Positions 1-64,000 of a stretch of DNA of 64,000 nucleotides are shown one piece after another. A program made the translations under genes and the position numbers. Source of the DNA: Escherichia phage vB_EcoS_HZ_ZJUN2; the sequence record PP216084, one strand, 5' to 3'. The notes below the pieces were generated by a model that saw only the letters and a program-made list of their open reading frames with translations, searched no databases and was not told where the DNA came from. Positions within the stretch are counted from its first letter, which is position 1. Each line of letters starts with the position of its first letter.

Positions 1-190
1 ATTATTCTCATTTAAGAAGTGGAATGATTCTCATTTAAGAAGTGGAATGCGAATGATAATTATTCTCATTTAAGAAGCGGAATGAGAACTATTCAAGAAG
101 TGGAATGAGAACTATTCAAGAAGCGAAATGATTCTCATCCTAGAAAGGGAATGCAAATGATAATGATTCTCATTTAAGAATGGAAGTGAG
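1..190. repeat. Degenerate tandem direct repeats, about 7 copies of a 23-30 bp unit (consensus ttctcatttaagaagtggaatga)
   Basis: Unit reiterated back to back across 1-190; contiguous, no unique spacers. Confidence 0.8.
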
Positions 191-315
191 AAACACTGTT
201 ATTTAAGTTATCCACAGACTTATTAACAGCACGATTTGACTTGACAGAATCCTAGCCATTTTGAGGCGTTATCCACCGACTTATCCACAGCTTATTCTAC
301 TGTATAAATATACAG
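184..315. repeat. Left arm of ~130 bp inverted repeat with three DnaA-box-like 9-mers and a 16 bp palindrome
   Basis: TTATCCACA at 208-216 and 281-289, TTATCCACC at 269-277; palindrome ctgtataaatatacag at 300-315; reverse complement aligns with 3648-3780. Confidence 0.75.
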
Positions 316-514
316 TATTCCTATGCAGTGAATAATTCTAATATAGGCTTAAAACGTCCTGAATCGCATTCTAGCGCGTTTTATTTTGGTGGGGATACTA
401 AAACAAGGGCAAAACTGGAGGAGGCTTAGAAATTAGTTAGCTCGCTAACGATCACACAAGGCGACACGTAACACCCTAATCATTAGCAGGCTAACCATCG
501 CGGGCGCGGTCAAA

Positions 515-538
515 TGAGAATCATTCTCATTTGAGAAT
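515..538. repeat. Interlocked short palindromes (tgagaat-c-attctca and attctca-ttt-gagaat)
   Basis: Direct reading; sequence related to the 1-190 repeat unit. Confidence 0.6.
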
Positions 539-682
539 TGGGGGCGCTCCCTGATAGTTGCGCCCGTGATTATTATAGTAGTGGGCAACCGTTACGCTTT
601 GCCCACTCCCGCCACTCATCTTGCTGTCTAGACTTGCGACGGCGTACTAAAAACCGCTTATACCAGTGATTAAACCATCGTT

Positions 683-886
683 TCATAGATCCCCCTCGGG
701 TAGTCGATGCGTGATCTTCTCCTCTTCCCCGTAGGAATCGACTAAATGCTGATAATAACCATCATGATCATAAATCACCTTATCATACTCACCACGCTCA
801 ACCGCTTGCCGGTTTTCCGGCGTATCGGGCACATAAAAAACGTCAACCATTGTACTGATTTTGGTTACAACAATTTTATTGCTCAT
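683..886 (-). CDS. Hypothetical protein, 67 aa
   Basis: ORF in track; acidic, no recognisable motif; last gene of minus-strand block. Confidence 0.5.
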   Translation of the reverse strand: MSNKIVVTKISTMVDVFYVPDTPENRQAVERGEYDKVIYDHDGYYQHLVDSYGEEEKITHRLPEGDL

Positions 887-996
887 AATAACGCCCTAGT
901 AAATATATTTTTGCCAATAGCGGCGAACGTTATCGCCACCAGCGGAATCATTAGCTGCCTTACTATTACCAACGAAAATATATAATCTCATTAGTA

Positions 997-1158
997 TTAT
1001 TTTCCCCGCATTAATTTATACATAACTAACATCCCACAAAACTGACCTAAAATAGTGCAGACAACAAGTGATAACACAATATTGCCTATGGTGTTATAAG
1101 TAACTACACCAACAATAAGGGATAATGCATACCCTAGCAGGGCAATATAAACAGCCAT
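997..1158 (-). CDS. Small hydrophobic membrane protein, 53 aa (below ORF-track cutoff)
   Basis: Hand translation MAVYIALLGYALSLIVGVVTYNTIGNIVLSLVVCTILGQFCGMLVMYKLMRGK; ATG 10 nt downstream of the stop of 1168-1509; AGGT upstream. Confidence 0.4.
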   Translation of the reverse strand: MAVYIALLGYALSLIVGVVTYNTIGNIVLSLVVCTILGQFCGMLVMYKLMRGK

Positions 1159-1167
1159 ATTATTTAC

Positions 1168-1509
1168 CTATTTTCGAAACGCTGTTTCAATACTATCAGC
1201 CGTGGATTGAATATACGCGCCTTTCATGATCAGGCGCTCGGTGCATATCTTGCGAAAAATATTAATAAAATCATCCTCATTTTCTGCAATTAATGCCTCA
1301 CCCATAACCTGAACGTCGCAAGATGCAAAGGTCAAAAATTGAAATGCTAGTTCACGGGCAACAACCGCATTAATCTTATAATGCGCCTTTCCCTCGTAAA
1401 TATTAACAACGCCCTTATAATCAGGCGAAAGCTGATTTAAGTAGTTTGCTAATAATCCCGGGCGGCAATTAGTAACAAAGCGATTGCCCTCGTAAATGAT
1501 CATTTGCAT
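1168..1509 (-). CDS. Hypothetical protein, 113 aa
   Basis: ORF in track; start ATG overlaps stop of upstream small ORF (ATGCAAATGA). Confidence 0.6.
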   Translation of the reverse strand: MQMIIYEGNRFVTNCRPGLLANYLNQLSPDYKGVVNIYEGKAHYKINAVVARELAFQFLTFASCDVQVMGEALIAENEDDFINIFRKICTERLIMKGAYIQSTADSIETAFRK

Positions 1510-1631
1510 AACCTCCCGATCAGATAGCCTGATAATAACATAAAGATCCCCAACGAAATGGGGTCATTCTTAAATAAGGTGGCGATAAAACCGCCAGCCA
1601 TTGCAAGGAGAACAACAAAAACGCTTTTCAT
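1500..1631 (-). CDS. Small two-helix membrane peptide, 43 aa (below ORF-track cutoff)
   Basis: Hand translation MKSVFVVLLAMAGGFIATLFKNDPISLGIFMLLSGYLIGRLCK; start ATG overlaps TGA stop of 1628-1840 (ATGA coupling). Confidence 0.4.
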   Translation of the reverse strand: MKSVFVVLLAMAGGFIATLFKNDPISLGIFMLLSGYLIGRLCK

Positions 1632-1840
1632 AGTACCCCACGAAACGCAGCGTAAAAGGTGGCAAAATGTTTAACTGTTTCAGCTATCACGTTGCCGCGC
1701 TTATCAAATTTTTTCTCAGTAACACGAAAGGCATTTTTATTACGTGCTACATATTCGATTTTACAGTCTGGACGCTCGAACGTGTTAACGTCCACCAGCT
1801 TAAAGCCTTTGGAACGAGCAAGGGAAACATTACGAATCAT
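1628..1840 (-). CDS. Hypothetical basic protein, 70 aa
   Basis: ORF in track; AAAGGAGAATAA RBS immediately upstream. Confidence 0.55.
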   Translation of the reverse strand: MIRNVSLARSKGFKLVDVNTFERPDCKIEYVARNKNAFRVTEKKFDKRGNVIAETVKHFATFYAAFRGVL

Positions 1841-1842
1841 TT

Positions 1843-1992
1843 TTATTCTCCTTTACTAGTCATGCAGCCCAGCAGATAAGAAAATGCAGCGATACCCGCG
1901 CCGATAATAACCGCGTGAACATCGAAAGCTATTGCAAACAAAGATAAAATAGCGCCCAAGATACCCGCCAGAATAGCTCGAAAAATAACCAT
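1843..1992 (-). CDS. Small membrane protein, 49 aa (below ORF-track cutoff)
   Basis: Hand translation MVIFRAILAGILGAILSLFAIAFDVHAVIIGAGIAAFSYLLGCMTSKGE; AGGAGA RBS upstream; its 3' end holds the RBS of the next gene. Confidence 0.4.
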   Translation of the reverse strand: MVIFRAILAGILGAILSLFAIAFDVHAVIIGAGIAAFSYLLGCMTSKGE

Positions 1993-2039
1993 TTTTATTC
2001 TCCTAGTTAGTGGGGGCGAAAGTAACGCCCCGTTATTAA

Positions 2040-2270
2040 TTACATTAAAACGATTTTGGCGGCTTGTTTTTTGGTGCAGTGTTCCGCTTTCAGGGTATCC
2101 AGCAAAAAGCCCGCCGTTTGCTGATCGATTTGATCATTATCATAAAGCGCCTGAATGGTGGTGTAAGTTTTAGCAATGCCGTATTCTTGCACCATTTCTT
2201 GAATGATCCAGCGATTTGATACCCAGCCTTTTCCAGTGAAAAGAGCGTCAGAAGAAGAAAAAGCAACCAT
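2040..2270 (-). CDS. Hypothetical protein, 76 aa
   Basis: ORF in track; followed on the minus strand by GC hairpin 2013-2031. Confidence 0.55.
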   Translation of the reverse strand: MVAFSSSDALFTGKGWVSNRWIIQEMVQEYGIAKTYTTIQALYDNDQIDQQTAGFLLDTLKAEHCTKKQAAKIVLM

Positions 2271-2331
2271 TATAAGCCTCCAAAATTTTTTGGGAAATTT
2301 TCAACCGTCCTCGAACGGTGTAAAGGCATTA

Positions 2332-2362
2332 TAACAAAAAGGCCGCCATAATCGGCGACCTT
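2332..2362 (-). terminator. Hairpin plus U-run, candidate intrinsic terminator after the 331 aa gene
   Basis: aaggccgcc-ataatc-ggcgacctt stem-loop at 2339-2362 with A-run 2334-2340 on the plus strand (U-run on minus). Confidence 0.45.
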
Positions 2363-2385
2363 TACAAAACTTTACATTAGACTAA

Positions 2386-3381
2386 TTATTGCTCGTTTTC
2401 GGTGTTAGTGGTAAAAGTAGAAATATCAATGCCCTTCACCATTTCATCGATCATTTCAGCAATGTTAAAACTTTGTACCATTTCTAGCATTGCCGCTTCC
2501 ATAGCTGCACCCGCTACCGCTTTCGCCTTCTGGTTACTCGGGGCGTACTGGTCAACCGCTACGCTCAGCAGGTTGGCAATGACTACTCGACCAATCGGCG
2601 TATCAATATAACCTTTAATCATGAACGGTGCTTTTTTAGCCGCTACTTTCGTGATTTGAGTCAATGCAATTTTACCCGCTTCCAGTTTTGCAGCATTTAC
2701 AACGGCGGACTTATTAGCGGCAACGATATTAGCGATCTTGGTCATAGTATTTTTTCCTTTGTTTTCAGTGATTTGAGTGTTAACGCTTTGAGTGTTAGAA
2801 TTTACAGTATGTTTTTCTATATTGTCAATAGGCTGATCCTCATCTTTCCAGAAAGAAAAGCCCGCTCTTTCGATATCCCCATCATATACGTATGGGTATA
2901 CTTCCGACGGTAACAAAAAATTGCCATCATCATCAAAGGCCATTACAGCCGCCAGACGATACCCGTCACCGATTGACCGATTCCAGCCAACGGATAAATA
3001 ACGCCAAAATGAATCAAGAAAATTTTCTACATCATAAAGATCCTTATCATAAGGCTCATAATTTTCTATTGAAAAAACTTCTAAGCCCGCCCCCGCATCA
3101 TAGGCTTTTACTGTGCTACCTTTTACAATTATAAAATCAGTATCCGGCCCCCTACTAGTAAGCAAGTGATTATCTCGATTATATAAGATAATCGTTGCCC
3201 CTTGCTTATATAAGGGTAGAAAGCTACGCATATCATAGGCGTCGAAATCATCAAAAAAATTCTGGTGAATATCTTCGACTTTGTTAACAAAGTGCTTAAT
3301 GCTGGTTGTTCTGCTACCGTCCAGCAGGTTGCGCAGCGCACCTTTTAAGACGGTTGCGTTATCTGGTTTATATAGCCTCAT
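2386..3381 (-). CDS. Hypothetical two-domain protein, 331 aa, pre-early-like region
   Basis: Long ORF with even codon usage; N-terminal acidic domain and C-terminal Ala/Lys-rich helical domain; no motif recognised. Confidence 0.7.
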   Translation of the reverse strand: MRLYKPDNATVLKGALRNLLDGSRTTSIKHFVNKVEDIHQNFFDDFDAYDMRSFLPLYKQGATIILYNRDNHLLTSRGPDTDFIIVKGSTVKAYDAGAGLEVFSIENYEPYDKDLYDVENFLDSFWRYLSVGWNRSIGDGYRLAAVMAFDDDGNFLLPSEVYPYVYDGDIERAGFSFWKDEDQPIDNIEKHTVNSNTQSVNTQITENKGKNTMTKIANIVAANKSAVVNAAKLEAGKIALTQITKVAAKKAPFMIKGYIDTPIGRVVIANLLSVAVDQYAPSNQKAKAVAGAAMEAAMLEMVQSFNIAEMIDEMVKGIDISTFTTNTENEQ

Positions 3382-3647
3382 TTGTTGGCCTCCCTCGTTA
3401 ATCGGTAGAAGAATGATAAAGGTAATTTTCTAGCATAGGCAAATATTATTTTACCTTTTTATTTTCCTTGCCTAACACCTAGTTTTATGCTAACCGCGCA
3501 GCGGTATAGTAAAGAGCAAAACACGGCGGAGCCACCAGGTCGACGCGTTGAGGCTTTACTTTAATATTACCTCACTGCGTTTAGCTCGTTAGAAAGCGTT
3601 TTAGGCGGCCTAAAATTGATTGCAGTCGTTAACACTGTCTTTCTACC

Positions 3648-3780
3648 CTGTATATTTATACAGTAGGATAACCTGTGGATAAGTCTGTGTAAAAGCCCTC
3701 ATATCGCCGCCTATCGTGTCAAATTATTTTGTGCTGTGGATAACGTTGTGGATAACTTAAATGATAGTGGTTCTCACTTA
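3648..3780. repeat. Right arm of the inverted repeat with three DnaA-box 9-mers (reverse orientation) and palindrome
   Basis: TGTGGATAA at 3674-3682, 3735-3743, 3747-3755; palindrome ctgtatatttatacag at 3648-3663; matches reverse complement of 184-315 with a central indel. Confidence 0.75.
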
Positions 3781-3950
3781 GGCCGATAGTTTCTTATAGT
3801 TATTATTTTTATAGTGATGATTTCTTATAGTTATTATTATAACGGTGATGATTTCTTATAGTTATTATTATATTGGTGATTATTTTTATAGTTATTATTT
3901 TTATAGTTATTATTTCTCATTAATTTATAATTATATTATATATCATGAAA
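3781..3950. repeat. AT-rich tandem repeat array (unit about 24 bp, gatgatttcttatagttattatt)
   Basis: At least 5 head-to-tail copies visible; the plus-strand ORF 3845-4048 is a translation artefact of this array. Confidence 0.75.
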
Positions 3951-4290
3951 TAGTTAGTTGGCTAATAAGATTTTCCGGGATTAATAGTCTGCTAATAATT
4001 CAGACCGTTACAATCCACCAGCATGATTATCATCCTAGCAATTATTAGTCTGCTATCTTTCTAATACACAACAACAAATAAAAGTCAAATATTTTATTTA
4101 ATAAATTAACGCAACGCCCCTCGATTTTTAAAAGTCAAGACCTTTTCCAACTATTTTTCAATTTTGCGTTTGTTAACGATTTGTTAAGTCGAAAATAGGC
4201 GGCCTAAAACGCGCCAGAACGCAATAAAGTTTTTAGCTATCCCATCATAAGGGATCACGCCGTTTATCGCTGCCACGAGCTTTTTAGATT

Positions 4291-4318
4291 TTGTCAAGTA
4301 GGGCAAGGCAAATATAAA
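4291..4318 (+). promoter_or_regulatory. Sigma70-like promoter candidate TTGTCA-16-TATAAA
   Basis: Hexamers at 4291-4296 and 4313-4318 in an AT-rich divergent control region. Confidence 0.35.
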
Positions 4319-4584
4319 TGAAAAATTTACTTGCCTATCTGCTATGTTTTGTGGTATTCGCGCGCCCGTTTCCTTTAAACTCGGGCAATCGCCGGACGTG
4401 TTGCCTTCTTTACATTTCTTTACAAAAATAAGGTTGCTCCTTTTTCGTTGTTTGTTATTATTTATCTCGTAGGGCGGCAATGACGAACTACACGGCGGGA
4501 AGTTTACCGCCGCGCTCTTTAAAAATTGGGTATATCTTAAAGCCTATCGGCGGTAAACTTATTACATTATAAGGAATCGACGAT

Positions 4585-4788
4585 ATGAAACAAACTTTAT
4601 TGATCACTGGTAAACCTATTAAGGCACTGGACAGCAGAACAAAAAATTTGTTGACAGTAGCGCAAAGATCGGTAAAATATCGATTTAAGCAGTACAAGAA
4701 AGGCCGCCAGCAAGGTTTGGAAATGATCTGGCGAAATATTATGATCGACCTGAAGGAAAATCATAAAAAACTGCAAAAAACAGCTTGA
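4585..4788 (+). CDS. Hypothetical small basic protein, 67 aa
   Basis: AAGGAA 8 nt upstream of ATG; Lys/Arg-rich; overlapped by antisense ORFs judged spurious. Confidence 0.35.
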   Translation: MKQTLLITGKPIKALDSRTKNLLTVAQRSVKYRFKQYKKGRQQGLEMIWRNIMIDLKENHKKLQKTA

Positions 4789-5017
4789 CACCATAGCCGA
4801 TAGGCTTTAAGATGTACCCAGTTCGATAAGAGCGATAACTTGATAAAATCTGACGGCCGGTACTTGCCATAATGTGCCCCGCCCCCTAACTGGGATATAG
4901 CGGCCCGCGTGGAGTTCCTTAAATTGATTTTATAATGGCGAGTGGATTTTTTCTTATTATCTGCTAGAAAGTAGCAGATAATGCGGAACAATCCACAAAT
5001 AACTTGGAGTTTATACC

Positions 5018-5269
5018 ATGAAAAACGTTATTAATGCGCCGAAAGTTGGTCAATCCGTTTTTATTCCTTTCGTTACTAAAACGGACGAATTAACCGGAAA
5101 AGCCGAACGTATTAAAGGCGCGGCGCTCATGCCGTTCGATACAATCGATGCGGTATACGCTGAAAATGAGCGCAGTAACAACGGAAAAACCGTTTTTAGC
5201 GTTCGCGTTAAATCTGGCGACGTTGTAAAGGTTGTTCAACGCAACGAAAAATGGGAAGCTGTATTATAA
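5018..5269 (+). CDS. Hypothetical pre-early protein, 83 aa
   Basis: Conserved initiation context cttGGAGtttatacc-ATG; followed by hairpin 5285-5310. Confidence 0.5.
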   Translation: MKNVINAPKVGQSVFIPFVTKTDELTGKAERIKGAALMPFDTIDAVYAENERSNNGKTVFSVRVKSGDVVKVVQRNEKWEAVL

Positions 5270-5284
5270 ATTAGTGTTAACTTT

Positions 5285-5310
5285 ATATGCCCCGAACTAC
5301 TGGGGCATAT
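5285..5310 (+). terminator. GC-rich palindromic hairpin after a pre-early cassette
   Basis: atatgcccc-gaactac-tggggcatat. Confidence 0.4.
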
Positions 5311-5370
5311 AACGATTAACATTATGTTAATCATTTAATCCCTTAAATTAAATTAATTGGAGTTTATATC

Positions 5371-5787
5371 ATGACTAACGTTAAAACCGAAAAAGCCGCA
5401 AAATTTTCTTGGAATGAAGAAAACACTCAGCAGGCTGTTACCATGTATCAGCAGTTAATCAACGAAAACGGGCTAGAATTCGCAAATAGCGACGGCTTGA
5501 AAGAGATCGCAAAGGCAGTAGGCGCGGCTTCTCCCGTATCCGTTCGGTCAAAATTGACCAGCGCGAAAGCCTATCAGAAAAGCGACAAGCCGCGCAAAGT
5601 TGGCGGCGGTAGTTCAATCCGCAAGGCTCATTATGTGCGAGTGATTGCAAAACATGCCATCGATTCCGGCATTATCAAGGACGCCGATGATCTGGCAAGC
5701 CTTGAAAGCGCGAAATTAGAAACGTTGGACGTCGTGGCGCAACTATTGGGCGTTGCCGATGAAGTAAAACAAGCCGCAGGCGAATAA
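5371..5787 (+). CDS. Putative DNA-binding protein, 138 aa (possible A2-like candidate)
   Basis: Conserved RBS context; carries the motif EIAKAVGAASPVSVRSKLTSAKAY also seen in 52881-53648 and 57438-57848; size fits a ~15 kDa pre-early protein. Confidence 0.5.
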   Translation: MTNVKTEKAAKFSWNEENTQQAVTMYQQLINENGLEFANSDGLKEIAKAVGAASPVSVRSKLTSAKAYQKSDKPRKVGGGSSIRKAHYVRVIAKHAIDSGIIKDADDLASLESAKLETLDVVAQLLGVADEVKQAAGE

Positions 5788-5794
5788 ATTTAAT

Positions 5795-5816
5795 TAGCGG
5801 GGAATACTCCCCGCTA
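5795..5816 (+). terminator. GC-rich palindromic hairpin after a pre-early cassette
   Basis: tagcgggg-aatact-ccccgcta. Confidence 0.4.
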
Positions 5817-5844
5817 TAATTTCCCTTTAATTGGAGTTATTAAA

Positions 5845-6042
5845 ATGATTTTCTTTCCTACTGAATCGCTCATTCTAGGCTTATTTATTATGGCGGCCTC
5901 GCTATTGTTCGCATATTTTCAAAATGACTTAGATTCATATTATTTTAAACGCAAATCTAAGTTAGCAAAGCGGTTAGGTCTGATTTGTTTTATTGCCGCC
6001 GTTGTTTGTGGTGTTAGTTCTAGCCTGATGCCTATTAGTTGA
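5845..6042 (+). CDS. Small membrane protein, 65 aa, two predicted TM helices
   Basis: Conserved RBS context ccctttaattGGAGtt; hydrophobic segments LILGLFIMAASLLFAY and LGLICFIAAVVCGV. Confidence 0.45.
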   Translation: MIFFPTESLILGLFIMAASLLFAYFQNDLDSYYFKRKSKLAKRLGLICFIAAVVCGVSSSLMPIS

Positions 6043-6054
6043 ATGTTGCAAATT

Positions 6055-6122
6055 ATAACGCCTATTATTCAAGGCGTTATATCTGGCAATATTTGCCAAT
6101 AACAAACGTTTTTTTTTTTTTT
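6055..6122 (+). terminator. Two hairpins followed by a T14 run
   Basis: ataacgcc...ggcgttat (6055-6080), tggcaatatttgccaa (6084-6099), T-run 6107-6122. Confidence 0.5.
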
Positions 6123-6147
6123 AATCCCTTTAATGGAGTTTATTATT

Positions 6148-7818
6148 ATGATTATTTCCGCAGAAAAACAAACCGTTATCCTGAAGCTGGCCGCTGACTT
6201 TAATTTTTATGGTAAACGTCTGCGCGCCACCCGGCTGGAAGTCTGCGACGATATATCAAAAGCGGTTTACGATACTGCAAAACACTCTACCGCGATTTGT
6301 GATTGGTTAGAAGCAAATAAACCAGCGAAACCGAAAACAGCGAAAGCGGTGAAAGCCATTAAAAACGACGAGCGCCCCGAAGCGGCTGGAATTATTTCTA
6401 GCACGGTGGAACAGTGGGAAGTAAAACAAGGTAAACGTTTTATTATTACATCGATTCAGAATAATACTTTCCCGCATAAAAACTTTTTAGCCTCGCTTGA
6501 GCAATATGCCCAATTTATTGGCGCTGATTTGCTTGTTTCTAAGTATATTTATAATAAAAACGGCTTTCAAAATGGTGAAGGCGCGGACGGTGTAAAATAT
6601 GATTCCGCGTTTGATAAATATATTTGCAGTAAAAACGTGTTTTTAAATAACCGCCGTTTTGCTTTCATGGCTGAAATTAATGTTTTGCCCACCGCAGATT
6701 ATCCGCTATCTGGATTCGCAGAAACTGCAACGGCGCTTAATCTGGAAGGTCTGGCAATTGGTCACGCTAAAATCACCGCCGAAAGCGTTCCAGCTTTAAA
6801 AGGTGAAGTGGTGCGCCGCATGTATTCCACCGGAACGGCAACGCTCAAAAACTACATTCAGCAGAAAGCAGGACAGAAAGCGGAGGCGCTGCATAATTTC
6901 GGGGCGCTGATTGTCGAGTTCGACGAAGACGGTGAGTTTTTTGTGCGCCAGCTTGAAACGATGGACGAAAGCGGCATGTTTTATGATCTGAATATCTGCG
7001 CCACTCCCGCCGGATGTTTTGAAACGTCGGGGCATGTTTTAGGTTTACAGTATGGCGACGTGCACGCTGAAAAATTAGATGAGGAGTGCGCCGCAGCGTC
7101 ATGGGGTCATGGTGATACTTATGGGCTAGTGGATATTCTTAAACCAAAATATCAATTCGTCCATGACGTTCACGATTTTACATCACGCAACCATCACAAC
7201 CGCGCTTCCGGTGTATTCCTAGCAAAACAATACGCCGCCGGACGTGATAAGGTTATGGATGATCTTATCGATACGGGGCGCGTACTGGAAGCAATGGAGC
7301 GCGATTTCTCGCAAACAATCATTGTTGAATCGAATCACGATCTGGCGTTATCTCGTTGGCTTGATGATCGAAATGCTAACATCAAAGACGACCCAGCAAA
7401 CGCCGAATTATATCACCGCCTGAATGCGGCTATCTATGCAGCTATCGCAAATCATGACGACACTTTCAACGTGCTAGATTATGCGCTGCGTAATGTTGCA
7501 GGCTGCGAGTTTAACGCCATTTTTTTAACGACTGATCAATCTTTTAAGATTGCAGGCATTGAGTGCGGTGTACACGGTCACAACGGCATTAACGGCAGCC
7601 GTGGAAACCCAAAACAATTTAAGAAATTGGGCAAATTAAACACCGGACACACCCACACCGCCAGCATTTACGGCGGCGTATACACGGCGGGCGTCGCTGG
7701 TTCCCTCGATATGGGCTACAACGTTGGCGCGTCAAGCTGGACGCAAACGCATTTAATTACATACGCAAACGGGCAACGCACTTTAATTGACTTTAAGAAC
7801 GGCAAATTTTTCGCATAA
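6148..7818 (+). CDS. A1: A1-like pre-early protein, 556 aa, calcineurin-like metallophosphatase (candidate DNase)
   Basis: Start moved to ATG at 6148 (the ATGGAG at 6133 is the RBS); motifs GDVHA, GHGD, ESNHD, GVHGHNG, TGHTHT; length equals recalled T5 A1. Confidence 0.6.
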   Translation: MIISAEKQTVILKLAADFNFYGKRLRATRLEVCDDISKAVYDTAKHSTAICDWLEANKPAKPKTAKAVKAIKNDERPEAAGIISSTVEQWEVKQGKRFIITSIQNNTFPHKNFLASLEQYAQFIGADLLVSKYIYNKNGFQNGEGADGVKYDSAFDKYICSKNVFLNNRRFAFMAEINVLPTADYPLSGFAETATALNLEGLAIGHAKITAESVPALKGEVVRRMYSTGTATLKNYIQQKAGQKAEALHNFGALIVEFDEDGEFFVRQLETMDESGMFYDLNICATPAGCFETSGHVLGLQYGDVHAEKLDEECAAASWGHGDTYGLVDILKPKYQFVHDVHDFTSRNHHNRASGVFLAKQYAAGRDKVMDDLIDTGRVLEAMERDFSQTIIVESNHDLALSRWLDDRNANIKDDPANAELYHRLNAAIYAAIANHDDTFNVLDYALRNVAGCEFNAIFLTTDQSFKIAGIECGVHGHNGINGSRGNPKQFKKLGKLNTGHTHTASIYGGVYTAGVAGSLDMGYNVGASSWTQTHLITYANGQRTLIDFKNGKFFA

Positions 7819-7828
7819 TTAAATTTAT

Positions 7829-7850
7829 AAGCGGGGTATATACCCCGCTT
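7829..7850 (+). terminator. Perfect 22 bp palindromic hairpin after A1-like gene
   Basis: aagcggggtata-taccccgctt. Confidence 0.45.
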
Positions 7851-7883
7851 ATGCCCCTTATTAAATTAATTGGAGTTATAAAC

Positions 7884-8276
7884 ATGAAAAAGCAAAATAT
7901 TCCATTCGATCGCGCTCAATCTTCCATTGTTCTGGTTTATTCAAATGGTGAGCGTTACCACGTCGAGGCCGGTCACGTTGTTGATGATTTAATCGAGTTT
8001 AATGAGGCGCTACAGATCACGACTTTCGCCTATACGCAAGGCCGCGCTAGTAGTCACATAAAGGCCGCAGGCGTTTATGTTGATACGGTGAAGCAGGAAA
8101 CGATTATCATCGACGCCGTAAAAGCTGGCCTAGCGTTTGCAGTTGTCGCACCTTGTCCCGCTTGCCTTGATGATCAGCTATCGAGTGCAAAGGTCTACAT
8201 TTGCGCGGGTATTCGTTCCCATGTATCCGGCGAAGATATTAGTTTTATCGCTGATGCGCTGGCTTATGGTCTTTGA
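7884..8276 (+). CDS. Hypothetical pre-early protein, 130 aa
   Basis: Start set to ATG at 7884 downstream of conserved ttaattGGAGtt; followed by hairpin 8290-8316. Confidence 0.5.
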   Translation: MKKQNIPFDRAQSSIVLVYSNGERYHVEAGHVVDDLIEFNEALQITTFAYTQGRASSHIKAAGVYVDTVKQETIIIDAVKAGLAFAVVAPCPACLDDQLSSAKVYICAGIRSHVSGEDISFIADALAYGL

Positions 8277-8289
8277 TAGTTGATTTATT

Positions 8290-8316
8290 ATTGCCCGCTG
8301 ATAAATAGCGGGCAAT
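8290..8316 (+). terminator. GC-rich hairpin after pre-early cassette
   Basis: attgcccgct-gataaat-agcgggcaat. Confidence 0.4.
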
Positions 8317-8356
8317 GCTGGATAAACTAAATCCCTTTAATGGAGAACGTAACAAA

Positions 8357-9091
8357 ATGAATCAAGTTAAAACGAATATTACCCGTAATTTTCCGCATGT
8401 TTCCCGCGTCATGATTTGGGATCTTGATGGCACTATCGTTAATTCATTCCATCGCGTAGCGCCTTGCTTTGATAGTGAGGGTAATCTAGATTTAAATAAG
8501 TATAAAAATGAGGCGTGCAAACATGATTTAATAATGCAAGATACACTCCTACCGCTTGTTACCTATATGCGCCAATGTATGAATGATGTTAATACGTTAA
8601 ACATTATTTGCACCGCTCGATTAATGAGCAAGTCGGACTATTATTATTTGCGCAAACAAGGATTGCGCGGGCGTGGGGATAGTAATATCCGTGTATTTTC
8701 CCGCGATACACTGCACAAATATTTTGAAGCTGATAAGGTTAGCGAAATATACCACAGCAAGGACGCAGTTTATAAAAGCTACTACTTTGAGTTATTTAAG
8801 CAGTTATATCCGAACGCTGATTTCACGATGATCGACGACCATAAAGGAGTATTGGCGGCGGCGGCATCATATGGATTTAAAACTCTGGACGCGCAAGCCG
8901 TTAATGATATTCTATCGATTGGGGTCACATTGATAGGTGAAACCTTTATCGACGAATCTCTTGAGGATGATAATGATTATCAGTTCCTAGCAGATCGCTT
9001 GCAATTATGTTGGGAAAGTATGACAGAAGAAGAACGCGCAGAATATAGTTGCAGCCCGCAACAATATATTGAGAAATTAAAAGTTGCGTAA
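8357..9091 (+). CDS. dmp: HAD-superfamily phosphatase, 244 aa, probable 5'-deoxyribonucleotidase (Dmp-like)
   Basis: Start set to ATG at 8357 after GGAGAACG RBS; HAD motif I DLDGT, motif II CTAR, C-terminal acidic DD; pre-early location. Confidence 0.5.
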   Translation: MNQVKTNITRNFPHVSRVMIWDLDGTIVNSFHRVAPCFDSEGNLDLNKYKNEACKHDLIMQDTLLPLVTYMRQCMNDVNTLNIICTARLMSKSDYYYLRKQGLRGRGDSNIRVFSRDTLHKYFEADKVSEIYHSKDAVYKSYYFELFKQLYPNADFTMIDDHKGVLAAAASYGFKTLDAQAVNDILSIGVTLIGETFIDESLEDDNDYQFLADRLQLCWESMTEEERAEYSCSPQQYIEKLKVA

Positions 9092-9108
9092 TAATTAAAG
9101 TTGAAATT

Positions 9109-9145
9109 GTTTCACCTTGCAATTAAAATGGTTGCAGGGTGAAAC
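9109..9145. terminator. 14 bp-arm inverted repeat hairpin between convergent transcription units
   Basis: gtttcaccttgcaa-ttaaaatgg-ttgcagggtgaaac (one mismatch). Confidence 0.45.
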
Positions 9146-9256
9146 AGTTAGCATGGTAATAGTAACGGGGGTGGCGGTTAGCAGACTAAGTATTCTCCCC
9201 CAACCCACTGCACCCACCCACGCGTACGTAATCCAAAGAATTTGGCAAAAGTCAAA

Positions 9257-9502
9257 TTAGTGCATAGAATGGTCATCAAACCTGTGTTCTGGTCTAAACT
9301 CACGGAATCTCTTCCGCGACGCCCGAGAACCATCATTCCACTCCAGCTCAAACTCCGCACGTTTCTCATCGAACTTCCGCTCCCTTTCCGCAATCTCCCG
9401 CGATACTTCCGCAATATATTTACGATGCCTGTCGATAGCCGCAGTCATTCCGAAAACTCCCGCGAGTATCCCGGTAATAAAAGCAATTACAATACTAAAC
9501 AT
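9257..9502 (-). CDS. Hypothetical membrane-anchored protein, 81 aa
   Basis: N-terminal TM helix then charged coiled segment; same strand as llp; overlapped by plus-strand ORF judged less likely. Confidence 0.4.
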   Translation of the reverse strand: MFSIVIAFITGILAGVFGMTAAIDRHRKYIAEVSREIAERERKFDEKRAEFELEWNDGSRASRKRFREFRPEHRFDDHSMH

Positions 9503-9605
9503 TATTTATATTCCCGCAACTTACGTTCAATACGAGCTAAGTGGTTATCCAAGACACATTGCCCTAGAATTACCACAACTAATAAAACAATAATTATTAC
9601 TCCCA

Positions 9606-9791
9606 TTAAATCCACCCCGCCATAGCTGCTAACCAAAAGCCTACGAAGACTAGGAATAATACAAAACCAAATCCATAAATATTAATCCACGCTTCATACA
9701 CTTCCCCGCGTCTGTTCTTTCTTTTGTTGCCGTTTGACATGTTTTTCATACTCCCGTAAATGTGGTATCTGGGATATTCTAGAAATTGCAC
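9606..9791 (-). CDS. Hypothetical small protein, 61 aa, C-terminal TM helix (uncertain)
   Basis: GTG start; overlaps alternative ORF 9694-9879 in another frame; cannot be resolved by eye. Confidence 0.25.
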   Translation of the reverse strand: MQFLEYPRYHIYGSMKNMSNGNKRKNRRGEVYEAWINIYGFGFVLFLVFVGFWLAAMAGWI

Positions 9792-9981
9792 GAACCATTA
9801 TAACTGTTCCTATGAGATCCATCATTTCATCAAACCCAGATTCTTCTAGAAGAAATGATGTTCCCATTACATCTTCCATAGTGTCTTGTATGACGTCCTG
9901 AATGATTTCATTAATCGCACTGTGAACTGCTTTGCCCTAGGAGTCATCTCAAGTGGCATTGGTTCCTGGAAGGGCTTCTCC

Positions 9982-10215
9982 TCAGAAAACTCCTTCACAT
10001 GTATTCCCCTCGGTAAAGTAGCTTACTGGAGCCCAGAAAGATCCATAGGCCATGATTGGTGCCACCAGGAACATATCCCCTTTTCTATCAAAAACATTAG
10101 CCTTATATTTCACATGATCTTGTACATAGTAGGCCTCACATTTAATATCTTTAGGCCCAAAAGTAGAGCAAGCCGAAAGAAGTACCACTGCCATAGCTAA
10201 AAATAATTTTTTCAT
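9982..10215 (-). CDS. llp: Lytic-conversion lipoprotein Llp-like, 77 aa precursor
   Basis: Signal peptide with lipobox LLSAC (Cys17), mature 61 aa; divergent from the receptor-binding gene as recalled for T5. Confidence 0.7.
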   Translation of the reverse strand: MKKLFLAMAVVLLSACSTFGPKDIKCEAYYVQDHVKYKANVFDRKGDMFLVAPIMAYGSFWAPVSYFTEGNTCEGVF

Positions 10216-10294
10216 TTACATTCTCCTCTGTTTAATTTATAATACTATTATACAGAATTATATCAATATAGGCAATTAAATTTTTGGAGAACTT

Positions 10295-12217
10295 ATGAGT
10301 TTTTTCGCTGGCAAGCTAAATAACAAATCTATACTCTCTCTACGTAGGGGTAGTGGCGGAGATACTAATCAACATATTAATCCTGACTCTCAGACCATAT
10401 TCCATTCAGATATGCCCCATGTAATTATAACGGAAACTCATTCCACGGGGTTAAGACTAGATCAAGGGGCTGGAGACTACTATTGGTCTGATATGCCTAG
10501 CAGAATCACCCAGTTACATAATAATGATCCTAATAGGGTTGTGCTGACGGAGATTGAGTTCTCAGATGGCTCTAGACATATGCTATCTGGCATGTCTATG
10601 GGGGTAGGGGCTAAAGCGTATGGAATTATAAATCCGCAGGTCATGTCTCAAGGTGGTTTAAAAACACAAATAACAGCTAGTGCTGATCTATCTCTTGATG
10701 TAGGCTATTTTAATAGTGGAACTAGTGGAACTATTCCCCAGAAGCTTAGAGACGGTACTGGATGTCAGCATATGTTTGGCGCCTTTAGTGGACGTAGAGG
10801 GTTTGCATCTAGTGCAATGTATTTAGGGGGTGCCGCTCTCTATAAATCTGCCTGGGACGGTTCAGGATATATTGTGCCTGCTGCAGGATCCATAACTATC
10901 CCTAGCGACTACGTTAGGCATCCCGGAGCTAGAAACTTTGGATTTAACGCCATATATGTTCGTGGTAGATCTTGTAATAGAGTTCTTTATGGTATGGAAG
11001 GGCCCAACTACACCACTGCTGGAGCTGTACATGGGGCGTCGAGTTCAGGGGCTCTTAACTTTATGTCTAATCCTAGCAATCCCTCGGCCCCTAAGTACTC
11101 TGTAGGTTTCGCACGTGCTGATCCCACTAACTATGCGTATTGGGAAAGTATGGGTGATCCGAATGATGCTGCTAATGGGCCCATAGGTATATATAGTGAG
11201 CACCTCGGTATTTATCCATCTAAAATTACCTGGTATGTTACTAACTTAGTGTATAATGGTTCAGGATATAGTATTGATAGTGGGCTATTTACTGGCAATG
11301 ATATTAAACTTAGTCCAAGAGAATTTATTATTAAAGGTATTAACGTTAATAATACATCGTGGAAGTTTATTAACTTTGTTGAGAAAAACTTTAATGTAGG
11401 GGGCAGAGCTGATTTTCGTGATGTTGGGTGTAACTTGAGTATGGGTTCCCCCTCTACTGGAGTTTCTGGAATAGCCACTTTTGGATTACCAACTGCGGAG
11501 AGTAATAACACTCCTAGTATTAAGGGGGGTAACGTTGGTGGTTTAAATACTAATGTAGTTAGTATTTATAACTTTTTACCTTCAGCATCTTGGTATGTTT
11601 CTAGTGATCCCCCAAAAATAGGCAGCAATTATGGGGATGTTTGGAGTGAGAATCTTTTACCTTTAAGGTTACTAGGAGGTAGCGGAAGTACTGTACTATC
11701 TGGTAACATAGTATTTCAGGGTAATGGTTACGTGCATGTTGGTACCGTGGGACTGGATCTTAATAGTAGTAGAAATGGTGCAATTGTATGTACTATGGAG
11801 TTCCTAGATGACACATGGTTGTCTGCCGGTGGTATTGGCTGCTTTAATCCTACGGAGATGCTATCTAAAGGTGCAGAATACGGAGATAGTAGGTTCAGAA
11901 TGGGTGGCAATACTATTGATAAAAAGCTACACCAAATATTATCTTTGCCTGCGGGGGAATACGTACCATTTTTTACTATTAAAGGTACTGTAGTAAACGC
12001 TTGTAAATTACAGGCTGCTGCGTACAACCCAACTCCGTACTGGGTATCTGGGTTGCCCGGATCCGTAGGTCAAACAGGTTACTATACTCTAACATATTAT
12101 ATGAGAAATGATGGAAATAATAATATCTCTATTTGGTTAGAATCCTCTATGAGCAATATAATTGGCATGAAAGCATGCTTACCAAATATTAAACTTATAA
12201 TTCAACGCCTTACCTAA
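10295..12217 (+). CDS. oad: Receptor-binding tail protein pb5-like, 640 aa
   Basis: Length equals recalled T5 pb5; Gly/Ser/Asn-rich beta-type composition; adjacent to llp. Confidence 0.65.
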
Positions 12218-12227
12218 AGGAGGAAAT

Positions 12228-12710
12228 ATGGCAAATGATGTATTAGTACCAGATCTTATGTCCCCTGAAGGGATGGATGTGATTGAAGCTTATTTACAGT
12301 GTGGCAGCGATGTGCCTTCTGCCGCACGTAGTCTTGGGATGTCCGAAATTGCTTTCCGAGATATTATGAATCGTAGTGAAGTTAAGAACTACTTAAATGA
12401 TATTTTTATGGAGAGTGGTTTCCGTAATAGGGATCGTTTATTTGGTGTTCTGGATGAAGTTATTAAGCGTAAGCTGGAGGAACTGGAAGAAACTGGCATG
12501 GGTTCTGACCAAGATATTATGGATATTCTCTGGAAAGCACATAAAATGAAAATGGAGGAAATGAAGATGATGGTAGAATTGGAGAAAGTGAAGGCAGCAG
12601 CCCGTACTCCAGCTAACCAGACCAACATTCAGAATAATATTATTGCTGGAGCCGGGGATCAAAACTACATGGACTTAATTACTTCTCTAGCTACTGGAGG
12701 TAAGAAGTAA
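12228..12710 (+). CDS. Putative terminase small subunit, 160 aa
   Basis: AAGGAGGAAAT RBS; HTH-like [17 protein letters not shown]; directly upstream of terminase large subunit. Confidence 0.5.
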
Positions 12711-14026
12711 TGGAAGTATCAAGACCCTACGTTAATACGGTAGATGTTATTGATTTCGGAATAGATAAACGTTTCTTTCGTCTACCCGTTTCAGGAATAC
12801 TAGCACAAGAAGGTATTACACCTAATGGTCCTCAAATAGCAATTATTAATGCTCTAGAAGACCCTAGACATCGTTTTGTAACGGCGTGTGTATCACGCCG
12901 TGTAGGTAAATCCTTCATCGCGTATACCCTTGGGTTCCTAAAATTGCTGGAACCTAACGTGAAGGTGTTGGTAGTTGCTCCTAACTACTCACTGGCCAAC
13001 ATCGGATGGTCTCAGATTCGTGGTCTTATTAAAAAGTACGGCCTACAAACCGAACGTGAGAACGCTAAAGATAAAGAAATTGAGTTAGCTAATGGTTCTC
13101 TGTTTAAACTAGCTTCCGCGGCGCAGGCTGACTCCGCCGTTGGACGTTCATATGATTTTATCATCTTTGACGAAGCGGCAATTTCCGATGTGGGTGGTGA
13201 TGCCTTCAGGGTTCAGTTGCGTCCTACCCTAGATAAACCTAATTCTAAGGCTCTATTTATCTCTACTCCTCGTGGTGGTAACTGGTTTAAAGAGTTTTAT
13301 GCCTATGGGTTTGATAATACGTTGCCTAACTGGGTATCTATTCATGGTACATATCGTGATAACCCACGTGCTGATCTAAATGACATCGAAGAAGCACGTC
13401 GTACAGTTAGTAAAAACTACTTCCGCCAAGAATACGAAGCTGACTTCTCTGTATTCGAAGGTCAGATATTTGATACCTTTAATGCTATTGATCATGTTAA
13501 AGACCTTAAAGGTATGCGTCACTTCTTTAAAGATGATGAAGCATTCGAAACATTGCTTGGCATTGACGTTGGTTATCGTGATCCTACAGCAGTTCTTACT
13601 ATTAAATATCATTATGATACGGATACTTACTATGTATTAGAAGAATACCAGCAGGCAGAGAAAACCACAGCTCAGCATGCTGCATATATTCAGCACTGTA
13701 TAGATCGTTATAACGTAGATCGTATCTTCGTTGACTCCGCGGCTGCCCAGTTCCGCCAGGACTTAGCTTATGAACATGAAATTGCATCAGCTCCAGCTAA
13801 AAAATCTGTCCTAGACGGTCTAGCATGCTTGCAAGCGTTATTCCAGCAGGGTAAGATTATTGTAGACGCTTCATGTTCCTCATTAATCCATGCATTGCAG
13901 AACTATAAATGGGATTTCCAAGAAGGTGAAGAAAAATTATCACGTGAAAAACCACGTCATGATGCTAACTCTCACCTTTGTGATGCTCTGCGCTATGGAA
14001 TTTACTCTATTTCCCGTGGTAAATAA
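12710..14026 (+). CDS. Terminase large subunit, 438 aa
   Basis: Walker A-like VSRRVGKS, Walker B DFIIFDEAA, C-terminal nuclease domain; precedes portal. Confidence 0.85.
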   Translation: MEVSRPYVNTVDVIDFGIDKRFFRLPVSGILAQEGITPNGPQIAIINALEDPRHRFVTACVSRRVGKSFIAYTLGFLKLLEPNVKVLVVAPNYSLANIGWSQIRGLIKKYGLQTERENAKDKEIELANGSLFKLASAAQADSAVGRSYDFIIFDEAAISDVGGDAFRVQLRPTLDKPNSKALFISTPRGGNWFKEFYAYGFDNTLPNWVSIHGTYRDNPRADLNDIEEARRTVSKNYFRQEYEADFSVFEGQIFDTFNAIDHVKDLKGMRHFFKDDEAFETLLGIDVGYRDPTAVLTIKYHYDTDTYYVLEEYQQAEKTTAQHAAYIQHCIDRYNVDRIFVDSAAAQFRQDLAYEHEIASAPAKKSVLDGLACLQALFQQGKIIVDASCSSLIHALQNYKWDFQEGEEKLSREKPRHDANSHLCDALRYGIYSISRGK

Positions 14027-14053
14027 ATAAGTATAGGATGGGATACTACTCAG

Positions 14054-14578
14054 TTGGTATCCCATTCCTACATTTTAAAATCCCCTTTACAAATTCGATA
14101 CGATTATGTATACTATATTCATACAGTTGAGGAGAACACTATGGCAAGCAATGTAAAATATAAACGCGATGCTATATCCCTTATGAGAGACGGAATAAAA
14201 AGTCAATATAAAAAAGACTCTCAATGTGCTATCTGCGGTTGTGCTGAAGAATTAGAGCTTCATCATTACCATACGGTGTCTCTACTAGTTAAAAAATTTG
14301 CTAAAGAACTCCAATTGGATTTCACTGACGAAGAAATAGTCCTTTCAAATAGGACGGCATTCTATGATCGATATAGGCATGAGCTAGTAGAAGACACTGT
14401 TACCCTTTGTGTACACCATCACCAATTATTACATAAGGTTTACACAAAAGAACCTCCTTTATTTTCTGCTAATAAGCAAAAAGTGTGGGTTCAAAAGCAG
14501 AAAGACAAATTACAGAATCCTCAAGAAAAGACACAAGTCAAGACTGAAACAAAATCAGGATTCGCAAGGTTCTTATAA
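14054..14578 (+). CDS. HNH homing endonuclease, 174 aa
   Basis: CAICGC...HHYH...CVHHH zinc/HNH motifs; free-standing between terminase and portal. Confidence 0.7.
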   Translation: MVSHSYILKSPLQIRYDYVYYIHTVEENTMASNVKYKRDAISLMRDGIKSQYKKDSQCAICGCAEELELHHYHTVSLLVKKFAKELQLDFTDEEIVLSNRTAFYDRYRHELVEDTVTLCVHHHQLLHKVYTKEPPLFSANKQKVWVQKQKDKLQNPQEKTQVKTETKSGFARFL

Positions 14579-15795
14579 TGGGTTTTAAAAGCTGGATTAC
14601 TGAAAAGCTAAATCCGGGTCAACGTATTATAAGAGACATGGAACCAGTTAGTCATCGCACTAACCGTAAGCCTTTTACCACTGGACAAGCCTACAGTAAA
14701 ATTGAGATTCTCAATAGAACTGCTAATATGGTTATAGATAGTGCGGCGGAGTGTTCTTATACTGTCGGAGATAAATATAATATTGTCACGTATGCCAATG
14801 GCATCAAGACAAAGACTCTAGACACTCTCTTAAATGTACGACCTAATCCATTCATGGATATAAGCACATTCCGTAGACTTGTAGTCACTGACCTACTTTT
14901 TGAAGGTTGTGCATACATCTATTGGGATGGCACAGCACTTTACCATGTCCCTGCTGCACTAATGCAAGTAGAGGCAGATGCCAATAAGTTTATCAAAAAA
15001 TTTATATTTAATAATCAGATAGACTATCGCGTAGATGAGATTATCTTTATAAAGGATAATAGTTACGTGTGTGGCACAAATTCTCAAATTTCTGGACAAT
15101 CTCGTGTTGCTACTGTTATTGATTCTCTTGAGAAACGTTCTAAGATGCTTAACTTTAAAGAGAAGTTTCTCGATAACGGAACCGTGATTGGTCTTATTCT
15201 TGAGACGGATGAAATCCTGAACAAGAAATTGCGTGAGCGTAAACAAGAAGAATTACAACTAGATTATAATCCTAGTACTGGTCAGTCCTCTGTCCTGATT
15301 CTAGATGGTGGTATGAAAGCTAAACCGTACTCCCAAATATCCTCTTTTAAAGATCTAGACTTTAAGGAAGACATTGAAGGATTTAATAAATCTATCTGTC
15401 TAGCCTTTGGTGTTCCGCAAGTGCTACTTGATGGTGGTAATAATGCGAACATTCGACCAAACATCGAACTGTTCTATTATATGACTATCATTCCTATGCT
15501 GAACAAGCTGACTAGTTCTCTTACTTTCTTTTTTGGTTATAAGATTACTCCTAATACTAAGGAAGTAGCTGCATTAACACCAGATAAAGAAGCTGAGGCT
15601 AAACATTTAACCTCATTGGTTAATAATGGTATTATGACTGGTAACGAAGCTCGTATAGAGCTGAACCTTGAACCTTTAGATGATGAGCAGATGAATAAGA
15701 TTCGCATTCCTGCTAACGTTGCTGGTTCTGCAACAGGTGTATCTGGTCAAGAAGGTGGCAGACCTCAAGGTTCCACCGAGGGAGATAAAGAATGA
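14578..15795 (+). CDS. Portal protein, 405 aa
   Basis: Position between terminase and head genes; size close to recalled T5 pb7. Confidence 0.8.
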   Translation: MGFKSWITEKLNPGQRIIRDMEPVSHRTNRKPFTTGQAYSKIEILNRTANMVIDSAAECSYTVGDKYNIVTYANGIKTKTLDTLLNVRPNPFMDISTFRRLVVTDLLFEGCAYIYWDGTALYHVPAALMQVEADANKFIKKFIFNNQIDYRVDEIIFIKDNSYVCGTNSQISGQSRVATVIDSLEKRSKMLNFKEKFLDNGTVIGLILETDEILNKKLRERKQEELQLDYNPSTGQSSVLILDGGMKAKPYSQISSFKDLDFKEDIEGFNKSICLAFGVPQVLLDGGNNANIRPNIELFYYMTIIPMLNKLTSSLTFFFGYKITPNTKEVAALTPDKEAEAKHLTSLVNNGIMTGNEARIELNLEPLDDEQMNKIRIPANVAGSATGVSGQEGGRPQGSTEGDKE

Positions 15796-16286
15796 TTGAT
15801 TATAATGGTCTAAAGACCATTTTTGGTGAAAAACTACCAGAATCTCATATCTTCTTTGCTACGGTTGCCGCGCATAAGTATGTTCCTAGCTATGCTTTTC
15901 TGCGTAGAGAACTAGGACTTTCATCTGCGCATACTAACCGTAAAGTATGGAAGAAATTTGTAGAGGCATATGGTAAAGCAGTTCCTCCTGCTCCGCCTGC
16001 TCCGCCCTTAACTCTTTCTAAAGATTTAGCTGCTAGCATGTCCGTTGAAGAGGGAGCAGCATTAACACTTTCTGTTACTGCAACCGGCGGCACTGGTCCT
16101 TATACTTACGCATGGACTAAAGATGGTTCTCCTATTCCTGGTGCTTCAGGAGCTACCTATACTAAGCCTGCAGCAGCTACAGAGGATTCTGGAGCCTATA
16201 AAGTAACTGTAACAGATAGTAAGCAAGTAAGCAAGGACTCTGCTACATGTGCTGTGACAGTTAATCCTACTGTTCCTGGAGGCTAA
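15792..16286 (+). CDS. Capsid decoration protein pb10-like, 164 aa, C-terminal Ig-like domain
   Basis: PAPPAPP linker then Ig-like region (TLSVTATGGTGPYTYAWTKDGSPI). Confidence 0.6.
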   Translation: MIDYNGLKTIFGEKLPESHIFFATVAAHKYVPSYAFLRRELGLSSAHTNRKVWKKFVEAYGKAVPPAPPAPPLTLSKDLAASMSVEEGAALTLSVTATGGTGPYTYAWTKDGSPIPGASGATYTKPAAATEDSGAYKVTVTDSKQVSKDSATCAVTVNPTVPGG

Positions 16287-16289
16287 TAA

Positions 16290-16922
16290 ATGACACAAGC
16301 TGCTATTGACTATAACAAGTTAAAATCAGCACCGGTTCATTTAGATGCTTATATTAAATCTATTGATAGCGAATCCAAAGAGGGTGTTGTAAAAATCCGT
16401 GGATTCGCTAATACAATTAGTAAAGATCGCGCTGGTGATGTAATCCCTGCTTCGGCATGGAAAACATCTAATGCACTTGCTAACTACATGAAAAACCCGA
16501 TTATTCTTTTCGGACATGACCATCGTCGTCCAATCGGCAAGTGTATTGATCTTAACCCTACTGAAATGGGTCTCGAAATCGAATGCGAGATCTATGAAAG
16601 TTCTGATCCGGCTATCTTTTCACTAATTAAAAACGGTGTACTGAAAACTTTTAGTATCGGATTCCGCTGCCTAGATGCAGAGTGGGATGAAGCTACTGAT
16701 ATATTTATTATTAAAGATTTAGAACTATACGAAGTTTCGGTAGTTTCTGTACCTTGTAATCAGGACTCAACATTCAACCTCGCTAAGAGTATGAATGGTC
16801 ATGATTATACTGAATGGCGTAAATCTTTTACTGCAATAAGTTCTAAAGCTGTCCCAGCTCAAGAACGTAATCTTTCTGAACTAGAAAAACTTGCGATAGC
16901 TTTAGGCTACGTTAAAGAATAA
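16290..16922 (+). CDS. Prohead protease, 210 aa
   Basis: Position between portal and major capsid; His-rich FGHDHRRPIGK segment; size fits recalled T5 pb11. Confidence 0.6.
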   Translation: MTQAAIDYNKLKSAPVHLDAYIKSIDSESKEGVVKIRGFANTISKDRAGDVIPASAWKTSNALANYMKNPIILFGHDHRRPIGKCIDLNPTEMGLEIECEIYESSDPAIFSLIKNGVLKTFSIGFRCLDAEWDEATDIFIIKDLELYEVSVVSVPCNQDSTFNLAKSMNGHDYTEWRKSFTAISSKAVPAQERNLSELEKLAIALGYVKE

Positions 16923-16939
16923 CGGAGAATTATTTAAAA

Positions 16940-18316
16940 ATGACTATTGATATTAATAAGCTGAAAGAAGAACTTGGTCTGGGTGATCTGGCTAAATCTC
17001 TGGAAGGTCTGACCGCTGCTCAGAAAGCTGCTGAAGCTGAACGTATGCGTAAAGAGCAGGAAGAAAAAGAACTGGCTCGTATGAATGATCTGGTTTCTAA
17101 AGCAGTTGGCGAAGATCGTCAGAAGCTAGAAGAAGCTCTGGAACTGGTTAAATCCCTGGATGAAAAATCTAAAAAGAGCGCAGAACTGTTTGCACAGACT
17201 GTAGAAAAACAGCAGGAAACTATTGTTGGTCTTCAGGATGAAATTAAATCTCTACTAGCAGCTCGTGAAGGTCGTTCCTTTGTCGGTGATAGCGTAGCTA
17301 AAGCACTGTATGGTACTCAAGAAAACTTTGAAGACGAAGTGGAGAAACTGGTTCTTCTGTCCTATGTGATGGAAAAAGGTGTATTTGATACCGAACATGG
17401 CCAGAGACACCTGAAAGCTGTAAACCAGTCCTCTTCAGTAGAAGTTTCTAGTGAAAGCTATGAAACTATTTTCTCCCAGCGTATTATTCGTGACCTGCAG
17501 AAAGAACTAGTAGTTGGTGCTCTGTTTGAAGAACTGCCAATGTCCAGCAAAATTCTTACTATGCTGGTTGAACCAGATGCTGGTAAAGCTACTTGGGTAG
17601 ATGCTAATACATATGGTACTGATGCTACTACTGGTAACGAAGTTAAAGGTGCTCTGACTGAAATTCAGTTCAAAACCTATAAACTGGCTGCTAAGTCCTT
17701 CATTACTGATGAAACTGAAGAAGATGCAATCTTCTCCCTGCTACCATTGCTGCGTAAGCGTCTGATTGAAGCACACGCTGTTTCTATCGAAGAAGCGTTT
17801 ATGACTGGTGACGGTACTGGTAAGCCTAAGGGTCTGCTGAAACTGGCTGAAGGCGATAGTGCTAAAGTTATTACTGAAGCTAAAGCTGATGGTTCTGTTC
17901 TAGTAACTGCTAAAACTATCTCTAAACTGCGTCGTAAACTGGGCCGTCATGGTCTGAAACTGAGCAAACTGGTACTTATCGTATCTATGGATGCTTACTA
18001 CGATCTGCTGGAAGATGAAGAATGGCAGGATGTTGCCCAGGTTGGTAATGATGCTGTTAAACTGCAAGGTCAGGTTGGTCGTATTTACGGTCTGCCGGTT
18101 GTAGTTTCTGAGTTCTTCCCGGCTAAAGCTACCTCCGCAGAGTTCGCAGTTATTGTTTATAAAGATAACTTCGTAATGCCGCGTCAGCGTGCTGTTACTG
18201 TTGAACGTGAGCGCCAAGCTGGTAAACAGCGTGATGCGTACTACGTTACTCAGCGTGTTAACCTGCAACGTTACTTTAATAATGGCGTTGTATCTGGTGC
18301 TTACGCTGCATCTTAA
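16940..18316 (+). CDS. Major capsid protein precursor, 458 aa, with N-terminal coiled-coil scaffold domain
   Basis: N-terminal ~160 aa charged coiled-coil then HK97-like body; high-expression codon usage; strong terminator downstream. Confidence 0.8.
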   Translation: MTIDINKLKEELGLGDLAKSLEGLTAAQKAAEAERMRKEQEEKELARMNDLVSKAVGEDRQKLEEALELVKSLDEKSKKSAELFAQTVEKQQETIVGLQDEIKSLLAAREGRSFVGDSVAKALYGTQENFEDEVEKLVLLSYVMEKGVFDTEHGQRHLKAVNQSSSVEVSSESYETIFSQRIIRDLQKELVVGALFEELPMSSKILTMLVEPDAGKATWVDANTYGTDATTGNEVKGALTEIQFKTYKLAAKSFITDETEEDAIFSLLPLLRKRLIEAHAVSIEEAFMTGDGTGKPKGLLKLAEGDSAKVITEAKADGSVLVTAKTISKLRRKLGRHGLKLSKLVLIVSMDAYYDLLEDEEWQDVAQVGNDAVKLQGQVGRIYGLPVVVSEFFPAKATSAEFAVIVYKDNFVMPRQRAVTVERERQAGKQRDAYYVTQRVNLQRYFNNGVVSGAYAAS

Positions 18317-18335
18317 TACAGGCTTTTCAGCCGAT

Positions 18336-18362
18336 AAGGAGAGCTTCGGCTCTCCTTTTTAT
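18336..18362 (+). terminator. Intrinsic terminator with UUCG tetraloop after major capsid gene
   Basis: aaggagagc-ttcg-gctctcctt followed by TTTTTATT. Confidence 0.7.
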
Positions 18363-18374
18363 TGGGAAAAATAA

Positions 18375-18887
18375 ATGCAAATCATCACAGCCGAAGATTA
18401 TAGATTATACGGTAGTTTAAAACGACCTGAATTAGAGTCTGGTGTAGAAATGATGATTACTGCTGCCAATGCGCTGATTACGAGCCTTCTAGGCATGGAT
18501 GATGCTGATGCGGTAGACCAGTTAATCAATACAAAACCTACACGTAGGAAATATTTTCTGAGCTCACCCTCTGCTACCTCCGTAACTAAAGTGACGATTA
18601 ACGATAATGAGATTGACCCAGAGCAGTATAAGCTATACTCTGACGGTATTATCCTTCTCAAATTTAACCCTCCAGAAGGTTATATGGATGTAGCATATAC
18701 ACAAGGTGGATTTAACCCAGTGCCTGAAGATCTCAAACTTGCAGCGTGTATGCTAGTAGATCATTGGCATAAACAAGATTATCGCCAAGCTAAAACAATT
18801 GGTGGTGAAACAGTAACCTTCAATAGCACTAAGTCTGGTATTCCAGAGCATATTCGTACTATTATTGAAGTATATAGGAGAGTATAA
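18375..18887 (+). CDS. Head completion / connector protein (p144-like), 170 aa
   Basis: First gene after capsid terminator; synteny with recalled T5 order. Confidence 0.45.
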   Translation: MQIITAEDYRLYGSLKRPELESGVEMMITAANALITSLLGMDDADAVDQLINTKPTRRKYFLSSPSATSVTKVTINDNEIDPEQYKLYSDGIILLKFNPPEGYMDVAYTQGGFNPVPEDLKLAACMLVDHWHKQDYRQAKTIGGETVTFNSTKSGIPEHIRTIIEVYRRV

Positions 18888-19654
18888 TGTCTCTTTCCGA
18901 TCTAGCTAAACAAATTATTAAAGAGCAGCTAGATACTGCAGGACGATCTGAAAATAATAAGAATACTGTTGTGTACTCTGTTGAGACAGGGTTAAAAGAT
19001 CCTACCAGAGATGGTACTATTGCTCAAGTATCCTTTAAGTTTTCAAAACCCGTATCACAAGATCTTCTTGATGTTAGAACAGCCTCTATACTAAAAGCTG
19101 TATCCTCTAGTTTAGATCTTTCGGGAGATTTAGGTGCTCTAGAAAATCTTATACAGGCAACCGCAGGTAAAAAATCTGCTGTAGGTAAAAAACGTTCTAC
19201 AGGCAGAGTAGAGGTAAACTTTGGGGATCCTAGAGACATAGAGGATGGATACTCAGGTGCAATAACAGGTGCTTCCGGACGTTTCGTGTCTAATAGCAAT
19301 ATGAAGGTTATACTAGAGATAGTTGCTAAAGAGTACTTAATAAAGGATATGAAAAAGACAGGAGCACCACTAAAATTTAGAACAGGTCGCTTTGCAAACT
19401 CTTTAAAAATTAAAGATGTTATGCTCCGTGATTCTGAGGCTAGTAAAGGCTCCCCTGAATTGAACGTAACATATAATTATATGACTCGTCCATATTCTGT
19501 GTTCAACCCTGCAGTATCTACCTACAGGAGACTATCTCTACGACCTTATCCTGGTGCTAGAAACCCCCAAAAACTTATTGGTGAGGCTATAGCAAAAGCT
19601 GCAAGAGACCTGATTCACTCTAGATATAAAATCAAGGTTAATCAAGGAACATAA
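18887..19654 (+). CDS. Neck / tail-terminator-like protein (p143-like), 255 aa
   Basis: Synteny only. Confidence 0.4.
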   Translation: MSLSDLAKQIIKEQLDTAGRSENNKNTVVYSVETGLKDPTRDGTIAQVSFKFSKPVSQDLLDVRTASILKAVSSSLDLSGDLGALENLIQATAGKKSAVGKKRSTGRVEVNFGDPRDIEDGYSGAITGASGRFVSNSNMKVILEIVAKEYLIKDMKKTGAPLKFRTGRFANSLKIKDVMLRDSEASKGSPELNVTYNYMTRPYSVFNPAVSTYRRLSLRPYPGARNPQKLIGEAIAKAARDLIHSRYKIKVNQGT

Positions 19655-19657
19655 TAA

Positions 19658-20143
19658 ATGGATCATAGAACAAGTATTGCACAAGCTCTGGTTGACCGTA
19701 TATCTAAACAGTTGGATGGCTCTCAACCTGACGAATATTTTAATAACCTATATGGAAACGTTTCTCGTCAAACTTATAAATTTGAGGAAATACGAGAGTT
19801 TCCCTATGTGGCAGTTCATATTGGAACTGAAACTGGGCAGTATCTTCCTTCGGGCCAACAGTGGATGTTTTTAGAACTTCCAATCCTGGTGTACGATAAA
19901 GAGAAAACAGACATTCAAGAGCAACTTGAAAAACTCGTAGCGGATATAAAAACCGTTATTGACACAGGTGGAAATTTAGAATATACTGTTAGTAAACCTA
20001 ATGGATCGACCTTCCCATGTGAGGCAACTGATATGATCATTACATCAGTTAGTACAGATGAGGGTCTACTGGCCCCGTATGGTTTAGCAGAAATAAATGT
20101 AACAGTGAGGTATCAGCCTCCACGTAGGTCACTTCGCAGATAA
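19658..20143 (+). CDS. Tail completion protein (p142-like), 161 aa
   Basis: Synteny; immediately upstream of tail tube gene. Confidence 0.45.
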   Translation: MDHRTSIAQALVDRISKQLDGSQPDEYFNNLYGNVSRQTYKFEEIREFPYVAVHIGTETGQYLPSGQQWMFLELPILVYDKEKTDIQEQLEKLVADIKTVIDTGGNLEYTVSKPNGSTFPCEATDMIITSVSTDEGLLAPYGLAEINVTVRYQPPRRSLRR

Positions 20144-20169
20144 GTTACAGATTAGGAGAAAATAATTAA

Positions 20170-21567
20170 ATGTCTTTACAACTATTACGTAATACTCGAA
20201 TCTTCGTGTCTACGGTTAAGACCGGTCACAATAAGACCAACACGCAAGAGATTCTAGTTCAGGATGATATTTCTTGGGGTCAGGACAGTAACTCAACAGA
20301 TATTACTGTTAATGAAGCTGGTCCGCGTCCAACTCGTGGTTCTAAACGTTTTAACGACTCTTTAAACGCAGCTGAGTGGAGTTTCTCTACTTATATCCTG
20401 CCATATAAAGATAAAACTACTAATAAACAGATTGTTCCTGACTATATGTTATGGCACGCTCTTTCTAGTGGTAAAGCTCTTAACCTAGAAGGTGATACAG
20501 GGGCACATAATAACGAAACCAATTTTATGGTTAACTTTAAAGATAATGCGTACCACGAGCTGGCAATGCTGCATATCTACATCCTGACTGACAAAGCATG
20601 GAGTTATATCGATTCCTGTCAGATTAATCAGGCAGAAGTTAACGTTGATATTGAGGATATTGGTCGTGTAACTTGGTCTGGTAATGGTAATCAGCTTATT
20701 CCTCTGGATGCGCAACCATTTGATCCAGATGAGGTAGGTATTGATGATGAAACTTATATGACTATTCAGAGTTCTTATATCAAGAACAAATTGACTATCC
20801 TGAAAATTAAGGATATGGATTCTGGCAAAGCATACGATATTCCTATTACTGGTGGTACTTTCACTATTAATAACAACATCACGTACCTAACCCCGAATAT
20901 TATGTCTCGTGTTAATATTCCAATTGGTTCCTTTACTGGTGCTTTTGAATTAACTGGTTCATTAACTGCTTATCTGAATGATAAATCTCTTGGTTCTATG
21001 GAGCTGTACAAAGACCTTATCAAAACTCTGAAGGTAGTTAACCGCTTCGAAATTGCTCTAGTACTTGGTGGTGAATACGATGAAGAACGTCCTGCGGCTA
21101 TTCTGGTAGCTAAACAAGCACACGTTAACATTCCTACTATTGAAACTGATGATGTACTTGGTACTTCAGTAGAGTTTAAAGCTATTCCATCTGATCTGGA
21201 TGCTGGTGATGAAGGTTACTTGGGCTTTTCTAGTAAATATACCAAAACAACTATTAATAACTTGATTGTTAATGGTGATGGTGCTACTGATGCTGTAACT
21301 GCAATTACTGTTAAATCTGCTGGTCAGGCTACTTCTGTTCGGACTGGACAAACTCTTCTGATGAGCGTTGAAGTTACTCCTTCTTCCGCAAAGAATAAGG
21401 AAGTTACTTGGGCTATCACTGCCGGTGATGCAGCTACAATTGATCCAGAATCTGGCCTATTAACTGCGGACACCACTAAAACTGGTGAAGTAACTGTAGA
21501 AGCTACTGCTAAAGATGGTTCTGGAGTTAAAGGTACTAAACAGATTACTGTAACAGCAGGTGGCTAA
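20170..21567 (+). CDS. Major tail tube protein pb6-like, 465 aa, C-terminal Ig-like (Big_2-type) domain
   Basis: C-terminal segment VTAITVKSAGQATSVRTGQTLLMSVEVTPSSAKNKEVTWAI typical of Big_2; size fits T5 pb6. Confidence 0.7.
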   Translation: MSLQLLRNTRIFVSTVKTGHNKTNTQEILVQDDISWGQDSNSTDITVNEAGPRPTRGSKRFNDSLNAAEWSFSTYILPYKDKTTNKQIVPDYMLWHALSSGKALNLEGDTGAHNNETNFMVNFKDNAYHELAMLHIYILTDKAWSYIDSCQINQAEVNVDIEDIGRVTWSGNGNQLIPLDAQPFDPDEVGIDDETYMTIQSSYIKNKLTILKIKDMDSGKAYDIPITGGTFTINNNITYLTPNIMSRVNIPIGSFTGAFELTGSLTAYLNDKSLGSMELYKDLIKTLKVVNRFEIALVLGGEYDEERPAAILVAKQAHVNIPTIETDDVLGTSVEFKAIPSDLDAGDEGYLGFSSKYTKTTINNLIVNGDGATDAVTAITVKSAGQATSVRTGQTLLMSVEVTPSSAKNKEVTWAITAGDAATIDPESGLLTADTTKTGEVTVEATAKDGSGVKGTKQITVTAGG

Positions 21568-21571
21568 TTAA

Positions 21572-22471
21572 ATGTACTACTCTCTAATGAGAGAGTCAAA
21601 AGTTATAGTTGAGTATGATGGTAGGGCATTTCATTTTGATGCCCTATCAAACTATGATATACAGACTTCCTACGAGGAATTCAAGACTCTTCGTAGGACT
21701 GTTCATCGTAGAACTAACTATGCAGACTCTATTATAAATGCTCAAACTCCCTCTTCTATCTCTCTAGCAGTAAATTTTAGTAATACTCTTACTGAAGCTA
21801 ACTTCTTTGAATGGTTAGGTTTTGATAGAAAAGGTAATACTTTCTTACTCCCACTATATAGTAGTAATATTGAACCTATTATGTTCAATATCTATATAGT
21901 AAATAAAGATAATAACTGTGTATATTTTGAAAACTGTTATGTATCTACGGTAGATTTTTCTTTAGATAAGAACATACCAATTCTTAATGTTGGTATTGAA
22001 TCAGGAAAATTTTCCGAAGTATCTACATATAGAGAAGCAGCTTCTATTATACAGGGTGAAGTAATGTCTTACAGCCCAGTAATAGCTTCTACTAATGGCA
22101 GCATCTTACCCGGTCTTATTTCTGCCTCTTTATCCTTCCAACAGCAGTGCTCCTGGAGAGAGGATAAGAGTGTTTTTGATATAAATAAAATTTATAATAA
22201 TAAAAGAGCCTATGTAACTGAAATGAATGCTTCGGCAACCATTTCTCTATACTACTTAAAACGTTTTGCAGGAGATATGGTTTATAATGTAGAACCGGAG
22301 ATAGATGTACCTTTAACGATAAGAAATAATAATATTTCTATAGATTTTCCTTCAGCACGTATTACAAAACGCCTAGAGTTCTCAGATGTGTATAGAGTTG
22401 AGTGGGATATTATACCTACTGCTTCTTCAGACCCAGTGAGAATAGATTTCTTTGGAGAAATTAAAAAATGA
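21572..22471 (+). CDS. Hypothetical tail-associated protein (p140-like), 299 aa
   Basis: Synteny between tail tube and chaperone genes. Confidence 0.4.
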   Translation: MYYSLMRESKVIVEYDGRAFHFDALSNYDIQTSYEEFKTLRRTVHRRTNYADSIINAQTPSSISLAVNFSNTLTEANFFEWLGFDRKGNTFLLPLYSSNIEPIMFNIYIVNKDNNCVYFENCYVSTVDFSLDKNIPILNVGIESGKFSEVSTYREAASIIQGEVMSYSPVIASTNGSILPGLISASLSFQQQCSWREDKSVFDINKIYNNKRAYVTEMNASATISLYYLKRFAGDMVYNVEPEIDVPLTIRNNNISIDFPSARITKRLEFSDVYRVEWDIIPTASSDPVRIDFFGEIKK

Positions 22472-22872
22472 TTAATTTAAAAGATATTACTCTTGATACT
22501 CGTACTATTACTCTTTCCTACCCAGGTATGCCGAACTTTAAACTAGAACTTAACTATATGTCTCGTGCTACCTCTAAACGTGTTATTTCCTCTGCTAAAC
22601 GCGATGAATGGGTTAACGGTACTTTGGTTCAGGTACAGGATGATGATAAGTTTATTGAAGCTTTCGTCGATGCTGCGATTAAAGGTTGGACTGGTTTGAC
22701 TGTAGGTGACGTTGAAAAACTGATGCTGATTGAAGCAGATGCTGATCCTGAGACTGAAGTTCCTTTTAGCCGCGATAATGCTGTAATGCTCATGCAGAAC
22801 TCTGCTGCGTTTGATTCTTGGATCAACCAGACAGTGTTCCACTTAGACACTTTTCGTAGCCCAAAAGCGTAA
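22468..22872 (+). CDS. Tail assembly chaperone (G-like), 134 aa
   Basis: Acidic small protein immediately upstream of tape measure region; ends in A-rich stretch CCCAAAAGCGTAA. Confidence 0.5.
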   Translation: MINLKDITLDTRTITLSYPGMPNFKLELNYMSRATSKRVISSAKRDEWVNGTLVQVQDDDKFIEAFVDAAIKGWTGLTVGDVEKLMLIEADADPETEVPFSRDNAVMLMQNSAAFDSWINQTVFHLDTFRSPKA

Positions 22873-22933
22873 AGAACTCCTAGATGCTGTTGCTGATTTT
22901 GCAGATAAATGTATTAAAAGCTCAGCATCTAAA

Positions 22934-23302
22934 ATGACCAAACAACAATATTTAATACTTTGTGAGTCAATGGGTATAGAACCTGATCCTAAGGCTATGC
23001 CTGTTGAACTCGAAGATTTTCCACCTATTGTATCTATTAGTATGAATATTTATAACAGTCTAATTGATTGTTTCATACCAGGTGACTTTCCTATTTTTAT
23101 AGGTAAAGATAAAGCTGCTCTAGGTGTTTTATTTGATATTTATGGGATTACTGATCCTATAGAAAAAGAATTTGTTCTACACATTATCAATATATTTGAT
23201 GCTAAAGCTGTAGATGCTGCACGTAAACGTGCTGAGAAGCATAAACCGCAAAACGGGAGAATTCCTAACGTTAAGCCACATGCTAAATCTCGAGCACGGT
23301 AA
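22934..23302 (+). CDS. Tail assembly chaperone extension (T-like), 122 aa; may be expressed as a +1 frameshift fusion
   Basis: ORF is in the +1 frame relative to 22468-22872 and is open from 22847, overlapping the upstream gene by 23 nt. Confidence 0.4.
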   Translation: MTKQQYLILCESMGIEPDPKAMPVELEDFPPIVSISMNIYNSLIDCFIPGDFPIFIGKDKAALGVLFDIYGITDPIEKEFVLHIINIFDAKAVDAARKRAEKHKPQNGRIPNVKPHAKSRAR

Positions 23303-23337
23303 AAGTTTCCTCCAATGGGCGTTCCACGATGAGGCTT

Positions 23338-23369
23338 GGCTCTGGGTGATTTGCCCAGAGCCTTTTTTA
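23338..23369 (+). terminator. Intrinsic terminator before tape measure gene
   Basis: ggctctggg-tgatttg-cccagagcc then TTTTTT; followed by the conserved TTTATTGGGAAAATAAA element. Confidence 0.65.
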
Positions 23370-23384
23370 TTGGGAAAATAAAAC

Positions 23385-26300
23385 ATGACTGATAAGCTAA
23401 TACGAGAATTACTAATAGACGTTAAACAGAAGGGGGCAACTCGTACTGCAAAGTCTATTGAAAACGTATCTGATGCGTTGGAAAACGCTGCTGCTGCTTC
23501 CGAACTGACAAATGAGCAGTTAGGTAAAATGCCCAAAACCCTTTACTCCATTGAGAGGGCAGCGGATAGAGCAGCGAAAAGTCTTACTAAAATGCAGGCA
23601 AGCAGAGGTATGCTTAGTGTTACTAAATCTATAAATGATATAGGAGCTAAGTTAGATGATCTCGCTATTACAATGATTGAAGTAGCAGATAAGTTAGAAG
23701 TCGGATTTGATGGGGTTTCTAGATCTGTTAAAACAATGGGTAATGATGTTGCAGCTGCAACAGAAAAAGTCCAGGATAGATTATATGATACTAATAGAGC
23801 GTTAGGTGGCACAGCTAGAGGTTTTAACGACACTGCTGGTGCCGCAACTAGGGCTTCTAGAGCTATAGGTAATACTTCTGGTTCAGCTCGTGGCGCTACT
23901 CGTGATTTTGCAGCAATGGCTAAAGTAGGTGGTAGTTTACCTATACTATACGCAGCTTTTGCTTCCAACATCTTCGTTTTGCAATCTGCATTCGAACAAC
24001 TTAAACTAGGTGATCAGCTAAATCGTCTAGAAAAATTTGGTGTTATAGTAGGTACTCAGACAGGTACTCCTGTTCAGTCCCTTGCTAGATCACTACAAGA
24101 GGCAGCTGGCTATGCAATCTCTTTTGAAGAAGCTATGAGGCAAGCATCCTCAGCGTCCGCTTATGGATTTGATGCTGAACAACTTAATAAATTTGGTTTA
24201 GTAGCTCGTCGTGCTGCTGCTGTTCTTGGCGTTGATATGACTGATGCACTTAATCGTGTAATTAAGGGTGTATCTAAACAAGAAATCGAACTTCTGGATG
24301 AGCTTGGTGTTACTATTCGTCTTAACGATGCTTATGCTGATTACGTTAAACAGCTAAATGCTGCAAACACAGGTATAACGTATAATATTAATAGCCTTAC
24401 TACCTTCCAGAAACAGCAAGCGTATGCTAATGCTGTTATAGCAGAATCTACTAAACGTTTTGGTTACTTAGATGAAGTTTTACGTGCTACTCCGTGGGAA
24501 CAGTTTGCTGCTAACGCAGATGCTGCACTAAGAACAATACAACAAGCTGCTGCTAAGTACTTAGGTCCAGTAATTGATGCTATCAACACAGTATTTTATA
24601 CTTCTCAAGCTTCTGTATCTGCTGAAGCAGCTAGAGCTCAAGAAAAAACTAATAGACAGATAGATCCTACCAATGTTGGTGCTGTTGCTCTAAGTTTGGC
24701 CGCTTCTGAAGAAGGTTATAATAAAGCTCTAGATATGTATAAGGAATCTCTTGATAAGCGTAATAAGCTAAAATCTGAGTTTGATAAACGAATGGAACAA
24801 GCAGATTTCTATACAAAATTAGCTATACGTCAAGTTGGTGAAGGTATTCCTGTTGGTCTTGCAGCAGCAGGTGCTTCGGAAGCTAATAAACAATTTGTAG
24901 CAGAAACTGCAGCTATGGGTCTACAAGTAGCTAGACTTGGTAAGGAAGTAGAGGATTCTACAGAGAACCTCAATGCTTGGAAATCAGCGTATCAAGCTGC
25001 TGGGGCTGCTGCTGCAAAGGCTAGTCCAGAGTTTCAGAAGCAAATTAATCTACAGAGAGATACTACTGATCCTGGTGCTGTATACGATTTTAATTCTACT
25101 GTATTAAAAGGTCTAACTGAGCAACAGAAAGCGTACAATCAGACCAAGAAAACTGCTAGTGACTTAGCTAATGATATACAGAACGTTGCTCAGAATACAG
25201 ATACCGCTGCTAAAACTAGTGCTGCTTTAGCAGATGCTATAAAAAACATAGAATCTCTATCTCTAGGTACTGGTAAGAGTGCTGATGAGTACGTTAAAAA
25301 TCTCAATCTAGGCTACAATACTCTGTCTGAAATGAAAACTGCGTCTCAGGCCTTATCTGAATATGTTAAACTAACTGGTAATGAAACTAAAAATCAGCTA
25401 GCAGTTCAACAGAAGATAGCTGATGTATACAACCAAACTAAGGATAAAGAAAAGGCACAGGAAGCAGGTAGACGTTTAGAGCTCCAACAGTTAGAAGAGC
25501 AAGAAGCTGCTTTACGCCGTGTTCTTCAAACAAACCAGGGGAATAAGGCTGTTGAGAAAGAAATTGAAAAAATCCAGCTGGAGAAACTTAAACTTACCAA
25601 TCAGGGTATGGAAGCCCAGAAGAAGGTCAAGGATTACACAGATAAAATTCTTGGTGTAGACCGTGAGATAGCTCTTCTGAATGACCGTACTATGACTAGC
25701 ACTCAGTATAGATTAGCACAGTTAAGGTTAGAACTAACCATAGAGGAAGAAAAATACGAGTGGTACTTAAAACAAGCGGATAAACAAAAAGAGGCAGAAC
25801 AGTCTAGACGTGCTCAAGCACAGATAAGTAGAGAGTTATGGGAAGCAGAGAAACAAGCTACTGCTACTCATGTATCCGCCCTTATGGATGCCTTAGAGGT
25901 TAGCCAAACGCAGAGAAATGTCACTGGTCAGTCACAGATTCTCACTGAAAGGTTATCTATTCTGCAGCAGCAGCTGGAACTGTCTAAAGGTAATACTGAA
26001 GAAGAAATTAAATATCGTAATGAGATTTATAAAACTTCAGCAGCCTTAGAGCAGCTTAGAAAACAGAGAGATAGCCAGATGCAGCAACAGGTAGGGTCTT
26101 CTGTAGGTGCTGTATATACTCCTACAACTGGACTATCTGGAGAAGATAAAGATTTTGCTGATATGGGAAATAGAATGGCTTCTTATGATCAGGCAATTTC
26201 TAAACTATCTGAGCTAAACTCTGAAGCAACCGCTGTAGCTCAAAGCATGGGTAACCTAACCAATGCTATGATTCAATTCTCTCAGGGATCTTTAGATACT

Positions 26301-27065
26301 ACATCTATGATTGCTTCCGGTATGCAGACTGTGGCCTCTATGATTCAATATAGTACTAGTCAACAGGTTAGTGCAATTGATCAGGCTATTGCAGCAGAGC
26401 AGAAACGAGATGGTAAATCTGAAGCATCTAAAGCTAAACTGAAAAAGTTAGAAGCTGAAAAGCTGAAGATTCAACAAGACGCAGCTAAGAAGCAGATTAT
26501 CATCCAAACTGCAGTAGCTGTAATGCAGGCGGCAACAGCTGTTCCATACCCGTTCTCTATTCCTCTGATGGTAGCGGCAGGTTTAGCAGGTGCTCTGGCC
26601 CTCGCCCAAGCATCCTCTGCATCGAGTATGTCGAGTATTGCTGATTCGGGAGCTGATACAACTAGTTACTTAACCTTAGGAGAGCGTCAAAAGAATATAG
26701 ATGTGTCCATGTCTGCTAATGCAGGTGAACTATCTTATATTCGTGGCGATCAAGGTATAGGTAGTGCCAACTCTTTCGTTCCTCGTGCTGAGGGTGGTAA
26801 TATGTACCCAGGGGTTAGTTACCAAATGGGTGAACATGGTACAGAAGTAGTTACCCCTATGGTTCCTATGAAAGCTACACCTAATGATGAGCTAAAAACC
26901 TCATCTAACTCAACTTCAGGAAGACCTATCATCCTGAATATTAGTGCTATGGATGCTGCAAGTTTTAGAGAGTTTGCTTCTAGTAATAGTGGTGCTCTAA
27001 GAGACGCAGTAGAATTAGCTCTGAATGAGAACGGTGCTAGTCTGAAAACATTAGGAAATTATTAA
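23385..27065 (+). CDS. Tape measure protein pb2-like, 1226 aa
   Basis: Very long Ala/Gln/Lys-rich coiled-coil ORF with hydrophobic C-terminal segment; position between chaperones and distal tail protein. Confidence 0.85.
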   Translation: MTDKLIRELLIDVKQKGATRTAKSIENVSDALENAAAASELTNEQLGKMPKTLYSIERAADRAAKSLTKMQASRGMLSVTKSINDIGAKLDDLAITMIEVADKLEVGFDGVSRSVKTMGNDVAAATEKVQDRLYDTNRALGGTARGFNDTAGAATRASRAIGNTSGSARGATRDFAAMAKVGGSLPILYAAFASNIFVLQSAFEQLKLGDQLNRLEKFGVIVGTQTGTPVQSLARSLQEAAGYAISFEEAMRQASSASAYGFDAEQLNKFGLVARRAAAVLGVDMTDALNRVIKGVSKQEIELLDELGVTIRLNDAYADYVKQLNAANTGITYNINSLTTFQKQQAYANAVIAESTKRFGYLDEVLRATPWEQFAANADAALRTIQQAAAKYLGPVIDAINTVFYTSQASVSAEAARAQEKTNRQIDPTNVGAVALSLAASEEGYNKALDMYKESLDKRNKLKSEFDKRMEQADFYTKLAIRQVGEGIPVGLAAAGASEANKQFVAETAAMGLQVARLGKEVEDSTENLNAWKSAYQAAGAAAAKASPEFQKQINLQRDTTDPGAVYDFNSTVLKGLTEQQKAYNQTKKTASDLANDIQNVAQNTDTAAKTSAALADAIKNIESLSLGTGKSADEYVKNLNLGYNTLSEMKTASQALSEYVKLTGNETKNQLAVQQKIADVYNQTKDKEKAQEAGRRLELQQLEEQEAALRRVLQTNQGNKAVEKEIEKIQLEKLKLTNQGMEAQKKVKDYTDKILGVDREIALLNDRTMTSTQYRLAQLRLELTIEEEKYEWYLKQADKQKEAEQSRRAQAQISRELWEAEKQATATHVSALMDALEVSQTQRNVTGQSQILTERLSILQQQLELSKGNTEEEIKYRNEIYKTSAALEQLRKQRDSQMQQQVGSSVGAVYTPTTGLSGEDKDFADMGNRMASYDQAISKLSELNSEATAVAQSMGNLTNAMIQFSQGSLDTTSMIASGMQTVASMIQYSTSQQVSAIDQAIAAEQKRDGKSEASKAKLKKLEAEKLKIQQDAAKKQIIIQTAVAVMQAATAVPYPFSIPLMVAAGLAGALALAQASSASSMSSIADSGADTTSYLTLGERQKNIDVSMSANAGELSYIRGDQGIGSANSFVPRAEGGNMYPGVSYQMGEHGTEVVTPMVPMKATPNDELKTSSNSTSGRPIILNISAMDAASFREFASSNSGALRDAVELALNENGASLKTLGNY

Positions 27066-27070
27066 AACTG

Positions 27071-27099
27071 GAGGAGGACTTTGAGTCCTCCTTTTCTTT
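27071..27099 (+). terminator. Intrinsic terminator after tape measure gene
   Basis: ggaggac-tttga-gtcctcc then TTTTCTTT. Confidence 0.6.
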
Positions 27100-27118
27100 A
27101 TGGAAAAATAAAAATTTC

Positions 27119-27147
27119 TTGATAAAATTTTCTAATACTATTATAAT
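27119..27147 (+). promoter_or_regulatory. Sigma70-like promoter candidate TTGATA-17-TATAAT
   Basis: Hexamers at 27119-27124 and 27142-27147; upstream of pb9-like gene with AGAGGAGAAAT RBS. Confidence 0.4.
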
Positions 27148-27174
27148 ATTGTTATTAAAGAGGAGAAATTAACT

Positions 27175-27789
27175 ATGAGATTACCAGACCCATACACGAA
27201 TCCAGAACTTTCAGGATTAGGATTCGAAAGTGTTAACCTGATTGATAATGACCCAGTAATTCGTGATGAGTTACCAAATGGTAAAGTTAACGAAGTTAAG
27301 GTATCCGCTCAATACTGGGGTATAAATATTTCTTATCCAGAATTATTTCCAGATGAATATAGTGTTCTAGATGCTTTTATTCTAGAATACAAAAGGACTG
27401 GTGGTTATATAGATGTTATATTACCTCAATACGAAGCTTTTAGAGTTAGAGGTAATACTAGCCTAGTAAATATACCTGCTGGACAGAAGGGTTCTAATAT
27501 AACTATGGATACAAAAGGACTTCTCACAGGTATTCCAAAACCGGGGGATCTATTTAAGCTATCTAACCATCCAAAAGTATATAAAATAACATCATTCAAT
27601 AAATCAGGCAATACGTGGTCTATAAACTTATACCCTGATTTATTTATAACTACTACTGGGGCTGAGAAACCAGTGTTTAACGGAATACTATTTAGAACAA
27701 AACTCATGAATGGTGATGCTTTCGGATCTACATTAAATAATAACGGAACATATTCCGGCATCTCATTAAATTTACGGGAAAGTTTATGA
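27175..27789 (+). CDS. Distal tail protein pb9-like, 204 aa
   Basis: Position directly after tape measure; length equals recalled T5 pb9. Confidence 0.6.
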   Translation: MRLPDPYTNPELSGLGFESVNLIDNDPVIRDELPNGKVNEVKVSAQYWGINISYPELFPDEYSVLDAFILEYKRTGGYIDVILPQYEAFRVRGNTSLVNIPAGQKGSNITMDTKGLLTGIPKPGDLFKLSNHPKVYKITSFNKSGNTWSINLYPDLFITTTGAEKPVFNGILFRTKLMNGDAFGSTLNNNGTYSGISLNLRESL

Positions 27790-30635
27790 AGAAAATACTA
27801 GATAGTGCTAGAAACTACTTAAAAAATAATAGCAGAATAAAAACTGCTAGTCTAATTTCCCTAGAATTACCTGGCTCTACTGGTACTAGTACTGCTTTTA
27901 TTTATTTAACTGATTATTTTAGAGATGTACTATATAATGGTATTTTGTACCAGGCTGGTAAGGTTAAGTCCATTAGCACACATAAACAAAATAGAGATTT
28001 ATCTATTGGCAGTCTATCTTTTACTATTACAGGTACAGCGCAGGATGAAGTACTGAAACTAGTGCAGAATGGTGTGTCCTTTTTAGATAGACTAGTATCA
28101 ATCCACCAAGCAATTATTACAGAGGATGGTTCTATTTTACCTGTAGACCCAGACACAAATGGCCCATTATTATATTTTAGAGGGAGAATTACCGGCGGGG
28201 GTATTAAGGACAACATTAGTACTTCTGGGGTTGGAACCTCTACAATTACTTGGAATTGTTCTAACCAATTCTATGATTTTGATAGGGTTAATGGTAGATT
28301 TACTGATGATGCTTCTCATAGGGGGCTTGAGGTTGTAGCAGGACAATTAGTTCCATCTAACGGGGCTAAAAGACTTGAGTACCAAGAAGATTATGGGTTC
28401 TTTCATGCCAATAAAAGCATCTCTATTCTAGCAAAGTATCAGGTACAGGAAGAAAGATACAAGCTAAAGTCTAAGAAAAAACTATTTGGTTTATCTAGAA
28501 GCTATAGTCTTAAAAAGTATTATGAGACTGTTACTAAAGAAATAGATATAGATTTTAACCTTGCTGCTAAGTATATACCAGTAGTTTATGGTGTACAGAA
28601 AATACCGGGAATACCTATTTTTGCGGATACGGAACTACACAATCCTAATATAGTTTACGTAGTATATGCTTTTGCTGAAGGAGAGATAGACGGTTTTCTT
28701 GACTTTTCCTTCGGGGATAACCCTATGATTTGTATGGACTCTAATGATAGCTCTGCTAGAACCTGTTTCGGTGTTAAAAAAGTAGCAGGAGACACCATGC
28801 AAAGAATAGCATCAGGAGTATCTTCTAGTAGTCCTTCTGTGCATGGTCAGGAATATAAGTATAATGATGGTAATGGTGATATAAGGATTTGGACTTACCA
28901 TGGAAAAGCTGATCAAACTGCTTCTGAAGTATTAGTAGACATAGCGAAAGAACGTGGGTTCTACCTTCAAAATATGAACGGTAATGGGCCCGAGTACTGG
29001 GATACTAGGTATAAGCTACTAGATACTGCATACGCGGTAGTACGCTTTACTATTAATGAAAATAGAACTGAGATCCCAGAAGTTAGTGCTGAGATTCAGG
29101 GTAAGAAGATAAAAATCTATCATTCTGATGGTAGAGTAACTGCTAATAGCACTAGTTTAAATGGTATTTGGCAAACACTTGATTACTTAACTTCAGATAG
29201 ATACGGTGCTAACATTACTATTGATCAGTTTCCTCTTCAACAATTGATACAGGAAGCTGCTATCCTAGATATTATAGATGAATCTTACCAAGTATCCTGG
29301 CAGCCATACTGGAGATACGTTGGGTGGACTGATCCATTAGCAGAAAATAGACAAATAGTACAAATGAATACTATTCTAGATACATCTGAATCAGTATTTA
29401 AAAACGTGCAAGGTTTACTAGAATCCTACGGTGGGGCTATTAACAACTTATCTGGCCAGTATAGGATTACTGTAGAAAAATACTCTAATACTCCATTAGA
29501 GATTAATTTTCTGGATACTTATGGTGATTTAGAGCTATCAGATACTACTGGTAGAAATAAATTCAACTCAGTTCAAGCATCTATCGTAGATCCTGCTCTT
29601 AGCTGGAAAACTAACTCTATTACCTTTTACAACTCTAAATATAAAGAGCAAGATAAAAATTTAGACAAAAAATTACAATTATCTTTTGCAAATATAACTA
29701 ACTACTATACTGCTAGAAGTTTTGCAGACAGAGAGCTTAAAAAATCTAGATATTCTAGAACCCTCTCATTTTCTTTACCATACCAATTCATTGGTATTGA
29801 GCCTAATGATGCTATTGCATTTACATACGACCGTTATGGATGGGATAAGAAATACTTTTTAGTAGATGAAGTAGAAAACTCTAGAGAAGGAAAGATAAAC
29901 GTCACCCTACAGGAATATGGAGAAGATGTATTTATCAACTCTGATCAAGTAGATAATAGCGGTAATGATATACCAGATATTAGTAACAACGTTCTTCCTC
30001 CTAGAGATTTTAAATATACTCCTACACCCGGTGGTTTAGTTGGTTCTATAGGAAAAAATGGTGAGTTATCTTGGCTTCCAAGCTTAACTAATAACGTAGT
30101 TTATTACTCTATCGTGCATTCCGGTCATGCTGAGCCTTATATTGTGCAGCAACTAGAAACAAATCCCAATGAACGCATGATCCAAGAGATAATTGGAGAA
30201 CCTGCAGGTTTAGCAATATTTGAAATAAGGGCTGTGGATATAAACGGTAGAAGAAGTTCTCCAGTAACATTATCTATAGAACTTAACTCTGCTAAAAACC
30301 TAAGCGTAGTGTCTAATTTTAGAGTAACTAATACGGCCTCTGGGGATGTAACTGAGTTTGTCGGCCCAGATGTAAAACTAGCTTGGGATAGGATACCGGA
30401 AGAAGATATAATAGAAAGTATATTCTATACTCTGGAGATCTATGATTCTCAGAATAGAATGCTAAGAAGTGTACGCATTGAAAATCAGTATACTTATGAC
30501 TATTTATTAATGTATAATAAGGCAGATTTTGCTCTTCATAACAGTGGTGCTCTAGGGATCAATAGAAAACTATATTTTCGTATTAGAGCAGAAGGAGATG
30601 ATGGAGAACAGTCTGTGGAGTGGGCATCCATTTAA
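27786..30635 (+). CDS. Baseplate hub / tail tip protein pb3-like, 949 aa
   Basis: Position after distal tail protein; length equals recalled T5 pb3. Confidence 0.65.
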   Translation: MKKILDSARNYLKNNSRIKTASLISLELPGSTGTSTAFIYLTDYFRDVLYNGILYQAGKVKSISTHKQNRDLSIGSLSFTITGTAQDEVLKLVQNGVSFLDRLVSIHQAIITEDGSILPVDPDTNGPLLYFRGRITGGGIKDNISTSGVGTSTITWNCSNQFYDFDRVNGRFTDDASHRGLEVVAGQLVPSNGAKRLEYQEDYGFFHANKSISILAKYQVQEERYKLKSKKKLFGLSRSYSLKKYYETVTKEIDIDFNLAAKYIPVVYGVQKIPGIPIFADTELHNPNIVYVVYAFAEGEIDGFLDFSFGDNPMICMDSNDSSARTCFGVKKVAGDTMQRIASGVSSSSPSVHGQEYKYNDGNGDIRIWTYHGKADQTASEVLVDIAKERGFYLQNMNGNGPEYWDTRYKLLDTAYAVVRFTINENRTEIPEVSAEIQGKKIKIYHSDGRVTANSTSLNGIWQTLDYLTSDRYGANITIDQFPLQQLIQEAAILDIIDESYQVSWQPYWRYVGWTDPLAENRQIVQMNTILDTSESVFKNVQGLLESYGGAINNLSGQYRITVEKYSNTPLEINFLDTYGDLELSDTTGRNKFNSVQASIVDPALSWKTNSITFYNSKYKEQDKNLDKKLQLSFANITNYYTARSFADRELKKSRYSRTLSFSLPYQFIGIEPNDAIAFTYDRYGWDKKYFLVDEVENSREGKINVTLQEYGEDVFINSDQVDNSGNDIPDISNNVLPPRDFKYTPTPGGLVGSIGKNGELSWLPSLTNNVVYYSIVHSGHAEPYIVQQLETNPNERMIQEIIGEPAGLAIFEIRAVDINGRRSSPVTLSIELNSAKNLSVVSNFRVTNTASGDVTEFVGPDVKLAWDRIPEEDIIESIFYTLEIYDSQNRMLRSVRIENQYTYDYLLMYNKADFALHNSGALGINRKLYFRIRAEGDDGEQSVEWASI

Positions 30636-32692
30636 TGATTTCGAATAATGCACCAGCCAAAATGGTCTTAAATAGTATAATGACTGGATATACAATGGCG
30701 TATGTCCAGCACTCTATATATACTGACTATGACGTTATTGGTAGATCTTTTTGGTTAAAGACTGGAGAAAGTATAGATAGACGTGATTATACTGGTATAG
30801 ATACTTTCTTCGTAATGATTAATAATCTAACCCCTTCAACCTATTATGAGATTCAAGGGGCTTTTTATGATTCTATTATAGATTCTGAGCTACTAGAGGC
30901 TAAAATTGGTATCATTCTATCTAATGATACCAATTTTAAGACAAAAGAGAAGCCAACAATTGTTGCAGCAAGATCTGAGTCAGAACCTGTGGATGTTGGG
31001 GTAGGCGCACCGATAGTTGTTGTTGAAACAACTGGTGAAGCAAGCTACTGTACTATTGAGTTAAAAAGTACAGCTTCTGAAGACAGTCCTTGGACTAAGT
31101 ATTACATTGGGGCTTTAGGTTCTACTATTAAATTTGGCGGAGTTCCTATCGGAGATTATAAGATCAGAATATCTGGTCAAGTAACTATGCCTGATGGTGT
31201 TACAGTTGATTCTTCTGGGTATTATGAATTCCCTAATATTTTAACAGTAGCTTATAATTTTGTTCCTCCTACCGCACCGATTAATATTATTTTTAAAGCT
31301 GCACGAATTGCTGATGGTAAAGAACGCTATGATGTTAGAATTGAGTGGGATTGGGAACGCGGTGGTGGTGCTAATGTTCGTGAGTTCTTGGTTACATATA
31401 TAAATTCTGAAGAATACGCTAAGACTGGCTGGGCTAAAGCTCAAAAGATAAACGTTGGTGCTGCCAGAGCTGCAACAATTATATCATTCCCATGGAAAGT
31501 TGAGCATACTTTTAAGGTATCATCAATTGCCTGGGGACCAAATAAGCAGGATATAACAGAATCAGCTCCGGTAACATTTATATTGAATGAAGATACTCCT
31601 CTAGACAACAGCTTTGTCAATGAGACTGGTATTGATGTTAACTACGCCTTTATTAAGGGTAGCATGAAAGATGGAGAAATCTGGAGACAGACATTCTTAA
31701 TCGATGCAGCTACTGGTGCTATTAACATTGGTCTGCTAGATGAAGAGGGAAAAGCACCTATTTCTTTTGATCCTATAAACCGTGTTGTTAACGTTGATGG
31801 TAAAGTAATTACTAGAGATATTAATGCTGCGAACTTTATCATGACTAACTTATCTGGTAAGGATAATCCAGCAATTTACACTCAAGGTAAATCTTGGGGA
31901 GATAATAACTCCGGTATTTGGATGGGTATGGATAATACCTCTGCCAAAGCTAAGTTAGACATTGGTAATGCCACACAGTGGATTCGTTATGATGGTGATG
32001 TGCTACGTATTTCTAGTGGAGTAGTTATTGGAACTCCTAATGGCGACGTAGATATTGGTACTGGGATGCAGGGTAAACAAACAGTATTTGTTTATAAGTT
32101 AGCAACATCTCTACCCGCTAAACCACTAGAACAAGATTACCCACCTCCTGGTTGGTCTAAAACCCCACCTAACCGCACAGATATGACTCAAAATATTTAT
32201 GCGACTACAGGTACACTTGACCCAGTAACTAATAAGCTACTTACGGGTACTAGCTGGTCTGACGTAGTTCAATGGAGTGGTACTGAAGGTACTATAGGTG
32301 CAGATGGGCAAAGAGGTCCTGGCATGTATTCTTTAGGTATTCCAGGTCTTGGAGGCTGGGATGATGGACAAGCTAACGCCTTCTTCCAGAATAACTTTGG
32401 TAGTCCACCAGTTAGATATGATGTATTGACTGAGTTTAATAGTAATGCTCCGCAATCTGCATTTACTCGTCAATGGAATGGTTCCAGTTGGATTAACCCT
32501 GCAATGGTTCTTCATGGCAACATGATTGTTAATGGAACTGTGACTGCTGATAAGATTGTGGCAGGAAATGCCTTCTTATCACAAATCGGTGTTAATATAA
32601 TCTATGATAGAAATGCCGCGTTATCAGGGAACCCTGAAGCATACTACAAGATGAAGATAGACCTAAATAGTGGGTATATCCATATAAGGTAA
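30620..32692 (+). CDS. Central straight fibre protein pb4-like, 690 aa
   Basis: Synteny; repeated beta-rich segments consistent with fibronectin-like tandem domains. Confidence 0.55.
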
Positions 32693-32697
32693 TTATA

Positions 32698-33120
32698 ATG
32701 AGTACAGAAAACCGAGTTATTGATATTATTATTGATGAAAAAGTACCTTATGGTCTTATCATGCAATTTATGGATGTTGATGATAGTGTATATCCCCCAA
32801 CAGAAGTTCCTGTTAACTTAACCGGATATTCACTCCGAGGAACTATTAAGTCTAGCTTAGACGAGAACGCCGAAGTTCTAGCTAACTTTAAAACTCGTGT
32901 TATTGATGCTGCTCAAGGTGCTGCTGCAATTAGTCTTTCCGTTGCAGACGTTACTAATATTGGTGAAAAAGCATCTAAAGAACGTGATAAGTATAACCCA
33001 AGACAACGTTTTGCTGGTTATTATGATATCCTAATGACTCGTGATGTAATTGGCTCTGAAGTCAGTTCTTTCCGTATTATGGAAGGTAAAGTATACATCA
33101 GCGATGGAGTAACTCAATAA
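32698..33120 (+). CDS. Collar protein p132-like, 140 aa
   Basis: Synteny (immediately upstream of fibre genes); stop overlaps fibre start. Confidence 0.5.
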
Positions 33121-36100
33121 TGGCACTTAAAACTAAAATTATTGTACAGCAGATCCTGAACATAGATGACACTACAACTACTGCTAGTAAGTATCCTAAA
33201 TATACAGTAGTTTTAGGTAATTCTACTAGTTCTATTACTGCTGGTGAATTAACTGCTGCTGTAGAGGCCGCTGCAGGATCCGCTGCTGCTGCTAAAAATT
33301 CTGAAATAGCAGCTAAAGACTCTGAAAATAAAGCTAAAGATTCAGAAATTCAGGCAGGTATTCATGCTGATGCTTCTGAGGCTTCAGCAACCCAGTCTGC
33401 TGCTTCTGCTGCTGAATCTGAAAAACAAGCTAACTTATCTCAAAGTAGTGCTGAAAACTCTGCTGCTTCTGCCTTAGAATCTAAAAATTTTAGAGACGCT
33501 GCCGCACTTGCTGCTCAAAATGCAGAGCAGAGTAAGATTTTAGCAGATCAAGCTCAAAGAGCGGCAGAAGCTGCCCAGACAGCGGCTGAAACAGCTAGGA
33601 CTGGCGCTGAAACAGCAAAAGCTGGAGCAGATGCTGCTGCTACAACTGCTGGAGAACACGCTGCTGCTGCGAAACAATCAGAATTAAATGCTAAAACTTC
33701 TGAGACTAATGCTGCTAGCTCTGCTACAGAAGCGGGTGACAAAGCTATTGATGCTACTACTGAAGCAGATCGTGCTAAAGCTGAAGCAGATCGTGCAACT
33801 CAGATTGTTGATAGTAAACTTGATAAGGTAGATATTTCTGGCTTCATCAAAGTTTATAAGACTAAAGCAGAAGCCGATGCTGATGTTGGAAGTCGTGTAC
33901 TAGGGGAGAAGATCCTAGTATGGAACCAAACTGATTCAAAGTACGGATGGTATAAAGTAGCTGGAACTGCTGAAGCTCCTGTTTTAGAGCTAGTAGAGAC
34001 AGAGCAAAAGCTAGTTTCTATTAACAACGTTCGTGCAGATGACGCAGGTAACGTACAGATTACTCTTCCTGGTGGTAACCCCTCTCTATGGCTGGGTGAA
34101 GTTACTTGGTTCCCTTATGATAAGGATTCAGGTGTTGGCTACCCTGGTGTTCTTCCTGCTGATGGTCGTGAAGTTCTTCGAGTAGACTATCCAGATACTT
34201 GGGAAGCTATTGAGGCTGGCTTAATCCCTTCTGTTACCGAAGAACAATGGCAAGCAGGTGCAACTCTCTACTTCTCCACTGGTAATGGTACTACTACTTT
34301 CCGTCTACCTGATATGATGCAGGGGCAGGCTTTCCGTGCACCTACTAAGGGGGAAGAAGATGGTGGTGCTATCAAGGAACAAATCCCTTATATCACTACT
34401 GTGAATGGAATTAGTCCTGCTGACGATACTGGAGCTATTAAGCTCCCTTACGTGGCGATGGTTAATGGAACTATTATACCAGATGAGAATGGAAACCTAG
34501 CACTAGGTAACGTTGTTACTAAGAATGTTTGGAATGGCACTAATGGAGAAGTTCTGCTTCGCGGTGCTTTTGGTTTAGGTGGTGTTGGTATTACATTAAA
34601 TGAACCAGATCTAGTATCCTTCTTTAAAGCTATGAGGGCCTTTGGTTCTGGGTATTATCGCAACGATACTGGAGTTGAAGGCTTGCCCGCGTATTCTGCA
34701 GGTTTCTACTCTAGAACAGCAGATACTAACTCATTTATCTGTTCTGGGTATGGTAGTGCCGTAGTATTTGCAGCTGCAATCAATGATGCTATTTTAGATA
34801 GTGAAAACCCTATTGTTCATACTAATATTCTTTATGGTACTGTTAATAAGCCGGATCTAAATGGTGATACTAATGGAGTTCTTAGTGTTGGTAAAGGTGG
34901 TACTGGAGCTACCACAGTTAGTGCTGCTAAGAAAGCTTTAGAAGTTGGTGGAGTTTTCTGTAATGATAGCCCAGCTGATGCTGCTTTCAACTCTCTCCAG
35001 AGCCCTGCTGGTATTCATGAGTTTAGACTAACTAATGAGGGGTTATGGGGTGTATGGAAGAAGGAGGAAGAAACGGTAGCTGCGTTGCCTATAGGCTCTG
35101 GAGGTACGGGAGCTACTGATAAAGTTGCTGCACGTGATAACTTTGGATTGGGGTATCATAATACTCCTAGATTTACTGGGGTAGATCTATCTAACCCCGA
35201 AAGTATACCCTATAGTGGTATCCTTAACCTAAACAGGCTAAAGGAATCTGATCAAAATGTTATTACTCAGGGTAGAATCTATCATGAGATGCAATCAGGC
35301 TTGGCTAAAATTACCCTTCATATTAACAATACTTTAAATAGTGCAAACCGTTATATACAGTTTGTAGAAAATGGTGATTTAACTGGGCTACAGAATGTAC
35401 ATGCAGTTAACTACCTTGCAAGTGGTTATGTTACAGCCCAGGGATGGATCAAAGGCGGGGAAAAAATCTATATACAGCAAACAGGTGGTGGCAACAGGGA
35501 AATTAGTATGGCTGTACCTACTCCTAATAATGACCCTGGTGCTGGTTCTTGGGTTAACTTACTACAGGGTAACTGGTATAACGGTTACTGGCAAGTAGGT
35601 GGTATCCGTGGTAGTGGACAAGATTTAACCTGTCTTCGCATTGGTGTTAATAACGCTGGTACTGATTGGAAGGAATTCAATTTCTACAACACCTATGGTG
35701 GCCATATAACTGCTCCAAAAGGTTTTCGTGGTCAGTGTACTCAAGGATATTGGGGCTTAGAGTGGGATTACATGGGCGCTCCATTTCATGCAGAGTCTGT
35801 AACAAATAATGATGGTGGTTGGTCTCCTATAGTATCGGGAGGTTCTTTATCCGCTGGTGGATATCATTTAAGAATAGGCCTTGGCTGTATCTCTAATGGT
35901 AACACTGCATGGCCTGACGCTGCTCTTAAGTTAAATGGGGATGGCCAGTTCCACCGTTCATTCAACTTTAGAACAAACGGTAGCGTGTATACTTGGGGTA
36001 ATGATCCTTGGGGAGGTAACTATGACTTTGCTATGAACCCTTCTTCAGATAGAGATATCAAAAGAGATATTAATTATGATGATGGGTTAGCCTCCTATGA

Positions 36101-36470
36101 GAATATAAAGCAATTTAAACCTACCACATTTATCTATAAACTAGATAAGTATAATCGTGTACGCCGTGGTGTTATTGCTCAAGATCTTTATAAAATTGAC
36201 CCTGAGTACGTAAAACTGGTTCCTGGTTCCCCTATCATAGAAACTCCAGAACATCATTGCTGTGACGAAAAAACTGAGAACGTAGAAAGTAAGATCATTG
36301 ACTATGAGGATGATACTTTAGCTCTGGATATTAACCCAATTGCTATTGATACAGCTTTAGCAGTTCGTTACTTATCTCTAAAGTTCGAAGAGTCCCAGGA
36401 AGAACTGAAGTCCGTTAAGGCAGAACTGGCAGAGTTAAAAGCTCTAGTAGCCACTCTGGTAAATAAGTAA
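33120..36470 (+). CDS. L-shaped tail fibre protein (LtfA-like), 1116 aa, with C-terminal intramolecular chaperone domain
   Basis: N-terminal Ala/Ser/Glu coiled-coil; repeated GGTGAT motifs; C-terminal SDRDIKRDI...RRGVIAQDL segment typical of self-cleaving chaperone. Confidence 0.75.
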   Translation: MALKTKIIVQQILNIDDTTTTASKYPKYTVVLGNSTSSITAGELTAAVEAAAGSAAAAKNSEIAAKDSENKAKDSEIQAGIHADASEASATQSAASAAESEKQANLSQSSAENSAASALESKNFRDAAALAAQNAEQSKILADQAQRAAEAAQTAAETARTGAETAKAGADAAATTAGEHAAAAKQSELNAKTSETNAASSATEAGDKAIDATTEADRAKAEADRATQIVDSKLDKVDISGFIKVYKTKAEADADVGSRVLGEKILVWNQTDSKYGWYKVAGTAEAPVLELVETEQKLVSINNVRADDAGNVQITLPGGNPSLWLGEVTWFPYDKDSGVGYPGVLPADGREVLRVDYPDTWEAIEAGLIPSVTEEQWQAGATLYFSTGNGTTTFRLPDMMQGQAFRAPTKGEEDGGAIKEQIPYITTVNGISPADDTGAIKLPYVAMVNGTIIPDENGNLALGNVVTKNVWNGTNGEVLLRGAFGLGGVGITLNEPDLVSFFKAMRAFGSGYYRNDTGVEGLPAYSAGFYSRTADTNSFICSGYGSAVVFAAAINDAILDSENPIVHTNILYGTVNKPDLNGDTNGVLSVGKGGTGATTVSAAKKALEVGGVFCNDSPADAAFNSLQSPAGIHEFRLTNEGLWGVWKKEEETVAALPIGSGGTGATDKVAARDNFGLGYHNTPRFTGVDLSNPESIPYSGILNLNRLKESDQNVITQGRIYHEMQSGLAKITLHINNTLNSANRYIQFVENGDLTGLQNVHAVNYLASGYVTAQGWIKGGEKIYIQQTGGGNREISMAVPTPNNDPGAGSWVNLLQGNWYNGYWQVGGIRGSGQDLTCLRIGVNNAGTDWKEFNFYNTYGGHITAPKGFRGQCTQGYWGLEWDYMGAPFHAESVTNNDGGWSPIVSGGSLSAGGYHLRIGLGCISNGNTAWPDAALKLNGDGQFHRSFNFRTNGSVYTWGNDPWGGNYDFAMNPSSDRDIKRDINYDDGLASYENIKQFKPTTFIYKLDKYNRVRRGVIAQDLYKIDPEYVKLVPGSPIIETPEHHCCDEKTENVESKIIDYEDDTLALDINPIAIDTALAVRYLSLKFEESQEELKSVKAELAELKALVATLVNK

Positions 36471-36513
36471 GAGTATAGGGGAGTAATTCTCCCCTATTTA
36501 CTAAGGAAATACT

Positions 36514-38757
36514 ATGTCACGTAATTTAATGCCTAAATCTGGCGCAATGGCGCCTTACGTAGTAGTTAACAGAGACGCTGCAGTTGCAGGAGTATTCTCT
36601 GTTGATGGAGAGGCTGGTGCTGTTGTACTAACCTCCAAGTATCTTCAAATATCTAACTATACTATAGATAAAGAAGAATTAAATACTCGTTTAACTGGTA
36701 TTGATAGTTCCATTCAGAACAATGTAGAGGCTATTGGCAATATTAATACTGCAATTGGTAGTATTAATAGTACTCTCAATACTAAAGCTGCTAAAGGTGC
36801 TAATAATGATATTACAGAATTAAATGCGCTTACTAAGGCTATTACTATAGCTCAGGGTGGGACAGGTGCTAGCACTGCGGAAAATGCTAGAGTTAACTTA
36901 GAGCTTAATAGGTTTAAGCAGTTCCCCGGTGAAACTCTAGTATATAGTCCTTCTGCGACAAACTATCTTACTGTTGGTGAAGGTACTACATGGGGAGTTT
37001 ATAGCACAGCTTCTGGTACATTTATACCTTTACCTATTCAATCTGGTGGGACAGGTGCTAGTACTCCTGCGGAGGCCTTAACTAAGCTGCTAGATGGTAA
37101 ACCTCTAGCATTAGCCGCCGATGGTCAAGCACCTTATGATGCTGTTACTGTTCGTCAGCTAGCTAATATCTCAGGAGGAGGTGGTGCTAGCATGAGTGGA
37201 GTTATGAATAATCGTATCGGTGCTGTTGAATGGTTCAATGGTAACCGTACTAAACTGCCAGCCGGCTATATACCAGCAGATGGTCAGTTAGTTAGCCGTA
37301 CTGATGCTAAAACAGCAGATCTATGGTCTGCGGTATCTAGTGGTCTATTTTACTCTGTTTCCGACGCTTTATGGATTAATAGTGGGGATCCTGTTAGACC
37401 CTGCGCTTGGAGAGCTTCCTACTCTACTGGTGATGGTTCTACTACTTTCCGAGTTCCAGATCTTAACGGTACTCAGTTAAATAGTATTAAGCATTTATTT
37501 TTATCTGGTAGTTCAGGTGCTACTAATGAACCTTCGGCTAATCAGGTGTGGAATCAGGTTGCCCCTAATATTACTGGTAATTTCTACACTCATGGTAGTA
37601 ACGCAGATGCTGCAGATGCCATGGGGGCTTTTTATTTAAATGCTCAAGATACAGGTAGTTCATTTAATATAGGAGGTACAGATAAGGGAGACCACTTAGG
37701 ATTTTCGGCCTCTAGAAGTAGCAAGACATACGGTCGTGGTGTGGCTTACCAACCAGACCCTGGTGGTACCAGCCCTATTGGTGATCTATACCCTAACCAT
37801 GCAGCCGGTATTTGGATTATCCGTGCTAACGGTTCTTTTAACGCTGCTAGTACAGACTTTTCTTCTATTAATGCTGATGCCTCGGCTCCTGCAGTTAGTA
37901 CAACTGTATTAGGTGGTAAACTAACCTCTCAATACAGAGTGGGTGCAACAGATGCGTATAGGATGCGTATGTATGCTCAAGGTGCCTATGCGCGAAACTT
38001 AGTGGGTGTTATAGCTGTAGAAAACCAATTAGCAAGTGAGATAGATGTGGCCCACTTTAATTTCGGGTTAGATGGTGCAATTAGGTTGGGAAAAGCTATA
38101 GGAGGTTCTTCAACTTCTTTAGCTTATGGGTACACTCCTTTTAGAGCACAAGATTGGTGGAATACTTCCCCCTATGGAGCTTTTGTCCCTATTGTTGGTG
38201 GAGGTACAGGAGGGCCTGGAGGCGCTTGGAGAAGCTATACGGCTCTAGGTACACTTACTATGGGTAGTGATATTAACACTCACCCAAATGCAATGCTTAC
38301 ACAATGCTGGGATTACAATCTTAGTACTGGGGAATCCCCTAGTGGTAACACTGTTAGAAATACTATCTTTAATGGTACTAGTTATGATATTACTTTTGGT
38401 GATAATGCAGGTACTGTTAACTATATATTTAGTAAGTCTCCAATTTCAGATCGTAATAAGAAAAAGGATATTGAATCCTTAAGCACTTCCATTGCTCTGG
38501 AGAATATTAAGCAGATGGAGTATATCTCATTTAAGTACATATATGATAAAGGGAATCAGGTACGTAGAGGTTTTATCGCGCAACAACTAGAGGAGATTGA
38601 TAGTCAATATGTAAGAAAATACGAATCTTCCGACGGTTCTACTTCTCTGGCCCTAGATGAGAATGTGCTTCTATTAGATGCTTTGGCGGCAATTCAAAAT
38701 CTAAGTAATCAGATAGAGGAGCTAAAACTTCAGATAGCTGAGTTAAAGGCTAAGTAA
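36514..38757 (+). CDS. Second tail fibre protein (LtfB-like), 747 aa, with C-terminal intramolecular chaperone domain
   Basis: GGTGAST motifs at two sites; C-terminal SDRNKKKDI...RRGFIAQQL segment paralogous to the preceding fibre. Confidence 0.7.
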   Translation: MSRNLMPKSGAMAPYVVVNRDAAVAGVFSVDGEAGAVVLTSKYLQISNYTIDKEELNTRLTGIDSSIQNNVEAIGNINTAIGSINSTLNTKAAKGANNDITELNALTKAITIAQGGTGASTAENARVNLELNRFKQFPGETLVYSPSATNYLTVGEGTTWGVYSTASGTFIPLPIQSGGTGASTPAEALTKLLDGKPLALAADGQAPYDAVTVRQLANISGGGGASMSGVMNNRIGAVEWFNGNRTKLPAGYIPADGQLVSRTDAKTADLWSAVSSGLFYSVSDALWINSGDPVRPCAWRASYSTGDGSTTFRVPDLNGTQLNSIKHLFLSGSSGATNEPSANQVWNQVAPNITGNFYTHGSNADAADAMGAFYLNAQDTGSSFNIGGTDKGDHLGFSASRSSKTYGRGVAYQPDPGGTSPIGDLYPNHAAGIWIIRANGSFNAASTDFSSINADASAPAVSTTVLGGKLTSQYRVGATDAYRMRMYAQGAYARNLVGVIAVENQLASEIDVAHFNFGLDGAIRLGKAIGGSSTSLAYGYTPFRAQDWWNTSPYGAFVPIVGGGTGGPGGAWRSYTALGTLTMGSDINTHPNAMLTQCWDYNLSTGESPSGNTVRNTIFNGTSYDITFGDNAGTVNYIFSKSPISDRNKKKDIESLSTSIALENIKQMEYISFKYIYDKGNQVRRGFIAQQLEEIDSQYVRKYESSDGSTSLALDENVLLLDALAAIQNLSNQIEELKLQIAELKAK

Positions 38758-38764
38758 AAGAAAA

Positions 38765-38793
38765 CCCCAGTGGATTGTCCACTGGGGTTTTTT
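38765..38793. terminator. Bidirectional intrinsic terminator between convergent late and early units
   Basis: ccccagtgg-attgt-ccactgggg flanked by AAAA upstream and TTTTTT downstream. Confidence 0.7.
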
Positions 38794-38794
38794 A

Positions 38795-39067
38795 TTAATC
38801 TTTACTTCCTTTGATAATACCTAAGTTATACACGGCTAACATGGCTTTGAGAGTTGGATCTTGAGACTCATTACATAGGTTCAAGAATCCTTCTTCATCC
38901 CAATGTTCCACATTACCAAACATATCGACTTTAAGTACAATTTTGTTAAGATCAGGCTGAGCAACAGCCACATGATAGAAATTAGTAGGTTCAACTAAGT
39001 CTAAGCCTACCCCATTAGGGTCAACAAAATTATTTACTTCCTGAACTTCCAAATCCACCTTCTCCAC
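38795..39067 (-). CDS. Hypothetical acidic protein, 90 aa
   Basis: ORF in track; overlaps dUTPase start by 38 nt. Confidence 0.45.
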   Translation of the reverse strand: MEKVDLEVQEVNNFVDPNGVGLDLVEPTNFYHVAVAQPDLNKIVLKVDMFGNVEHWDEEGFLNLCNESQDPTLKAMLAVYNLGIIKGSKD

Positions 39068-39476
39068 GATCAGTCTCCTCTAGTTCGTCAACGATTTCAA
39101 AATTATGAGTTGAGTAGTGTGGCACTACTACTAGCTGACAAAGTCTTTCAAAATTCTCCAGAGTTTGAATTTCAGAACCATAGTTATAAAGGTTCATCTT
39201 AATAGTTCCACGATAGTCTGAGTCGATCACTCCTGCGGTATTTGCAATCATCAAATGACGTTTACCTAAAGAACTACGAGGAACTACCAAACCGAACCAA
39301 CCTCGCGGAATTTCCACCGCGACACCGGTGTCAATCATCAAGGATTTGCCTGGTGCAATAGCACGTAAATCTGCAGCAGGATTAGTACCAAAGAATGCTC
39401 GCAGGTCCATACCTGCGGCATCTTTGGAACCAATCTTAGGCATACAATCTGGATGAGTTAATTTAATTTTAATCAT
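39030..39476 (-). CDS. dut: dUTPase, 148 aa
   Basis: Motifs AAGMDLRA, PRSSLG, GVIDSDYRG typical of trimeric dUTPases. Confidence 0.8.
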   Translation of the reverse strand: MIKIKLTHPDCMPKIGSKDAAGMDLRAFFGTNPAADLRAIAPGKSLMIDTGVAVEIPRGWFGLVVPRSSLGKRHLMIANTAGVIDSDYRGTIKMNLYNYGSEIQTLENFERLCQLVVVPHYSTHNFEIVDELEETDRGEGGFGSSGSK

Positions 39477-40348
39477 TGTTCTGCAATCTCCAAAATATCT
39501 TTTGTAAACTTATCTAATACATCTTGACCTACAGCAGCAATAGCATCCACACAGTAGGTAGGTAAATCAACCAGAATTAGGTTTCGATAAAGCAATTCTT
39601 CCGAAGCATTTAAATTCTGTATATATTTCTGTTTTCCAGGCAATGGAAGCTGATCAATAATATCCAGAACGTTACCAAATTCACGAATAATATTATACCC
39701 GCGTTTTGCCCCAATACCTTCAACACCTCGGATATTATCCCCTAAATCACCCATAATTGCTTTCAAAGAGATAAACTGCTCTACATCGTCAACACTATGA
39801 TGCTCATACATATCACGAAGATGATATTCACGGCGTGTTGTGAAAGAGAAGCGAGAAACTTTATCTGTTAATAAAGTATCCCAGTCACCGTCTGTAGAAA
39901 TCAACCAAATGTGGTCATATAGATGCCCGATTAGCTTAACAATATAGGCTGCCATGTCATCTGCCTCTACACCACGAATAGTGAATGTTGGGAATGTAGT
40001 TTCACATAGTTCGAAAGCATCTTTCAAATACTCGAAGAACTGCTCATCTAACGCTTTCTCCTCTTCCGTACGCTGAGAGTATTTCTCATCTCGATTCCCT
40101 TTATACTCGGGGAGATGCTCCAGGCGGAATGCAGACTTCCCTTTATCTCCTAAAACTATTGTAGTTCTAGCAGAATAAGATTTTGCAAGAGACTGAATAG
40201 TGGAAACATAACTTGAGGCAAATGGTTTTTTACTATTGTTATGCTTGAAGCGAAAGCCTAAGTTAGTTCCATCGACAATCATTAGATTACGACGGGAAGC
40301 CATTTCAGCTTCCTCTTCTTCAATAAATTTTCCCCAGGATTTACTCAT
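39473..40348 (-). CDS. D15: Flap endonuclease / 5'-3' exonuclease (D15-like), 291 aa
   Basis: N-terminal MIVDGTNLGFRF PIN-like nuclease motif, helix-hairpin-helix region; length equals recalled T5 D15. Confidence 0.8.
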   Translation of the reverse strand: MSKSWGKFIEEEEAEMASRRNLMIVDGTNLGFRFKHNNSKKPFASSYVSTIQSLAKSYSARTTIVLGDKGKSAFRLEHLPEYKGNRDEKYSQRTEEEKALDEQFFEYLKDAFELCETTFPTFTIRGVEADDMAAYIVKLIGHLYDHIWLISTDGDWDTLLTDKVSRFSFTTRREYHLRDMYEHHSVDDVEQFISLKAIMGDLGDNIRGVEGIGAKRGYNIIREFGNVLDIIDQLPLPGKQKYIQNLNASEELLYRNLILVDLPTYCVDAIAAVGQDVLDKFTKDILEIAEQ

Positions 40349-40830
40349 TATTTAATTAAGTCCTCAACAGATGCATGATGTAGCCACGGCTCAAATAAAC
40401 CAATTACGATTTCCATGTCTTTCTTATTTAACACCATATGGGTACGACTCATTAAGTTGTCAACCATCGGGTCTGAGCTATCCAAAGCTATTAACCACTG
40501 TCCTCTGTCTTTTTTGAATATTAATGCAGGTTTGGAGTTCATCTGCTCACCTTCACGTGAGCACTGCTGCCACCATTTCTCTAGGGTGGATTCGCCAACA
40601 TTAAATAAATTACTTGATATATTATCATCTTTATACCACTTAACTTCGAAGCAGTATTTACTAATGTGTCCGCTTTGTGGTGGAAGGTAGATGTCACCTT
40701 TCAGTCCGTGGCTCTGGCCAAAAGCACCAGAGCCAGGAACACGTTCCCACTCAAGACCTGTACGTTCACGTAAAATATCTCTTACCTGATATTCACCACG
40801 TTTACCCTTCTCTCTACTATCTACAGCCAT
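40348..40830 (-). CDS. D14-like protein, 160 aa, possible resolvase-like nuclease
   Basis: KGKRGEYQVRDILRE...VPGSGAFG resembles Hjc-type resolvase N-terminus; weak. Confidence 0.4.
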   Translation of the reverse strand: MAVDSREKGKRGEYQVRDILRERTGLEWERVPGSGAFGQSHGLKGDIYLPPQSGHISKYCFEVKWYKDDNISSNLFNVGESTLEKWWQQCSREGEQMNSKPALIFKKDRGQWLIALDSSDPMVDNLMSRTHMVLNKKDMEIVIGLFEPWLHHASVEDLIK

Positions 40831-41339
40831 TATTCCTCTGGGAAATTTAATACTGCGAAATCACCGAAGTATTCTTTTGCTTTAATATCATATGCTTTGG
40901 CGGCCTCCTCTAGAGTATTAAAAGATCCTAAGTTCTCTCTAATACCAGTATTAGGGTTCTTAATTCTAGCCCTGGGTTTACCATCTCTACCGTTGGGGAA
41001 ATCTAAACCTTTATACTTAGTAGTCTTAGATCTAGAAGCTCTATTTTGGGCTTGCTGGGACTTAGAAGCATTACGTAAGTTATCTGGAGTATCATTTTGT
41101 CTATTTCTATCTTTATGATCCACTGAGTCTGCCCAGGTACCGTTTGTCATAAAGTAAATTAAATCGTATACTCTATATTCCGTCCCCTTAATACTTGTTC
41201 TATAATATCCATCTTTCGATAGGGATCCAACTCGAGACCCTCTTTTAGCTGATCCTACCGATTTTCTATAGAATAGAGTACCATCCCTAATTTCATACCT
41301 ATCCTGTAGGAACTCTATAGTTATATCTTGCTTTTTCAT
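40830..41339 (-). CDS. HNH homing endonuclease with AP2 DNA-binding domain, 169 aa
   Basis: HNH_3-like DHKDRNRQNDTPDNL and AP2-like YKGLDF...NTLEEAAKAYDIKAKEYFG. Confidence 0.65.
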   Translation of the reverse strand: MKKQDITIEFLQDRYEIRDGTLFYRKSVGSAKRGSRVGSLSKDGYYRTSIKGTEYRVYDLIYFMTNGTWADSVDHKDRNRQNDTPDNLRNASKSQQAQNRASRSKTTKYKGLDFPNGRDGKPRARIKNPNTGIRENLGSFNTLEEAAKAYDIKAKEYFGDFAVLNFPEE

Positions 41340-43174
41340 TCTAAGTAGGAGAATCCTTCTGCATCTTTTTTGACAGTAATCTTATGAGCCAGTGGGTGAG
41401 AATGCCCATGAGAAACAATGATAGAATTTAGACTTTCTTCCTCATTTAATAGTTCAACAAGGGTGTCAAGTCCTTTAGTATCAATAAAGCTAATTACTTC
41501 ATCGAGGAATAGAAGATTAATATTAACTTTACTAATAGATGTTAGTAGCATTCGAATAGCTAACAGTGTTGCTAGGTTGATTCTACTTTGCTGACCAGTA
41601 GAGCAGTTCTCCATACTGGTACGATTTCCATCATTGAAGATTACTACTTGTAATTTTGTTTCATCAAGTTCAAATCCAAGTGCGAACTTACCCCCAGTCA
41701 TAATGGAAAGGTATTTATTAATTAGTTCTTCAAATACTTTCACACTATGCTCTAGCTTATATCCTACCAGATTTTTCAATGCGGCGATTAGAATATCGAG
41801 ATCAGCAACAGCCTCTGATACCTCATCCAGTTTGGAAGTAATCTCAGACATTTCTGCCTCAGCTTTCTCAATCTGTTCTAGTTTCGCCCTATATTTTGCA
41901 TTGGCTAACTCGACATTTGCATTATGCTCTTTGGCAATTGCAACCTTAGAACGGCCATCAGCGATTTCCTGTTCTAATTGTCGGATTTGCACCTGTAGGT
42001 TTTGCACATTGAGTTCTTCAAAAGAAGCATCACTCATTGAATTTTTGAACTCGTCTCTAGCTACCACTGCTTTATCCAAAGCATCCTTTGCTCTAGTATA
42101 CGCAACGTACTCAAGTTGTTCTTTCTTCAACTGTTCTAACTTAGCTTCAAGAGATTGCTTCTCTTTGAACAGAGGATCATATTCTGTTCTAGCCATATTC
42201 ATTGCTTTTTGAGCAGCAGTTGTATCCAGATGAGTACCACAAGTAGGACATTCAGTATTTGCAGCCTCTTGCTTGAACTTCTGATAACGTTTCTTAACTT
42301 CGCTCGCACGTGAGGTCACAATCGTTAGGTCACGCGTAACACTCGAGATCTCTTCATTTTGGTCGGTGGGCGCAGGCAAATTTTTGAAAGGCTCGAAAGA
42401 TTGTTCGGCAACTTGTACAGCTTTGTCCAAATTACGCAATTTAGTAATATTAGCCTCTTGAGACTTGGCTAATGCCGCCTTAATTTTCGATTCAGTAAGT
42501 TCTTGTGCTAATGGCTCTTCATCAAACTCCGGTACTTCTACAGGTTCCTGCAAAGTTCCCAGATTATTCTTTCCATTAAGGATTTTCGTAATTACAGCCA
42601 TTTGGCCCTGCAAATTATTTAAGGTATTTGCTATTTCTTTACGGTCAGCCTTAATAGTTTCTGACATTTCTTTATACTGTTCTTGATTGAACAAGTTAAC
42701 AAGAAAAGCCTTACGTGTTGCATCTGTTGCTTTTAGAAAGTCTAGATTGGAACCCACTGATTGATAAATCAGTTTGGTGAATGTTTGGAAGTCACCACCC
42801 ATAATCTCTTCAATCATCTTGTATGTTTGAGTTGCCGTGTGGCCACTAATATCTTCTCCATTCTTAATAAGAGTTACTTTAGCAGTTGATTTAACTACTT
42901 TATGCAATTCATACTCATCTTCATCTTTTGAGAAGTAAGCGTGCATATCATACTCTTTTTTCGGAGAAGACCAGGAGAACAGAGCGTCCTTCTTAATACC
43001 GCGTGAGTTCTTATTATAAAATAGTTCTTCAATAACAGTGGCGATGGTGGATTTTCCTAATCCATTGCCACCAATTAGCTGAGTAACTGGATTCTTATCG
43101 AAATGAATTACGATGTCCTTACCGTAAGACATAACGTTACTAAATTTTAGTGTCTTAATTGTAATCTTTGACAT
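41336..43174 (-). CDS. D13: SbcC/Rad50-like recombination ATPase (D13-like); ORF track extends to 43255 but ATG at 43174 is the likely start
   Basis: N-terminus MSKITIKTLKFSNVMSY, Walker A GGNGLGKST, long coiled-coil with CPTC zinc hook, D-loop LLFLDEV. Confidence 0.75.
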   Translation of the reverse strand: MSKITIKTLKFSNVMSYGKDIVIHFDKNPVTQLIGGNGLGKSTIATVIEELFYNKNSRGIKKDALFSWSSPKKEYDMHAYFSKDEDEYELHKVVKSTAKVTLIKNGEDISGHTATQTYKMIEEIMGGDFQTFTKLIYQSVGSNLDFLKATDATRKAFLVNLFNQEQYKEMSETIKADRKEIANTLNNLQGQMAVITKILNGKNNLGTLQEPVEVPEFDEEPLAQELTESKIKAALAKSQEANITKLRNLDKAVQVAEQSFEPFKNLPAPTDQNEEISSVTRDLTIVTSRASEVKKRYQKFKQEAANTECPTCGTHLDTTAAQKAMNMARTEYDPLFKEKQSLEAKLEQLKKEQLEYVAYTRAKDALDKAVVARDEFKNSMSDASFEELNVQNLQVQIRQLEQEIADGRSKVAIAKEHNANVELANAKYRAKLEQIEKAEAEMSEITSKLDEVSEAVADLDILIAALKNLVGYKLEHSVKVFEELINKYLSIMTGGKFALGFELDETKLQVVIFNDGNRTSMENCSTGQQSRINLATLLAIRMLLTSISKVNINLLFLDEVISFIDTKGLDTLVELLNEEESLNSIIVSHGHSHPLAHKITVKKDAEGFSYLE

Positions 43175-44132
43175 ATTTCGCAGCTCTAGCCAAGATTCTA
43201 TCAATGTCGCCTTGAGATAGCTTCTCGACTTCACGGAAGTAAAGTTCAAGTTCACCTAACATATCAAGATCAACAAGATTTAACTTAGCGTCTTTAGTAA
43301 CTCGATGGTTAATCTTCTTATCTAATAAATCAGAGTCTTTGATAGACTTTAGTTGAACAACGTCGCCAGTAACTTCATAGACTACACGATCATAATCACT
43401 AGGTTCCATCTCTTCACCAGCTCCGATTGTTTTACGAATCAGTTGTGGTAAATCCCCTAGTTCAATCCATTCTACTTTTAATGTGTCGGTATCAACGATA
43501 AAGCAACCATTTGTACCTTTTGTGCGTTCTCTATGGAACGTTGTAGTTAATGGAGAACCTGGGTAGAGAAGTCTAGTAGATCCGATAGTCTGGCTATTAG
43601 TATAAGAATGTAAATCGCCAGCAATTACAGTATCATAACAGTTGTACTTAGTTAGATCAATTTCTGGTTTTACATGTGGAGGGATTTCACCACGAACATG
43701 CGTGAAACATAGTTTTGATTCAGCAGGTTTCCATTTGGATTTATGGATCTCATCATACGGAACAATATCAAATTCAGGGGAACGATATGGTTTGGTAATT
43801 ACTTCCCACTTACCACTCGTTACCTTATTAATAACCCCCGCGTAATGATACAGACACGAAATGGTTTTAGTTATTAATTCATGATTACCTGTAAATACCA
43901 TTCCTATATGATCTAGTCTAGACATAAATTTTTCTAGAAGTTCTACTTCTTCCGACGACGGGTCGGAATGATCAAATAAATCACCGCCAATAATATGCAA
44001 ATCACAGTTATGATTATGGAATATATCATTTAACCGTTCTCCTAGCATCAGGAAGCGACGCTTCTGCCATTCTTTGGGTATCTTATCTTGGCCCAGCTTA
44101 ATATGATGATCAGCACTAAATAATATTCTCAT
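43155..44132 (-). CDS. D12: SbcD/Mre11-like nuclease (D12-like), 325 aa
   Basis: Phosphoesterase motifs SADHH, GGDLFDH, GNHE. Confidence 0.8.
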   Translation of the reverse strand: MRILFSADHHIKLGQDKIPKEWQKRRFLMLGERLNDIFHNHNCDLHIIGGDLFDHSDPSSEEVELLEKFMSRLDHIGMVFTGNHELITKTISCLYHYAGVINKVTSGKWEVITKPYRSPEFDIVPYDEIHKSKWKPAESKLCFTHVRGEIPPHVKPEIDLTKYNCYDTVIAGDLHSYTNSQTIGSTRLLYPGSPLTTTFHRERTKGTNGCFIVDTDTLKVEWIELGDLPQLIRKTIGAGEEMEPSDYDRVVYEVTGDVVQLKSIKDSDLLDKKINHRVTKDAKLNLVDLDMLGELELYFREVEKLSQGDIDRILARAAKYVKDYN

Positions 44133-44135
44133 AAG

Positions 44136-44162
44136 TTAAAAAGAAAGGGGCCGAAGCCCCTC
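44136..44162 (-). terminator. Hairpin with UUCG loop plus U-run (attenuator/terminator candidate)
   Basis: aggggc-cgaa-gcccct at 44145-44160 with A-run 44138-44144 on plus strand. Confidence 0.45.
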
Positions 44163-44168
44163 TATTCA

Positions 44169-44942
44169 TTAGTCATCCAGATCGCTTGCAGCTTCTTGGT
44201 CAATACCTTTCTGGGAACCAGCATTGCTGTTACCAGATTTGGCATCATCATCTTTATTCTCACGACCTTCCATGAAGGCTTGAATTGCTTCTTTCTGCTC
44301 TTCATAGGTAGGAACCGGATAGGTTTGTTCCAGAGAAGGAACTTTCTCGAACTTAATGATGTCGCCATCTTCGTCACACATAGCTTCACCAATCAGATCT
44401 ACATCCGCAGCATATTGCTTAGATTCTGCACTGTTAGGATCTTGCAGCTTAATCTGGAACTGCATAGCAGCAATCTGCTGTACATCATACTCAGTATCGA
44501 AACCTTTGCCTTTTTTCTCGATAGAAATATCAATATCAAACGGAGTTGCCAGGTTCAACTGCTTCATGATAGACTGGATGCCTTTCAGAATAGTAGCCTT
44601 GACTTCCATTACTTTCAGTTTGTTATCAGAACGGTCAATAACAAAGGCGATATAGTTTTTCTTCGGTTTCAGCGGAACACGATTACCATCTTTATCCAGC
44701 TCTTTCTCGAAGAAGCCCATCTCATGAACCGGATCAGCTTTACCACGAACAAAGCTCTCTTTGTCACGGTTAAAACGGAGACATTCGAAAGGAGCTACGT
44801 TACCCTCTTTATTAGTCAGCCAATAGACATAACGTGGAAGAACACCAGAAACGATACGAACACGAGTGATGCCGTTGTTGAACTTCAGGAATTCGATTTT
44901 ATCGTTAGAACCGCCAGTAGTTTCGCCCCAAGACTTAGCCAT
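44169..44942 (-). CDS. D11-like protein, 257 aa, with acidic C-terminal tail
   Basis: C-terminus DDDAKSGNSNAGSQKGIDQEAASDLDD; function not recognised. Confidence 0.5.
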   Translation of the reverse strand: MAKSWGETTGGSNDKIEFLKFNNGITRVRIVSGVLPRYVYWLTNKEGNVAPFECLRFNRDKESFVRGKADPVHEMGFFEKELDKDGNRVPLKPKKNYIAFVIDRSDNKLKVMEVKATILKGIQSIMKQLNLATPFDIDISIEKKGKGFDTEYDVQQIAAMQFQIKLQDPNSAESKQYAADVDLIGEAMCDEDGDIIKFEKVPSLEQTYPVPTYEEQKEAIQAFMEGRENKDDDAKSGNSNAGSQKGIDQEAASDLDD

Positions 44943-45219
44943 ATTTTATTTCCTCTTTAAAGATTAATTTCGATTTGTTAATTGCGATTAGTGGGTTAGT
45001 GTCGATTACTAAACGTGGTATCCATACTGGAACATATTGCATGTCCAAGCTAGGATCGTTTGTAAACTTGTATTCGGCATAATTTCGTAGACTTAAAATT
45101 CCTAGATATTCTGCCAGTTGTCTATTAGACAATTTATTTGGATTATCAACTATTGTTGATTCATTCAAAATGAATGAGGAACCGACCAATAATTGGTGAG
45201 CATCAGGCTCTGTAAGCAT
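44935..45219 (-). CDS. Hypothetical protein, 94 aa
   Basis: ORF in track; downstream of tandem early promoters. Confidence 0.4.
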   Translation of the reverse strand: MLTEPDAHQLLVGSSFILNESTIVDNPNKLSNRQLAEYLGILSLRNYAEYKFTNDPSLDMQYVPVWIPRLVIDTNPLIAINKSKLIFKEEIKYG

Positions 45220-45326
45220 TCTTTTGAATAGCTTAATAATTAGGTCGGAATTTCCTCTAGCTAGTAAGTATAGCTTTTCATAATCGAAGAATTTAATTTT
45301 TGTTTTCTCCTCGAATTTATGTATAT

Positions 45327-45356
45327 ATTATACTAGATTTCGAGAGAATTTAGCAA
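45327..45356 (-). promoter_or_regulatory. T5-type early promoter (TTGCTA-18-TATAAT on minus strand)
   Basis: Reverse complement gives TTGCTA...TATAAT then conserved leader ATAAATTCGAGGAG. Confidence 0.5.
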
Positions 45357-45427
45357 CTAAAATTTTTATTTTTCTGCTTCGGACTTTCTTATCAATCCGA
45401 AACTTTCTCTCTCAAATTTATGTATAT

Positions 45428-45457
45428 ATTATACATCATTTATGAGCTGTTGCCAAA
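45428..45457 (-). promoter_or_regulatory. T5-type early promoter (TTGGCA-17-TATAAT), overlaps 3' end of helicase gene
   Basis: Reverse complement; followed by leader ATAAATTTGAGAGAG. Confidence 0.45.
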
Positions 45458-46792
45458 TGCAATTTTAGCTAATTGAACTGCTTTCTCCGGAGTCATAGTA
45501 ATAGTTTTCCACCCGTTGTTACGATATACTGCCATACGTCCAGAAGCCTGTCTTAGTCCAGTGCCACCTTTCATAATTAGATCTACAACAATAGGGTCTA
45601 GTTTACCCTCGACAATACGTTGAACACGTCCTGCAAGCTGTTCAATGAGAGATTCATTATTAATGAGACTTCCCATTATTAAACAAGATAACTCATTAAG
45701 AGAAATACCTTCAGAGAAGATACTTTGAGCTGCTGCAAGTACACAAGGTCCACCTTTTGCTATATCTTCCTGAATTTTTAATCGGTCATCTAAGTGGGTT
45801 GCCCCTATAATTTCATATGTTGTAACACCACGCTGTGCAAGAGCTTCTAGTACTGTTTGGATTAACTCTGTTCTGTCACTTACAATGAGTACTTTATGCC
45901 CCATATTCACATATAAATGTGCTAGATTTATAATAGTCTCTCGATATTCAGGATGGTTGTACACATCATTAGCACGTAATGCCCAGGGTACGTTTTGGTT
46001 TCCTGATAACTCAACAGGTACGGAGTACCTATGGATTGTAGGTGCAACAGTATTATTAACCGGTGGGCTAAAGATCTTATATCCAAAGAAATCTTTGAAC
46101 ATAACTTGTAGACCATCTTTACGTTTTAATGTTCCAGATAGTCCAATCTTATAGCGAGCACATGATATTTCTAGGAAGTTAGTGAAAGTTGTGGCCACAC
46201 AATGGTGAACTTCATCAACTATAACAGTACCGAATACTTTAGACAGATTATTCGCATGTTTATTCACTGTTTGAATATTACTGACCACAATTGGTGGATC
46301 AATATTGTATTTCCCAGAACCTATGATACCCGGTTCAAACCCAAACCATTTACGAACTTCTGCCGCCCACATTTCACGAATAGATGTGTTGGTACAAATT
46401 ACCAAAGTTTTCTGGCCAAATTTATACGCAAGTGCAAGGGCTAGGATAGTTTTACCAAATCCAGGCTTACCATTAATAATACAGGTATCATCGCATTCTT
46501 CGTATATTGGAAGCTGATCTTCTTCACGCAGCTTGAACTTAGGTTTTGGTATATCTACCGGAGCTAATGTGCGTTTATCAACTAATTCATATTTTACTCC
46601 TTTAACATCTAGTAAATCCAGACGCGTGATAGGAATCCACTTAATCTCTTTAGCAACAACACCACTATTCTTATACATAATAGGGTATTTACTAGTCATT
46701 GTCTCTATGTGATAAGTGGTTTGCTTACTACAATAATCCCAAAGTTCATCATCGGGCTTGAAATATGCTTTATTAGATATAACAACCTTCAT
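45440..46792 (-). CDS. D10: SF2 DNA helicase (D10-like), 450 aa
   Basis: Walker A GKPGFGKT, DExH box VIVDEVHH, helicase C-terminal motifs. Confidence 0.8.
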   Translation of the reverse strand: MKVVISNKAYFKPDDELWDYCSKQTTYHIETMTSKYPIMYKNSGVVAKEIKWIPITRLDLLDVKGVKYELVDKRTLAPVDIPKPKFKLREEDQLPIYEECDDTCIINGKPGFGKTILALALAYKFGQKTLVICTNTSIREMWAAEVRKWFGFEPGIIGSGKYNIDPPIVVSNIQTVNKHANNLSKVFGTVIVDEVHHCVATTFTNFLEISCARYKIGLSGTLKRKDGLQVMFKDFFGYKIFSPPVNNTVAPTIHRYSVPVELSGNQNVPWALRANDVYNHPEYRETIINLAHLYVNMGHKVLIVSDRTELIQTVLEALAQRGVTTYEIIGATHLDDRLKIQEDIAKGGPCVLAAAQSIFSEGISLNELSCLIMGSLINNESLIEQLAGRVQRIVEGKLDPIVVDLIMKGGTGLRQASGRMAVYRNNGWKTITMTPEKAVQLAKIAFGNSS

Positions 46793-47286
46793 AATTTTAT
46801 TCTAAGTCTAGGAATTTCAGGCTCCTCTTGATGGACTTGATAAATAACAGGGCTATTATTTACCAGAATATAGCTTATATAAGCTGGAACATAGGATAAT
46901 ACAAATGGATATGGAACTTTAGCTACATAGCATTGGTATTTTCCGTTATAAATTCTAGCTGAATGCAAAACTTTAGAGGTGACAACATCATAGAACGTAG
47001 TTTTCTTCCAGTTAATAAGATTTCCATCAGAATCTATAAATTGGCTACGCTTTGACCCAACTAATTGAGACAACATTGATATTCTACCCCTAATAGGATA
47101 GAGCTTGTATGGTAATTCTTTCCGTTTCTCAAATAGAATAAGTCTACGTTGAGAAAAAGTGCCAGGCAACTTCCTGTTATCTAGCACATATTTATTATAC
47201 CTTGTTGTAATTACGGAATAATCACCTTCTTGCTCAATTGATACAAACGCCCGTAAAGCATATACGGGCAATTTGAAATCAAGCAC
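46789..47286 (-). CDS. Hypothetical protein, 165 aa
   Basis: ORF overlapping both neighbours by 4-8 nt; function not recognised. Confidence 0.45.
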   Translation of the reverse strand: MLDFKLPVYALRAFVSIEQEGDYSVITTRYNKYVLDNRKLPGTFSQRRLILFEKRKELPYKLYPIRGRISMLSQLVGSKRSQFIDSDGNLINWKKTTFYDVVTSKVLHSARIYNGKYQCYVAKVPYPFVLSYVPAYISYILVNNSPVIYQVHQEEPEIPRLRIKL

Positions 47287-49846
47287 CGAGAATCCTTCTC
47301 ACGTTATCCAAATCTTTACATACAGCAATAAACTTATCATCCTTGTATTTGCTATGATCTGGATGCTCTTTATCCATTGCAGCTAGTTTCTTATACTCGA
47401 ACTCTGCATCAAGTAATACACCCTTGACATAACGAGTATATTCATCATCATCAATACAAGCGATTGATGGATGCTGCTTCTTCATCTTACCACAAGAGTA
47501 GTCACGAGAACCTCCAGCTTCAGAATCAGAATCAATACCAATCGGACAACCAGGAATACTGATACCACGATCTTTCTGAATATTACGAATCAGGATTTCA
47601 TTGTATTGATCGATCAAATCCTCACGAACAATAGCAACTACGGAGTCATGAACCAGCATAACAATCTTCATCTCTTGTTCTAGACCAAGAGAAATGATCT
47701 CATTATCTGCATCTACAGCACCTAAAAGGAGACTATCAGAAGAAGCAGACTGAATGATTGCGTTAAATCCAGAACGGATTTCTTCACCCTGAACACCACG
47801 GTCTTCGGAGTGGATATTATGCAGACGACGTTTACGACCAAAGTGACTATAGATAAATCCATGATTCTTGATCTGATCGTGGCACTTATCAATCCAACGC
47901 TTAAGCTGTGGGAACTGACCGAAGTAAGTTTCAATGTACTCTTTAGCATCTGCAACAGTACATTCTACAAACGGTTCGCCTGTCTTAGCAGCTTGTTCCA
48001 AAAGAGCCTCATTAACAGAATGAGCTACTTTAGCCGGGCCAGAACCATACAAAATACCAAAGGTGATTGCTTTAGCTGCTTGACGCAGGGCTGGGAATAA
48101 CTTTTTAACATCACGAGGTTCGCATTGGAGCTTAAATACCATGTGTGCGATGTTAGAGTGGAAGTCAGGGTATTTATCTGGTTCATTTCTCATGTTGATA
48201 AATACTTGTTGCATATTTCTATCACCAGATAGAACAGCAGCATAATAAACTTCCGCAGTTGTTAAGTCCCATGCAATTACACGATACCCAGGAGGAGCTA
48301 CTACACAACCCTTGATAATAGATTCATCACGAGGTAACTGTTGCAGGTTCAGTTTACCAGAAGAACTCAGGCGACCAGAAGTAGTCATATGCTCATGGAA
48401 GCCAGTACGAATGCAACCATCAGCATCAATGCTCAGAAGAATCTTCTCAACGTAAGTAGAGATCAGCTTAGTCAGCTTACGAATCTCTAGTAGGGTCTTA
48501 GCAATTGGATGTTGCGTAGACAATTCGTTCAGAGCTTCTGCATCTGTAGAGTCTGCTCCAGTATCAGTCAATTTACCTGTTGGAGTTAAGCCAACATAAT
48601 CAAACAGAAGAACACGGAGTTGTTTAACAGAGTTTGGGTTAAACGCTTCGTTCTGATCTTTCTCTAGCTGAACGACTTCTGGATAAGTATACAGCTTTTC
48701 ACGAGCTTTATTCAGATTATGAGTTAACTGGTACTGTGCTTCTTTCAAGCGATCAATAGAAATTGGTACACCACGATCCTCAACACGCTGGAGAAATACA
48801 CAACCAGGCATTAGAACATCGTAATATAGACTGCAAAGTTTTTCATTCTTCTCAATTTTTGGTAAGAAGAAATTGTGCAAACGTAGGGTGGCATCAGTAT
48901 CTTTCGCAGCGTAAGGCCACATAATATCAAACGGAATTAAATCATAGGTGAAATCTTCTTTCTTGATTTTATGTGCTTTGCAGTAATCCTCCTTGAACTT
49001 ATCTAGTTCAAAGTCATAGTCACCCATATCGGTATACTTCATTGCTAGAGATTTCAAGCCATGAGTACCACGACGCTCATCTAGAGCATAATGCTGCAAC
49101 ATTGTATCATGGAGCCTGCGTTCTTTATGTGCTTTATCAAAAGCAAGTCCCAGATGGTACTTATAAAAGTGCATATCAAACTTCAAGTTGTGAAAAACAA
49201 TAGTGTGGTTTTCACTATCCAGAATTTTCTGGAGATAATATACTGCAACCTCTGTGAGACAATCAGAATCGATATACACACCCTGATACTCTTGGTGAGA
49301 CATAGAAACACCAAGCAGATAACCATCTCGACAGTATAGTGCTGAGGTTTCGGAGTCGAATGCGACAGGTCCGATAACCATATTATACACCATCTTGATA
49401 TATTCTTCCGCCTCGTCAGGGTCAGTAATAGGACGGTAATCACCAGCTTTTGCAATCTTCTCACGACCATTGATAATATCGTGGATATTTTCTACTGTTG
49501 CATCGAAAACTGGTTTCATTTCAGGCTTAAAGTGTAACTGGGCTGGGCTGATACTCGCAATCCAGTTAGCATATCCATTATACTCTACACGTTTACCAGT
49601 ATAGTCACCAATGCCTTTCTTACCTGCGAAATACAGGAAAGGTTCAGCACCTACTAGTATAACAAAATCGTAATCATTCGGATCAAATGGGTTTTCTGGT
49701 GTTCCAATAGTAATGTGCTTTTTAAGCAAACGACCGGATAACCTCTCGTTACACATATGGAATACATCAACTTCCTCGCCGTATAGCTGGAAATGTTTAT
49801 CGTAACGAGTGTTATTTAGAGCTTTATCAACTACTGCGATTTTCAA
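47279..49846 (-). CDS. DNA polymerase, family A, 855 aa, with 3'-5' exonuclease domain
   Basis: Pol A motif B RQAAKAITFGILYG, motif C LVHDSV; exo motif FHNLKFDMHF; apparent TTG start after AAGAGGAGA RBS. Confidence 0.9.
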   Translation of the reverse strand: MKIAVVDKALNNTRYDKHFQLYGEEVDVFHMCNERLSGRLLKKHITIGTPENPFDPNDYDFVILVGAEPFLYFAGKKGIGDYTGKRVEYNGYANWIASISPAQLHFKPEMKPVFDATVENIHDIINGREKIAKAGDYRPITDPDEAEEYIKMVYNMVIGPVAFDSETSALYCRDGYLLGVSMSHQEYQGVYIDSDCLTEVAVYYLQKILDSENHTIVFHNLKFDMHFYKYHLGLAFDKAHKERRLHDTMLQHYALDERRGTHGLKSLAMKYTDMGDYDFELDKFKEDYCKAHKIKKEDFTYDLIPFDIMWPYAAKDTDATLRLHNFFLPKIEKNEKLCSLYYDVLMPGCVFLQRVEDRGVPISIDRLKEAQYQLTHNLNKAREKLYTYPEVVQLEKDQNEAFNPNSVKQLRVLLFDYVGLTPTGKLTDTGADSTDAEALNELSTQHPIAKTLLEIRKLTKLISTYVEKILLSIDADGCIRTGFHEHMTTSGRLSSSGKLNLQQLPRDESIIKGCVVAPPGYRVIAWDLTTAEVYYAAVLSGDRNMQQVFINMRNEPDKYPDFHSNIAHMVFKLQCEPRDVKKLFPALRQAAKAITFGILYGSGPAKVAHSVNEALLEQAAKTGEPFVECTVADAKEYIETYFGQFPQLKRWIDKCHDQIKNHGFIYSHFGRKRRLHNIHSEDRGVQGEEIRSGFNAIIQSASSDSLLLGAVDADNEIISLGLEQEMKIVMLVHDSVVAIVREDLIDQYNEILIRNIQKDRGISIPGCPIGIDSDSEAGGSRDYSCGKMKKQHPSIACIDDDEYTRYVKGVLLDAEFEYKKLAAMDKEHPDHSKYKDDKFIAVCKDLDNVRRILGA

Positions 49847-49907
49847 ATTTAATCTCCTCTTGGTAAGTAAGTATAACTTCAGTGTTTCTTCTCTAACTTA
49901 CCAATAT

Positions 49908-49937
49908 ATTATACCAAATCTTTAAGCGATTCAGCAA
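49908..49937 (-). promoter_or_regulatory. T5-type early promoter (TTGCTG-18-TATAAT) overlapping primase stop codon
   Basis: Reverse complement; drives DNA polymerase gene. Confidence 0.5.
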
Positions 49938-50799
49938 CTAAAATTTCAATACGTTTTGCTAACATATCAATTTCATCTTTGTTTAAATCACCAGGATCTT
50001 TGCCTTCGGGCAGAAGAAAGTTAGCAACTACAGGTGTTAAACGCGTTTTTGTACGAATTAGCTTGGCCAACGCTTGTGCAGCTTTATTACCCGAAGCATC
50101 ATTATCTAGTAAGATAACAACAACTTTTACACCAGCAATAATATAAGGACTGAACTTATCTGCAATGTTATCTGAAGTGAACTGATGTGTACCAAAGCAG
50201 CAAGAAGCATAGTCTATACCGTTATCCTCTAGGTTCAGCATATCAAAGATACCTTCAACTAGAATAAGAACTGGAGTATTATATCGTACAGGGAAAATCG
50301 GTGGTGAAACTTGTTTTGGTTTTACTAAGTATTTAGGAGGGGCAGAACTGTTTATAGAACGACCCAAAAATAGGATATTGCGTCCAACAGCATCTGTGAT
50401 TGGGAATACAATTCTGCCTTCCCAGTCTGCTTGATGTTGGAAAGCAAAATATTTCTTCAAGGTCTTAGAACTTATACCTCGGAAATCACCTTCGAAAAGG
50501 TAAGCAGATTCAGGAATTGCAAGATTCGTTGATCCATTCCTAATCTCTGAAATCTTTTTACGTACCTGTGATAGTCTTGGAGACTGTCGGTACTGAGTCT
50601 CATTAAAATAATGGTAAATGCTCGGTATACCTTTACCGAAGCCACAACTCAAGCAGTGCATAATACCTGTTTCAGGATCAATACGCAAACTTGGGTGTTT
50701 ATCGTCATGATCTGGATTGAGACAACATATAAGAATATCACCACCTGTATCTTTATACTCAATGCCTTTCAGATCAAGTAGTTCTGTTATTCTACTCAT
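49909..50799 (-). CDS. DNA primase, 296 aa (zinc-binding N-terminus plus TOPRIM)
   Basis: CCLNPDHDDKH...HCLSCG zinc motif; TOPRIM EGIFD and LLDNDASG. Confidence 0.75.
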   Translation of the reverse strand: MSRITELLDLKGIEYKDTGGDILICCLNPDHDDKHPSLRIDPETGIMHCLSCGFGKGIPSIYHYFNETQYRQSPRLSQVRKKISEIRNGSTNLAIPESAYLFEGDFRGISSKTLKKYFAFQHQADWEGRIVFPITDAVGRNILFLGRSINSSAPPKYLVKPKQVSPPIFPVRYNTPVLILVEGIFDMLNLEDNGIDYASCCFGTHQFTSDNIADKFSPYIIAGVKVVVILLDNDASGNKAAQALAKLIRTKTRLTPVVANFLLPEGKDPGDLNKDEIDMLAKRIEILVAESLKDLV

Positions 50800-51329
50800 G
50801 AGTTTAGCTCCTCTAGTGCAGGATAATTAGATATATCAAAAATCTCTATAACAGCACGTTCTCCATGTAGATTAGTTCTCAGTATATTTGCTGAGTTTAC
50901 AGCTAATTCTAACTCTTCATACTTAAATCTGCCACCATTTTTAAGGTTGCCATTAGAGTCTCTTACCTGTACCCTCCATTTTTGTTTTTCAATATCCCAA
51001 GCAACTCCTAAGTACCCAGATTTACTACATGCTGTTTTATTTCTACTATTTTCCTGGGCTGTAGCATCTCTTAGATTACACCACCTATTATCAAAGGGTA
51101 TTCTGTTTACATGGTCTACTTTTTCAGGCAGTGTATTCTCCATAAATAGAAAAGCCATACGATGAGCTTTGTAATCCTTTCCATCTATGCCAATAATTAT
51201 ATAGTCATTAGAGTCTTTTCTAGTTACTATACTCCCAGCTTTCTGATTGCCTCTAGATACTTTTCTAGTAAACTCCCCAGTTTCTGGGGAGTAATCAAAT
51301 AACTCTTTTAGCCTTTCCTGTGTTATCAT
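50796..51329 (-). CDS. HNH homing endonuclease with AP2 domain, 177 aa
   Basis: HNH_3-like DHVNRIPFDNRWCNL and AP2-like YLGVAWDIEKQKWRVQV; inserted between helicase and primase. Confidence 0.65.
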   Translation of the reverse strand: MITQERLKELFDYSPETGEFTRKVSRGNQKAGSIVTRKDSNDYIIIGIDGKDYKAHRMAFLFMENTLPEKVDHVNRIPFDNRWCNLRDATAQENSRNKTACSKSGYLGVAWDIEKQKWRVQVRDSNGNLKNGGRFKYEELELAVNSANILRTNLHGERAVIEIFDISNYPALEELNS

Positions 51330-52849
51330 ATATCGCTGGCCTGTTCACCTGTTGAATTTTCAGCTTTGTCTTTCTTAGCACGTTTAGGTTGAGCCGGCTT
51401 ATCCTTCTCAATAGGGATAACGAACTCAGCTTCCATTTGAGATATATCTTCCATTGCTAGGTTGGTAGTGTTATCCATTCGCAGAGTTTCCCAGTTCATT
51501 TTAGGCATAAACTTCACGCTATCAGAAGAACGAGTCTTAACGAAGTCAAACATAATAGCACCTTGACCATTATCAGCTTTTGCAGCATTAAGATTAGCAG
51601 CCATGTCTGCGGAATCAAGAATCCCCTTTGACATACGTGTTCTACCATCTTGATCGATCTGGTAAGGAGCTACACCAGCCACGTTATGTTTCTGGCAGAT
51701 AGATTTGAAAGACGAGCTAACAACCATCTGTTCTTTCCAGTCATACATATCAATGGTTTTAGAGTCTGGAAGTCGGGTTTGGTTAATATAGTCCAGTAAG
51801 GCTACTGTAACTTTATCTCCATATCTAGCAACTAATTTATTTAGTTCTACGTCAACTGTTGTAATAGACAGCTCAGGGTCATAAACAATAATCATAGGAG
51901 TATGTAGTTCATACCCTTCTATTAGCTTACTCTCCATATCGTAGAAATCACTCATCTTAGCCATTGTGTATTGTTTAACGAAGTTATCAAAAAGCTCTTC
52001 ACCACCATTAAACATTCTAGCTCTAGTTCTGGCTAATCTCAACAGAGCTGCACCTTCTAGAGTATTATTACGCATTGCTAGTGCTGATACACCTGCTAAC
52101 ATGGCTAGATTACGTCTAAATACTTCATGTTCTTTCATCTCAATTGAGAAGTATGGAGCAATATCTCCATTCAAATATTGCTGAACCTGTATGTTTGAAC
52201 AGATAATGGATTTACCAGTACCACGCCAACCACCAAGCAGTAACGTTTCTGTGCGAGCTAAACCAATTTGAGCGTCGAACTCATTACAAATACCAAGAGC
52301 GATTAAGTTCAGTTTGGTATCTTCTTCTCTCTGGAAAATACGCATGTTATCTGCGTTGAATACTTTTCCAGTATTCGTTACTTTCTCTTCTAATTTTAAG
52401 TGAAGGGAGGCAACTCGGTTGAGAATTTCTCCCTGATCCAGCATTGTTAAATCTTGAAGCACGTCTGTTTCTAGAAGCTTCAGGAATAGATCCTGCGTAT
52501 ATTCGGCTTCTAGGACTTCAAGTGCCTGTTCCATGCTCACTTCTGGAATTTGAGTGTTAGCTAAGACGACTAGAGCTTGAGAAAGGCGGGCGTTCCTATT
52601 AGCTTCAAGCATAAGTGCGTCAATGGACGGCATTGTGTTATATTTTTTATAATAATTCTGGACGGCTTGGTAAATTGAGGAGAAAGCGTCATTAAAATGA
52701 TCTTTATGCAGTTTTGAGAATGTTTCCAATGCTATTTGCTTCTGTTCTGAAGCAAGAAGCATCTTCAACACTACAGCTTGCACGTTAAACAAGGTCATTC
52801 TCCTTTGCACGCTTTCGTGCCTTCTAAATGCAAAAAGGGGAAGGAGCAT
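51326..52849 (-). CDS. Replicative DNA helicase, DnaB-like, 507 aa
   Basis: RecA-like core with Walker A GGWRGTGKS; true start possibly at internal Met18. Confidence 0.75.
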   Translation of the reverse strand: MLLPLFAFRRHESVQRRMTLFNVQAVVLKMLLASEQKQIALETFSKLHKDHFNDAFSSIYQAVQNYYKKYNTMPSIDALMLEANRNARLSQALVVLANTQIPEVSMEQALEVLEAEYTQDLFLKLLETDVLQDLTMLDQGEILNRVASLHLKLEEKVTNTGKVFNADNMRIFQREEDTKLNLIALGICNEFDAQIGLARTETLLLGGWRGTGKSIICSNIQVQQYLNGDIAPYFSIEMKEHEVFRRNLAMLAGVSALAMRNNTLEGAALLRLARTRARMFNGGEELFDNFVKQYTMAKMSDFYDMESKLIEGYELHTPMIIVYDPELSITTVDVELNKLVARYGDKVTVALLDYINQTRLPDSKTIDMYDWKEQMVVSSSFKSICQKHNVAGVAPYQIDQDGRTRMSKGILDSADMAANLNAAKADNGQGAIMFDFVKTRSSDSVKFMPKMNWETLRMDNTTNLAMEDISQMEAEFVIPIEKDKPAQPKRAKKDKAENSTGEQASDI

Positions 52850-52861
52850 AGCCCCCTCCCC
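52832..52861 (-). terminator. Imperfect GC hairpin plus U5 run, terminator candidate
   Basis: gggga-agg...cc-tcccc stem at 52837-52861 with A5 at 52832-52836 on plus strand. Confidence 0.4.
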
Positions 52862-52880
52862 TTAGGTTTAATTTACCAGA

Positions 52881-53648
52881 TTATTCAGCAGCCGCAGCTT
52901 TTGCATCCAGTTTAGCACGCTTAGCGGCACCATCATAGTCCTTAGCAACCAGACCACGACGAGACAGCATAGATTTAACACCACGCTCAGACTTACCAGT
53001 TTTCTCAGCGATCTCAGCAACAGTCATGTTAACCAGATCCAGACCTTCTAACAGATCTTCACGAGTTTTAGCACTTGAAGTTTCCTGTACCGGCATAGCA
53101 GCGATACGACCTTCACGAAGCAGGCTCAGAGCTTTACCACGGATCTGCTTAATATTGCGACCGAAGTGAGCAGCGATAGCTTCAATAGTAGCACCAGCAA
53201 CAACCTGATTAACAAAATCAGTTTCTTCATCCGGAGTGAAGGAACGAACAGCGGCAGCTTTTTCGGTTGGTTTAACAGAAGCGGTCATTTCCAGACTCAG
53301 GATCTTACCCTGTACCTGTTTAGCACCGAACTGACCACCAGCTACAGCAGCAGCGATTTCAGCATAGGTATACTGACCAGCATGAGCGTTCAGGAAATCA
53401 ACCAGCTCAGCTTCCTGCTCAGGAGTCCACGGGGATTTCTGTACTTCGTTAGCTTTCTGTACTTCAAAACCTTCTTTACGCAGTTTAGAGCCAACAGAGC
53501 GAGCAGTAACATCTTTGCCAGTTTCAGCAGCTAGTTCAGCAGCAATAGCAGCTACTTGTTCTTGAGAGATTACAGCAACACCCAGAGCAGTGGCTTTTGC
53601 TTTCAGAGACTCGGTTACACCTTCTACGTTCCAGTTCAGTTTAGACAT
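52881..53648 (-). CDS. Repeated-motif DNA-binding protein, 255 aa (possible D5-like)
   Basis: Four tandem copies of a ~30 aa unit of form EIAxxxGxxxxxxRxKL; size fits a ~29 kDa dsDNA-binding protein. Confidence 0.45.
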   Translation of the reverse strand: MSKLNWNVEGVTESLKAKATALGVAVISQEQVAAIAAELAAETGKDVTARSVGSKLRKEGFEVQKANEVQKSPWTPEQEAELVDFLNAHAGQYTYAEIAAAVAGGQFGAKQVQGKILSLEMTASVKPTEKAAAVRSFTPDEETDFVNQVVAGATIEAIAAHFGRNIKQIRGKALSLLREGRIAAMPVQETSSAKTREDLLEGLDLVNMTVAEIAEKTGKSERGVKSMLSRRGLVAKDYDGAAKRAKLDAKAAAAE

Positions 53649-54423
53649 TATTATTTTTCTCCAATAGTTCTTTAATCGACAGGATTTCTATCCCATTCGT
53701 TTCGGCTTTCTTATAAGATGAGGAAGAACGTTTTGATTCATCCTCACAGATTAGGTATTTGACGTCTTTGGTAACGGATTTCTTAACCGTATACCCTAGA
53801 CCTTCTAAATAGTTTGTTGCATCCGTTCTATTTGCAAAATCTTGCAAAGATCCGGTAATACATACCGCGATTCCATTTGGCTTGGCAACTAATTCATCCG
53901 TAGTGATAATATTAGCTTTAGTGCCCTTAATACCAGTTGAGAATTTCCACGGTAGTTCGATAACATCCTTGCCTTGTGGGGAATTTAGCCAGGCTTTGTA
54001 ATTTTCTCCAGCCTTGCCGTCAGCCTTCACATCATGGAAGCTAGTGCAATTTTGGGATAATTTCTTTGCTGCAACCTCTCCAATTAGAGGGATTCCTAAA
54101 GAACCGAGAACTGAACCAAAGTCAATGTCTCCGCGAACTTTAGTATTTAATTCGCTAATTAACTTAGCGGCAACCTTGCTACCCACGGCTCTAACCAAAT
54201 CTTCTTCGGTTAGGTAAAATAGTTCTGAAATCTTCGTCAGCTCCAGCTTCTCAATAGTTTTTGGGCCAAAGCCCTTTAACTTCATTTTTGAACAGAAGTT
54301 CTCAATTAACTTGCTTGATTGCGCTGGACAGTTGGACTTATTACGACAGAATAATTGTCCGTTGACAAGATCTAGCTTAGAACCACAAGAGGGACATTGT
54401 GTTGGAATTTCGATTTTCATCAA
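53641..54423 (-). CDS. ligB: NAD-dependent DNA ligase, C-terminal half (Zn finger, HhH, BRCT), 260 aa
   Basis: CPSCGS...CRNKSNC zinc finger, HhH GFGPKTIEKL, BRCT-like CITGSL...YLICED. Confidence 0.75.
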   Translation of the reverse strand: MMKIEIPTQCPSCGSKLDLVNGQLFCRNKSNCPAQSSKLIENFCSKMKLKGFGPKTIEKLELTKISELFYLTEEDLVRAVGSKVAAKLISELNTKVRGDIDFGSVLGSLGIPLIGEVAAKKLSQNCTSFHDVKADGKAGENYKAWLNSPQGKDVIELPWKFSTGIKGTKANIITTDELVAKPNGIAVCITGSLQDFANRTDATNYLEGLGYTVKKSVTKDVKYLICEDESKRSSSSYKKAETNGIEILSIKELLEKNNNV

Positions 54424-54450
54424 ATTTCTTCCTTATCAATTTATATAAAT

Positions 54451-54479
54451 ATTATAGCAAGTATTTAAGCATTTAGCAA
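54451..54479 (-). promoter_or_regulatory. T5-type early promoter (TTGCTA-17-TATAAT) in the ligase spacer
   Basis: Reverse complement; followed by leader ATTTATATAAATTGATAAGGAAG. Confidence 0.5.
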
Positions 54480-54622
54480 CTACAATTTTAATTAACTTTG
54501 CTTACCCTCGCCATAACTTTCTATCCCTCAACTGAATGATAATAGTATATACCTAAGCGGCGAAAATGTCAATAACCACTTTATAATTCCGATATGGTAG
54601 ATGGGTAGCAAAGGGTTATGTA

Positions 54623-55597
54623 TTAATCGTATACTCGCTCTACTATGCACGGGATTACACCACCAGCACGAATCACTCGAATCTGGCAACCGATCTCTAG
54701 ATCGAGAGAGTTAATATAATCAACGTTATTAAGAGTTGCTTTAACAATTGTAGCATCATCAATAATTACCGGTTCGAAATAACCAACTGGAGTTACTTTA
54801 CCAGAAGCCCCTACCTGCCATTCAACTTTAGTAAGAGTTGTAATCTCGCCTTCTTCATCCTCTTTAATGGCGAAGGCTCCACGAGGGAATTTATTAGTCC
54901 AGCCTTCACGGAAGAATTTGTTGTTGTCATTAATACGAACAACTTTACCGTCCGTCGGAATCCATTTAAAGAAGGAACGCACATTAACAACTGTTAAGAA
55001 GTTCTCATTCTCTAGCCAAAGCATATCTTTTAAGTATGCTTCTGTAATACCTACAGATTCAGCAGAACATTGGATACCATAAGCAACAAAGATTAAACCG
55101 CCTTCTCCAATGCGTTGTACGAAAGCATCACTATCTTTGAGGTTAATAGCACCAGAGGCAAAGTTACGTTTATTTTCTACTTCTTTTGTAATTAGAACTT
55201 CACCAGTGATTTGAGTAGGTACTTTTTGGGAAATCTTTTTAGGAATATTCAGCAATCTTACGTTGCTTGTGACATCATTCCCCAGAATACCATTACCACG
55301 AGTTAATGCTTGAACAAATTCACCGTTAATATATAATAGAGAAATTGCACAACCATCTAACTTATCAGTTTCTACCTGACCTAAAGGATTAAATGGTGGT
55401 TTATCCCCACGATTATAATAAACTTTCTGTAAAGAATACATACGGTACAGATGTGGAATATCTCCCTTAGGCCCGATCTCTTCTTCTAGTGGGAAGCGTT
55501 TTACCAGGCAATCATACTCCTCATCAGAGATTAAAGACATGCCTTGATAATATGCTTCTTGACAACGCTTAATAAAGCCTCTTACATTATTCATCAT
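54623..55597 (-). CDS. ligA: NAD-dependent DNA ligase, N-terminal adenylation and OB half, 324 aa
   Basis: Adenylation motif KLDG (TDKLDGCAIS), NAD-ligase domain order; separate ORF from the C-terminal half. Confidence 0.8.
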   Translation of the reverse strand: MMNNVRGFIKRCQEAYYQGMSLISDEEYDCLVKRFPLEEEIGPKGDIPHLYRMYSLQKVYYNRGDKPPFNPLGQVETDKLDGCAISLLYINGEFVQALTRGNGILGNDVTSNVRLLNIPKKISQKVPTQITGEVLITKEVENKRNFASGAINLKDSDAFVQRIGEGGLIFVAYGIQCSAESVGITEAYLKDMLWLENENFLTVVNVRSFFKWIPTDGKVVRINDNNKFFREGWTNKFPRGAFAIKEDEEGEITTLTKVEWQVGASGKVTPVGYFEPVIIDDATIVKATLNNVDYINSLDLEIGCQIRVIRAGGVIPCIVERVYD

Positions 55598-55787
55598 CGG
55601 CGATTTCCATCTTGAGTTCTTTATTATATTGTGTAACCATGTCCATCAAATCAGCAGATTCTTTCAGAAACGCATCTTTGTACACCTTTTGATTTACTGT
55701 GCCTATGCTATCTTGATAATTAATACGTGCTGTGGAAAGTAGATTAAGTTTTGCTTGAATCTTGGGAAGTGTTACTGTCATTGCCAT
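55587..55787 (-). CDS. Hypothetical protein, 66 aa
   Basis: ORF in track, start overlapping ligase gene. Confidence 0.4.
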   Translation of the reverse strand: MAMTVTLPKIQAKLNLLSTARINYQDSIGTVNQKVYKDAFLKESADLMDMVTQYNKELKMEIADDE

Positions 55788-56060
55788 TCACCGTACCTCA
55801 TATGCTTTAGGCTGTCTAGTGGATCCGTGCCATGTATAATTTTTGCAAAGATGCAAATATGTAGTTTTTACTAGCCTATCCGATAATGGAGAGTATATTT
55901 CAGCTATTAATACTTCTTTTTCGTAATAAAGTGAAATCAGTTTATACCCAGTTCTAGTTTTAGTATACTTTTCCCCATTAATCTTTTCCTCCCACATGAG
56001 TATGAGAGGCTGTCCGATATATGGAAAAGGTTTAAGTGTACTTATATTTATCTTTTTCAC
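55788..56060 (-). CDS. Hypothetical protein, 90 aa
   Basis: GTG start; downstream of promoter 56091-56119. Confidence 0.45.
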   Translation of the reverse strand: MKKINISTLKPFPYIGQPLILMWEEKINGEKYTKTRTGYKLISLYYEKEVLIAEIYSPLSDRLVKTTYLHLCKNYTWHGSTRQPKAYEVR

Positions 56061-56090
56061 TTTGCAACCCTCTCATTAATTTATATAAAT

Positions 56091-56119
56091 ATTATATAAC
56101 AAAACTGAGTTGAAAGCAA
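56091..56119 (-). promoter_or_regulatory. T5-type early promoter (TTGCTT-17-TATAAT)
   Basis: Reverse complement; conserved leader ATTTATATAAATTAATGAGAGGG. Confidence 0.5.
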
Positions 56120-56125
56120 ATACAT

Positions 56126-56437
56126 TTATTCTTTTTCCGCCAGGCGTTTAGCTTCTTTTTCTACTTCTAATAAAACCTCACTATTAGATAATATTTTAGT
56201 AAATGCCTTAAATAAATGAGATGTTGTTTCTAGAGTGTATGGCATACTGAATCCACTTTTTGTTGGAAACCATTCACCTTCTATATCTTGGAGCCAGTAC
56301 CTAATTCCTAAGTATAGATTCCCCCTAAACTCAGATACAGTTAGCCTAACCTGTTGGCCATCTTCTCTCTCCCAGATAACTATGGACTGATCATCTACAT
56401 GTCCAACATAATCCTGATTTACATTATCTCCTGACAT
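56126..56437 (-). CDS. PC4/Sub1-like ssDNA-binding protein, 103 aa
   Basis: VSEFRGNLYLGIRYW...GEWFPTKSGFSM resembles the PC4 core VxxFRGKxYxDIREYW...PGKKGISL. Confidence 0.55.
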   Translation of the reverse strand: MSGDNVNQDYVGHVDDQSIVIWEREDGQQVRLTVSEFRGNLYLGIRYWLQDIEGEWFPTKSGFSMPYTLETTSHLFKAFTKILSNSEVLLEVEKEAKRLAEKE

Positions 56438-57084
56438 TTTATTGCTCCCTGACTTAGGAGATATTCCTCTGCCTCCTCTGGTTGAATACTGAAAAACTCA
56501 GTAGAACCGTCAAATATTGACTCTGTAAATATCTGCATACTAGAAAAGAATTGATGGGCTTTATTTTCTAGGGTATATGCAGAGCCTTCATAAGAGTATA
56601 CCCCATATATACTCAGATCCACCAAATTAGAATCTTTTTTAATCTCTTGAAGTCTTCTATCTGGGTTTTTAGATGTTCCTATTTTTGTTCCTAGCTGCGG
56701 GCTATAAAATAGATACAAATAGCTTGTAGCCGCACAGATAGGGCAAGATCTTCTAGCATTTTTAATCTTATCCACGCTGCTAACCCATCTATGTCCTTCT
56801 ACACACTCGAACTCTGCTTGACTACGGGAATTAATATAGGGAGATATAAGTTTTATACCCCTACTGGCTAGCTGTTGGTTTATTTGCTCTACAGTAAGCT
56901 TAGCTTTATTACTACAATGTGGGCAACCACTACCCTTTCTTATATTATTTAGGTAAGCTTTCCATTGGTGGCCCTTTAAGCATTTAAACATGGCTGGTGT
57001 TCTTATGTTAACCCATTCACTTACTATACTAAAGCCTCGTGACTCTAATTCTTTATTTATTTGTTTTGCTGTTAACTTTTTCAC
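56419..57084 (-). CDS. Zinc-ribbon repeat protein with C-terminal GIY-YIG-like (T5orf172-type) domain, 221 aa
   Basis: Two repeats of CxxGHxW...CPxC; C-terminal SYLYLFYSPQLGTKIGTSKNPDRRLQE resembles GIY-YIG core. Confidence 0.45.
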   Translation of the reverse strand: MKKLTAKQINKELESRGFSIVSEWVNIRTPAMFKCLKGHQWKAYLNNIRKGSGCPHCSNKAKLTVEQINQQLASRGIKLISPYINSRSQAEFECVEGHRWVSSVDKIKNARRSCPICAATSYLYLFYSPQLGTKIGTSKNPDRRLQEIKKDSNLVDLSIYGVYSYEGSAYTLENKAHQFFSSMQIFTESIFDGSTEFFSIQPEEAEEYLLSQGAIKCQEIM

Positions 57085-57131
57085 TATACTTTATATACAA
57101 CAAAGGAGAGCCGAAGCTCTCCTTTTCTTTA

Positions 57132-57422
57132 CTATTTTTTACCTACTGGCGTAGCTCTATCAAGTTCACTAGACAATGAAGTGATACGTTTTACCTTATT
57201 TACCGGGATGAATCGGAAGCTATCATTAGTACGGCTAAATACTAGAATCTCGTCGTCTTTTGGTTGGCGAATACGCTCCTGGGCGAATCGTTTACTGAGA
57301 TACTTATCAGAAAAGTCCATAGTACCTTGAAGATACGTAGTACCTTTTTGACGTAATTTCTCATAATGAAGGTAGAACTCGTTATGAGCTTCACATGCGG
57401 AGATGATTTCTTGTTTATTCAT
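57132..57422 (-). CDS. Hypothetical protein, 96 aa
   Basis: ORF in track; hairpin 57103-57126 downstream. Confidence 0.45.
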   Translation of the reverse strand: MNKQEIISACEAHNEFYLHYEKLRQKGTTYLQGTMDFSDKYLSKRFAQERIRQPKDDEILVFSRTNDSFRFIPVNKVKRITSLSSELDRATPVGKK

Positions 57423-57437
57423 GCAAAAATCCCCTTA

Positions 57438-57848
57438 TTACTTAGTGATAGCTCGGATTGCTTCTGCCAGATGAGCAGCCGCTTTACCGGTCAGTTTGTC
57501 GATAATTGCATCATCCAGAAAATCTGGTGCTAGGCCAGCATCAGAGAATGCTGAACGCAGGTCGGCATGAGCTTGGGCTTTGGAAGTACGAGAACCGCCA
57601 GAAGCTTTTTCTCCAGTAGATGCGCTAGATTTAGAAGCAGAGCCAGCAGCTTTCTTGATATACAAACCTGCTTTAGTCAGCTTCATACGAAAACCGTTCG
57701 GAGTTACACCATTTTCCTGGGCAATTTCGCTAACAATTTCCATGCTAACACCCGGACGTTCATCCTCTGGGAATTGCTCCATACGAGCAACGTATTCGGA
57801 AGACATTTTTTCGAACAGTTCATCAGTCCACTGAGTTGGAGTAGTCAT
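57438..57848 (-). CDS. Repeated-motif DNA-binding-like protein, 136 aa
   Basis: Contains EIVSEIAQENGVTPNGFRMKLTKAGL unit shared with 52881-53648 and 5371-5787; AAGGAAAT RBS. Confidence 0.5.
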   Translation of the reverse strand: MTTPTQWTDELFEKMSSEYVARMEQFPEDERPGVSMEIVSEIAQENGVTPNGFRMKLTKAGLYIKKAAGSASKSSASTGEKASGGSRTSKAQAHADLRSAFSDAGLAPDFLDDAIIDKLTGKAAAHLAEAIRAITK

Positions 57849-57904
57849 ATTTTATATTTCCTTAATTAAGAATTAAACAGAATAGTTCTTTCAAACTATG
57901 AGAA

Positions 57905-57933
57905 TATTATATCAAGAATTATAGGATTAAGCA
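57905..57933 (-). promoter_or_regulatory. T5-type early promoter (TTGCTT-17-TATAAT)
   Basis: Reverse complement; drives 57438-57848. Confidence 0.5.
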
Positions 57934-57951
57934 ACTGAAATTTTTCTGTAG

Positions 57952-58227
57952 TTACTCCACCAGGCCAACAGCGAGCATATCATCAATGCTGGCAATCTCC
58001 CAATCGTCGGCAATAGCTTCGCATACTGTTAACGTAACAACCTCACTATAGGGATAATTACCAGCTACCCAGGTATGCTGGGTAACTACATCCAAATCAG
58101 TATCCAAAGTTAATAATACTAAACCGTTATTATCGTTATTCCAACTTTTACGATATAAGGTTTTTGTTTCACCATCTTTCAGTAAATCTGTTAGTTTACT
58201 CACGGCGTTTTCCTTTTTCTTTATCAA
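57952..58227 (-). CDS. Hypothetical protein, 91 aa
   Basis: ORF in track; overlaps upstream gene end. Confidence 0.45.
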   Translation of the reverse strand: MIKKKENAVSKLTDLLKDGETKTLYRKSWNNDNNGLVLLTLDTDLDVVTQHTWVAGNYPYSEVVTLTVCEAIADDWEIASIDDMLAVGLVE

Positions 58228-58900
58228 GTTTCAGGGCAGCCTTAACAGCTTCGTTAATCAACGTAATAATTTCTTCACGAGTCCATTTATATCCCAGAGA
58301 CTTTACGTCAACCCCTAACTTTTCCAGATGTTTAACAGAAGCCAGCTCGTAATTCATATAATGGACGTTCTGTTGTTTGCCCTCTGATAGAAGCCATACA
58401 CGGTAGCAACCAACAGGATTATCCATTGCTTTTTTGATTTCACCGATACACTGGTATCCAGGAACCCAAACAAGCTCACCAACTGCAAATTCTTCTGCTA
58501 CAGCATCATCAGGAATAATTGGAGGATTCAATGGATCTACAATATCGTTCAAACGAAGTAGAGCACCGTATCGTTCCAGAACAGATTTAACCATTGCTAC
58601 AGAGCGATAATTACGATCGGCAATTTCTTCAAAAGAATCACCAGACAAATACTGCTCAATAACGTTAGCTAACTCAATGCCTTCAATGAGAGTGCCGCGT
58701 TTCTTTTTCTTCATTTCGGCAACTTGAATCTGGCGGTCTTGCCATTCTTCAATCATCCTTTCCATAGTTGGGTTGGACGATACGCCGAGCATTTCACATG
58801 CTGCTTTCTTAGTACCACCGTTCTCCAGATGCTCTATAACCTTTTTAAAGACTTCATCTGGGATTTCATGGATATGTTTCTTTCTACGAGAAACAGCCAT
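58196..58900 (-). CDS. Putative HTH DNA-binding regulator, 234 aa
   Basis: N-terminal HTH-like GTKKAACEMLGVSSNPTMERMIEE; first gene behind the PN25-like promoter. Confidence 0.5.
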   Translation of the reverse strand: MAVSRRKKHIHEIPDEVFKKVIEHLENGGTKKAACEMLGVSSNPTMERMIEEWQDRQIQVAEMKKKKRGTLIEGIELANVIEQYLSGDSFEEIADRNYRSVAMVKSVLERYGALLRLNDIVDPLNPPIIPDDAVAEEFAVGELVWVPGYQCIGEIKKAMDNPVGCYRVWLLSEGKQQNVHYMNYELASVKHLEKLGVDVKSLGYKWTREEIITLINEAVKAALKLDKEKGKRRE

Positions 58901-58931
58901 ATTTAAACTCCTCTCTCAAATTTATGAATCT

Positions 58932-58960
58932 ATTATACAGAAATTTTTTGCACTATGCAA
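58932..58960 (-). promoter_or_regulatory. Strong T5 early promoter, near-identical to PN25 core and leader
   Basis: Reverse complement reads AAATTTATTTGCAT...TTTCTGTATAATAGATTCATAAATTTGAGAGAGGAGTTT, matching my recollection of PN25. Confidence 0.7.
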
Positions 58961-58968
58961 ATAAATTT

Positions 58969-59211
58969 TTACGATTCCTTGAGCAAAGAAGCAAGTTCAG
59001 CATAGACTTTATCTAACTCAAAGCCGATGCGAAGAGACACGTTTGTTTTCCGTTGTTTAAGTAACCACTCGGATATGTTAGGGATGCCAGCTAGTCTAGC
59101 AGGAACCACCCTACATAGCTTTTCCGAAGTATCATAAACAGGAACTTTACGTTCTTTTACTGGAAACTTCCTTGTTTCCCATTTTTTATTATTCACTGTC
59201 ATTTCTAGCAC
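58969..59211 (-). CDS. Hypothetical basic protein, 80 aa
   Basis: ORF in track; overlaps the end of the 928 aa gene. Confidence 0.4.
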   Translation of the reverse strand: MLEMTVNNKKWETRKFPVKERKVPVYDTSEKLCRVVPARLAGIPNISEWLLKQRKTNVSLRIGFELDKVYAELASLLKES

Positions 59212-61975
59212 CTAGCTCTGACATTGCTTCTTCTGCCATAGCCTTCTCTTCCTCTGTCATGAATTTGAAAGGAATTGGCATACACTCGATTTTACAATAG
59301 GTTCTGTACCAGTCTACGATATTCTCCGTGTTCATATCTTTACCAATACCCATCATACCAAGATACATTCTAGCATATTTTGGGTTAGCACTCTGGCCTG
59401 TTTTAAGGAAGAAATCCTTTTTCTTACCTTTTAGAGCTTCTATGAATGGTTTAATGGTTACATTTGAACACTTCTTAATGTCTTCCCAGAACATCTCGTG
59501 CATCTTATGAAAGAATGCAGCTCGATCATTTGGTTTATCTTTGATATATTGTTCAACATGCTCAACTGTTACATCTTTAATAGACTCAAGATGATAATAG
59601 CGAACAATAAGTAGTTTAGCTTCATACGCATCAGCATGACGTGGAGCACAATAATCCGGAGTTGAATGTAGAATAGCTTTGATTCGCTCTTCCGTATACT
59701 CTTTTCCTGCACCTTCGATAGTTCCCCAGCTTTCACTGAAAATATCAATAGTTGCACCCTGATCAAGCAAGTAATAGCGTAGAGTACTAGTATAGTTTCT
59801 AGATTCCAGCTCCCTGCGACGTGCATATAGTTGCTGTGCTAACTCCAGCCAACCCTCATCAATGTTATATTGCTCAGAACCTGCGGAGAATCCACTCGTA
59901 GATTTATCAATAAAATAATAAATGTTCTGAGCGCCACGGTCGCGCCTGATTGCTTGGAAACGCATGTTTGGCGCTTGGTTTGAGGTTCTAGTGATAACGA
60001 ATACGTTATCAAAATAGTTGAAGTCAACACCACTAGTTACGGATGGACTACATAATAAGCAATCAATTTGTTGGTCAATTAGCTCATTAGTTGTGTAATC
60101 CAGGATACGTCGAATATCTACATCAGACGTAGAGTTTGAATGGATTTCCTTAACTAACGCACCCGTATTACGACGCAATGCCATGCCCTTCTCATTCAGT
60201 TCATCAGGGCCACAATCAGATACCAGAATAGATTTCTCCCCCATCTCTAGAGAAGTCTGAAGTGCAACCCAAATACTGGATTCGTCAGGGAATTCATAAG
60301 CATGAGCTTTTGATAGCATCTTACGGTGATGATTATAAAATGCTACTGGTTTATCAAAATCAATTAGAGAACCATATGCTTCAATAGTTTCGGCACTAAT
60401 ATCACCATCTGATAGAATCACAGTTTTAGCTGTCATGAGGATGTCACGTAGAACTTGAATACATTCGCGACGTTGTTTAACAACTGGGGCGAATAATAGA
60501 TCATTCATTACAGCGTCACATTCATCAATAAAGATGGTGTCTATTTGACCAATAAAACTTTTGAACTTATGCAAAGAGTGAATAGTTGTGGACATACGAT
60601 CAATAGCCCCACGTTTAAAGTTGAGCATATCTACAGACTTATCATATTGTCCTGCGCTAAATTTCTTAGCGTTTGAAGATACCAGCGCTCTAGTATTTGT
60701 AACTGCTAAAAAGTTGCCAGGAAGAACACCTGCGTCCAGCCATTTAGTTACTGCCGTAGTTTTACCAGTACCAAGACTTGCCTTAACAAAGGTTATGTGG
60801 CCTTTTGGAGGCACAATGTTAATCTTCAGGTATGGAACTTCTGGTGGAGAATCCACTTCTAATTTCTTGAGTGGAACACCCTTCAGATTTAATGGAATCT
60901 CACGTTTAGAATTATTAACAAACGCTTTGAGAGCCTGCTTACGACCGTTATTAAAGTAATCTTGAATATTACGACTGTTATCTTTAGTTGCAATATATTC
61001 AGATAAAGCGGGTTTAATCTCACGTTCTAGCCATGCGAAATCAACACCATCCTCTAATGCTCTATGGTATAGTTTAGGGATAATACGCAAGTACACCCCA
61101 TCCTCAGCTTCTTCCAATTCGCTGATAGTTTCTTCTACTTTATCAGACGCGATCTTTTTGCCTTTAATTTGGTCAAGTAAGGAATAGAATTCCTCTTTGA
61201 ACTCCCCTCTAGTTGTTTCATAGTCAACCAGATTATTAGGCAAATTTACCTTCGAACCTTTAACATACACCAGACGTGGCTTACTCTCCGCTTTAAACGG
61301 ATCAACAATACCATCACTAAATAAAGGATCGGCAAAATAATGGAGCTGGACAGATGAATAATAAGCTAAGTCGGCAATGTCAAAACCGAATTTTTGCTTA
61401 CTACTATCATTGATAGACGTAAATAAGAACTTTAACTGACCTTGAGTTACCTTGACGTTAGATTCTAGCATTAAGTGCATTCGGATACCTGGTTTTAGGC
61501 CAGCCGAAGACGATGCATGAGCAATAAATCCTGCATCAAGAGGAAACATGTCCTCACTAATACTATTCAACATCTTAATAATGTGGCGGGCCATACCTAC
61601 AAGATTAAACTTGTCGTATCCACCGGTATCTAGGATACCATCCACGTCCATAGCAATAATATTGCTATGGTTGGATACATTAAAGTTACCTTTCTTACGC
61701 CGCACGTTATTTTTAGGTGCAAGACATCGACCTCGTACCGCAACGATATGAGGGTCTGACGTTAAACGTCTCATAAGAGGTAACATTTCGGCAAGGCTTT
61801 GCGGGTCATGCTCTTCTATTACATCAAATTTGAATGGCATAGAGGCTGGTTTACCTTCTGGATGCTCTTTCGAGAATCGCTTGGCAAAGGTATAATCTTC
61901 CGCTTTGATTTCTCGCCAAATACCTGTTGCTAAATCGCGAGAAAATCCGGCGTGACCTTGAAGAATAGAAAACAC
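59189..61975 (-). CDS. Large replication protein, 928 aa; origin-binding-protein-like helicase with distinct N-terminal domain
   Basis: Walker A SLGTGKTT, Walker B IFIDECDA, helicase-C-like segment; N-terminal ~350 aa unassigned. Confidence 0.6.
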   Translation of the reverse strand: MFSILQGHAGFSRDLATGIWREIKAEDYTFAKRFSKEHPEGKPASMPFKFDVIEEHDPQSLAEMLPLMRRLTSDPHIVAVRGRCLAPKNNVRRKKGNFNVSNHSNIIAMDVDGILDTGGYDKFNLVGMARHIIKMLNSISEDMFPLDAGFIAHASSSAGLKPGIRMHLMLESNVKVTQGQLKFLFTSINDSSKQKFGFDIADLAYYSSVQLHYFADPLFSDGIVDPFKAESKPRLVYVKGSKVNLPNNLVDYETTRGEFKEEFYSLLDQIKGKKIASDKVEETISELEEAEDGVYLRIIPKLYHRALEDGVDFAWLEREIKPALSEYIATKDNSRNIQDYFNNGRKQALKAFVNNSKREIPLNLKGVPLKKLEVDSPPEVPYLKINIVPPKGHITFVKASLGTGKTTAVTKWLDAGVLPGNFLAVTNTRALVSSNAKKFSAGQYDKSVDMLNFKRGAIDRMSTTIHSLHKFKSFIGQIDTIFIDECDAVMNDLLFAPVVKQRRECIQVLRDILMTAKTVILSDGDISAETIEAYGSLIDFDKPVAFYNHHRKMLSKAHAYEFPDESSIWVALQTSLEMGEKSILVSDCGPDELNEKGMALRRNTGALVKEIHSNSTSDVDIRRILDYTTNELIDQQIDCLLCSPSVTSGVDFNYFDNVFVITRTSNQAPNMRFQAIRRDRGAQNIYYFIDKSTSGFSAGSEQYNIDEGWLELAQQLYARRRELESRNYTSTLRYYLLDQGATIDIFSESWGTIEGAGKEYTEERIKAILHSTPDYCAPRHADAYEAKLLIVRYYHLESIKDVTVEHVEQYIKDKPNDRAAFFHKMHEMFWEDIKKCSNVTIKPFIEALKGKKKDFFLKTGQSANPKYARMYLGMMGIGKDMNTENIVDWYRTYCKIECMPIPFKFMTEEEKAMAEEAMSELGARNDSE

Positions 61976-62483
61976 AACAATACTCCTGTGTTGGTTAATC
62001 GAAAATCTTTTCTTTAGGACTATTCAGAAAGAATAGAACAACTATTACTACTATTTACGTAAACATCAATTATCATCAAGCAATATGAATAAGTTATCAT
62101 ATCTCAGTGCTGTGCTCTCTTCGCTCATATACAGAATAGAACCTAGGTCATTGGCCGCTAAGCCGATTCTATTTGTCCTCACTATCCTATTGGTAGGTGA
62201 CTACTGTACGTGCCGCCATTCGCTGCTCTTTTCGTTCGCACCCCCATATAAAGCTCTGCCTATATAACGAGCTAAATATGCACGGTTTGGATTTACCTTT
62301 CCGAATTCAGGGTACACAGATCACTTAATTGAAGATTAACTAATGCAATATAAACACTAGTAATAGTTAAAACAACCCTTAATGGGGCAGCCTAACTGTT
62401 CCGTATCGCGGATTGTAAACAAGAAAAATTAGCAAAATCAATTTTTACTAATGTCTCTCAATTCAATATAAATATTATATCAA

Positions 62484-62512
62484 GATTTTGGGCATCATGC
62501 AAGTAAATTTTT
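62484..62512 (-). promoter_or_regulatory. T5-type early promoter (TTGCAT-17-TATAAT) with AT-rich UP region
   Basis: Reverse complement; fires into a ~500 nt region without a long ORF before the 928 aa gene. Confidence 0.55.
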
Positions 62513-62593
62513 CCCAAAGGTGCTATCAGTGTCTTTGAGCATAGAGAAAACCGAGCCAAAATGACTCGGTAATCAGAGTTCAGCTAATAAAAA

Positions 62594-62986
62594 TCATTTG
62601 TCATTTAGGCCTGGAACATAGATCCCAACACGGTTTAATTGTTCTTTAGCTTCTTTGAGAATATCTGGAGTGTATTCCCAAATATCATCTTCCACCTGTA
62701 AAAGATGGGGCGAACAACCGTCATCCGGCACACGACATATGGCCAAACCACGTGGATGGAATATAGAGAAGTTTAGGGCAACAATCAAGCCCATAGCAGA
62801 CAATTCATTCCAATCCAATTCCCATTCCCCGGCGTATCCAGACAGGAAAACACCAACACAGGGATCATCTGTTTGCTGCTCAGGAAAAGTGAAGGAGGCT
62901 TGTCTTACCCCCAACCAACGTTGTAGCAGCTTTTCCGCACGCTTCACCAAACTAGGGTCAATCTGACGCCAAAATACTTGTTCCAT
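62594..62986 (-). CDS. Hypothetical protein, 130 aa, paralog of 62996-63424
   Basis: Shared motifs PC[VI]G, W[EK]ELD, MGL[IV], ALN, PGL[NT]. Confidence 0.55.
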   Translation of the reverse strand: MEQVFWRQIDPSLVKRAEKLLQRWLGVRQASFTFPEQQTDDPCVGVFLSGYAGEWELDWNELSAMGLIVALNFSIFHPRGLAICRVPDDGCSPHLLQVEDDIWEYTPDILKEAKEQLNRVGIYVPGLNDK

Positions 62987-62995
62987 TCTGCCTCC

Positions 62996-63424
62996 TTAAG
63001 CAGTTAAACCTGGGATCATATACCCGAAACGTCGAAGTTTCTGAATCCCCTCATTTACTTCTTCCGGTGAGTAAGACCAACCATAACGTTCATTAACTTG
63101 AAAACCAGGAGATTCACTAGTTTTATAGTTAACAACGAGGCGATGCTTAGCAGGCATAAACAGCTTATAGTTTAACGCAAAAACTAAGCCCATTTCATCT
63201 AACTCTTTCCAGCCGACAATCTCTTCAAGACCATCCTCTACCTGAACAATTAAACCAATACAGGGAGCCTCATCAATATCATCTTTAAAGGCAAAGGAGA
63301 TTTCGTTATTCTCACACCATATTTTCAAAGAGTTAATAGCCTCATTATACAGGCTAGCCGGGAGAGTACGCCAAAAGTTAACCAAAATTGGGTTAGCTTC
63401 TTTAGAGAATACATTATTGAACAT
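62996..63424 (-). CDS. Hypothetical protein, 142 aa, paralog of 62594-62986
   Basis: Same motif set and spacing as the neighbour; tandem arrangement with 9 nt gap. Confidence 0.55.
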   Translation of the reverse strand: MFNNVFSKEANPILVNFWRTLPASLYNEAINSLKIWCENNEISFAFKDDIDEAPCIGLIVQVEDGLEEIVGWKELDEMGLVFALNYKLFMPAKHRLVVNYKTSESPGFQVNERYGWSYSPEEVNEGIQKLRRFGYMIPGLTA

Positions 63425-63426
63425 AT

Positions 63427-63933
63427 TTACACCTTAAATTGCTGTAAGGATTTACACATTTCAAGATCTGGGCTAAATTCTAGCATATAGCTAACAGCTT
63501 TTAAATCTTGAAGATTTATCCCAGTCCTACCGTTGACTATAACCGTTGGATACTGATACATCATAGCACCCGCATCATCAAGCACACACCAATGTTTGAG
63601 CTTATGCTTTTCAACGAAGCGAAGAACAGAATTACCCCTAGATAATCCACCCCCAGTAAAATCCGTTGTACCAAGAAAACGATCGATAAGACCTAATCCG
63701 GTCATAATCCGAACGTTCTCCATCTCATTTCTAACAGAGAACCAAGATGATACTCCAACAATCATTATCGGAGAAAGACGAATAAAGTCCTGAAAAGCCT
63801 TGAGAAGCGGTTTGAAAACCCAGTCACTTCCAAAGAAAATCTTTTCATCATCAGGTGCATGATGGTGGGAGATGCTCGAATTGAGCACTCCATCAATGTC
63901 CAGAAAAATAATTGGAGTATTACTTATTTCCAT
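63427..63933 (-). CDS. HAD-like hydrolase (putative phosphatase), 168 aa
   Basis: N-terminal IIFLDIDGVLNS (HAD motif I) and later VLDDAG. Confidence 0.5.
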   Translation of the reverse strand: MEISNTPIIFLDIDGVLNSSISHHHAPDDEKIFFGSDWVFKPLLKAFQDFIRLSPIMIVGVSSWFSVRNEMENVRIMTGLGLIDRFLGTTDFTGGGLSRGNSVLRFVEKHKLKHWCVLDDAGAMMYQYPTVIVNGRTGINLQDLKAVSYMLEFSPDLEMCKSLQQFKV

Positions 63934-64000
63934 TTTTGTTCCTTTCTAAGAACGTATCATACTCAACCGTATCAACATATATAACACCATAGTCATCGGA

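What the first reader, a model, noticed from the sequence alone, without database searches (positions are those of the whole stretch)
184..3780. ~130 bp inverted repeats with DnaA boxes bracket a 3.3 kb block of unknown minus-strand genes
The segment 184-315 and the reverse complement of 3648-3780 share a palindrome (TGTATA-N3/4-TATACA) and three DnaA-box 9-mers each. Between the arms lie seven minus-strand ORFs (683-3381), including three small membrane proteins and a 331 aa protein with no recognisable motif. Outside the arms are two unrelated tandem-repeat arrays (1-190, 3781-3950). This looks like an injection-stop or replication/packaging control structure, or the footprint of an invertible or exchangeable cassette, and host DnaA titration is a plausible function.
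Basis: partly seen in the sequence, partly recalled or inferred. Interest (0 to 1): 0.65.

Follow-up and report, generated by a model that had tools for sequence, protein, structure and literature searches.

The report
Known T5 injection-stop inverted repeats
This is the already-published pair of ~131-bp inverted repeats with DnaA boxes that flank a dispensable early-gene block in the first-injected end of T5-like phage genomes; what may be new is that each repeat also carries a near-consensus match to the binding site of the host SOS repressor LexA.

Summary
Arms 184-315 and 3648-3780 align far above chance, and all five exact TTATCCACA boxes in the 64 kb lie inside them.

It is not new. The window is a T5-like phage read antiparallel to the T5 map. 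The arms are Davison's IRD'spacerIRC' (distal, inside the annotated injection stop signal) and IRCspacerIRD (A2-proximal), published with eight DnaA boxes and a DnaA-anchoring model that remains untested.

Three additions:
- The palindrome at the block-facing end of each arm is a near-consensus LexA/SOS operator (26.4 and 20.9 bits; genuine E. coli operators 8-24.6). I found no paper noting this.
- In the distal arm, the module DnaA box, 2-3 bp, DnaA box, 7-9 nt, LexA site keeps its geometry out to Vibrio phages (A1 ~31-34% identical). It is almost absent from bacterial genomes.
- The inter-arm block is inverted as a unit in Klebsiella phages (76 records) and in My1. No recombinase or within-genus polymorphism was found.

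Primer mapping shows a published viable T5 mutant lacks the proximal arm and the block, so the pair is not essential.

Best reading: paired landing pads for host DnaA and LexA that delimit first-step-transfer DNA. DnaA titration and an origin role are unlikely.

The parts
184..315 (+). Distal arm, the ortholog of T5 IRD'spacerIRC' and part of the annotated injection stop signal. This is the last of the two arms to enter the cell.
   Evidence: repeat and alignment; 90-97% identical to orthologous arms in 40 loci; T5 ortholog at 9411-9542; T5 iss feature 9140-10149; Davison's description.
3648..3780 (-). A2-proximal arm, the ortholog of T5 IRCspacerIRD (Repeat Region 2). It lies between the divergent pre-early promoter regions.
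   Evidence: T5 ortholog at 6098-6228, between promoters 5938-6012(-) and 6411-6489(+). It is removed in the viable T5 mutant deleted from hegG to 017.
208..228 (+). Distal arm, DnaA box pair 1-2: TTATCCACA gac TTATTAACA. Box 1 is consensus; box 2 is a weaker variant.
   Evidence: Box 1 is nearly invariant and box 2 variable across 59 unique arms.
269..300 (+). Distal arm, DnaA box pair 3-4 (TTATCCACC gac TTATCCACA), then gc, then a fifth DnaA-like 9-mer TTATTCTAC that overlaps the LexA-like site.
298..317 (.). LexA/SOS-operator-like palindrome TACTGTATAAATATACAGTA at the block-facing end of the distal arm.
   Evidence: One mismatch to the 20-mer consensus, with none expected in shuffles. It scores 26.4 bits on a matrix built from 15 E. 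coli operators, above every one of them (operators from PMC3009722). Conserved family-wide.
3646..3665 (.). LexA/SOS-operator-like palindrome CCCTGTATATTTATACAGTA at the block-facing end of the proximal arm.
   Evidence: Three mismatches, all in or near the flank, with the CTGT-N8-ACAG core intact; 20.9 bits against a window 99.99th percentile of 12.1.
3674..3694 (-). Proximal arm, DnaA box pair 3-4, reading on the - strand TTTTACACA gac TTATCCACA. The fifth DnaA-like 9-mer TTATCCTAC lies at 3663-3671.
3735..3755 (-). Proximal arm, DnaA box pair 1-2: TTATCCACA acg TTATCCACA.
185..197 (.). Conserved palindrome AGTGAGAA-N-CACT at the outer end of the arm (its partner is at 3766-3778). The binder is unknown.
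   Evidence: Columns at least 95% conserved across 59 unique arms.
683..3381 (-). Enclosed pre-early block of eight ORFs: 683-886 (67 aa), 997-1158 (53 aa, membrane), 1168-1509 (113 aa), 1500-1631 (43 aa, membrane), 1628-1840 (70 aa), 1843-1992 (49 aa, membrane), 2040-2270 (76 aa), 2386-3381 (331 aa).
   Evidence: ORFs; the 70-aa ORF is phrog_4227, the Ung-dependent abasic-site nickase family; the 331-aa ORF is PF24450 (DUF7566), the homolog of T5 gene 011. T5 genes 011, 013 and 015 are toxic on ectopic expression, and the whole block is dispensable. Gene order and strand are conserved in T5-type relatives.
1..190 (+). Tandem repeats just outside the distal arm, corresponding to the repeat cluster of T5 Repeat Region 3. 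By homology to T5 the FST shear point maps to about window position 30 (+/- about 200).
   Evidence: periods 23 and 58; T5 arm 9332-9462 and shear point about 9618 in AY587007 coordinates.
3790..3917 (+). Very AT-rich tandem array (16-22% GC) just outside the proximal arm, corresponding to T5 Repeat Region 1/2.
   Evidence: In T5 this array is separated from the arm by the hegG insertion.
3382..3647 (-). Non-coding leader of the block. It should contain the promoter of the 331-aa gene, inferred by homology to the T5 promoter 6411-6489 upstream of gene 011.
   Evidence: T5 annotation; promoter-like sites on the - strand at 3474-3445 and 3442-3413. This is an inference.

Best explanation
What it is: the known inverted-repeat pair of the T5-type first-step-transfer (FST) region. 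The distal arm belongs to the injection stop signal (iss).

Each arm reads as a composite landing pad for host DNA-binding proteins already present when the DNA enters. From outside to inside it holds a conserved outer palindrome, a strong and a weak DnaA box, a spacer, a weak and a strong DnaA box (with a fifth weak one), and a near-consensus LexA operator facing the enclosed block.

Proposed mechanism:
1. The genome's left end enters first, which is descending window coordinates. The proximal arm, then the block, then the distal arm reach the cytoplasm.
2. DnaA nucleates on the strong boxes and fills the weak ones. A LexA dimer sits on the operator.
3. This forms two inward-facing nucleoprotein caps at the ends of the strongly transcribed block.
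4. The distal cap lies about 150 bp inside the FST shear point. It helps hold the DNA at the pause (Davison's membrane-DnaA anchoring), or stops RNA polymerase from running into DNA still threaded through the envelope, or both.
5. The proximal cap is an accessory duplicate that does the same at the other end, which would explain why the block can sit in either orientation.
6. A1 and A2 later release the pause.

Shown here: the sequence features, their statistics, their geometry, their conservation across the family, the dispensability of the proximal arm, and the inversion.

Inferred: binding of DnaA and LexA, anchoring, and roadblock.

Rough split of my belief: identity with the published repeats 0.97; DnaA binds 0.65; LexA binds 0.6; a role in the injection pause 0.3; a role as a transcription boundary 0.2.
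For: Identity:
- The region matches 527 T5-like records, at about 4.9-9.5 kb of the left terminal repeat in records with the standard layout.
- Spc35 and T5 annotate this region as FST DNA and iss.
- The published description matches in arm length, box pairs with a 3-bp gap, and a 52-nt interval, here 217-268 and 3695-3746.

Selection on the sites rather than on the arm as a whole:
- In 59 unique arms the conserved columns are box 1, box 4, the TTAT of the weak boxes, TTGAC in the spacer, the outer palindrome and the LexA-like box. The sequence between them varies.

DnaA boxes:
- There are 5 exact boxes against 0.67 expected, all in the arms.
- Exact boxes sit at both ends of the divergent block, facing inward, in Pantoea AAS21, Proteus phage 1, and Vibrio phages PG07 and Gary, whose A1 is 31-65% identical.

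LexA-like site:
- Scores are 26.4 and 20.9 bits, against 8.0-24.6 for 15 genuine E. coli operators in leave-one-out and a window 99.99th percentile of 12.1.
- The two best sites in each of 7 divergent loci fall at the arm positions.
- The distal geometry (box, 2-3 bp, box, 7-9 nt, 20-mer) is kept in the window, T5, IME260, My1, AAS21, Proteus phage 1, PG07 and Gary.
- The composite pattern occurs in 49 IMG/VR stretches, which are T5-like genomes plus environmental contigs with distant A1/A2. It occurs only 4 times in 185,579 species genomes, one of them a mis-binned T5-like fragment.

Host-factor logic:
- Davison reports that the pause happens without protein synthesis, and that injection is complete in vitro into FhuA proteoliposomes.

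Symmetry:
- After the inversion in IME260 and My1, both arms keep the same orientation, with the LexA site facing the block.
Against: - No experiment shows DnaA or LexA bound to these arms. Papers from 2023 and 2026 say functional studies are lacking.
- The viable T5 mutant deleted from about 5390 to 9160 lacks the proximal arm and the block, so pairing, looping or bracketing cannot be essential. Davison's Type 4 phages naturally lack that arm.
- In Vibrio phages and Proteus phage 1 the proximal LexA-like site lacks adjacent DnaA boxes.
- In T5 itself only 4 boxes fit the strict consensus, and the proximal LexA-like site has 4 flank mismatches (18.7 bits).
- The LexA-like sites do not overlap the mapped T5 promoters.
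- It is not obvious how proteins bound to DNA that has already entered could stop further entry.
- A2, a DNA-binding dimer, is conserved at 32-65% identity and could be the real binder of the palindrome.
Confidence: 0.5

Rival explanations
1. The arms are binding sites for phage proteins. A2, or the A1-A2 complex, would recognise the palindrome and the repeats in order to release or cut the paused DNA and start second-step transfer. The resemblance to host LexA and DnaA motifs would be coincidence or deliberate mimicry.
For: A2 is an essential DNA-binding dimer required for second-step transfer, and its target is unknown. A2 homologs exist in every phage that carries the module, including environmental contigs. 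Other conserved elements in the arm have no host factor I can name: AGTGAGAA-N-CACT and TTGAC.
Against: A 19-of-20 match to the host LexA consensus, and exact TTATCCACA boxes, persist while A2 diverges to 32-45% identity. The pause itself needs no phage protein synthesis, although release does.
Confidence: 0.15
2. The sites are ordinary transcription regulators. LexA and DnaA would repress or tune pre-early promoters next to the arms, tying early gene expression to the host's SOS or replication state.
For: A promoter-like site on the + strand (3629-3656, TTAACA-16-TATATT) places its -10 hexamer inside the proximal LexA-like box. The proximal arm lies between divergent promoter regions.
Against: The mapped or annotated T5 promoters lie about 90 and 180 bp outside the arm, not over the sites. 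The distal arm follows the operon terminator and has no gene to control. The matching promoter position in the distal arm is poor by my reading. Consensus scans give many chance hits (30 found against 16.5 expected).
Confidence: 0.1
3. Each arm together with its AT-rich repeat array is an oriC-like DnaA-dependent origin. Alternatively, the arms act as a sink that titrates host DnaA.
For: A cluster of DnaA boxes lies next to a 16-22% GC tandem array at 3790-3917. Head-to-tail double boxes with a 3-bp gap also occur in unrelated DnaA-box clusters, such as L068.
Against: In T5 the array and the arm are separated by a homing-endonuclease gene, and the phage is viable. The proximal arm is dispensable. 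Davison cites electron-microscopy mapping of origins near the genome centre, and notes that replication genes are not yet in the cell during FST. Eight to ten boxes cannot titrate cellular DnaA (general knowledge). The host chromosome is destroyed within minutes, so titration would achieve nothing.
Confidence: 0.05
4. The repeats exist to mediate recombination, as a switch that inverts or swaps the enclosed gene cassette.
For: The inter-arm segment is inverted as a unit in Klebsiella phages and in My1, with the flanks unchanged. The content between the arms is highly variable.
Against: No recombinase is found in or near the block. Orientation is fixed within genera (197 against 76 records). 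The arms are about 77% identical to each other but 83-99% identical to their orthologs, so they are not being homogenised. The conserved columns are protein-site-like modules rather than a crossover core. Inversion therefore looks like a rare by-product.
Confidence: 0.05

Closest known systems
T5 inverted repeats IRD'spacerIRC' and IRCspacerIRD, in Repeat Regions 3 and 2 of the left terminal repeat (Wang et al. 2005 nomenclature; Davison, bioRxiv 10.1101/866236)
   Same: Same genome position, about 131-bp arms, two DnaA-box pairs per arm with 3-bp gaps, a 52-nt interval, and a variable block between the arms. The distal arm lies inside the annotated injection stop signal.
   Different: Nothing structural; this is an orthologous copy in another isolate. 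Not mentioned in that preprint: the LexA-operator match of the terminal palindrome (no mention of LexA or SOS), the word 'inversion', and phages beyond its 25-genome set, such as the Vibrio phages examined here.
E. coli DnaA-box clusters (oriC; also datA and DARS, from memory)
   Same: Consensus TTATCCACA boxes accompanied by weaker neighbours in head-to-tail arrays, suggesting cooperative filling from a strong box.
   Different: The gaps are 3 bp (2 bp before the fifth box), whereas my recollection for the oriC arrays is 2 bp. There is no demonstrated unwinding element or replication role, the element is duplicated in inverted orientation, and it is fused to a LexA-like operator.
Gammaproteobacterial LexA operators (SOS boxes), for example tisB/istR, umuDC and sbmC
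   Same: CTGT-N8-ACAG with an AT-rich centre and TA flanks. The distal site differs by one base from the istR2 operator listed in PMC3009722.
   Different: It lies in a virulent phage, not over a mapped promoter, and at a fixed distance from a DnaA-box pair. Binding is untested.
Phage T7 genome entry, in which host RNA polymerase pulls the DNA in (general knowledge, from memory)
   Same: A staged entry in which only the leading end is first available, and in which transcription towards the DNA that has not yet entered matters.
   Different: T5 pauses without transcription-driven entry and needs A1 and A2 to resume. The analogy only motivates the roadblock idea and is not evidence.
Invertible segments of phages Mu (G) and P1 (C), driven by Gin/Cin serine invertases (general knowledge, from memory)
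   Same: A gene block bounded by inverted repeats and found in two orientations.
   Different: Here there is no invertase, the arms are diverged (about 77% identical), and orientation is fixed per genus rather than switching within a population.

Membership tests
T5-type iss-associated inverted repeats (IRD'spacerIRC' / IRCspacerIRD) | Located in the terminal-repeat (FST) region of a T5-like phage, between the A2-A1-dmp operon and the repeat boundary | tested here: met
   A2 at 5371-5787, A1 at 6133-7818 and dmp at 8315-9091 lie downstream on the + strand. The region matches about 4.9-9.5 kb of annotated left terminal repeats.
T5-type iss-associated inverted repeats (IRD'spacerIRC' / IRCspacerIRD) | Two arms of about 131 bp in inverted orientation, orthologous to the T5 arms | tested here: met
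   Arms of 132 and 133 nt. They are 90.9% and 83.3% identical to T5 9411-9542 and 6098-6228.
T5-type iss-associated inverted repeats (IRD'spacerIRC' / IRCspacerIRD) | Eight DnaA or DnaA* boxes, in pairs separated by 3 bp, with a constant 52-bp interval | tested here: met
   Four boxes per arm in two pairs with 3-bp gaps. There are 52 nt between the end of box 1 and the start of box 3 in both arms: 217-268 and 3695-3746.
T5-type iss-associated inverted repeats (IRD'spacerIRC' / IRCspacerIRD) | Acts as the cis-acting signal that halts DNA transfer at about 8% of the genome | not testable with these tools
   Only positional evidence is available: by homology the distal arm ends about 150 bp inside the T5 shear point. 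The literature says there is no functional test yet.
Functional DnaA-binding site cluster | 9-mers fitting TT(A/T)TNCACA, enriched over chance | tested here: met
   Six of the 8 consensus-fitting 9-mers in the 64 kb lie in the arms. There are 5 exact boxes against 0.67 expected. The boxes are conserved in distant relatives.
Functional DnaA-binding site cluster | Bound by DnaA protein | not testable with these tools
   Needs gel-shift, footprinting or ChIP.
LexA operator (SOS box, gammaproteobacterial type) | CTGT-N8-ACAG palindrome with an AT-rich centre, scoring within the range of genuine operators | tested here: met
   One and 3 mismatches to the 20-mer consensus, with 0 expected. Scores are 26.4 and 20.9 bits against 8.0-24.6 for 15 E. 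coli operators.
LexA operator (SOS box, gammaproteobacterial type) | Overlaps or adjoins a promoter that it represses | tested here: inconclusive
   The annotated T5 promoters do not overlap the sites. One predicted -10 hexamer lies inside the proximal site, but such scans have a high chance rate.
LexA operator (SOS box, gammaproteobacterial type) | Bound by LexA and released on RecA-stimulated cleavage | not testable with these tools
   Needs gel-shift or ChIP. The host-covariation test failed because A1-bearing phages of alphaproteobacteria lack the FST layout.
Site-specific invertible segment (Gin/Cin/Hin type) | Recombinase gene in or next to the segment | tested here: not met
   No recombinase family among the eight block proteins in Pfam or PHROGs. 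The neighbours are the A2, A1 and dmp operon genes.
Site-specific invertible segment (Gin/Cin/Hin type) | Both orientations present among close relatives or within a population | tested here: not met
   All T5-type loci share one orientation (197 records). The inverted state occurs only in the Klebsiella-phage genus (76 records) and in My1. Heterogeneity within a population could not be tested.
oriC-type DnaA-dependent origin | DnaA-box cluster kept adjacent to an AT-rich unwinding element, and required for replication | tested here: not met
   The adjacency seen here is broken in T5 by the hegG insertion. The proximal arm is dispensable. The requirement for replication was not tested directly.
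Fur box (considered for the 7-1-7 palindromes beside the distal arm) | Match to TGATAAT-N-ATTATCA, conserved across relatives | tested here: inconclusive
   There are 5 matches at up to 2 mismatches against 0.88 expected, and 3 of them lie at 54-529. However, the half-sites mix TGATAAT, TGAGAAT and TGCGAAT, and the motif is absent in Vibrio phages D332 and Gary.

The most novel reading that the evidence does not exclude
The T5 injection stop region is an array of high-affinity sites for host DNA-binding proteins already present in the cell. These would be a DnaA-box array fused at fixed spacing to a consensus LexA operator, possibly with Fur-like palindromes beside it. Occupancy of this ancient composite by host proteins, rather than DNA structure or DnaA alone, would set the first-step-transfer boundary, by anchoring the DNA or by blocking RNA polymerase. 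LexA would then be a previously unrecognised host factor in the two-step entry of Demerecviridae genomes.
Probability: 0.3. Interest if true: 0.7.

Novelty: already known. Interest (0 to 1): 0.35.

Why it matters
How T5 stops after injecting 8% of its genome has been an open question for about sixty years. The structure flagged here is the leading published candidate for the stop signal, so finding it again in one more isolate adds little.

What could matter is the extra handle. A consensus-grade LexA operator sits at a fixed distance from the DnaA boxes. It is conserved out to Vibrio phages and to uncultured relatives, and it is nearly absent from bacterial genomes. That turns a vague 'complex repeat region' into a short list of host proteins that can be tested with standard mutants and ChIP.

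Primer mapping of a published viable deletion also narrows the problem. Only the distal arm can be needed, which argues against models that require the two arms to pair, loop or knot.

Tried and rejected
- Profile search for distant relatives with an A1 alignment in IMG/VR returned the same genomes as the A2 search. I switched to tblastn against GenBank phages.
- The double box TTATCCACA-N3-TTATCCACA as a T5 signature: more than 120 unrelated IMG/VR contigs carry it, and none resembles the arms. L068 is an unrelated low-GC DnaA-box cluster. The double box is therefore generic.
- Host-covariation test for LexA: Rhizobium phage RHEph27 has an A1 homolog, but it is a podovirus with no FST-like block. 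The test does not apply.
- Host origin of the arm: no match in 5,426 E. coli genomes, and the composite has only 4 hits in 185,579 species genomes. It is not host mimicry or recent capture.
- Ongoing gene conversion between arms: rejected, because each arm is closer to its ortholog than to its partner.
- Orientation of the central AA/TT of the LexA-like palindrome as a marker of inversion: it shows no correlation with block orientation.
- Fur-box reading of the 7-1-7 palindromes: enriched, but the half-sites are heterogeneous and the motif is not family-wide. Kept only as a lead.
- CTAAAACGC motif: not enriched in the window overall.
- Davison's 2015 review could not be opened. Wang et al. 2005 and Heusterspreute et al. 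1987 are in subscription journals that this library does not cover. I therefore cannot rule out that one of them mentions the LexA resemblance. Searches of the open library found nothing.
- Searches were input errors and gave no result.

Full report
**1.

The two arms, 184-315 and 3648-3779, are 132 nt long, 77% complementary and 3332 nt apart. A gapped alignment gives 107 identical of 136 columns. The local score is 118, against 15.5 +/- 2.3 for shuffles.

Exact TTATCCACA occurs five times in the 64 kb, against 0.67 +/- 0.79 in shuffles, and all five copies are in the arms. With the Schaper-Messer consensus quoted by Davison, TT(A/T)TNCACA, six of eight matches in the window are in the arms.

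Each arm carries four boxes, not three. They form two pairs with 3-bp gaps, the pairs start 61 bp apart, and there are 52 nt between box 1 and box 3 in both arms. A fifth DnaA-like 9-mer follows box 4 after 2 bp.

The flanking tandem arrays are real. The block holds eight plausible minus-strand ORFs.

**2. Where we are**

The region matches 527 T5-like phage records. The best is Escherichia phage HildyBeyeler at 93.7% identity. A2, A1 and dmp follow on the + strand.

In records with the standard layout the match falls at about 4.9-9.5 kb of the left terminal repeat, on the minus strand. The window therefore reads antiparallel to the T5 map, and DNA enters the cell in descending window coordinates.

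The T5 orthologs of the arms are 9411-9542 and 6098-6228 in NC_005859. The first lies inside the feature 'injection stop signal (iss)', 9140-10149, just past a terminator at 9275-9296. The second lies between divergent promoters at 5938-6012 and 6411-6489.

**3. It is already described**

[quoted passage not shown] His description includes:
- eight DnaA or DnaA* boxes in pairs 3 bp apart;
- a constant 52-bp spacer;
- a highly variable coding block between the arms;
- conservation in 25 T5-like phages.

He proposes that membrane-bound DnaA binds these boxes and stops injection, and that A1 and A2 cut the DNA to restart it. He credits the first DnaA-box observation to a 1987 paper.

Later papers repeat this and state that functional tests are lacking. 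The finding as written is therefore a rediscovery.

**4. What is conserved inside the arms**

I collected 40 IMG/VR loci through A2, plus T5 and Spc35.

Each arm is 83-99% identical to its ortholog but only about 77% identical to its partner, so the arms are not being homogenised. The arm-to-arm distance ranges from about 1.6 to 4 kb.

An alignment of 59 unique arms shows discrete conserved modules separated by variable sequence:
- an outer palindrome AGTGAGAA-N-CACT;
- box 1;
- the TTAT of the weak boxes 2 and 3;
- TTGAC in the spacer;
- box 4;
- TTATCCTAC;
- the terminal palindrome.

**5. The palindrome looks like a LexA operator**

CTGT-N8-ACAG occurs four times in the window against 0.82 expected.

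The only two sites within three mismatches of the 20-mer TACTGTATATATATACAGTA are 298-317 (one mismatch) and 3646-3665 (three mismatches). None are expected by chance. The core of the consensus printed in PMC3009722 Table 4 is this 20-mer, and the table lists operators upstream of UV-induced E. coli genes.

I built a symmetrised matrix from 15 of those operators:
- the phage sites score 26.4 and 20.9 bits;
- the genuine operators score 8.0-24.6 in leave-one-out;
- the 99.99th percentile of the window is 12.1.

In T5, IME260, Pantoea AAS21, Proteus phage 1 and Vibrio phages D332, PG07 and Gary, the two best-scoring sites fall at the arm positions.

Davison's preprint does not mention LexA or SOS. 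No paper in the open library links LexA to first-step transfer, the injection stop or T5-like phages. I could not read the 1987, 2005 and 2015 papers, so the novelty of this point is provisional.

**6. Depth of conservation**

Using A1 as a family marker, I fetched distant Demerecviridae. Exact TTATCCACA boxes sit at both ends of the divergently transcribed block and face inward, even where A1 is only 31-34% identical.

The distal module keeps its geometry in the window, T5, IME260, My1, AAS21, Proteus phage 1, PG07 and Gary: box, 2-3 bp, box, 7-9 nt, LexA-like 20-mer. In the Vibrio phages and Proteus phage 1 the proximal LexA-like site lacks adjacent boxes.

The composite pattern TTATCCACA-N9-11-CTGTAT-N4-ATACAG occurs in 49 IMG/VR stretches. 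These are T5-like genomes plus environmental contigs that encode A1 and A2 at about 30-40% identity. It has four hits in 185,579 species genomes, one of which is a mis-binned T5-like fragment. The arm has no homolog in 5,426 E. coli genomes.

The composite is therefore an old hallmark of this phage family, not a copy of a host locus.

**7. Orientation of the block**

In all T5-type loci the block has the same gene order and strand, with insertions and deletions.

In Klebsiella phage IME260 the homologs of the 331-aa gene and three downstream genes are collinear with those of Pantoea AAS21 and the T5 type, but lie on the opposite strand relative to A2. The sequences outside both arms keep their place.

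The T5-type arrangement is collinear over at least 80% of the query in 197 GenBank records. The inverted arrangement is collinear in 76 records, all Klebsiella phages.

Pectobacterium phage My1 is also inverted, with both arms intact and the LexA-like sites still facing the block.

No recombinase is present. This looks like rare homologous inversion across the repeats, not a switch.

**8. The genes**

The 70-aa ORF belongs to the family of the Ung-dependent abasic-site nickase. The 331-aa protein is DUF7566, the homolog of T5 gene 011. The rest are PHROGs of unknown function.

A 2026 preprint reports that T5 genes 011, 013 and 015 are toxic when expressed alone, and that 13 of the 17 pre-early genes are dispensable.

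**9. An experimental constraint**

The same preprint built a viable mutant deleted from hegG to 017. Its deletion primers map to T5 5361-5389 and 9161-9186.

The deletion therefore removes the proximal arm (6098-6228) and the whole block, and keeps the distal arm. This boundary is my inference from the primer positions.

The phage forms smaller plaques. Its kinetics and virulence group with the other mutants that lack dmp. Any model that needs both arms, such as pairing, looping or a 'knot', cannot describe an essential function.

**10. How it most likely works**

The pause needs no new protein synthesis, and Davison reports that injection is complete in vitro into FhuA proteoliposomes. A host factor already in the cell is therefore a reasonable cause.

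The arm reads as a set of sites for such factors. I favour two inward-facing nucleoprotein caps of DnaA plus LexA:
- The distal cap, about 150 bp inside the shear point, would help hold the DNA, or stop RNA polymerase leaving the strongly transcribed block from running into DNA that has not yet entered, or both.
- The proximal cap would be an accessory copy.

A symmetric boundary fits the observation that the block works in either orientation.

Binding, anchoring and roadblock are all inferred. I cannot choose between anchoring and roadblock with these tools.

Rival explanations, in decreasing order of my belief: A2 or A1-A2 binding sites, ordinary promoter control, an origin or DnaA sink, and a recombination switch. 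The reasons are given in the rival entries.

**11. Verdict**

DnaA titration and origin roles are unlikely.

The cassette idea is right only as evolutionary history.

The LexA-operator match and the fixed DnaA-LexA geometry across the family are the parts worth a specialist's attention, because they give direct experiments on an old question.

Noticed in passing
window 54-68, 158-172, 515-529; also 8968-8982: 7-1-7 palindromes TGA(T/G)AAT-N-ATT(A/C)TCA resemble the Fur-box core TGATAAT-N-ATTATCA and flank the distal arm (5 matches at up to 2 mismatches against 0.88 expected). A perfect 15/15 core lies inside dmp, about 240 bp from the genome's left terminus, and is also present in T5 (L002 233) and IME260 (L041 13912). 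The motif clusters beside the distal arm in most lineages but is absent in Vibrio phages D332 and Gary, and the half-sites are mixed, so the binder is uncertain.
   Followed up: partly
window 306-309 and 3654-3657; arm alignment: The central bases of the LexA-like palindrome flip between AAA and TTT among otherwise near-identical arms in different phages. The flip does not track the orientation of the block.
   Followed up: partly
window 185-197 and 3766-3778; window 245-250 and 3714-3719: Two further elements are nearly invariant across 59 unique arms and have no binder I can name: the outer palindrome AGTGAGAA-N-CACT and a TTGAC(A) motif in the middle of the spacer.
   Followed up: no
window 363-383, 3596-3612, 4196-4225: A motif of the type CTAAAACGC...TTCTAAGCG recurs just inside both arms and again upstream of the A2 operon (I10 and I15). 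Similar sequences appear in the inverted-repeat lists of AAS21 and of Vibrio phages D332, PG07 and Gary. Both exact CTAAAACGC copies in the window lie here, but the motif is not enriched overall.
   Followed up: partly
window 4513-4551 / 4796-4834 and 4942-4996; 4651-4678 and 4785-4813: A 39-nt inverted repeat (85% complementary) and a 25-nt hairpin lie upstream of the A2 operon, together with the two best sigma-70-like sites in the region (TTGACA-16-TAAAAT, 11 of 12 matches). This probably corresponds to T5 Repeat Region 1 and the strong pre-early promoters.
   Followed up: no
L068 2730-2850 (IMG/VR contig 3300045988_068554): An unrelated low-GC viral contig has a dense DnaA-box cluster upstream of a gene. 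It includes the identical unit GTTATCCACAGACTTATCCACA and two double boxes 61 bp apart. More than 120 IMG/VR contigs carry TTATCCACA-N3-TTATCCACA.
   Followed up: partly
L261 (RZZU01000077.1, labelled Clostridia bacterium MAG): This 3-kb contig encodes homologs of five block proteins at 80-97% identity, plus a short fragment of the 331-aa gene, and it carries the distal arm. It is a T5-like phage fragment mis-binned into a bacterial MAG.
   Followed up: yes
L228, L239, L253 (IMG/VR contigs of 40-45 kb): These three contigs carry the same DnaA-box plus LexA-like composite next to a very AT-rich repeat, but no A1 or A2 homolog lies within the fetched flanks. They may be fragments of distant relatives or a different phage group.
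   Followed up: no
L262 94-127 (Pantoea sp. B65) and L260 (Ca. Malihini olakiniferum): These are two of the four bacterial hits to the composite pattern: a single DnaA box about 10 nt from a strong SOS-box-like palindrome (for example TACTGTATATCCATACAGTA). The neighbouring genes were not examined.
   Followed up: no
L263 (AY692264, T5 st0): The T5 record notes that the 37-kDa product of the gene homologous to the 331-aa ORF is unessential and lies in the classical del1 deletion. In that record the left terminal repeat ends at 9749, coincident with the major single-strand interruption at 9748/9749.
   Followed up: no

What the first reader, a model, noticed from the sequence alone, without database searches (positions are those of the whole stretch)
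1..540. Dense tandem repeats and palindromes at the window start, possibly the terminal-repeat boundary or injection-stop region
About 7 copies of a degenerate 23-30 bp unit are followed by DnaA boxes, palindromes and several GC hairpins (for example gggcgc...gcgccc and gtgggcaa...ttgcccac near 540-600). In T5 a repeat-rich injection stop signal lies near the inner edge of the ~10 kb terminal repeat, and this window places the repeats about 10 kb from the llp/pb5 junction.
Basis: partly seen in the sequence, partly recalled or inferred. Interest (0 to 1): 0.5.

Follow-up and report, generated by a model that had tools for sequence, protein, structure and literature searches.

The report
T5-type injection-stop region with Fur boxes
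The repeats at the window start are this phage's copy of the known, repeat-rich "injection stop" region in the terminal repeat of T5-like phages; what may be new is that its conserved palindromes look just like binding sites for the host iron regulator Fur.

Summary
Window 1-188 holds eight tandem units (23 or 35 nt; the first is cut by the window edge). They are followed by two pairs of DnaA boxes, an AT palindrome, a perfect 25-nt palindrome and two GC hairpins.

The region is the reverse-complemented orthologue of the annotated T5 injection stop signal (NC_005859 9140-10149), which Davison calls Repeat Region 3. It includes the 132-nt DnaA-box module and that module's inverted partner at 3648-3779.

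The terminal-repeat edge next to the array is not in the window. In T5 it lies about 0.5 kb beyond position 1. The repeat's other edge is near window 9214, next to llp/pb5.

The 35-nt units and the 25-nt palindrome are high-scoring Fur boxes. No paper in the searched library reports this. A matrix built from 11 E. coli Fur operators puts its best hits of the whole 64 kb here. A matrix built only from other T5-like arrays recovers ryhB, fecI, fecA, fhuA, fepD/entS, fepB/entC, feoA and fur from 343 kb of E. coli.

These boxes sit at fixed offsets around the DnaA module in 26 related loci. They are absent from Serratia and Vibrio relatives.

This is a known element in a new member. Fur binding and any role in the injection pause are untested.

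The parts
1..188 (-). Tandem array of 8 units (orthologue of T5 DRE/DRC repeats). In T5 orientation the 23-nt unit reads CATTCCACTTCTTAAATGAGAAT, and the 35-nt variants occupy 50-84 and 154-188. The first unit is cut by the window edge. The nominal 7.9% shear point of T5 maps to about window 40.
   Evidence: shear-point coordinate from 10.1101/866236
49..73 (.). Fur-box-like site 1 (GCGAATGATAATTATTCTCATTTAA). It gives two overlapping 19-mers 6 bp apart, scoring 19.9 and 16.1 with the E. coli-derived Fur matrix. The core TGATAATTATTCTCA is 1 mismatch from the Fur 7-1-7 motif.
153..177 (.). Fur-box-like site 2 (GCAAATGATAATGATTCTCATTTAA), scoring 19.3 and 18.1. It is the first 35-nt unit next to the DnaA module and is conserved at offset +42/+48 in T5-like phages.
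184..315 (-). 132-nt DnaA-box module (orthologue of T5 IRD'-spacer-IRC'). Boxes lie at 208-216, 220-228, 269-277 and 281-289, as two pairs each separated by 3 bp.
   Evidence: description in 10.1101/866236
298..317 (.). AT-rich palindrome TACTGTATA-AA-TATACAGTA at the end of the module. It is also present in the partner module.
510..534 (.). Perfect 25-nt palindrome TCAAATGAGAATCATTCTCATTTGA, which is Fur-box-like site 3 (scores 17.7 and 14.5). It is conserved at offset -315 from the DnaA module in most relatives. In T5 itself it lies inside a stretch of about 116 bp that is missing.
   Evidence: (I16)
542..565 (.). GC hairpin GGGCGC-N12-GCGCCC with no T-run. T5 has a different hairpin+T5 terminator at the equivalent place.
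581..607 (.). GC hairpin GTGGGCAA-N11-TTGCCCAC. It lies inside a possible 37-aa ORF (573-686, minus strand), which relatives annotate only as hypothetical.
683..886 (-). Last conserved rightward pre-early ORF (T5.017 homologue, phrog_6973). It marks the coding edge of the untranslated region.
3648..3779 (+). Inverted partner of the DnaA-box module (T5 IRC-spacer-IRD), 77% complementary to 184-315. DnaA boxes on the minus strand lie at 3674-3682, 3686-3694 (TTTTACACA), 3735-3743 and 3747-3755. Together with the first module this makes 8 boxes.
9200..9230 (.). Approximate outer (left-end) boundary of the terminal repeat, placed by colinearity with T5 position 111532. The unique llp/pb5 side follows.

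Best explanation
Window 1-~610 is the orthologue, in a T5-like phage, of the untranslated 'Repeat Region 3 / injection stop signal' that ends the first-step-transfer DNA in the terminal repeat. That identity is shown here.

The mechanism I think most likely is inferred, not shown. [quoted passage not shown]
- DnaA would bind the eight boxes of the two inverted 132-nt modules. This is Davison's proposal.
- Fur-Fe2+ would bind the strong Fur boxes that flank the right-hand module. Three of these are in the window at 49-73, 153-177 and 510-534. One more lies just beyond the window start in relatives.

The resulting nucleoprotein complex would hold, bend or block the DNA at the cell envelope and so contribute to the pause, until the pre-early proteins A1 and A2 release it.

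My estimates for each step:
- Identity: about 0.95.
- Fur binds these sites in vitro: about 0.7.
- Fur binding matters to the phage: about 0.3.
- Fur contributes to the pause itself: about 0.2.
For: Identity:
- The region matches 376 phage records, nearly all named as Salmonella or Escherichia phages; in those with the terminal repeat annotated the match lies inside it.
- It aligns with the T5 iss feature and is colinear with T5's right end over 12 kb.
- The 132-nt inverted modules carry 8 DnaA boxes in 3-bp-spaced pairs, exactly as described for 25 T5-like phages.
- The neighbours are A1, A2 and dmp.

Fur boxes:
- Three of the five matches (at most 2 mismatches) to TGATAATNATTATCA in 64 kb lie at 54-529.
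- A matrix built from 11 textbook E. coli Fur operators scores 19.9, 19.3, 18.1 and 17.7 here. These are the top hits of the window apart from one site inside dmp. Genuine operators score 8.7-18.7 in leave-one-out, and the 99th percentile of the best score in shuffles of the region is 15.2.
- The hits come in pairs 6 bp apart, the spacing reported for footprinted Fur clusters (PMC2189734).
- A matrix built only from other phages' arrays places 9 of its top 15 hits in 343 kb of E. coli inside known Fur-regulated intergenic regions, which make up 0.72% of the bases. The best hit is ryhB at 28.2. None of 200 column-permuted control matrices reached 9.
- Two further hits, at acnA and oppA, are strong Fur clusters predicted by Chen et al..
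- The sites occupy fixed offsets (-315, +42/48, later units) in 26 related loci. They persist in a Klebsiella Sugarlandvirus.
- Natural variants of the first box keep a higher Fur score than random mutants with the same number of changes in 16 of 19 cases.

Host factor rather than phage factor: first-step transfer stops without phage protein synthesis. This is established T5 knowledge (Lanni 1968), recalled and not tested here.
Against: - No binding data exist for Fur or for DnaA on this DNA.
- Serratia phage Slocum and Vibrio phage phi 3 keep A1, A2, DnaA boxes and repeats near the repeat edge but have no Fur-like cluster. Fur boxes therefore cannot be a universal requirement for two-step transfer.
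- T5 itself lacks the stretch holding the 510-534 palindrome and the 542-565 hairpin, yet it is the phage in which two-step transfer was defined. Those two elements are therefore dispensable.
- Unlike most E. coli Fur clusters, these sites do not overlap a convincing sigma-70 promoter.
- As far as I know, T5 grows on fur mutants (my recollection, not checked here).
- A phage protein with a Fur-like specificity would produce the same sequence statistics.
Confidence: 0.7

Rival explanations
1. The repeats and palindromes are operators for a phage protein, most plausibly the DNA-binding pre-early protein A2 (with A1). That protein would act here to restart transfer or to cut and release the DNA. 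The resemblance to Fur boxes would be coincidence or mimicry.
For: A2 is encoded at window 5371-5787 and sources name it a DNA-binding protein. A1 and A2 are required for second-step transfer. Palindromic sites suit a dimeric binder. Davison proposes that A1/A2 cleave at a palindrome in this area.
Against: The arrest itself does not need phage protein synthesis (established knowledge, recalled). A2 is retained in Slocum and phi 3, which lack these boxes. The A2 model is all-helical (pLDDT 84) and has no significant fold match to Fur or to any solved DNA-binding protein. The phage-derived matrix retrieves true Fur operators with high specificity, which coincidence would not predict.
Confidence: 0.2
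2. This is the classical structure-only model. The dense palindromes, hairpins and bent repeats form cruciforms or knots that physically jam the DNA in the tail or channel, with no sequence-specific protein involved.
For: Four palindromes or hairpins fold much better than shuffled controls. The literature describes the region as rich in repeats and palindromes that may form secondary structures.
Against: T5 lacks two of the four palindromes. The conserved positions match two specific protein-binding consensus sequences, DnaA and Fur, rather than merely preserving base-pairing. The 23-nt units are direct repeats, not inverted ones. As far as I recall, T5 ejects its whole genome in vitro with purified FhuA (not checked here).
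Confidence: 0.15
3. The protein-binding array acts on transcription rather than on DNA entry. It would be a roadblock or insulator between the rightward pre-early operon, which ends at 683-886, and the leftward early genes beyond the repeat. Alternatively it would provide iron-responsive control of a weak promoter.
For: The region lies between convergent transcription units in T5. The window version has no canonical intrinsic terminator where T5 has one. Fur is classically a repressor.
Against: Promoter-like matches are only 9 of 12 and at chance frequency (6 found against 3.8 expected). Nothing here tests transcription.
Confidence: 0.12
4. The DnaA-box modules mark a replication origin, or the array is a packaging or terminase recognition signal at the genome end.
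For: There are eight DnaA boxes in ordered pairs, reminiscent of oriC. The region lies about 0.5 kb from a genome terminus in the right-hand copy.
Against: T5 origins map near the centre of the genome, and the replication genes are not yet in the cell during first-step transfer (10.1101/866236). The repeats that straddle the actual repeat edge are a different family (TGTGCAAATCCGACA) and lie outside the window.
Confidence: 0.05

Closest known systems
Injection stop signal region of phage T5 (NC_005859 misc_feature 9140-10149; 'Repeat Region 3' of Davison, 10.1101/866236; first sequenced by Heusterspreute et al. 1987)
   Same: It is orthologous and colinear, with the same order of parts: last pre-early ORF, palindromes, the 131/132-nt DnaA-box module with its inverted partner about 3.3 kb away, then 23/35-nt repeats. 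The position in the roughly 10-kb terminal repeat is the same, and A1, A2 and dmp are the neighbours.
   Different: Identity to T5 is about 87% over 12 kb. This phage carries about 116 bp that T5 lacks, holding a perfect Fur-like palindrome, a GC hairpin and TTAGC/GCTAA palindromes. T5 has an intrinsic terminator at that spot instead. The number of array units differs among relatives, whose arrays span 178-308 nt.
Fur operators of Enterobacteria (19-bp Fur box GATAATGATAATCATTATC; 7-1-7 motif TGATAATNATTATCA; for example the ryhB, fhuA, fecI and fepB/entC operators)
   Same: The sequence scores equal or exceed those of genuine operators. Overlapping sites lie 6 bp apart. The phage motif and the E. 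coli motif retrieve each other.
   Different: The sites do not overlap a recognisable promoter. They are embedded in a tandem array inside a virulent phage's terminal repeat. The preferred half-site is TGAGAAT rather than TGATAAT. Binding has not been tested.
DnaA-box clusters such as oriC or the datA locus
   Same: There are multiple consensus TTATCCACA boxes in fixed spacing and orientation.
   Different: There is no evidence of an unwinding element or of initiation here. According to the literature, T5 origins lie elsewhere.

Membership tests
T5-type injection-stop region (Repeat Region 3 of the terminal repeat) | Sequence homology and colinearity with the annotated T5 iss (9140-10149) | tested here: met
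   87-95% identity to T5-like phages; window 22-12000 corresponds to T5 121235-108644 on the minus strand
T5-type injection-stop region (Repeat Region 3 of the terminal repeat) | Untranslated stretch after the last rightward pre-early ORF, within about 1 kb of the end of the ~10-kb terminal repeat that borders the early genes | tested here: met
   the T5.017 homologue is at 683-886; the repeat's other end is near 9214; by T5 coordinates the edge next to the array lies about 0.5 kb beyond window position 1, so it was not seen directly
T5-type injection-stop region (Repeat Region 3 of the terminal repeat) | 131-nt IRD'-spacer-IRC' carrying two pairs of DnaA boxes 3 bp apart, with an inverted partner several kb to the left | tested here: met
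   arms 184-315 and 3648-3779, 132 nt, 77% complementary; 4 + 4 boxes
T5-type injection-stop region (Repeat Region 3 of the terminal repeat) | Adjacent DRE/DRC-type direct repeats | tested here: met
   eight 23/35-nt units, homologous unit by unit with T5 and 18 other arrays
T5-type injection-stop region (Repeat Region 3 of the terminal repeat) | GC palindrome carrying the major nick, followed by TGTGCAAATCCGACA (DRD) repeats across the repeat edge | not testable with these tools
   in T5 these lie beyond the point where the window begins
T5-type injection-stop region (Repeat Region 3 of the terminal repeat) | DNA transfer actually pauses here during infection | not testable with these tools
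   This needs a blender or qPCR entry assay. Even in T5 the responsible element is unmapped.
Fur operator (Fur box) | Match to the Fur consensus at the level of genuine operators | tested here: met
   scores of 17.7-19.9 against 8.7-18.7 for 11 real operators in leave-one-out; 99th percentile of shuffles 15.2
Fur operator (Fur box) | Overlapping sites displaced by 6 (or 3) bp | tested here: met
   hit pairs at 49/55, 153/159 and 510/516; the criterion is from PMC2189734
Fur operator (Fur box) | Specificity: the motif picks out the Fur regulon and not other AT-rich DNA | tested here: met
   9 (11 counting the predicted acnA and oppA clusters) of the top 15 hits in 343 kb of E. coli; 0 of 200 permuted matrices reach 9
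Fur operator (Fur box) | Overlap with a sigma-70 promoter, as for about 83% of E. coli Fur clusters | tested here: not met
   only 9-of-12 promoter-like matches, at chance frequency
Fur operator (Fur box) | Metal-dependent binding by Fur protein | not testable with these tools
   This needs EMSA, footprinting, FURTA or ChIP.
DnaA-dependent replication origin | Cluster of consensus DnaA boxes | tested here: met
DnaA-dependent replication origin | Replication starts here (unwinding element, copy-number peak) | not tested
   The literature places T5 origins near the centre of the genome.
Terminal-repeat boundary | Transition from duplicated to unique sequence inside 1-540 | tested here: not met
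   all of 1-540 maps inside the T5 repeat (to about position 9704 of 10219); the repeat's other boundary is near window 9214
Intrinsic transcription terminator | GC hairpin followed by a T-run | tested here: not met
   one search found none in 1-1200; T5's own terminator GGGGATCAGCTCCCC+TTTTT is replaced here

The most novel reading that the evidence does not exclude
In Tequintavirus, Epseptimavirus and Sugarlandvirus phages the first-step-transfer DNA ends in a conserved array of genuine Fur operators flanking the DnaA-box module. Under this reading the host iron regulator Fur, together with DnaA, is recruited to the incoming DNA and takes part in the 8% injection pause or its release. That would link the two-step injection of phages that enter through iron-regulated TonB-dependent receptors to the iron status of the cell.
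Probability: 0.25. Interest if true: 0.7.

Novelty: new member of a known kind. Interest (0 to 1): 0.4.

Why it matters
The element itself is textbook T5 biology, so finding it in another T5-like genome is ordinary. It is useful mainly for orienting the genome. It shows that the window runs, in reverse, from about 0.5 kb inside one genome end through the whole terminal repeat into llp/pb5.

How T5 stops injecting after 8% of its DNA remains unexplained almost 60 years after it was described. Only one host protein, DnaA, has been named as a candidate, and that on sequence grounds alone. The evidence here that the other conserved repeats are Fur boxes adds a second candidate host factor. It can be checked with standard reagents: Fur gel shifts, a Fur-titration assay, delta-fur or iron-chelated hosts, and box mutants.

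If Fur does not bind, the same data still define the exact conserved sites that whichever protein is responsible must recognise.

Tried and rejected
- The classical 19-mer GATAATGATAATCATTATC with at most 3 mismatches does not hit 1-540; it hits only the dmp site. The similarity shows up with the 7-1-7 core and with matrices.
- DnaA boxes with 1 mismatch are not enriched over the whole window (16 found, 17.9 expected). Only exact boxes are.
- No Rfam family matches 1-4200 at E<0.1. Small ORFs annotated in some relatives inside the array have no family support, and the 37-aa ORF at 573-686 has no PHROG match. I rejected RNA-gene and coding readings.
- No convincing promoter or intrinsic terminator was found.
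- The hairpin at 581-607 is not T5's annotated terminator, which is a different, T5-specific hairpin.
- For A2 as a Fur-like protein: Pfam and PDB sequence searches were empty. The AlphaFold model (pLDDT 84) has no significant Foldseek match in the PDB (best E 0.86).
- The A1-based locus search returned only close relatives, 89-98% identical. Distant relatives had to be fetched by tblastn.
- ArgR, Zur and IHF consensus sequences were compared by eye from memory and fit worse than Fur. They were not tested formally.
- Technical failures: one search was a term-length error, one search was an empty script, and got no answer from the script machine. The script was rerun successfully.
- The planned selection test on the -315 palindrome was dropped. 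Only the first-unit box was tested.

Full report
**Observation.**
Reading the sequence and running two repeat finders confirm a tandem array at the very start of the window.
- There are five 23-nt units at 4-26, 27-49, 85-107, 108-130 and 131-153, and two 35-nt units at 50-84 and 154-188.
- Positions 1-3 are the remnant of a further unit cut by the window edge.
- Downstream lie two pairs of DnaA boxes (208-216/220-228 and 269-277/281-289), each pair separated by 3 bp.
- Exact TTATCCACA occurs 5 times in the 64 kb against 0.67 expected, and only in this module and its partner.
- Four palindromes or hairpins fold far better than shuffled controls: 298-317; 510-534, which is a perfect 25-mer; 542-565; and 581-607.
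The unit count is 8, the unit sizes are 23 and 35 nt, and the feature runs to about 607.

**What it is.**
- The first kilobase matches 376 phage records, nearly all named as Salmonella or Escherichia phages. In the records where terminal repeats are annotated, the match falls inside them.
- Over 12 kb the window is colinear, in reverse complement, with the right end of T5. Window 22-12000 corresponds to T5 121235-108644.
- The RefSeq record of T5 annotates 9140-10149 of the repeat as 'injection stop signal (iss)', the repeat end at 10219, and a major nick at 9748/9749.
- Alignment shows that window 1-~890 corresponds to T5 ~9714-8950. The window therefore begins inside the array, about 35 nt short of the nick-bearing GC palindrome and about 0.5 kb short of the repeat edge.
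- The repeat's other edge maps near window 9214.
- The neighbours are A2 (5371-5787), A1 (6133-7818) and dmp (8315-9091).
- The repeat finder recovers a 132-nt inverted repeat between 184-315 and 3648-3779. These are the IRD'-spacer-IRC' and IRC-spacer-IRD of Wang and Davison. Together they carry eight DnaA boxes in 3-bp-spaced pairs, exactly as Davison described for 25 T5-like phages (10.1101/866236).
- His nominal shear point for the first-step DNA maps to about window 40, inside the array.
- The finding is therefore the orthologue of a known element. Because the two terminal repeats of T5 are identical, this sequence is the same as the left-hand copy that enters the cell first.

**State of knowledge.**
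Davison writes that the function of the DRE/DRC repeats is 'impossible to guess', and he proposes membrane-bound DnaA as the stop factor. Preprints from 2026 still call the mechanism poorly understood. None of the papers read mentions Fur. Full-text searches combining Fur terms with T5 terms returned nothing relevant.

**New reading of the repeats.**
The 35-nt units and the 25-nt palindrome contain 7-1-7 inverted repeats one or two mismatches from the Fur core TGATAATNATTATCA. Three of the five such matches in the 64 kb lie at 54-529. I tested this in both directions.
- *Forward test.* I built a matrix from the best site in each of 11 textbook Fur-regulated intergenic regions of E. coli MG1655: fepA/fes, fepD/entS, fepB/entC, fhuA, tonB, fecI, fecA, feoA, ryhB, cirA and fur.
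  - It converged on the classical consensus GATAATGATAATCATTATC.
  - Its top hits in the whole window are 49-67 (19.9), 153-171 (19.3), 159-177 (18.1) and 510-528 (17.7), interleaved with one site inside dmp (18.6).
  - Genuine operators score 8.7-18.7 in leave-one-out.
  - Shuffles of the region reach 15.2 at the 99th percentile.
  - The hits come in pairs 6 bp apart, which Chen et al. found typical of footprinted Fur clusters (PMC2189734).
- *Reverse test.* I built a matrix only from the arrays of other T5-like phages, excluding the window, and scanned 343 kb of E. coli with it.
  - Nine of its 15 best non-overlapping hits fell in the known Fur-regulated intergenic regions, which make up 0.72% of the bases. 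They are ryhB (the best hit, 28.2), fecI, fecA, fhuA, fepD/entS, fepB/entC (twice), feoA and fur.
  - None of 200 column-permuted palindromic control matrices reached nine (mean 0.7, maximum 6).
  - Two of the remaining hits, upstream of acnA and oppA, are strong Fur clusters predicted by Chen et al..

**Conservation.**
- In the related loci taken from viral contigs and GenBank (27 compared with the window's own copy included), the Fur-like sites sit at fixed offsets from the DnaA module. These offsets are -315, +42/+48, one or two later units, and the last unit of the array, which for this window lies just outside.
- Array length varies from 178 to 308 nt, but the strong boxes are always kept.
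- For the first box, natural variants keep a higher Fur score than random mutants with the same number of changes in 16 of 19 cases (mean 16.4 against 13.7). The sequences are related, so this is suggestive only.
- The Klebsiella Sugarlandvirus IME260 (A1 73% identical) has 35-nt units with Fur-like boxes at 9778-9866, just inside its repeat end.
- Serratia phage Slocum (A1 60%) and Vibrio phage phi 3 (A1 33%) keep DnaA boxes and GTGCAAAWCCGA-type repeats near the repeat edge but have no Fur-like cluster.
- T5 itself lacks about 116 bp that hold the 510-534 palindrome and the 542-565 hairpin. Those two elements are therefore dispensable for two-step transfer.

**Mechanism.**
What is shown:
- the identity of the region;
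- its anatomy;
- that its conserved sites are statistically indistinguishable from DnaA boxes and Fur boxes.

What is inferred:
- The arrest does not need phage protein synthesis (established T5 knowledge, recalled). Pre-existing host proteins are therefore the natural readers of these sites.
- My preferred model is that DnaA and Fur load onto the end of the first-step DNA and help to hold or block it until A1/A2 act.
- I put about 0.7 on Fur binding in vitro, but only about 0.2 on a role in the pause. The reasons are the lineage-restricted distribution, the lack of any binding data, and my recollection that T5 grows on fur mutants.

Rivals:
- The sites bind the phage protein A2. Its model is all-helical and has no significant structural relative.
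- A purely structural jam.
- A transcriptional roadblock between convergent units. No good promoter or terminator was found.
- An origin or packaging role, which the literature disfavours.

**Verdict.**
The added value is the Fur-box identification, which I could not find in the searched literature. It turns part of an old question into simple experiments. The interest score is moderate for that reason alone.

Noticed in passing
window 8963-8987: A perfect Fur 7-1-7 core TGATAATGATTATCA (matrix scores 16.5 and 18.6) lies inside dmp, coding D-D-N-D-Y-Q, about 230 bp from the outer end of the terminal repeat. It is conserved in T5 (repeat positions 228-252) and is even stronger in Klebsiella phage IME260 (197-221, score 22.7). 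Coding constraint and operator function cannot be separated here.
   Followed up: partly
window 3790-3917: A second tandem array (period 15/31, TTATAGTTATTATTT) lies directly beside the partner DnaA-box module. It mirrors the 'module plus array' layout of the finding but has no Fur-like boxes.
   Followed up: partly
window 433-452 and 478-498; L076 12063-12093; L075 7363-7489: Short TTAGC...GCTAA(C) palindromes in the window recur as tandem repeats in the iss-like regions of Serratia phage Slocum (ATTAGCTAACGATTA) and Vibrio phage phi 3 (a 30-nt unit, 4.2 copies). T5 itself lacks the stretch that holds them.
   Followed up: no
outside the window (T5 9730-10400 in L001; L075 7514-7794): The GC palindrome GCAGGGCAATTGCCCTGCGC carrying T5's major nick lies just beyond window position 1, as do the TGTGCAAATCCGACA repeats that straddle the repeat edge. 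Related GTGCAAAACCGA repeats occur in Vibrio phage phi 3. This makes them the most widely conserved feature of the repeat edge among the phages compared.
   Followed up: partly
window 4997-5030, 5350-5383, 7863-7896: A 34-nt block, AAATTAATTGGAGTTTATAnCATGA..., is repeated at the start of three pre-early ORFs, including A2 and the ORF between A1 and dmp. It looks like a shared translation-initiation region.
   Followed up: no
window 4513-4551 / 4796-4834 and 4942-4996: Further inverted repeats (39 nt at 85% complementarity, and 25 nt at 84%) lie in the untranslated stretch left of A2. They probably correspond to T5 Repeat Region 1.
   Followed up: no
window 5371-5787: The A2 protein gives a confident all-helical two-domain AlphaFold model (pLDDT 84). 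It has no significant match among solved structures (best Foldseek E 0.86) and no hit in the local Pfam copy. The protein database lists PF26822 for its relatives.
   Followed up: partly

Follow-up and report, generated by a model that had tools for sequence, protein, structure and literature searches.

The pre-early genes of phage T5 take over the host within minutes, and knowing which tiny ORFs are genuine helps to define this gene set. The block considered here, T5.011–T5.017 (left terminal repeat, NC_005859 6495-9157), has already been partly dissected, with 015 being a nickase, 011 and 013 reported as toxic, and a deletion of the region proving viable. T5.015 is an Ung-dependent AP-site nickase, for which the inactive mutant carries the substitutions K85A,K94A,K111A (Mahata et al. 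2021, PNAS, PMC8201957). The 011, 013 and 015 products of T5 are toxic in E. coli (bioRxiv 10.64898/2026.04.02.716235), with 011 additionally disturbing the nucleoid (bioRxiv 10.64898/2026.04.02.716235; PMC8201957). Gp013 of T5, which has two transmembrane (TM) domains, is both toxic and lytic upon ectopic expression (Annor et al., bioRxiv 10.64898/2026.04.02.716235), contrary to Mahata et al. 2021 (PMC8201957), where 013 was non-toxic; the reported toxicity concerns the long allele found in T5 only. The toxicity screen put forward in an earlier sequence-only reading of the present locus has, in this way, already been performed on the T5 orthologues (bioRxiv 10.64898/2026.04.02.716235). A T5 mutant lacking hegG-017 is viable, producing plaques that are only smaller, and any role of micro-genes within this region is therefore accessory.

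The window analysed is a stretch of 64,000 nt from Escherichia phage vB_EcoS_HZ_ZJUN2 (PP216084), and its minus-strand block at 683-3381 corresponds to T5.011–T5.017, the rightward pre-early transcription region of first-step-transfer (FST) DNA in Tequintavirus. Megablast comparisons return Tequintavirus genomes with 88-93 % identity to the window, including the terminal repeats, and the matching stretch is annotated as left TR, DTR or FST in Spc35, T5 and the Kenya phages. The block lies in the long terminal repeat, within a region running from the DnaA-box/repeat area to the injection-stop repeats, and has A2, A1 and dmp adjoining; A2 and a T5.005 homologue occupy 5371-6042 on the plus strand, the window has five perfect DnaA boxes, every one of them flanking the block, and tandem repeats of the iss type are found at positions 1-131. 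The sequence-only reading, which had proposed a compact pre-early gene block in a T5-like phage, is thus borne out on both counts, as are the minus-strand coordinates that it gave for all ORFs. Its view of the block as a single operon holds for the compact arrangement, but not for transcription throughout, as a strong intrinsic terminator after 011 (2338-2363) interrupts the unit; at the same time the operon is larger than first described, with two more conserved micro-ORFs at 896-991 and 573-686. Gene order, strand and position are shared with T5, as is the terminator after 011, and protein identities to T5 are 79 % for 011, 97 % for 012, 65 % for 013, 98.6 % for 014, 90 % for 015 and 91 % for 017. 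The window phage differs from T5 in having two extra micro-genes, of 43 aa at the 014/015 junction and of 53 aa after 015, and in not having T5.016.

The first of three hydrophobic micro-genes (1843-1992, minus strand) encodes 49 aa and is the orthologue of T5.013 in its short allelic form. It matches PHROG 5607 over residues 1-49 of a 49-position profile (E=1.3e-31) and lies between 012 and 014, sharing with T5 gp013 the same two hydrophobic helices, the C-terminal KGE tail and synteny. Two TM domains are annotated for 013 in T5 and its relatives, and the 49-aa product (GRAVY 1.63) likewise displays two hydrophobic segments by hydropathy analysis, as opposed to a dedicated TM predictor. Two length alleles of 013 exist, one of 49 aa and one of 58-62 aa with a loop insertion; T5 gp013 is of the long type, with an insertion of 10-11 aa that the window phage does not have. 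Amongst 20 related loci, the set used for all conservation counts herein, 013 was detected in 18, always at the same position, and is intact in 17 of these carriers, the tblastn alignment to 3sent1 containing an in-frame stop, for which reason that match was excluded from the dN/dS set. The gene has its own strong Shine–Dalgarno (SD) sequence, AGGAG, at a spacing of 7 nt, its 3′ end holds the SD of 014 (gap of 2 nt), and the Bas33 homologue is transcribed at the level of its neighbours by RNA-seq.

The second (1500-1631, minus strand) encodes a 43-aa predicted two-TM hairpin (GRAVY 1.27, two hydrophobic segments) at the 014/015 junction. It belongs to PHROG 19184 by profile match (E=2.6e-27), motif and location, alongside AKFV33 orf014, SPC35_0013 and bas33_0173, which occupy the same junction with 85-95 % identity; C-terminal tails vary within this family, giving lengths of 41-47 aa, and the depositors of AKFV33 orf014 had noted ‘2 transmembrane domains’ in 2012. 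Homologues were found by tblastn in 159 phage records with identities down to 51 %, the motif GGFxATxFKxDP...GYLxGRL being invariant. The ORF is present in 13 of the 20 loci (intact in 13/13) and missing from T5. Its start shares an ATGA overlap with the stop of 014, and its stop shares another with the conserved start of 015 (1503). The RNA-seq count for the Bas33 homologue is near zero, which we assume to reflect read assignment for an overlapping feature of 126 nt.

The third (997-1158, minus strand) is a 53-aa predicted two-TM hairpin (GRAVY 1.45, two hydrophobic segments) at the 015/017 junction, 100 % identical to bas33_0171, which is transcribed at its neighbours' level by RNA-seq. In T5, x31 and T5.016 stand at this junction in its place. 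The ORF was detected in 7 of the 20 loci, intact in all seven, and has homologues at 80-100 % identity in 39 phage records; no family was found for its product in PHROG or Pfam profile searches, and only 7 clusters contain it amongst 5.8e9 proteins. It has a weak SD (AGG) and overlaps neither neighbour, the gaps being 9 and 5 nt. The translational coupling previously claimed for all three genes consequently applies to the 43-aa ORF through its overlaps and to the 49-aa ORF through SD sharing with 014, but not to the 53-aa ORF.

The three micro-ORFs are real, conserved genes, and purifying selection acts on them in no frame other than the annotated one. With 8-18 distinct sequences per gene, pooled in-frame dN/dS values are 0.17, 0.36 and 0.23 for the 49-, 43- and 53-aa genes, respectively, with zero stops, and the 53-aa family is very narrow and shallow, limiting the power of its value; the two wrong frames yield dN/dS of 0.75-2.2 and 16-59 stops. 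The 0.36 of the 43-aa gene is relatively relaxed. The strong hydrophobicity of the three products, and the two segments in each, were correctly described beforehand, although a GRAVY of ≥ 1.2 occurs in 12 of the window's 95 ORFs of 35-59 aa that start with ATG, where shuffles expect 1.4, so that hydrophobicity alone is not decisive and conservation is. The other nine hydrophobic short ORFs are Leu-rich and located elsewhere in the window, and we presume that they arise from longer genes read in another frame. That the micro-genes had been missed by the ORF track is an artefact of its 60-aa length cut-off, and they cannot be called undescribed: HildyBeyeler/Bas33, JLBYU43, YJin-2024a and ESCO40 annotate all three as CDSs, and two are in PHROGs (5607, 19184). 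The small genes being already catalogued in close relatives, their detection is sound and largely ordinary. What is new here are two cassette slots, two extra ORFs, a modular 011 and an off-by-one nickase label.

With regard to the two extra ORFs, the first (896-991, minus strand) encodes a conserved, non-hydrophobic protein of 31 aa, found in 13 of the 20 loci and annotated in JLBYU43, ESCO40, YJin and phB7. It is present, but unannotated, in T5, and the Sepoy copy displays 71 % identity; dN/dS is 0.29 in the correct frame only, with zero stops. The second (573-686, minus strand) encodes a conserved, very basic protein of 37 aa, begins in an ATGA overlap with the 017 stop, and is preceded by the SD GAGGGGGA. 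It is the last gene before the injection-stop repeats and extends past the left edge (683) previously given to the block. Six of the 20 loci have it intact, T5 amongst them (9153-9267, unannotated), and it is annotated in JLBYU43_19 and 3sent1; its dN/dS is 0.14, again in frame only. Coding evidence is hence firm for five genes of fewer than 60 aa, and the T5 reference leaves two of these unannotated.

Comparison of the loci reveals that the 014/015 and 015/017 junctions are exact cassette slots, with codon-exact boundaries and translational coupling maintained. T5, FFH1 and BB1 have empty slots, and in other phages the slots hold at least seven unrelated families of hydrophobic micro-genes, six of which were counted in 39-228 phage records each, of roughly 520 genomes. 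The 43- and 53-aa genes are accordingly optional cassettes, and 013 is near-universal. Both junctions behave as sites where unrelated membrane micro-proteins are exchanged, and the occupants are candidates for membrane-level conflict between phage and host or between phages.

With a probability of roughly 0.6, the micro-ORFs are genuine translated accessory genes whose products, in the setting of T5.011–T5.017, act as inner-membrane hairpins that perturb the host membrane during takeover. In each protein, two TM helices would be connected by a short loop in the periplasm and followed by a cytoplasmic, cationic C-terminal tail, and the predicted helices bear conserved small-xxx-small/GxxxG packing motifs. 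Insertion into the cytoplasmic membrane would occur within the first minutes of infection, whereupon the proteins may associate with themselves or with membrane proteins of the host, and could then perturb membrane integrity or energetics. Such a membrane attack would form part of host takeover beside the DNA-directed toxins, the 015 nickase and 011. Host-takeover functions, which the sequence-only reading had expected in this block, are indeed documented for T5, in the nickase activity of T5.015 (PMC8201957), the toxicity of 011, 013 and 015, and the lysis caused by 013 (bioRxiv 10.64898/2026.04.02.716235). For the 43- and 53-aa proteins, any activity is putative, and Pfam and further profile searches found no homology between the micro-proteins and any characterised membrane-active family.

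Small early or two-TM membrane proteins are known from other phages, including T4 Imm and HK97 gp15, which act in superinfection exclusion, and the class II holins/pinholins, such as S21-68. These share size class, a two-TM hairpin and small-xxx-small motifs with the micro-proteins, and show no sequence or profile similarity to them. Membership of the class II holins/pinholins was rejected, as the genes reside in a pre-early FST operon and have neither an endolysin nearby nor a Pfam holin match; being pre-early, not late, and without an adjoining endolysin, they do not qualify as holins of a lysis cassette. The superinfection-exclusion type (T4 Imm, HK97 gp15) is compatible with the micro-proteins in architecture and timing, and no homology to it was found.

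It is possible, albeit clearly less probable than membrane perturbation, that the optional micro-proteins (those of 43 and 53 aa, together with the remaining occupants of the slots) do not act in takeover by damaging membranes generally but serve as specificity determinants in conflicts between phages or with host defences, where they could block DNA entry by superinfecting phages, as T4 Imm and HK97 gp15 do, or neutralise membrane-embedded abortive-infection effectors. Presence/absence polymorphism, with slots either empty or variously filled, and the exact insertion boundaries agree with such a role, and accessory genes in an arms race would be expected to turn over in this way; cassette turnover is, however, also seen in morons that are neutral or slightly beneficial. 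In a laboratory host with few defences the phage can dispense with the region, and the region is expressed before the remaining genome enters, a timing that would suit exclusion or counter-defence against membrane effectors. Weighing against this, PHROG, Pfam and further searches revealed no sequence or profile similarity to known exclusion or anti-defence proteins, and the sole tested member, T5.013, lyses cells without a specific phenotype. A broader proposal, to be held more tentatively still, is that the pre-early slots of the Markadamsvirinae might constitute an unrecognised, fast-turnover toolkit of membrane-targeted counter-defence and superinfection-exclusion determinants, deployed before bulk genome entry.

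The idea raised by the sequence-only reading, that the micro-proteins protect second-step-transfer DNA by countering restriction or BREX, is very unlikely. Tequintaviruses presumably express an antirestriction activity from their FST DNA (PMC10644984), and most genes of the block have no assigned function. The distribution of the micro-genes does not, however, match resistance to restriction–modification (R-M), and it is this mismatch that disfavours the role: T5 resists type I, II and III R-M though it has neither the 43- nor the 53-aa gene, whilst Epseptimaviruses, which are sensitive to R-M, possess 013, and several of them the 43-aa gene as well. The products are also hydrophobic membrane hairpins, as opposed to acidic DNA mimics or nuclease/methylase inhibitors. 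Assignment to the Ocr/ArdA-type or other R-M inhibitors was rejected for the same two reasons, the absence of correlation with R-M resistance and the hydrophobic nature of the products.

Most improbable is that the small ORFs are non-functional, as chance hydrophobic frames in spacers or decaying gene remnants. Such a reading can draw on the frequency of short hydrophobic six-frame ORFs in the window (12/95), the weak SD and shallow family of the 53-aa ORF, and the near-zero RNA-seq count of the 43-aa gene's homologue in Bas33, but it is countered by zero stops and a dN/dS well under 1 in the annotated frame alone, by retention of the 43-aa protein to 51 % identity with an invariant motif, by preserved start/stop overlaps with neighbours, and by the location of the micro-ORFs in otherwise empty intergenic gaps. 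An equally slight chance attaches to the hairpins being part of the T5 DNA-transfer machinery, as an inner-membrane channel for second-step transfer with A1 and A2, for although they are predicted inner-membrane proteins made from FST DNA just before that step, and A1 is membrane-associated (10.1101/866236), A1 and A2 alone are needed, T5 without hegG-017 still infects, CRISPRi-ART finds only A1/A2 (and dmp) important, and T5 itself has neither the 43- nor the 53-aa gene.

The larger neighbours, all on the minus strand, are headed by the T5.011 orthologue (2386-3381; 331 aa, PHROG 4263), which belongs to DUF7566 (PF24450, E=3.7e-112), scoring 375.7 bits over residues 2-330 against a gathering cut-off of 27 bits. 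The protein is modular, combining a variable N-terminal part with a conserved, helical C-terminal module (about residues 195-325) that recurs in 681 representative clusters with varied N-termini, HIRAN being present in 3/10. An AF2 model of this C-terminal domain is all-helical (pLDDT 86.4), and a fold search with it returned no informative match. The T5.012 orthologue (2040-2270; 76 aa, PHROG 5145, E=7e-52) has an upstream GGAGG SD and a dN/dS of 0.155, and that of T5.017 (683-886; 67 aa, PHROG 6973, E=1.4e-42) a dN/dS of 0.12.

The T5.014 orthologue (1628-1840; 70 aa) is found in 20/20 loci with a dN/dS of 0.065. RefSeq and PHROG 4227 place the name ‘Ung-dependent endonuclease’ on this family, a label that we reject as an off-by-one annotation error, because the mutated residues K85, K94 and K111 exceed the length of a 70-aa protein. 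They are all kept, in T5 numbering, in the product of 1168-1509 (PHROG 4379; dN/dS 0.07), the orthologue of the 114-aa T5.015. This product has 113 aa when read from the ATG at 1509 and 111 aa when read from the conserved ATG (1503). By orthology this is the predicted Ung-dependent AP-site nickase of the window phage, the biochemistry deriving from T5.015 only. The T5.014/T5.015 mislabel in PHROGs and RefSeq is a propagated error that will misdirect automatic annotation in every T5-like genome.

Upstream of 011, two overlapping, predicted sigma-70-type promoter-like sites (3413-3474, minus strand; 9/12 matches each in a consensus scan) coincide with the place, just upstream of T5.011, where T5 has an annotated promoter. 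The terminator after 011 (2338-2363, minus strand) consists of an 11-bp stem with 6 GC pairs and a T-tail, and is annotated at the same position in T5 and AKFV33. Beyond it, a candidate promoter for the 012-017 unit is predicted at 2297-2324 (minus strand; TTTACA-16-GAAAAT, 9/12 match). A G+C-rich hairpin, GGGGCG-loop-CGCCCC, lies between 012 and 013 (2013-2031, minus strand); it was scored on the plus strand and has no U-tail on the sense strand, and BB1 annotates a terminator at this site.

A megablast search with positions 1–6000 of the window matched 532 phage records at 88–93 % identity, nearly all of them from Tequintavirus or Epseptimavirus, with HildyBeyeler (Bas33 of the BASEL collection) displaying 92.6 % identity over 93 % of the query. 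In the records of Spc35 and T5, this region is part of the left terminal repeat, a feature annotated as comprising first-step-transfer (FST) DNA. The window is oriented in reverse to the T5 reference, and its minus-strand genes at 683–3381 are therefore the rightward pre-early genes T5.011–T5.017. These comprise the orthologues of T5.011 (2386–3381, 331 aa), T5.012 (2040–2270, 76 aa), T5.013 (1843–1992, 49 aa), T5.014 (1628–1840, 70 aa), T5.015 (1168–1509, 113 aa) and T5.017 (683–886, 67 aa), all on the minus strand. Five perfect DnaA boxes (TTATCCACA) occur in the 64 kb window, with 0.67 expected by chance, and all of them flank this block, at 208 and 281 (spanning 208–289) and at 3674, 3735 and 3747 (spanning 3674–3755). 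Tandem repeats adjoin the boxes at 1–131 and 3790–3917 (units of 23/58 nt and 15/31 nt), and boxes and repeats together match what is known from T5 FST DNA, namely its repeat regions and its injection-stop region. A strong intrinsic terminator located 3′ of 011 (2338–2363, minus strand) and a candidate promoter upstream of 012 indicate that the block is probably arranged as two transcription units, rather than as one operon. Between 012 and 013 lies a G+C-rich hairpin (GGGGCG-7 nt-CGCCCC, 2013–2031), which is without a U-tail on the sense strand and may act in RNA stability, processing or attenuation. This hairpin is directly 5′ of the strong 013 Shine–Dalgarno (SD) sequence, and BB1 has an annotated terminator there on the opposite strand.

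The three ORFs of fewer than 60 aa that the sequence-only reading had assigned to this block were all found on the minus strand, at 1843–1992 (49 aa, T5.013), 1500–1631 (43 aa) and 997–1158 (53 aa). Each product has two hydrophobic segments with a short polar loop between them, and the strong hydrophobicity claimed for them is borne out by GRAVY values of 1.63, 1.27 and 1.45, respectively. Hydrophobicity by itself proves no gene: values of at least 1.2 are seen for 12 of the 95 ATG ORFs of 35–59 aa in the window, where shuffles expect 1.4, and the other nine are Leu-rich and located elsewhere in the window, being what we take, unchecked, to be alternative-frame ORFs of longer genes. It is the comparative data that decide. 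Of a panel of 20 homologous loci from both genera, 18 yielded the 49 aa ORF, 13 the 43 aa ORF and 7 the 53 aa ORF, and these are intact in every carrier except 3sent1, whose 49 aa match contains an in-frame stop and was left out of the dN/dS set. Pooled Nei–Gojobori dN/dS values are 0.17 (49 aa), 0.36 (43 aa) and 0.23 (53 aa), with the longer neighbouring genes at 0.06–0.25, whilst the two wrong frames of the same alignments produce values of 0.75–2.2 and 16–59 stop codons. Such frame-specific selection essentially excludes the possibility that the three ORFs are non-coding. Using tblastn, the 43 aa protein is found in 159 phage records at identities down to 51 %, with the family keeping the motif GGFxATxFKxDP...GYLxGRL; the 53 aa protein is narrow in its distribution, with 39 phage records and only seven clusters among 5.8 billion proteins. 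The 49 aa query returned no tblastn matches, probably as a result of low-complexity masking, and its homologues were recovered by an unmasked local blast. With regard to the translational coupling proposed for these genes, this holds for the 43 aa gene, which has an ATGA overlap at each end, and in spirit for the 49 aa gene, which possesses its own AGGAG and harbours the 014 SD inside its last codons; for the 53 aa gene it is weak, with gaps of 9 and 5 nt and only an AGG.

Two further micro-ORFs are present on the minus strand: a hydrophilic example of 31 aa (896–991; dN/dS 0.29, 13 of 20 loci) and a very basic one of 37 aa (573–686; dN/dS 0.14), which has an ATGA overlap with the 017 stop. 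Both are under purifying selection specific to the annotated frame, and belong to the operon. Each is present yet unannotated in the T5 reference, at 8640–8736 (31 aa) and 9153–9267 (37 aa). The 31 aa ORF there overlaps the annotated 5′ end of T5.016, the start of which is therefore probably placed too far upstream; a 64 aa form of T5.016, beginning at 'gttattATGattaca', is more likely.

The genes themselves are already catalogued, and one is already characterised experimentally. All three micro-genes, considered missed by the sequence-only reading, are annotated in HildyBeyeler (bas33_0175, bas33_0173 and bas33_0171), where the 43 aa protein has 88 % and the 53 aa protein 100 % identity to that of the window, as well as in JLBYU43, ESCO40 and YJin-2024a; their absence from the ORF track used for that reading is due solely to its 60 aa cut-off. 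Nor are they undescribed, as T5.013 is noted in the T5 record as one that 'contains two transmembrane domains', and AKFV33 orf014, a homologue of the 43 aa protein, was presented as novel in 2012, with two transmembrane (TM) domains in its annotation. The 49 and 43 aa proteins belong to PHROGs families 5607 and 19184, respectively, and the 53 aa protein has no PHROGs family. The toxicity screen suggested as a follow-up has similarly been run on the T5 orthologues, with toxicity reported for 011 and 015 and, in one of two studies, for 013. When T5.002–T5.017 were cloned one by one, toxicity was reported for 008, 011 and 015, and 015 was shown to bind to Ung and to introduce nicks where this enzyme has created abasic sites (Mahata et al., PMC8201957). 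In a separate study, seven of the pre-early genes were toxic, among them 011, 013 and 015; after 013 expression, some of the cells had shrunk and contained no DNA, in keeping with lysis, an outcome ascribed by the authors to the two TM domains of 013; T5 without hegG–017 was viable with smaller plaques, and T5.016 was present in <15 % of Demerecviridae (Annor et al., bioRxiv 10.64898/2026.04.02.716235). The 013 toxicity data concern only the long form of a gene that has two length alleles, one of 49 aa (the window and most of the panel) and one of 58–62 aa (T5, Spc35, HildyBeyeler, JLBYU43 and 3sent1), the latter carrying a 10–11-residue insertion (QDSYCGLVNTKP) in the loop that joins the two hydrophobic helices. 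In a CRISPRi-ART analysis of T5 fitness genes, A1 and A2 ranked highest. As T5.011–T5.017 within FST DNA, with 011, 013 and 015 reported as toxic, the block is indeed pre-early host-takeover territory; the original observation is confirmed and slightly extended, and its interpretation partly supported. RNA-seq values for Bas33 at 20 min post infection are ~594 for the 53 aa homologue, ~537 for the 49 aa homologue and ~594 for the neighbouring 014, whereas bas33_0173 (126 nt, the 43 aa homologue) has a value of 1.6 between flanking genes of ~325–594 (PMC13250531 supplement). This near-zero value disagrees with both flanking genes of its transcription unit, and our assumption is that it is probably an artefact of assigning reads to so short a feature, which overlaps both neighbours.

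The 014/015 and 015/017 junctions are exact cassette slots, in which hydrophobic micro-genes from at least seven unrelated families are found. At the former, the 015 ATG directly follows the 014 stop in T5, FFH1 and BB1 (...GTGTTATAAAATGGTT...), whilst in the window and ten panel phages these flanks enclose the 43 aa gene, which brings its own stop as well as an SD for 015. A further three micro-genes, hydrophobic but unrelated, occupy this position in TrudiRoth, Sepoy/SB13 and NG_A1, and some phages hold two. The 015/017 junction is empty in FFH1 (8 nt) and elsewhere contains the 31 aa ORF alone, the 53 and 31 aa ORFs, or the 31 aa ORF and T5.016, with other two-TM or C-terminally anchored peptides as further occupants. 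Six of the families were counted among ~520 T5-like records, these being 45 aa MNSWWRK (228 phage records), the 43 aa family (159), 33 aa MRSLY (75), 52 aa MKKFLIAG (43), 41 aa MIQQIK (42) and the 53 aa family (39). No significant relationship among the 49, 43 and 53 aa proteins was detected by hhalign, and they are treated as unrelated families of the same architecture; paralogy was rejected, the best result (P=0.0055) coming from a gapless 43-column alignment of the 49 and 43 aa families. That the slot pattern reflects a membrane-targeted conflict toolkit is a speculative and rather improbable suggestion, and this pattern of unrelated membrane micro-genes is the single feature of the block for which work at the bench might be worthwhile.

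All three ORFs are conserved coding genes at a pre-early position, and their products are two-helix hydrophobic hairpins. The charge pattern points to an N-in/C-in topology, as the loops are neutral or acidic and basic residues are found N-terminally as well as in the tails at the C-terminus (KGE, GRLCK and YKLMRGK). Conserved small-xxx-small/GxxxG motifs within the helices (for example, G9xxxS13xxxG17 and G38xxxG42 in the 53 aa protein, GYLIG in the 43 aa protein) would suit helix–helix association. On the basis of this architecture and the T5 gp013 lysis phenotype, the most economical model is that the micro-proteins insert early into the cytoplasmic membrane and would thereby perturb its integrity or energetics, acting beside the DNA-directed toxins 015 and 011. 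We assign this a probability of about 0.6, with most of the weight on these being real membrane micro-proteins and less on the specific activity. The rapid, exact turnover of the optional cassettes and their dispensability in the laboratory would also fit a role as specificity determinants, either in superinfection exclusion or in neutralising membrane-embedded defence effectors, which we regard as the main alternative, possible if doubtful. As the T5 deletion mutant is viable, the micro-proteins are unlikely to function in second-step DNA transfer. The anti-restriction role initially envisaged is disfavoured, and probably wrong, as T5 is resistant to restriction–modification without the 43 and 53 aa genes, and restriction–modification-sensitive Epseptimaviruses possess 013 and often the 43 aa gene. 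The old 'A3', a ColIb abortive-infection trigger, was rejected as an identity for the micro-proteins, A3 now being equated with A2. When bacterial families of small membrane proteins or type I toxins were sought in NCBIfam and Pfam, only sub-threshold noise resulted.

Within PHROG 4227 and RefSeq, the description 'endonuclease nicking abasic sites generated by host uracil glycosylase Ung' is placed on the 70 aa T5.014 family. The inactive enzyme mutant is, however, K85A,K94A,K111A (Mahata), and the nicking enzyme must therefore be the 114 aa T5.015 and not the 70 aa T5.014; all three lysines are kept in the orthologue from the window (1168–1503). The name sits on the gene next to the correct one, an error now carried by many RefSeq records of T5-like phages.

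The C-terminal ~140 aa of 011 (2389–2814, minus strand) constitute the widespread helical domain of T5.011/DUF7566, with 681 representative clusters, and this module occurs either on its own or joined to diverse N-terminal regions, among them HIRAN DNA-binding domains, whose fusions would predict a role linked to DNA or to the replication fork. An AF2 model of the domain is confident (pLDDT 86.4) and has no informative structural neighbour; that of full-length 011 (mean pLDDT 34.6, from a shallow alignment of 87–94 % identity) was discarded uninterpreted. A third homologue search, using the C-domain profile, recovered the same close T5-like clusters and added none, and sequence searches of 011, 012, 014, 015 and 017 against PDB chains revealed nothing significant. 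Both JLBYU43 and NG_A1 have 011 as two ORFs, one for the N-terminal and one for the C-terminal part, and in JLBYU43 the gene is annotated, probably spuriously, as an adenine methyltransferase.
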